DNA of 13,147 nt from Chthonomonadales bacterium (GTDB lineage Bacteria > Armatimonadota > Chthonomonadetes > Chthonomonadales > Chthonomonadaceae), in contig JBBQPO010000174.1 of NCBI GenBank assembly GCA_038217285.1, forward strand, positions 1 through 13,147. The letters are read 5' to 3'. Below, piece after piece: positions 1 to 13,147 of this stretch. Made by a program: the position numbers and the translations under genes. Numbering within the stretch: position 1 is the first letter of the stretch; the number at the start of each line of letters is the position of its first letter. The notes under the pieces are model-generated. The model saw only the letters and a program-made list of their open reading frames with translations. It searched no databases and was not told the DNA's origin.

Positions 1-48
1 GATATCCCCCTGCCTTAATTCTGCCTCTGACGAAACATCCAGATACAT
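1..48 (-). CDS. 5' end of a gene running off the window (MYLDVSSEAELRQGDI...); possibly PemK/MazF-like
   Basis: ATG at 48-46, 8 nt after the stop of 57..500; GAGGA at 65-61; 16 open codons to the edge. LRQGDI resembles the N-terminal '(R/Q)G(D/E)I' strand of PemK/MazF-type proteins. Not in the ORF track. Confidence 0.55.
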   Translation of the reverse strand, partial: MYLDVSSEAELRQGDI

Positions 49-56
49 TTTAGGAT

Positions 57-500
57 CTATTCCTCAATGATGTCCCAGCCAGTGGACGCAAGAATAGCAG
101 TGAGGCGCCTACTAGATATGACTTCCGCAGAATCCATGACATTGAAGAAAGCGGCTAAATCCAGCCCTTCAAATCCAGTAGACGTCTCAATCTGTTCTGA
201 GGATCCCACAGGAGGAGCAACGTCCGCACATGACTTTGTGAAGGGATTCAATCCATGCCTAGAGACACTTAGATCAAAGTCGGGATGCCTTTTTTTCACA
301 ATAGTCAGATATGCACTGGACAAATCACAGAAACTACTGTCCATGTTTCTGGCACATGCCTCAGAAGTCGCTCCAAGGAAGTACTTGCTATATGTCTGAT
401 GACCTGTCGTATTCCCGGGGATACCTGGTGCCGATAGAACTATTGCTGGCGAAACCGCTAAACAGGCGAAGTTAAACTGTGCTAGAGCTTTGTTACTCAT
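57..500 (-). CDS. hypothetical protein, 147 aa
   Basis: Its start overlaps the upstream stop (ATGAGTAA, 500-493), suggesting translational coupling. No family recognised. Confidence 0.6.
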   Translation of the reverse strand: MSNKALAQFNFACLAVSPAIVLSAPGIPGNTTGHQTYSKYFLGATSEACARNMDSSFCDLSSAYLTIVKKRHPDFDLSVSRHGLNPFTKSCADVAPPVGSSEQIETSTGFEGLDLAAFFNVMDSAEVISSRRLTAILASTGWDIIEE

Positions 501-1248
501 GAGGTTTTAGCTCCTTCAAAAGACTACGCGTCTTATCGGTTATGCACTCCTCAAAGAGGGCATAGATAGCATCATGGCTCGTTTCTAACAAGTCTTCCAG
601 ATGGTCTAAGCTCCAGTTTGGAGATAGGTTGACGGTATACCCTAGATCTAACACGAATCCAAATTCTTCAGCTGGTAGATCGAGATCTCGGGAAACTCCA
701 ACAGCTAAGAGATGATCATCTTGGACCAGCCACTGACACTGCACGGTGCAGACATTGTATGGTTTCCGAGAATCCGGCAACGTTGGATATATGGTTAACC
801 AGTCTGCTATCGGAACCGCAGAACTATCCAGACGCTTATCAGCAGGTATCCGTATTCGATTGATATAGCGCAGACCAAACTGCTTGAACACCGTGGGTTC
901 TACTACATTGGAGCATCTAGCCATGGCTTCCAACACAACTGGGCGAAACGTTTCCCATCCAGGATATGGCTTTACATGATTGATCGAAAATAAAAACGGA
1001 CTTACCTGTATCAGCGTTGTACCCGCAGAATTTCCAAAGCGCATTAAAATAGGAGGAACCTGTCGCGCCTCTGGTGGCTGCGGCATGAATCCCATATCCT
1101 GCGCAGTCTCAAAGCCTAAGTCGCGAATCTTGTCCAACACGAGACCGTACGCTGCAGGTGTCCAGGATGCTGGGACATCGAAGAATACCTGGCAGAAAAC
1201 CTCGCCGATGTAATCATTAGTGTATTTTTCGTGCGCGGCGTCTGTCAT
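493..1248 (-). CDS. TIGR04255-family protein (sporadically distributed, function unknown)
   Basis: 251 aa with the family pattern 'EVFCQVFF', 'LIQVSP..FSINHVKPYPGWETF', 'FGLRYINRI', 'FVLDL', 'H..IY.LFE.CIT'. Confidence 0.8.
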   Translation of the reverse strand: MTDAAHEKYTNDYIGEVFCQVFFDVPASWTPAAYGLVLDKIRDLGFETAQDMGFMPQPPEARQVPPILMRFGNSAGTTLIQVSPFLFSINHVKPYPGWETFRPVVLEAMARCSNVVEPTVFKQFGLRYINRIRIPADKRLDSSAVPIADWLTIYPTLPDSRKPYNVCTVQCQWLVQDDHLLAVGVSRDLDLPAEEFGFVLDLGYTVNLSPNWSLDHLEDLLETSHDAIYALFEECITDKTRSLLKELKPHE

Positions 1249-1539
1249 GAAATCTCATCTCGGCTTTGCCACTGCAAGTGACTTGGGTTATGTCCTGCAT
1301 CCTAAAGTATATTCTATGATACGCAGGGAAACCTATTAAGGTTTGAGAGCTTTATAATAGCACAGAAAGCCATCGAAGGCCATATAGCACGTCCGTCTAC
1401 GTGCAGGGATTCCCGGCTTCAAAACGGTAGTGCGCGCTACATGGATATGCTGTAGGGAAGAATGGGACAGAGATGCTTCCTGCTAAAACAATACCCTCCG
1501 TTAAGCGCAGGATATTTCAGAGCGCGAAACGATCACTTA

Positions 1540-1568
1540 ATTATACTCAAGCCAGCTCAATTTGTCAA
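1540..1568 (-). promoter_or_regulatory. consensus sigma70 promoter facing the TIGR04255 operon
   Basis: TTGACA (1568-1563), 17 nt, TATAAT (1545-1540); predicted TSS ~1533. Confidence 0.8.
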
Positions 1569-1782
1569 CCGACCTATTTTCCCTTATCCCCCTGTCAGTC
1601 CGCTCTTGTGCTCTGAAAGGAACTTTTGGACAGTCGCAGCAACCAACGCTCCATCTTGTTGCCCCGGATGAGATCAAAGCAACGGCGGTTACGAAGCTAC
1701 TGCTATTGCACGGCTCCTTAGCTGGTATATAAATGCCCAAAAAGCCCTGCCTGCTCCGAAGGGTTAAAATAGGTCGGAGACA
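1563..1782. repeat. imperfect inverted repeat pair, 1563-1585 and 1759-1782
   Basis: TGTCaaCCGACCTATTTT--CCCTT versus the reverse complement of the right copy, TGTCt-CCGACCTATTTTaaCCCTT; perfect 12-bp core (1569-1580 / 1766-1777). Confidence 0.6.
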
Positions 1783-1791
1783 GCCAGGGCT
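1739..1791 (-). terminator. intrinsic terminator of the SorC-family regulator gene
   Basis: Imperfect stem AGCCCTGCCTGCTCCGA (1743-1759) / TCGGAGACAGCCAGGGCT (1774-1791); U-run on the minus strand (AAAAA 1739-1743); about 25 nt after the stop. Confidence 0.7.
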
Positions 1792-1815
1792 ACAAAAGGG
1801 TGGCACAATTGAGGA

Positions 1816-3117
1816 TCAGGGGCGACGGGTGGAGCTTCGCTTCGCTTCGAGCAGACGCACCGCCGTCTCGCGGTCGGTGCAGAGGTCGTGGACGATCGGC
1901 TGACTCCAGCCCATCGCCTGCCACTCCAGCACCGAGCGAATCGCGTCCACTTTCGACGCGCCGCCAGCCACAACGACCACTTTCGGGACAAGGTACAACT
2001 GCTCGAAGGTGATCGAGAGCAGCCGCTCGTTGATGGCCTGGACATAGGCGTTCAGTTCCGCCAGCTTCGCGGGCGCCAGATGCTTGCGGGCCGCCAGCGT
2101 CACGAACAGTCGGTTACAAAGGTCACCAACCGCGCACGAGATCAGCTTGTTGCCGTTTCCGGAGATCTGCTCGATCAGTTCGATCATCTTGCCGAGTTCC
2201 GGCTGCAGGTTGCCCAGCATCGGCTCATGCAGACCCACGATGAAGCGGTGGCCGGATTTGGCCCGTACGCCCCCGATACCGACCAGCGCGAGGGTCGGCA
2301 CACAGACGTCGTCTTCCCCGTTCTGCACCATACCGTGGCCGACGCCCTGTTTCGATTTCTCTTCCCACACCTGCGGGGAGATCCAGCGGCCCGGCCCCTC
2401 GGCCAGCCACTCCGGGATCATCTCCGGCGACTTCACCGCAACGGGCAGACTGAGGCGGATCAACTCGGCATCCGGGAAGGCGCGCGCCAGCCAGGCACCG
2501 CTGATATCGGCGTCCATCGCACGGCGGGCGTCCGGGCTCTCCATGCTCCAGACTTCGGCGGCGATGTTCCCGTTCATGCTGACGACTTTGACGCCGCGCA
2601 CATTGCGCTTGTCGAAGATGTGCTTATTGAACAGGCTTTCGCAGGCGTAGAAAACGGCGCGTCCCGACGAGAGGGCGACAATCTCGTTCTGCCTGACGAT
2701 GGTATCCAGGTATTCGGAGCAGAGCTGACCGAGCGCCTGGTGCAGGCGGTCATCGGCAAGCGAGCTTTCCAAAGTCTCTTCATGCCCGGTGGCATCGGCG
2801 ACGATAGCCGACTGAAGTTCATAAGCCGCGACGAGTTCACGCTCGAGTGATTCAATACGCGGGGGTTTGAAAGGCGCGTTTTCATCGATATGGACGCGCA
2901 CAATGCCGGTATCCAGTGCAAAGCGATAGAGGCGTGAGATGGTGCTGGCGTCGATATGCGCCAGTTCCGGCTCGGATTTCGTCAACTGTTGCAGAATCTC
3001 TTTCTGCTCCAGGCGATCTACTAAGACCATTTTGGCGATACGCGCAGCAAGCCGGCGGCGTTCTCCCGGATCGAGCGCTGGCCTTCGACCGCGTCGTTTC
3101 TCTCCCGATAGGGTCAT
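1816..3117 (-). CDS. SorC/DeoR(LsrR)-family sugar-binding transcriptional regulator, 433 aa
   Basis: N-terminal HTH 'QKEI...STISRLYRFALDTGIVRVHI', 'LERELVAAYELQSAIV', 'ALSSGRAV', 'AVGDLCNRLF', 'VVVVAGGASKVDAIRSVL', 'LCTDRETA'. Start moved from 3315 to ATG 3117 (AAAGGA upstream; promoter at 3195-3224). Confidence 0.88.
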   Translation of the reverse strand: MTLSGEKRRGRRPALDPGERRRLAARIAKMVLVDRLEQKEILQQLTKSEPELAHIDASTISRLYRFALDTGIVRVHIDENAPFKPPRIESLERELVAAYELQSAIVADATGHEETLESSLADDRLHQALGQLCSEYLDTIVRQNEIVALSSGRAVFYACESLFNKHIFDKRNVRGVKVVSMNGNIAAEVWSMESPDARRAMDADISGAWLARAFPDAELIRLSLPVAVKSPEMIPEWLAEGPGRWISPQVWEEKSKQGVGHGMVQNGEDDVCVPTLALVGIGGVRAKSGHRFIVGLHEPMLGNLQPELGKMIELIEQISGNGNKLISCAVGDLCNRLFVTLAARKHLAPAKLAELNAYVQAINERLLSITFEQLYLVPKVVVVAGGASKVDAIRSVLEWQAMGWSQPIVHDLCTDRETAVRLLEAKRSSTRRP

Positions 3118-3194
3118 TGGGTAGTATTTCCTTTCATTCACGCGGTTCCACGCTATTGAAGCCACAGTAATAGTATAGCCCACGCTTACAATAA

Positions 3195-3224
3195 ATTCTA
3201 CCTGTTTCATACGTGGAATGTCAA
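3195..3224 (-). promoter_or_regulatory. sigma70 promoter of the regulator
   Basis: TTGACA (3224-3219), 18 nt, TAGAAT (3200-3195). Confidence 0.6.
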
Positions 3225-3395
3225 ATTCTTGTTGTACAAGCAATCCGAGCATAGGCTTGCAAATATCTGCGCCTCCGAAAGGGTGTTTCTGCGGTAGGAG
3301 TTGCCACCGATGCAAATTCCGCTTACATAAATCTGTATTATCCGTTCCGTTGAGTCTTTTGCAGAAAAAACTTTTTCAATCTATCGCTATATCTA

Positions 3396-3424
3396 TTGAC
3401 AGCACGTGCGTAATGGGTTATAAT
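3396..3424 (+). promoter_or_regulatory. consensus sigma70 promoter
   Basis: TTGACA (3396-3401), 17 nt, TATAAT (3419-3424); predicted TSS ~3431. Confidence 0.85.
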
Positions 3425-3430
3425 AAGGGC

Positions 3431-3535
3431 GAAGGTATCCTTCTTTCTCGTCCTCAATTGTTTTGTGTTCGTCAGGCAGACTTCGGTGTGCTTGCGTCCA
3501 CGCCCGGCTTCAATGGCGAAGTCGGGCATTTTTTT
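3431..3535 (+). ncRNA. candidate ~105-nt small RNA (or attenuated leader)
   Basis: Bounded by a perfect promoter and an intrinsic terminator. Contains a 5' hairpin GAAGG-tat-CCTTC, a pyrimidine-rich linker and a cUUCGg-capped hairpin (3473-3494). No RBS-led ORF inside. Confidence 0.6.
3502..3535 (+). terminator. rho-independent terminator
   Basis: GCCCGGCTTC-aatggc-GAAGTCGGGC (10 bp, one G-U) followed by ATTTTTTT. Confidence 0.85.
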
Positions 3536-3602
3536 GTCAGGAAATAGGAGGCACCGAGGAAGAAAGGATTCGAGCAGGAAAAAAGGCAGAGAGGGGACGC
3601 GC

Positions 3603-3630
3603 TTTGTCGGTCTTAGATATGTCGTATAAT
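3603..3630 (+). promoter_or_regulatory. probable proximal promoter of the catabolic operon
   Basis: TATAAT at 3625-3630, 37 nt upstream of the ATG; the -35 is weak (TTTGTC); GGAGG RBS follows. Confidence 0.45.
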
Positions 3631-3667
3631 CTTTCTGGTATACGGCGAGCAGCGGAGGGGGTATTAG

Positions 3668-4597
3668 ATGCATTATAGGAAGTTGGGGAGGACGGGGCTG
3701 GAGGTTTCGGTTCTGGGGTTCGGTGGGTCGCCGCTGGGGGGCGTGTTTGGGGAGGTGGACGCGAGCGAGTGTGTGCGTACCGTGCATGCGGCCATCGATG
3801 CGGGGATCAACTACTTCGATGTCGCGCCTTTTTATGGCCTTACGCGGGCCGAGAGCATGCTGGGCCGGTGCCTCGCCGGGATTCCACGGGAGAAGTATCT
3901 GCTTTCGACCAAGGTCGGGCGGTATGGGGCGGATGATTTCGATTTTTCGGCGGCGCGGGTTACGCGGAGTGTTGAGGAGAGTTTGGAGCGGCTTGGGCTG
4001 GAAACGATCGATCTGCTGCTCTGCCATGACATCGAGTATGCTTCCCTGGATCAGATCGTTGAGGAGACGCTGCCGGCGCTGCGTCAAATTCAGGCGGCGG
4101 GCAAAGTCCGGTTTCTGGGCGTGAGCGGTTTGCCGTTGCAGATTTTTCGCACCGTACTGGATCGCGCCGATCTGGACTTTATTCTATCCTACTGCCACTA
4201 TAGCCTGAACGACACCTCCCTGGAGAGCCTGTTGCCGAGGCTGCGGGAGCGCGGGGTCGGAGTCATCAATGCCTCCGCGCTCGGCATGGGGCTGCTGACC
4301 GACAGGCCGCTCCCGGAGTGGCATCCCGCTCCGCCGGAGCTTCGGAAGGCTGCGGCGGAGGCGGCGGACTACTGTCGGGCGCAGGGAGTCGAGCTTGCCC
4401 ACCTCGGCCTTCAGTTCGCGCTGGCCCATCCGGAGATCGCTACGACGCTCGTCGGCATCGCGGATCAGGCGACTCTGGAGAAGAACCTGGCGGCGCTTAA
4501 ATTCGCTCCTGATCCCGAACTGCTGCGAAACGTGCAGGAGATTCTGCGTCCTGTCCATAACCTGATGTGGCCCACCGGCAGACCGGAGAATAGTTGA
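3668..4597 (+). CDS. aldo/keto reductase, L-galactose dehydrogenase-like
   Basis: 'YRKLGRTGLEVSVLGFGGSPLGGVFG', catalytic 'YFDVAPFYG', 'STKVGRYG', 'CHDIEY', 'ILSYCHY', 'GVINAS.LGMGLLT..LPEWHPA', as in the L-galactose dehydrogenase subgroup. Confidence 0.88.
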   Translation: MHYRKLGRTGLEVSVLGFGGSPLGGVFGEVDASECVRTVHAAIDAGINYFDVAPFYGLTRAESMLGRCLAGIPREKYLLSTKVGRYGADDFDFSAARVTRSVEESLERLGLETIDLLLCHDIEYASLDQIVEETLPALRQIQAAGKVRFLGVSGLPLQIFRTVLDRADLDFILSYCHYSLNDTSLESLLPRLRERGVGVINASALGMGLLTDRPLPEWHPAPPELRKAAAEAADYCRAQGVELAHLGLQFALAHPEIATTLVGIADQATLEKNLAALKFAPDPELLRNVQEILRPVHNLMWPTGRPENS

Positions 4598-4630
4598 GGG
4601 TTGGCTGCCGGGAACAGGAAGAGGAACAGC

Positions 4631-5749
4631 ATGACGGGAATGCCGGAGACGATTTTACAGTTCGGAAGCGGGCGGTTCCTGCGGGGATTCGTGGACCTGT
4701 TTGCGCATCAGGCCAACGAGACAGGACAGCCTGCCGGACGTATCGTCATGGTGCAGTCCACGGAGGGCGAGCGGGCGCGGCAGATGAACGCCAACGGCTG
4801 TCGTTACCATGTCCTGATCCGTGGGTTGCAGAACGGAGTTACGATAGACGAGACGACCGAGGTGCAGAGCGTGTCCCGCGCGCTCATGGCGCAGGCGGAG
4901 TGGGAGGAGGTCGCGGATGTGGCCTGTTCGCCGGACCTGCGCATGGTCGTCTCCAACACCACCGAGACGGGCCTGACGCTGCTGCCGCAGGACGACGACC
5001 GCGCGGGCAACAGCCCGCTCTCCTTTCCGGCCCGGCTCACGGAGCTGCTCAACCTGCGCTACGAGGCGGGTCTGCCCGGCCTGACAATACTTCCCTGCGA
5101 GCTGGTCGAGAACAACGCCGATACCCTGCTGGCGCTGGCGCTTGAGCAGGCCCGACGCTGGGGATGGGAAGGCCGCTTCACCTACTGGCTGGAGACCGAG
5201 TGCCGCTGGCTCAATACACTGGTGGATCGGATCGTGACGGAGCGGCCGGAGGGGCATCCGCTGCTGGAGAGTGACCCGCTGCTGACGGTGGCGGAGCCAT
5301 TCGCTCTCTGGGCCATCGAGGGCTCCGGGCAGGAGCCGCGTGTCTTCGAACACCCTTCCATTCTGCGGTCGCTGGATGTGGGCCGCTACTGGCTGCGGAA
5401 GGTGCGTATTCTCAACGGCGCCCATACCGCGCTCGTCACGCGCGCCCTGCCGCTGGGCTATGTCACGGTACGGGAGGCGATGGCCGATCCTCAGATCCGC
5501 GAATGGCTGCACGAGCTGCTCTTTACCGAGATTGTTCCCACGCTGGCGGAGCGTGTGGAGGAGGGCGAGACGTTCGCACATCAGACACTCGAGCGGTTCG
5601 CCAATCCGTTTTTGAACCATCAACTGCGTGACATCGCCGTAAACCAGGCGCAAAAGCTCGCCATTCGGCTCCGGCCCACGGCGGAGGAGTACACGGCGCA
5701 GTTCGGCAAGCCGCCTCGCCTGCTGACCGAAATTCTGGCCGGGGCCTGA
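4631..5749 (+). CDS. uxaB: tagaturonate reductase / altronate oxidoreductase (mannitol dehydrogenase family), short form
   Basis: 'ILQFGSGRFLRGFVD', 'VVSNTTETG', 'SFPARLT', 'ILPCELVENNAD', 'NTLVDRIV', 'AEPFALWAIE', 'RKVRILNGAHT', 'ERFANPFL.H'. ATG 4631 (GAGGA RBS) preferred to TTG 4601. Confidence 0.85.
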   Translation: MTGMPETILQFGSGRFLRGFVDLFAHQANETGQPAGRIVMVQSTEGERARQMNANGCRYHVLIRGLQNGVTIDETTEVQSVSRALMAQAEWEEVADVACSPDLRMVVSNTTETGLTLLPQDDDRAGNSPLSFPARLTELLNLRYEAGLPGLTILPCELVENNADTLLALALEQARRWGWEGRFTYWLETECRWLNTLVDRIVTERPEGHPLLESDPLLTVAEPFALWAIEGSGQEPRVFEHPSILRSLDVGRYWLRKVRILNGAHTALVTRALPLGYVTVREAMADPQIREWLHELLFTEIVPTLAERVEEGETFAHQTLERFANPFLNHQLRDIAVNQAQKLAIRLRPTAEEYTAQFGKPPRLLTEILAGA

Positions 5750-5761
5750 AAGTCCATCACC

Positions 5762-6778
5762 ATGCAAACAATCGTTCTCGAAGAGCCGGGGCGTTTTATC
5801 CTGACCGATACGCCGGAGCCGGAGGCGCCCGGCCCCGACGAAGCCCTCGTGCGAGTGCGGCGCGTCGGCATCTGCGGCACCGACCTGCATGCCTATCGCG
5901 GCAAACAGCCCTTCTTCACCTATCCCCGCATTCTGGGGCATGAGCTGGGCGTCGAGATCGTGGCGCTCGGCTCCTCCAGCGAGACCTTAAAGGTGGGAGA
6001 CCGGTGTGCGGTGGAGCCCTATCTGAACTGTGGGGAGTGCATCGCCTGCCGCAAGGGCAAAACCAACTGCTGCGCGCGCCTCAAGGTGCTCGGCGTCCAT
6101 ATCGACGGCGGGATGCGCAGCTTCGTGCGGGTGCCCATGAACAAACTCCACAAGTCGGACACGCTGTCGCTGGAGCAGCTCGCGCTGGTGGAGACGCTTG
6201 GGATCGGGGCGCATGCGGTGGACCGGGCCGGGATCGAACCAGGGGAGTTCGCCCTTGTCATCGGAACCGGGCCGATCGGCCTCTCCGTCATTCAGTTCGC
6301 CCAGGCGGCAGGGGCGCGGGTGATTGCGCTGGATACCAACACCCATCGCCTGACGTTCGCCCAGGAGCGCATGGGCATCGAACATATCGTTGCTGCACAG
6401 GAAGGCCCTCTGGCGGCTATCGAAACCATCACCGGCGGCGATCTGCCGACGGTAGTCTTCGATGCCACCGGCAACGCCGACTCGATGCAGGGCGCGTTTC
6501 AGTATGTGGCTCCCGGCGGACGTCTGGTCTTCGTCGGGCTGTTTCTCGGCGATGTCCGCTTCTACGATCCGGACTTTCATCGCAAAGAGATCACGCTCCT
6601 CGCGACCCGCAACTCCACCGGCAGAGATTTCCAGCGTATCCTCACCCTGCTGGAGGCGGGCAAAGTAGATACCGATCCCTGGATCACGCACCGTGCCGAA
6701 GCCGCGGAGATGACCGCCCATTTTCCAAGCTGGCTGGAGCCTGAGAACCGTGTCCTGAAAGCCGTCGTCACCTTCTGA
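5762..6778 (+). CDS. zinc-dependent dehydrogenase, L-galactonate 5-dehydrogenase (LgoD/YjjN)-like
   Basis: 'VGICGTDLHAY.GKQPFFTYPRILGHE', structural Zn motif 'CGECIACRKGKTNCC', 'LKVLGVHIDGGM', 'GTGPIG', 'DATGN', 'DPDFHRKEITLLATRN'. Confidence 0.85.
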   Translation: MQTIVLEEPGRFILTDTPEPEAPGPDEALVRVRRVGICGTDLHAYRGKQPFFTYPRILGHELGVEIVALGSSSETLKVGDRCAVEPYLNCGECIACRKGKTNCCARLKVLGVHIDGGMRSFVRVPMNKLHKSDTLSLEQLALVETLGIGAHAVDRAGIEPGEFALVIGTGPIGLSVIQFAQAAGARVIALDTNTHRLTFAQERMGIEHIVAAQEGPLAAIETITGGDLPTVVFDATGNADSMQGAFQYVAPGGRLVFVGLFLGDVRFYDPDFHRKEITLLATRNSTGRDFQRILTLLEAGKVDTDPWITHRAEAAEMTAHFPSWLEPENRVLKAVVTF

Positions 6779-6781
6779 ACG

Positions 6782-6804
6782 GCCGCCCTGTTTCGCCGGG
6801 CGGC
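6782..6804. terminator. GC-rich hairpin between convergent genes
   Basis: GCCGCCC...GGGCGGC 7-bp stem; no clear U-tract. Confidence 0.4.
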
Positions 6805-6818
6805 ACTAGCCGGAGCGT

Positions 6819-7133
6819 TCACTCCTCGTCGAACTCGTCTCCGCCTGCTCTGTGTAGCGTGACGCGAACGGAGTTTTCGACGAACTGCGTGATGCCCTCT
6901 TCCTGCCGGAGCACCTTGATCTGTTTGTCCAGTTCCTGAATTTTCGCCTGAAGACGCGTCTGTTCCGCCGGGTCTTTGGCCCGCTCGCGCTCCCGCTGCA
7001 TGCCGTCGCGCCGCTGTTCGAGCGTGGTCCGCATCAGGTGTAACTCCTGCGCGCGGGGATTCTCGCCCAGTACCTCCGCAATTGCCTGCTCCTCTTCGGA
7101 GAGCGCGGGCTCTTCTTTTTCAACTCTACGCAT
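6819..7133 (-). CDS. small charged coiled-coil hypothetical protein, 104 aa
   Basis: ATG 7133 with AGGAG 7 nt upstream (the ORF-track start 7238 lies across a terminator); heptad-like 'LQAKIQELDKQIKVLRQEE'. Confidence 0.75.
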   Translation of the reverse strand: MRRVEKEEPALSEEEQAIAEVLGENPRAQELHLMRTTLEQRRDGMQRERERAKDPAEQTRLQAKIQELDKQIKVLRQEEGITQFVENSVRVTLHRAGGDEFDEE

Positions 7134-7187
7134 ACGCCTGCTCCTGACATCGGTATTTTCAAGGGTTTGTGCGGCCGCACAGGCTCT

Positions 7188-7232
7188 AAAAACGATGCGC
7201 CGATGGCGCGTGCTGAACACGGCATCGGCGCA
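7188..7232 (-). terminator. intrinsic terminator after sigH
   Basis: TGCGCCGATG (7196-7205) / CATCGGCGCA (7223-7232) stem, followed on the minus strand by TCGTTTTT. Confidence 0.6.
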
Positions 7233-7262
7233 AAGCATAAAGAAAACGATAACAGCGAACGA

Positions 7263-7967
7263 TCAACGCAGCGCGGAGTTGATGAGAAGCTCGCTTAAGT
7301 TGGCGAGGCCCAGTGGAACACTGGAGACCTTGCGCTTGATACGGGCAAGCGCATTATCCACCGATTTGGTTTTACATTTGAGTTCTGAAGCAATTTCGCG
7401 GTAGGATTTCCCGATCTGGTATCCCGCCAGCACATTCCACTCGAAATCCGAAAGTACCTGTTGCAGCATCTCGTGGAGAACCCGGGTGTCTTCGCTTTGG
7501 ATGACGAGTTCTTCGGGATCGAGAGTATCGGTAGAGGGAATAATGTCGGAGAGGTTCCAATCGGGGCCGGAGTCCTCGGAAGGACTTTCCAACGAGAGTG
7601 ACGTATTGAGAGGCATCTGTTTCTGGCGTGTCGCGGTCTTGATGGCGGTGATGATATGCCGCTGGATACAGACTTTGGCGAACGCCGGAAAAGAGATAGC
7701 CTTGTCGCAGCGAAAGTCGACGATCGCCTGCCAGAGACCGATCATTCCGACCTGAAGCAGGTCTTCTTTCTCGGCTCCTACCAGGAAGTAGGACTTTACT
7801 TTCGTGCGAACGAGGTTACGATATTTGTACAGCAGGAATTCTGAGGCGGCCTCATCACCCCGCTGCGCTCTATCAACGATCTCCCGGTCGGCCATATCGG
7901 CAAACTTGATGTGACTGGGGGGGAGATGCTGCTGCAATTCACTGATCACCCTGTTCCCTCGATCCAT
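7263..7967 (-). CDS. sigH: RNA polymerase sigma factor, SigH (Spo0H) type
   Basis: 'KYRNLVRTKVKSYFLVGAEKEDLLQVGMIGLWQAIVDF', 'CIQRHIITAIKTATRQKQMPLN', 'DPEELVI', 'LSDFEWNVL', 'GKSYREIA...KSVDNALARIKRK' match the Bacillus/Clostridium SigH signature. Alternative start GTG 7949. Confidence 0.9.
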   Translation of the reverse strand: MDRGNRVISELQQHLPPSHIKFADMADREIVDRAQRGDEAASEFLLYKYRNLVRTKVKSYFLVGAEKEDLLQVGMIGLWQAIVDFRCDKAISFPAFAKVCIQRHIITAIKTATRQKQMPLNTSLSLESPSEDSGPDWNLSDIIPSTDTLDPEELVIQSEDTRVLHEMLQQVLSDFEWNVLAGYQIGKSYREIASELKCKTKSVDNALARIKRKVSSVPLGLANLSELLINSALR

Positions 7968-8093
7968 AGGATTTGTGTCGGCGAAGTCGCCGCGTGGCCC
8001 TGCGGAACGATGCCGCTGGGCAAGAGGATTAGTTGCAGCCGTTTCTCATATCGCCTGAAATAAAACTCAGGCGTTTAGGAAGCGCCGCTTAGT

Positions 8094-8122
8094 ATTATAC
8101 TGGAAACCGAAAAGGAATTCAA
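8094..8122 (-). promoter_or_regulatory. sigma70-type promoter of sigH
   Basis: TTGAAT (8122-8117), 17 nt, TATAAT (8099-8094). Confidence 0.65.
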
Positions 8123-8298
8123 CCTATCGCGAAAAATTCTCGAAAATTCTGCCCTGCGCGGCAGGAATCGGGGCAAAAGACCTTAAAGAGGGCTTTCCAA
8201 CGGTAAAATCGAGGCGCTTCCTCCTTTACGCGTTAAGCAGGCGAGCGCAAAAATAGGATTCGAGGAGGCTGCCAGAGGGTAGCCTTGACCGCAAAGGA

Positions 8299-8309
8299 TG
8301 TGGTATAAC
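8299..8309 (+). promoter_or_regulatory. extended -10 promoter for the NlpC/P60 gene
   Basis: TGTG-G-TATAAC; the nearby TTGACC (8285-8290) is only 13 nt away, so it is not a properly spaced -35. Confidence 0.45.
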
Positions 8310-8392
8310 GACTCGTGTGCCTGGTTTCCTTTCTGTTTTTGCTCCTGACGGTGATAGAGAAAGGTGAGAAAACATGCAAAGGAACTACCCAT

Positions 8393-9085
8393 TTGAACTT
8401 TTTTCGACCTTATGTCGCTCCCTGCCTTGCGGCCATCTGTCTGCTCGTTGCCACCTCTGCCTTCGTTCGCGCCGATCCTCCTGCCGGTGAACCTCCCGTT
8501 CGCGAGCGAGTCCAGCCCGAATCTACTTCCCCTGCAAAACCGTCGAAGTCTAGCTCTGCGGCGCACTCGAAACAGACTCCACTCCTGAATCGCTATTCGA
8601 CACGGGGCGAGGCGCTGGCTCGTACCGCCCTGGCCTACCGTGGCGCGCCCTACCGCTTCGGCGGTCGGTCGGCGCAGACCGGCTTCGACTGCTCCGGACT
8701 GGTACAGACCGTCTGCGCGAAGTGGGGGCTCTATGTCCCGCGCGCGGCGCACGCCCAGTACAATGCCGGAACCCCCGTCCCGTCCAACAGCCTGCAGCCC
8801 GGCGATCTGGTCTTCTTCAAGAACACCTACAAGCGGGGCCTGTCCCATGTCGGCATCTATATCGGAGATCGCAAGTTTCTGCACGCCGCCGGAGTGCGCT
8901 TTGGAGTCATGGTCAGCAGCCTGGACGACGCCTATCATCGCAATCACTATGTCGGTGCACGCCGTCTCAACCTCTCCAAGCTGCCCCCCGTCCCTGGAGA
9001 AGAGGGCGCGCCGCAGCGCGTCATCCTCGACGACGGCAACGGCGATACAACCGCCGCTCAGCCGACAGACCTCTCGACCCACTAG
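8393..9085 (+). CDS. secreted NlpC/P60 (C40) cell-wall peptidase
   Basis: 'YRGAPYRFGG...GFDCSGLV' (catalytic Cys), 'LQPGDLVFF', 'SHVGIYIG', 'FLHA'. Signal peptide and Pro/Ser linker follow TTG 8393 (AAAGGA at 8378-8383); the ORF-track start is 8315. Confidence 0.9.
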   Translation: MNFFRPYVAPCLAAICLLVATSAFVRADPPAGEPPVRERVQPESTSPAKPSKSSSAAHSKQTPLLNRYSTRGEALARTALAYRGAPYRFGGRSAQTGFDCSGLVQTVCAKWGLYVPRAAHAQYNAGTPVPSNSLQPGDLVFFKNTYKRGLSHVGIYIGDRKFLHAAGVRFGVMVSSLDDAYHRNHYVGARRLNLSKLPPVPGEEGAPQRVILDDGNGDTTAAQPTDLSTH

Positions 9086-9141
9086 GAACCGCAATCCGGT
9101 ACGTCCCAATCTCAGGAGTTCGATTCCTTTCATTGATCTTC

Positions 9142-9184
9142 GCAGACCGCGCAGTCGTTTAGACTGCGCGGTCTGCTTCTTTCT
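9142..9184 (+). terminator. rho-independent terminator
   Basis: Perfect 15-bp stem GCAGACCGCGCAGTC-gttta-GACTGCGCGGTCTGC followed by TTCTTTCT. Confidence 0.85.
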
Positions 9185-9412
9185 GTGCCGTTTTGTTCCT
9201 ATGTTACTATGGTCATAGCGAAATGCACAGGAAGAAGGCTGACCTGATCTCGTGCCCGTGCGTTGAGGCAGCGTCGGTGAAAAAAAGCTTGTCTGCTATA
9301 TCGACTTTGATCCGAACGTTTTGCTACAGTAAGAGCTTATAGAGAGCGACTCTTTGCGAAATCTATTCCAATCCTCGGAAGTCCCGTCTCATTCACCAAC
9401 AGGAGTACTGTC

Positions 9413-10507
9413 ATGCGCACCTCTTTTGCGATTTACTGCCTTGTGTTGTCGTTATTCTGCTTACTCGGCATTTCCGGTCAGGCCCAAACGCAGGTGCGGA
9501 AGACCCAGAAAATGACCGAGGCAGAGACGAGAGTCGTGGAAGACTGCCTCGACATCATCCGCGGCTGCCAGATGACGGATGGAGCCTTTCTGATCGCCAA
9601 TAACGGGAGGACGCCCTCTGCGCAGGTGTGGATCGCGCCCTACTTCGTCAACTACGGGATGTTGGCCTTGCTCGCTGCAAACGATGCCAAAAAGAGCCCT
9701 GCCGATGTCGCGCGTGTCGGCAAGTGGCTGGAGTGGTGTGCACAGCATCAGGAAGCAGCAGGGTTCTGGTGCGACTACGTGGGAACCATCGCGGAGTACC
9801 AGAGCAACGGGAAGGTGGACGCGTATGACAGTTCGGCAGCCATGTTCCTGATGGTTGTCGAAAGTTATCGGCGGGCGGGAGGCAAGGTGTCGGACAAGAT
9901 GCGGGAGGCAGCAAAAAGATCGCTGAAGTGTATTCAGACGGTCACCGACTCCAGGGACAAATTGACTTGGGCGAAGCCGGACTATCAGGTGAAATTCCTG
10001 ATGGACAATATCGAGGTGTATGCCGGCCTGGCATACGCGCAGCAATTCTTTACGGCAAAGCATGACAGGGCCGCCGCGAAAGCCGCCGGGAACCAGAAGG
10101 CGGAGGTCGGGAAGGGCCTGAAAACCTACTGGGAGGCGAAGCAGAAGAAGCGATTTGCATGGGCCTTCTATCCCAACCGCACTTTCGAGGGTGGGATGAA
10201 AGATCTCTACCCACACGGGCTTGCCCAACTGTTCGGCGTCAGCTTCGTGGTCGGCGATCCCGCTCCCTTTGCGGAGGTGGTGAAGACCTTTGAGCCTCTG
10301 AACACCGCAGAAGGCGTCGGCGCGGAGCGCTACCTGATCGCGGCATCCCGCCTGGGCGGCGCGGACGTTGGGAAGTGGCGAACGCAGGCAGTCAAAGCGG
10401 CGGAGGGGTTCACCCCCCAGAACGTATACCTCTTCCGACCAGGTCTGGTGGTTCTGGGTTTGTTGAAGGGAGCCGACTGGATGCCGAGTCTCGCGGGCAG
10501 GAACTGA
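9413..10507 (+). CDS. secreted hypothetical protein, probable (alpha/alpha)6-barrel / six-hairpin glycosidase-like fold
   Basis: AGGAG RBS; Sec-type signal peptide; helical segments with acidic motifs 'DAYDSSAAMFL' and 'FLMDNIEVYAGL'. The fold is inferred. Confidence 0.7.
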   Translation: MRTSFAIYCLVLSLFCLLGISGQAQTQVRKTQKMTEAETRVVEDCLDIIRGCQMTDGAFLIANNGRTPSAQVWIAPYFVNYGMLALLAANDAKKSPADVARVGKWLEWCAQHQEAAGFWCDYVGTIAEYQSNGKVDAYDSSAAMFLMVVESYRRAGGKVSDKMREAAKRSLKCIQTVTDSRDKLTWAKPDYQVKFLMDNIEVYAGLAYAQQFFTAKHDRAAAKAAGNQKAEVGKGLKTYWEAKQKKRFAWAFYPNRTFEGGMKDLYPHGLAQLFGVSFVVGDPAPFAEVVKTFEPLNTAEGVGAERYLIAASRLGGADVGKWRTQAVKAAEGFTPQNVYLFRPGLVVLGLLKGADWMPSLAGRN

Positions 10508-10581
10508 ATCGTCTGGCCCGAACTTCTCCGGTTTGTTCGCGGGGGAAGCGGATCCCCTCCCTCTAACAGAGAAGGAATCCC

Positions 10582-10611
10582 ATGGCGGACAGCAGAAGAA
10601 GCAGGAGATAA
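10582..10611 (+). other. 9-codon mini-ORF MADSRRSRR
   Basis: GAAGGA 5 nt before the ATG; all four Arg codons are AGA/AGG; ends 24 nt before the NHL gene start. Confidence 0.35.
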
Positions 10612-10635
10612 AAATCTTTCCGAGGTGAGCTTCTG

Positions 10636-11652
10636 ATGTCCTGTCTTCGAAGTCGATTCATGGCCCTGATCACGCTGAGTGTGATCGCCCTCTTTGTGAC
10701 GACCCCTCTCCGAGGGATCTCGCAAGGAGAAGTAACGTTCTCCAATGTCCCCAATCACTTTCCGACGCAGCCGGACAACCAGCCGATCGGACCGGCACAC
10801 GGCGGGGTGGCGGTCGATCGCGCCGGCAATATCTACGTCAGCACCGACACGCCGCGTGGTATCCTGGTCTTCGCACCGGACGGCAAATATCTCCGCAATT
10901 TTGGGCCGACGCAGATTCACGGCCTCTACCTGAGACGTGAGCGCGATGGCGAATACCTCTACGCCGCCCGCCCCAACTTCCACGAAGTCCTCAAGATCAA
11001 GACCGATGGAACCCCGGCCTGGACGATGGGATACCCGACCGAGTCCGGCATCTACACGAAAGCCGAGGAGTTCAACCCGACGAACATCGTGGCCCTCGCC
11101 GATGGCACGATCTTTGTCGCGGACGGATACGGCAAGAACTACATCCACAAGTACGACAGCACCCGCAAGTACCTAAAGTCGTTTGGCGGGCCGGGGGGCA
11201 ACCCGGCGGAGGACGGAAAGTTTAACCGCTGCCATGGCCTGGCAGTCGATACGCGCGGTCCCAAACCGCTTCTCATCGTCTGCAACCGTGAGAGCGGCCG
11301 TGTGGAGCAGTGGGATACGGACGGCAACCTGGTGAAGGTGCTGCAGCGCAACTTGCGTATGCCGGCGACAGCCTATGTTGCGGGCGACTACGTCGCTATC
11401 GGGGAGCTGCAAGGCCGCGTCACGATCCTCGGAAAGGACAACAGCATCGTCGCGCAGCTCGGCGACAATCCCAACGTAGCCCAGCGCGCCAACTATGGCC
11501 TGCCTCCGGCGCAGTGGACCGAGGGCATCTGCAACAATCCGCATGGCATCGCCATCGACAAAGCCGGCAACGTGATCGTCTCGGAATGGAGTCAGTTCGG
11601 ACGGCTACACATGTTCGCTCGCAAGCGCGTACCGACAAAGAGGTCGCAGTAG
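10636..11652 (+). CDS. secreted NHL-repeat beta-propeller protein (peptidylamidoglycolate lyase-like)
   Basis: GAGGT RBS; signal-like N-terminus; repeats 'HGGVAVDRAGNIYV', 'PTNIVALADGTIFVADGYG', 'FNRCHGLAVD', 'PHGIAIDKAGNVIVSEW'. Confidence 0.85.
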   Translation: MSCLRSRFMALITLSVIALFVTTPLRGISQGEVTFSNVPNHFPTQPDNQPIGPAHGGVAVDRAGNIYVSTDTPRGILVFAPDGKYLRNFGPTQIHGLYLRRERDGEYLYAARPNFHEVLKIKTDGTPAWTMGYPTESGIYTKAEEFNPTNIVALADGTIFVADGYGKNYIHKYDSTRKYLKSFGGPGGNPAEDGKFNRCHGLAVDTRGPKPLLIVCNRESGRVEQWDTDGNLVKVLQRNLRMPATAYVAGDYVAIGELQGRVTILGKDNSIVAQLGDNPNVAQRANYGLPPAQWTEGICNNPHGIAIDKAGNVIVSEWSQFGRLHMFARKRVPTKRSQ

Positions 11653-11666
11653 AGAGGAGCCGCATT

Positions 11667-12935
11667 ATGAGTGATTTTCCAACGATCATCCCCGAGGGAG
11701 TAATGGCCAGACCCGGCAGACCCGGTGCCAACGACCGTATCGTGGTCGCCAGCATCGGGATCGGCGGCATGGGCCAGAGCCATGTGCCCGCCGATGTCGT
11801 GGCGCTGTGCGATGTGGACCGCACCCGTCTGAATGCCGTCGCGCAGAAAGTTGTCGCCAATGAAAAGCGGACGACGCCGACCCCCCCAGACCTCTACACC
11901 GACTATCGACAACTCCTGGAGCGTAAGGACATCGACGCGGTCACCATTGGCGCTCCGGACCACTGGCATGCGCTTATGACCGTCCACGCCTGTCAGGCAG
12001 GCAAGCATGTCTACTCTGAAAAGCCCACCTGCAACACACTTCAGGAGGGAAGGGCGATGGTCGATGCCGCTCGCCAGTACGACCGCGCCGTGCAGATCGG
12101 CGCGCAGGGGCGCTCCAATGCCAACGCCCACGCCGCCTGCCAGTATGTGCGGAACGGAATGCTCGGGCAGGTGAAGCGCGTGGAGATCTGGCATCCCGAC
12201 AACCCCACCACGACCGATATGGCCGAGCCTATGCCGGTCCCGCCCGATCTCGACTGGGATCTCTGGCTTGGTCCGGCCCACGATCGCCCCTTCCACTCCC
12301 GCTACCATCCCGGCAACTTCCGCTGGTTCATGGATCTGGGCGGCGGACAGATCAAAGATCGCGGCAACCATGCCCTCAGCATGGTCTCCTGGCTGATGAA
12401 TAACGACGGCTATCAGGGCCTGGTTACGGTCGAGGCAACCGGCGATCCCCAACCGACCGGCATGTATACGACCCCGCGCAACCTGGTGGTGAACTGGACG
12501 TTCCAGAATCCGGACTGGACCCTGACCTGGCGTCAAGGCGAGGTGCCTGATTCGCACGCCCCCTGGGGGGCCACCTACTATGGCGACCGCGACAGCCTGA
12601 TCGTTCGGGCGGGCGATGGCGGCTGCGACACAGAGGAGAAGGCGATGCAGTATCAACCGCCCGCGGGCGGGGAGGTCTATCTCTATCCGGCTGCGCCCGG
12701 CACAGAGGCGACGGATAGACATCGTCAGGACTGGTACGACTGCATCCGTACCGGTCGCCTGCCGGTGATGGACGTCGCCATAGGGCATGCCACCTGTTCG
12801 CTCTGTATCCTTGGCAACCTGGCCTACACCCTGGGTCGGAAGCTGACCTACGACATGGCGGCCGAGCGCTTCGTCGGCGACGAGGAGGCCAACGGGCATA
12901 TCGCGGCGCACTACCGCGCGCCCTGGAGCCTCTGA
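11667..12935 (+). CDS. Gfo/Idh/MocA-family NAD(P)-dependent oxidoreductase
   Basis: 'IGIGGMG', 'ALCDVD', 'DIDAVTIGAPDHWHA', 'GKHVYSEKP', 'LDWDLWLGPA', 'GGGQIKDRGNH', C-terminal 'YRAPWSL'. Start ATG 11667 with GAGGAG RBS. Confidence 0.92.
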   Translation: MSDFPTIIPEGVMARPGRPGANDRIVVASIGIGGMGQSHVPADVVALCDVDRTRLNAVAQKVVANEKRTTPTPPDLYTDYRQLLERKDIDAVTIGAPDHWHALMTVHACQAGKHVYSEKPTCNTLQEGRAMVDAARQYDRAVQIGAQGRSNANAHAACQYVRNGMLGQVKRVEIWHPDNPTTTDMAEPMPVPPDLDWDLWLGPAHDRPFHSRYHPGNFRWFMDLGGGQIKDRGNHALSMVSWLMNNDGYQGLVTVEATGDPQPTGMYTTPRNLVVNWTFQNPDWTLTWRQGEVPDSHAPWGATYYGDRDSLIVRAGDGGCDTEEKAMQYQPPAGGEVYLYPAAPGTEATDRHRQDWYDCIRTGRLPVMDVAIGHATCSLCILGNLAYTLGRKLTYDMAAERFVGDEEANGHIAAHYRAPWSL

Positions 12936-13030
12936 TCTTTGCTCGTTTGCCGTGCGCAGTAGCGTGTACTGTTCGGGATCGACCATGAGGCTGTCAATAG
13001 ACATGCCGCATGACTGGAGGCTTTGTCGTG

Positions 13031-13147
13031 ATGCAAAACAACTATCGCCTGCTCTTTAGTACTGTATTTGCTGTCGGCACGATCACCCTGCCTGGTTCCG
13101 GCGCTCTCGGGCAGGCCCGGCAGCGACAGGCCCCGCAGGCTGCGGGG
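13031..13147 (+). CDS. 5' end of a probable secreted protein (MQNNYRLLFSTVFAVGTITLPGSGALGQ...)
   Basis: GGAGG at 13016-13020, in-frame GTG/ATG at 13028/13031, signal-peptide-like sequence, open to the window end. Confidence 0.6.
   Translation, partial: MQNNYRLLFSTVFAVGTITLPGSGALGQARQRQAPQAAG

Follow-up and report, generated by a model that had tools for sequence, protein, structure and literature searches.

The left end of the window (the whole 13,147-nt stretch that was analysed, contig JBBQPO010000174.1 of a Chthonomonadales bacterium) carries three tandem ORFs, all on the minus strand, inside a segment of low GC content. The following features were distinguished.

1..48, minus strand: gene 3, first 16 codons only; putative toxin/effector with a 'QGD' family N-terminus
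57..500, minus strand: gene 2, orphan ORF of 147 aa with an ATG start; putative antitoxin/adaptor
493..1248, minus strand: gene 1, TIGR04255 family, 251 aa with an ATG start
1..1750, no strand: low-GC segment holding the module, 46–49 % GC vs 58–67 % in most of the remaining window
1249..1533, minus strand: putative 285-nt leader from the promoter-like site to gene 1, with an RNA fold
1540..1568, minus strand: promoter-like site, TTGACA-17-TATAAT (12/12), ~290 nt upstream of the TIGR04255 start

The end of gene 1 and the start of gene 2 overlap by 8 nt (ATGAGTAA), an AAGGAG motif, a strong Shine–Dalgarno sequence, is located 10 nt 5' of the gene 2 start, and the ATG of gene 3, at position 48, lies 8 nt past the TAG of gene 2. 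This confirmed the three coupled minus-strand ORFs, an overlap followed by a short spacer, that had been noted in the preliminary description. The visible peptide of gene 3 is MYLDVSSEAELRQGDI, and its frame exits at the window end. A genome contig scan found a sole other copy of this DNA, a second public contig of 3783 nt (designated L002 below) that terminates at the identical base. The GC content of the two complete module genes was 0.476 and 0.468, vs 0.595–0.622 in neighbouring genes. The promoter-like site is a consensus match only, and four such sites were found in the region vs 2.7 expected. The putative leader folds at −90.8 kcal/mol (z = −3.2), a stability equalled by 0/200 shuffles, and contains no Rfam family.

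The TIGR04255 protein and its small neighbour

The gene 1 product is a member of the TIGR04255 family by a full-length sequence match, scoring 98.4 bits against the NCBIfam model (cut-off 30), with residues 8–244 aligned to positions 1–251 of 252. Relatives were found in 1727 representative clusters at E≤1e-3, the only close one (P0002, 67 % identity) being encoded on a 44.8-kb contig. Pfam, PADLOC and PHROG searches of the window protein gave no match, a Pfam search with 93 members at E≤1 gave nothing recurrent, and the family profile found a single weak match among PDB sequences (E 0.004). An AF2 model built from a 93-sequence alignment (pLDDT 91.4) was compared with known structures by Foldseek, which returned TBP/AdoMetDC/McsB-like matches only, all PDB matches having TM<0.4. 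For the TBPs the Foldseek probability was 0.96–0.98, yet the TM was 0.24–0.35 with an rmsd of ~11 Å. Against viral structures the best match had an E-value of 3.3e-8, and TBP/TFIID-like structures were among the others. The protein therefore models as a tandem TBP-like alpha/beta fold, a prediction that displaces the SecB-like fold raised for it earlier as a question; SecB was absent from the PDB matches listed (to rank 50), as were RnlA, LsoA and RNase H3. Several polar and aromatic residues are near-invariant in the family (E16, C19, Q81, Y95, W98, R127, Y128, N130, H225 and E233), and the central strands of the model carry conserved Arg, Asn, Tyr and Trp. The near-invariant residues suggest a conserved ligand or partner bound by TIGR04255.

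Chance alone would seldom leave the 147-codon frame of gene 2 open: this particular frame was open in 5/20000 shuffles, and at least 147 open codons occurred in any of the six frames in 80/20000. Its codon-position statistics are weak (GC1/2/3 = 0.48/0.49/0.43) and a 110-aa ORF lies antisense to it. With 19 Ser, 17 Ala and 9 Gly among 147 residues, the earlier label 'Ser/Ala/Gly-rich' holds. Homologue searches with the protein returned only itself, and no family was found in Pfam, NCBIfam, PADLOC or PHROG. No Atlas look-alike was present (best 0.87), hhalign gave no similarity to the middle proteins of type C loci (see below) and BLASTP gave nothing against a 147-aa Thermus neighbour. The C-terminus is net acidic (+3 in the last 10 residues), a value reached by 47/1923 background ORFs and by 4/10 type C middle proteins. 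It is this acidic C-terminus, together with position, and these only, that mark the protein as a putative antitoxin.

Conserved cassettes in related loci

We surveyed 81 TIGR04255 loci, comprising 80 from GTDB genomes, among them the second contig with the window's own DNA (L002), and one from a Thermus plasmid. Loci were gathered with a single peptide pattern, [RQ]xGLRYINRI, which gave 169, and the 80 best of these were retained; because one pattern and only these best loci were used, the sample is biased. The next ORF starts between −8 and +6 nt from the TIGR04255 stop in 70 of the 79 loci with a chained ORF, and 74 of the 77 loci that extend 600 nt or more downstream have a recognizable last gene. 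Last genes were of four types across these 77 loci, namely HEPN (46), QGD MazF-fold (11, the type C cassettes), PIN/VapC (9) and DUF7689 (8). Local HMMs built from the same surveyed loci alone identified 46 HEPN, 11 QGD, 8 DUF7689 and 7 PIN genes, and Pfam PIN was detected in two of the four leftover loci. All of these matches share the strand of TIGR04255 and lie 216–599 nt past its stop; elsewhere in the 12-kb loci there was a single further match, to a fragment of a QGD gene in L010, a frameshifted locus. Pfam recognized the expected domain in representatives of three types (HEPN 3/3, PIN 2/2, DUF7689 1/1), the PIN proteins also matching NCBIfam VapC.

Conserved gene order around TIGR04255, which the preliminary description had presupposed, was thus present in the great majority of the 81 loci, and a toxin-like last gene of HEPN, PIN/VapC, MazF-fold or DUF7689 type was borne out in the related loci. 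These results support a conserved, tightly coupled unit of three genes built on TIGR04255. In the window and in most relatives, TIGR04255 comes first in an operon-like unit, then a middle gene that varies between loci and then a last gene of toxin-like type; the 147-aa protein is position-equivalent to that middle gene. As in type II toxin–antitoxin operons, small genes lie adjacent to one another (here with an overlap and an 8-nt spacing), and one is toxin-like, as judged from the last genes of the relatives.

The clusters into which middle genes fall correspond strictly to the type of the last gene. In type A middle proteins, a variable N-terminal part is joined to a conserved domain of ~110 aa at the C-terminal end, whilst middle genes are hypervariable in every type C locus. 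Pfam and NCBIfam identified no HTH, RHH, AbrB or other DNA-binding domain in the middle proteins, and the type A middle family found nothing in the PDB below E 0.5. Of the last genes, those of HEPN cassettes encode a conserved RNxxDY motif, with any Rx4-6H present in 24/41 at inconsistent positions; as RNxxDY stands in place of a positionally conserved Rx4-6H, their nuclease competence is uncertain. DUF7689 is no known RNase. QGD genes were split in 3/11 type C loci (L010, L062 and L077).

Mapping cassette types onto a quick tree of TIGR04255 showed clustering, with 12 changes vs 32.5 when labels were shuffled and 0/200 shuffles as low. Two PIN loci (L004 and L076) nest within the MazF-fold clade, and the window protein forms a very long branch (3.03) outside that clade. 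On this tree the cassettes appear to co-diversify with TIGR04255, with toxin-type swaps.

The distribution of the module is sporadic, spanning many bacterial phyla and one archaeon. On the Thermus brockianus plasmid pTB1 it adjoins pAgo, methylase, VapC and Cas6 genes, and a P2-like Ralstonia phage displays an identical three-ORF layout. A flank survey, which scanned 105 of 143 flanking proteins, found that in ~16/58 surveyed loci the gene directly next to the module was of restriction–modification (RM), toxin–antitoxin (TA), defence or phage type. Several modules lie within RM operons; the majority of immediate neighbours belong to the housekeeping class. The defence-like character proposed at the outset found no counterpart among known defence models, as both window proteins matched 0 families in PADLOC-DB v2.0.0 at E≤1, and 14 proteins of four related loci gave marginal PADLOC matches only (E 0.002–0.02).

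The third gene and the QGD family

When the gene 3 fragment was aligned to the N-terminus of the QGD family, L, Q, G and D were invariant in 7/7 sequences with the same spacing, giving a shared motif of W/Y-x-x-V...L-x-Q-G-D-[ILF]. Among 3767 N-terminal 16-mers scored with the QGD HMM, the gene 3 peptide ranked second, behind a true member, whilst it ranked 171, 744 and 423 with the HEPN, DUF7689 and PIN HMMs, respectively. Its position is also the same as that of the last gene in the 11 type C loci. Comparison of these sequences places gene 3 in a large unnamed family of ~178-aa proteins, an assignment made on an HMM score of 5.5 bits and on position, from 16 residues. A PIN/VapC identity, considered for its 'MYLD' start, was rejected on the same rankings (423 vs 2).

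With 8000 candidates scored, the QGD family numbers at least 7424 proteins at the E≤1e-3 level. Of 120 listed members, QGD[ILFVM] is present in 119, Q[SAT]C[DN] in 117 and PYRE in 118. Further features include invariant or near-invariant cysteines (C62, C75; C25), a near-invariant H77, a PPYREHLSQAFARF helix and a PPYRE...RF motif, over a full length of ~178 aa. An AF2 model was made for the QGD protein of a relative, locus L015, rather than for the window gene (pLDDT 90.5). All of its PDB matches listed by Foldseek (50 ranks) were of MazF/Kid/PemK type, with a best E-value of 1.8e-4, a probability of ~1.0 and a target-normalized TM of 0.47–0.66. The family is therefore predicted, from this relative, to adopt a MazF/PemK-like fold (SH3-like barrel). 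At the sequence level such a relationship was not evident: three full-length QGD relatives gave no Pfam family, PemK included, at E≤0.01, a profile of 77 QGD sequences found 0 matches among PDB sequences at E≤10, and hhalign against Escherichia coli MazF gave a probability of 0.1. The earlier guess of a PemK/MazF protein, made from 'RQGDI', thus stands at the level of family and, through the L015 model, of fold, but not at that of sequence. Searches of plasmid and phage collections for the QGD family by tblastn gave no match. Complex predictions for the L015 middle protein with its QGD and TIGR04255 partners, run without controls, scored 0.00 vs a mark of 0.32 and count as evidence neither way.

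A toxin–antitoxin-like reading and its alternatives

Taken together, these data make it probable that the region represents the 5' part, two complete genes and the beginning of the third, of a toxin–antitoxin-like conflict module whose three genes are translationally coupled and were acquired horizontally. Of the toxin/antitoxin/accessory arrangement first proposed for this locus, the conserved unit, the toxin-like last genes and the MazF-like fold stand, whereas the SecB-like fold does not, and the MazF link finds no support in sequence. The product of the last gene would be a growth-inhibiting effector, probably RNA-targeting, and the fast-evolving 147-aa protein its cognate neutraliser; in related loci it is the C-terminal part of the middle protein that co-varies with toxin type. 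TIGR04255 may serve as a conserved accessory platform. It would bind a ligand or partner that is itself conserved, and would either govern the neutraliser's stability or its release, or act as the sensor of the trigger. As such a platform it would allow HEPN, PIN, MazF-fold and DUF7689 toxins to be plugged into the same control module. The biological role may be addiction/stabilization or abortive-infection defence. A broader form of this proposal, in which TIGR04255, with some 1700 representative clusters from bacteria, archaea, plasmids and phages, is a hitherto unrecognized, universal TBP-like sensor/adaptor platform that couples hypervariable adaptors or antitoxins and interchangeable effectors, among them a new Cys/His-bearing MazF-fold family, to one common trigger, is speculative, and we hold it to be doubtful.

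The cassette of the window belongs to a widespread and apparently undescribed family of such modules, in which one toxin-like last gene can take the place of another. TIGR04255 proteins form a large family without assigned function, and the QGD family is larger still and nameless; here the two are joined in conserved three-gene cassettes whose last gene is swapped among recognized toxin folds, including, in the QGD proteins, a predicted new and enlarged MazF-like fold. No paper on TIGR04255 (CHP04255, IPR026349) or DUF7689 was found in full texts outside subscription journals and supplements, and neither a paper describing the three-gene module nor a PADLOC model of it was found. Should a general role for TIGR04255 as control or sensor subunit be borne out, it would be a second conserved accessory serving many toxin families, after that of SecB-type toxin–antitoxin–chaperone (TAC) systems, and a new entry for defence-system catalogues. 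The platform reading, if true, would establish a class of tripartite abortive-infection/TA systems that is both new and modular, and would give a function to two large families.

Several known systems share part of this design. TAC systems combine HigBA, MqsRA or HicAB pairs with a SecB-like chaperone, the chaperone gene being last and the neutraliser carrying a variable extension. The modules described here are likewise three-gene TA-like operons in which one conserved accessory protein serves different toxin and antitoxin families and the putative neutraliser has a variable extension. They differ in that the accessory is a predicted tandem TBP-like protein encoded by the first gene rather than a SecB-like protein encoded by the last, and in that their toxins are HEPN, PIN, MazF-fold or DUF7689 proteins. 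MazE, the antitoxin of MazEF, has an acidic C-terminus. The modules with a QGD protein resemble MazEF/PemIK (Kid–Kis) in the predicted MazF/Kid-like fold of the last-gene family, in the '(R/Q)GD[ILF]' motif leading into the first long strand and in the acidic C-terminus of the upstream partner, the 147-aa protein. In contrast, QGD proteins are ~178 vs ~110 aa long, have conserved Cys/His residues and the PPYREHLSQAFARF helix and lack a Pfam PemK match, whilst AbrB and RHH domains are absent from the middle protein and an extra conserved third gene is present. The commonest cassette type, whose last gene encodes a small (~125 aa) Pfam HEPN protein, resembles HEPN–MNT systems. The partner of this protein, however, is no nucleotidyltransferase but a ~180-aa middle family without Pfam, NCBIfam or PDB match; TIGR04255 is added, and the motif is RNxxDY, not Rx4-6H. 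TAC systems are treated in PMC9098466.

The RnlA–RnlB and LsoA–LsoB systems offer the nearest alternative. RnlA–RnlB is an anti-phage system in which TBP-like domains accompany an RNase toxin and a small inhibitor protein; in RnlA, TBP1 and TBP2 precede the HEPN domain and TBP1 is needed for RNA binding and activity (PMC8266594, in excerpt). Fusions of TBP-like domains to the RNase LS HEPN have also been described (PMC3710099, in excerpt). The same combination of parts is present in our modules, by model fold only. TIGR04255 could accordingly be, rather than a regulator of the antitoxin, a nucleic-acid (RNA) binding or targeting subunit that works in trans and without which the toxin would not recognize its substrate, with the middle protein an RnlB-like inhibitor. 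The two modelled TBP-like repeats with their high Foldseek probabilities, the conserved Arg, Asn, Tyr and Trp of the central strands and the RNase-type domains (HEPN, PIN, MazF-fold) that end most cassettes are all consistent with this. Against it, the TM to TBPs is low, RnlA, LsoA and RNase H3 do not appear among the matches listed to rank 50, and DUF7689 cassettes are not obviously RNases. RnlA also differs in having its TBP-like domains fused to HEPN and its toxin gene before the antitoxin gene, whereas the present TBP-like protein is separate, is encoded first and accompanies non-HEPN effectors too. We regard this split arrangement as unlikely.

Separate operon autoregulators also occur in three-gene systems, such as omega in omega–epsilon–zeta and PaaR in PaaR–PaaA–ParE. 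TIGR04255 might similarly be a transcriptional autoregulator, providing the DNA binding that is missing from the middle proteins, for which Pfam and NCBIfam show no HTH, RHH or AbrB domain. In keeping with this, its gene comes first in the operon and its predicted fold is TBP-like. However, a protein of 250 aa whose surface residues stay near-invariant while the operons around it differ widely is more readily explained by a conserved ligand than by operators that vary, and an autoregulator is, in our estimate, quite improbable.

Slightly less probable still is that the window module is decayed or incomplete, its 147-aa frame non-functional or its gene 3 truncated or disrupted, so that only TIGR04255 functions. 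The orphan status, weak coding statistics and antisense ORF of gene 2 would fit decay, as would the break of two assemblies at the same base inside gene 3 and the split QGD genes of some type C loci. Conversely, the 147-aa frame is rarely open by chance, the Shine–Dalgarno-type motif and coupled starts are intact, hypervariable middle genes are the rule in type C loci, and a contig end is an assembly event and no evidence of a broken gene.

The toxin–antitoxin-like module also accounts better for the wider survey than a housekeeping RNA-metabolism or stress complex, or a TIGR04255 gene adjoining an ordinary two-gene TA pair by chance, a very improbable alternative: many immediate neighbours are housekeeping genes and PADLOC gave no match, but adjacency with overlapping starts is kept across phyla, the distribution is sporadic and extends to a plasmid and a phage, toxin types are swapped, some modules lie inside RM operons, and the module in the window occupies a low-GC island.

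Anatomy of the module and its partial third gene

Three tightly spaced minus-strand ORFs were present at the left end of the window, as the preliminary description had reported. Their best-supported interpretation is a tripartite toxin-antitoxin-like conflict module, in which the MazF-fold protein encoded by the last gene would be the effector, the hypervariable middle protein its cognate neutraliser and TIGR04255 a conserved accessory common to different toxin cassettes. Tripartite systems of this kind are already known; what appears new here is the accessory family (TIGR04255) and the predicted MazF-fold effector family.

Features at the left end of the window
493..1248, minus strand: first gene, ORF for the TIGR04255 protein (251 aa)
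57..500, minus strand: second (middle) gene, ORF of 147 aa
48..46, minus strand: ATG of the third gene, a partial ORF running off the window end
1568..1540, minus strand: promoter-like site TTGACA-17-TATAAT, a sequence match to the perfect sigma-70 consensus

The 147-aa ORF had AAGGAG upstream of its ATG and shared its first 8 nt with the first gene (ATGAGTAA), and the third-gene ATG lay 8 nt past the TAG of that ORF, reading MYLDVSSEAELRQGDI up to the window end. GC content was 46-49% in segment 1-1750 compared with 58-67% in most of the window, so the module looks recently acquired. The promoter site preceded the TIGR04255 start codon by approximately 290 nt, and the intervening 285-nt leader, which matched no Rfam family, folded better than 200 of 200 shuffles (z = -3.2).

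A genome contig search located the same DNA in a 3783-nt contig (L002) of a MAG labelled Chthonomonadales. The two contigs were assembled independently and stop at the identical base (3783 in L002, 1 in the window), 48 nt into the third gene, which is therefore readable for its first 16 codons only. This shared end suggests an assembly-graph branch, due to a repeat or strain variation, just past the conserved QGD motif. The 16 residues fit the N-terminus of a last-gene family of approximately 178 aa, named QGD after this motif, following the pattern Y..V.....L.QGD[ILF] with equal spacing; L, Q, G and D were invariant in seven of seven aligned sequences. When the N-terminal 16-mers of all ORFs in the related loci (3767 in total) were scored against an HMM of six full-length QGD members, the fragment came second, behind a genuine member in locus L026. 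As its score of 5.5 bits is small in absolute terms, rank and position are both needed to support the assignment. The fragment ranked 171st, 744th and 423rd against the HEPN, DUF7689 and PIN models, respectively, and a PIN identity was rejected on this ground.

Cassette types across TIGR04255 loci

Of 169 confirmed genome matches to the peptide pattern [RQ]xGLRYINRI, we surveyed the loci of the best 80, a sample thereby biased towards this motif, and added one Thermus plasmid locus. The coupled organization proposed from the window recurred widely: the distance from the TIGR04255 stop to the next same-strand start was between -8 and +6 nt in 70 of 79 loci, most commonly a 4-nt overlap, and toxin-like last genes were found in most of the 77 loci whose downstream sequence extended to 600 nt or more. 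These 77 were typed by all-against-all clustering and local HMMs, and the representatives tested against Pfam and NCBIfam bore out the family names.

Cassette types by last gene (77 loci)
Type A: middle gene, ~180-aa family; last gene, ~125-aa HEPN; 46 loci (a further locus had the middle gene alone)
Type B: middle gene, ~150-aa family; last gene, DUF7689; 8 loci
Type C: middle gene divergent, 113-131 aa; last gene, ~178-aa family with QGD[ILF], QSCD and PPYRE motifs; 11 loci
Type D: middle gene divergent, ~120 aa; last gene, PIN/VapC; 7 loci
No type by HMM: 4 loci

Two loci without an HMM type (L004 and L076) had Pfam PIN last genes, raising the PIN total to nine, whilst the other two (L050 and L079) had a further cassette in common. 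The TIGR04255 gene of L079 (JBBRKX010000070.1, 1605-3414) is the second in the same Chthonomonadales-labelled MAG, distant from the first at 25% identity, and is followed by coupled ORFs of 190 and 159 aa. Last-gene families were confined to the downstream slot of the 12-kb loci, the exception being one QGD fragment in a frameshifted locus (L010). The P2-like Ralstonia phage YO139_2 (L082, 194-2061), found independently, carried TIGR04255 followed by a 165-aa ORF (4-nt overlap) and a 146-aa ORF, neither matching a Pfam family; the module thus also occurs in a phage-encoded form, with a further distinct cassette.

Cassette types clustered on a quick maximum-likelihood tree of TIGR04255, requiring 12 changes versus 32.5 with shuffled labels (0 of 200 shuffles as low), and type B was monophyletic. 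The PIN loci L004 and L076 sat inside the MazF-fold clade, indicating that effectors have been exchanged. The window's own TIGR04255 had a long branch (3.03) and was unplaced. Overall, the module was distributed across many bacterial phyla and an archaeon.

Predicted effectors, neutralisers and accessory protein

Of 8000 candidates scored, at least 7424 belonged to the QGD family at E<=1e-3; all were annotated 'hypothetical' and none had a Pfam domain. The family had no match in PADLOC, NCBIfam, PDB sequences, or plasmid or phage collections. A confident AF2 model of the QGD protein from type C locus L015 (77-sequence alignment, pLDDT 90.5) was compared with the PDB using Foldseek, and all matches listed among the best 50 ranks were MazF, Kid, PemK, MoxT or YdcE toxins (probability about 1.0, best E 1.8e-4, target-normalised TM 0.47-0.66). 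The initial PemK/MazF proposal thus held at the level of predicted fold but not of sequence, where full-length relatives had no Pfam PemK match and hhalign against E. coli MazF gave a probability of 0.1. Given this negative sequence result, a length some 65 residues greater than MazF, a set of Cys and His positions that are invariant or nearly so (C25, C62, C75, H77) and an Arg-rich C-terminal helix, we regard it as a predicted MazF-fold family distinct from the MazF family proper. In three of 11 type C loci (L010, L062, L077) the QGD gene was frameshifted or lay in two separate ORFs, which could reflect toxin decay or MAG assembly error.

Type A HEPN proteins (e.g. L009, 7307-7684) conserved L-R-x-x-R-N-x-x-D-Y (RNxxDY) without a positionally conserved Rx4-6H; any Rx4-6H was present in 24 of 41, at scattered positions. 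Type B DUF7689 proteins (e.g. L042, 7184-7624) displayed a conserved YNCIAWAAGDD motif including a conserved Cys, which may point to a thiol-dependent enzyme instead of an RNase; we know of no activity for DUF7689. To describe all effectors as RNases would therefore be an overstatement.

Middle proteins were the fastest-evolving part of the module. In type A, the N-terminal part could not be aligned and the C-terminal domain, about 110 aa long, was conserved; type C proteins were barely alignable. Middle-gene clusters matched last-gene type one-to-one, the behaviour expected of a cognate neutraliser; that the last genes are toxic and the middle proteins neutralise them is an inference. In the window, a 147-codon open frame arose by chance in 5 of 20000 shuffles in its own frame and 80 of 20000 in any frame; codon-position statistics were uninformative. 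The 147-aa protein had no relative in homologue searches or an Atlas look-alike search and no similarity to type C middle proteins detectable by hhalign, having in common with them only its place in the module and a C-terminus that is net acidic (+3 across the final 10 residues, a value attained in 47 of 1923 background ORFs and in four of 10 type C middle proteins).

The window's first protein belongs to NCBIfam TIGR04255, which it matched over its full length (98.4 bits, cut-off 30); it had no match in Pfam, PADLOC or PHROG. With 1727 representative clusters at E<=1e-3 the family is large, and nearly every one of these proteins stands alone, with a length of about 245-255 aa. The AF2 model (pLDDT 91.4) consisted of two beta-alpha-beta repeats and was not SecB-like, as had initially been considered; the Foldseek PDB matches listed down to rank 50 were only TBP, AdoMetDC and McsB-like proteins, at low TM. 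A viral library yielded one unnamed relative and weaker matches including TBP/TFIID-like proteins. Near-invariant polar and aromatic residues argue, from sequence, for a conserved ligand or partner, and TIGR04255 may act as a controller or sensor, may target RNA or may regulate its own operon. RnlA is described as TBP1-TBP2-HEPN, with TBP1 required for RNA binding (PMC8266594); its TBP-like domains work with a toxin RNase, a possible precedent for TIGR04255 that we treat as a lead only.

No component of the module had a convincing match in PADLOC-DB v2.0.0, a comparison predating newer defence catalogues, and a full-text literature search, excluding supplements and subscription journals, returned no paper on TIGR04255 or DUF7689. 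The module is not described in the portions of two surveys dealing with three-component systems (PMC2701414 and PMC3710099).

Genomic context and other genes of the window

Our flank scan covered 105 of 143 immediate flanking ORFs at 58 loci. Neighbours were often housekeeping genes (LeuRS, pyruvate kinase, PriA, DnaG, RNase III), and a restriction-modification (RM), toxin-antitoxin, defence or phage gene adjoined in about 16 of the 58. The module lay between an N6_N4 methylase and a ResIII helicase in L009 and L023, directly upstream of a ResIII helicase in L025, and between HsdR-like and HsdM/S (fusion) genes in L042 and L043; placement inside RM operons in L063 and L069 was judged by ORF layout only. 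This placement within RM operons is reminiscent of nuclease genes lodged in type I RM loci. The Thermus plasmid copy was surrounded by pAgo, methylase, VapC and Cas6 genes.

In the window, a sugar/polyol catabolism cluster (1816-6778) adjoins the low-GC island.

Other genes of the window
1816-3315, minus strand: SorC/DeoR-type regulator with sugar-binding domain
3668-4597: aldo-keto reductase
4601-5749: tagaturonate-reductase-like enzyme of the mannitol dehydrogenase family (353 bits, just below the cut-off of 359)
5762-6778: Zn-dependent dehydrogenase
7263-7967, minus strand: sigma factor, scoring above the cut-off for NCBIfam sporulation sigma factor SigH (243 bits, cut-off 208)
10636-11652: 338-aa ORF with NHL/beta-propeller repeats

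Long ORFs at 8183-9133 (minus), 9413-10507 (plus) and 11592-13004 (minus), of 316, 364 and 470 aa, matched no Pfam family at E<=0.01. The SigH-scoring gene lies in DNA filed under a Chthonomonadales (Armatimonadota) MAG, and represents either a SigH-like factor outside Bacillota or wrong binning or labelling.
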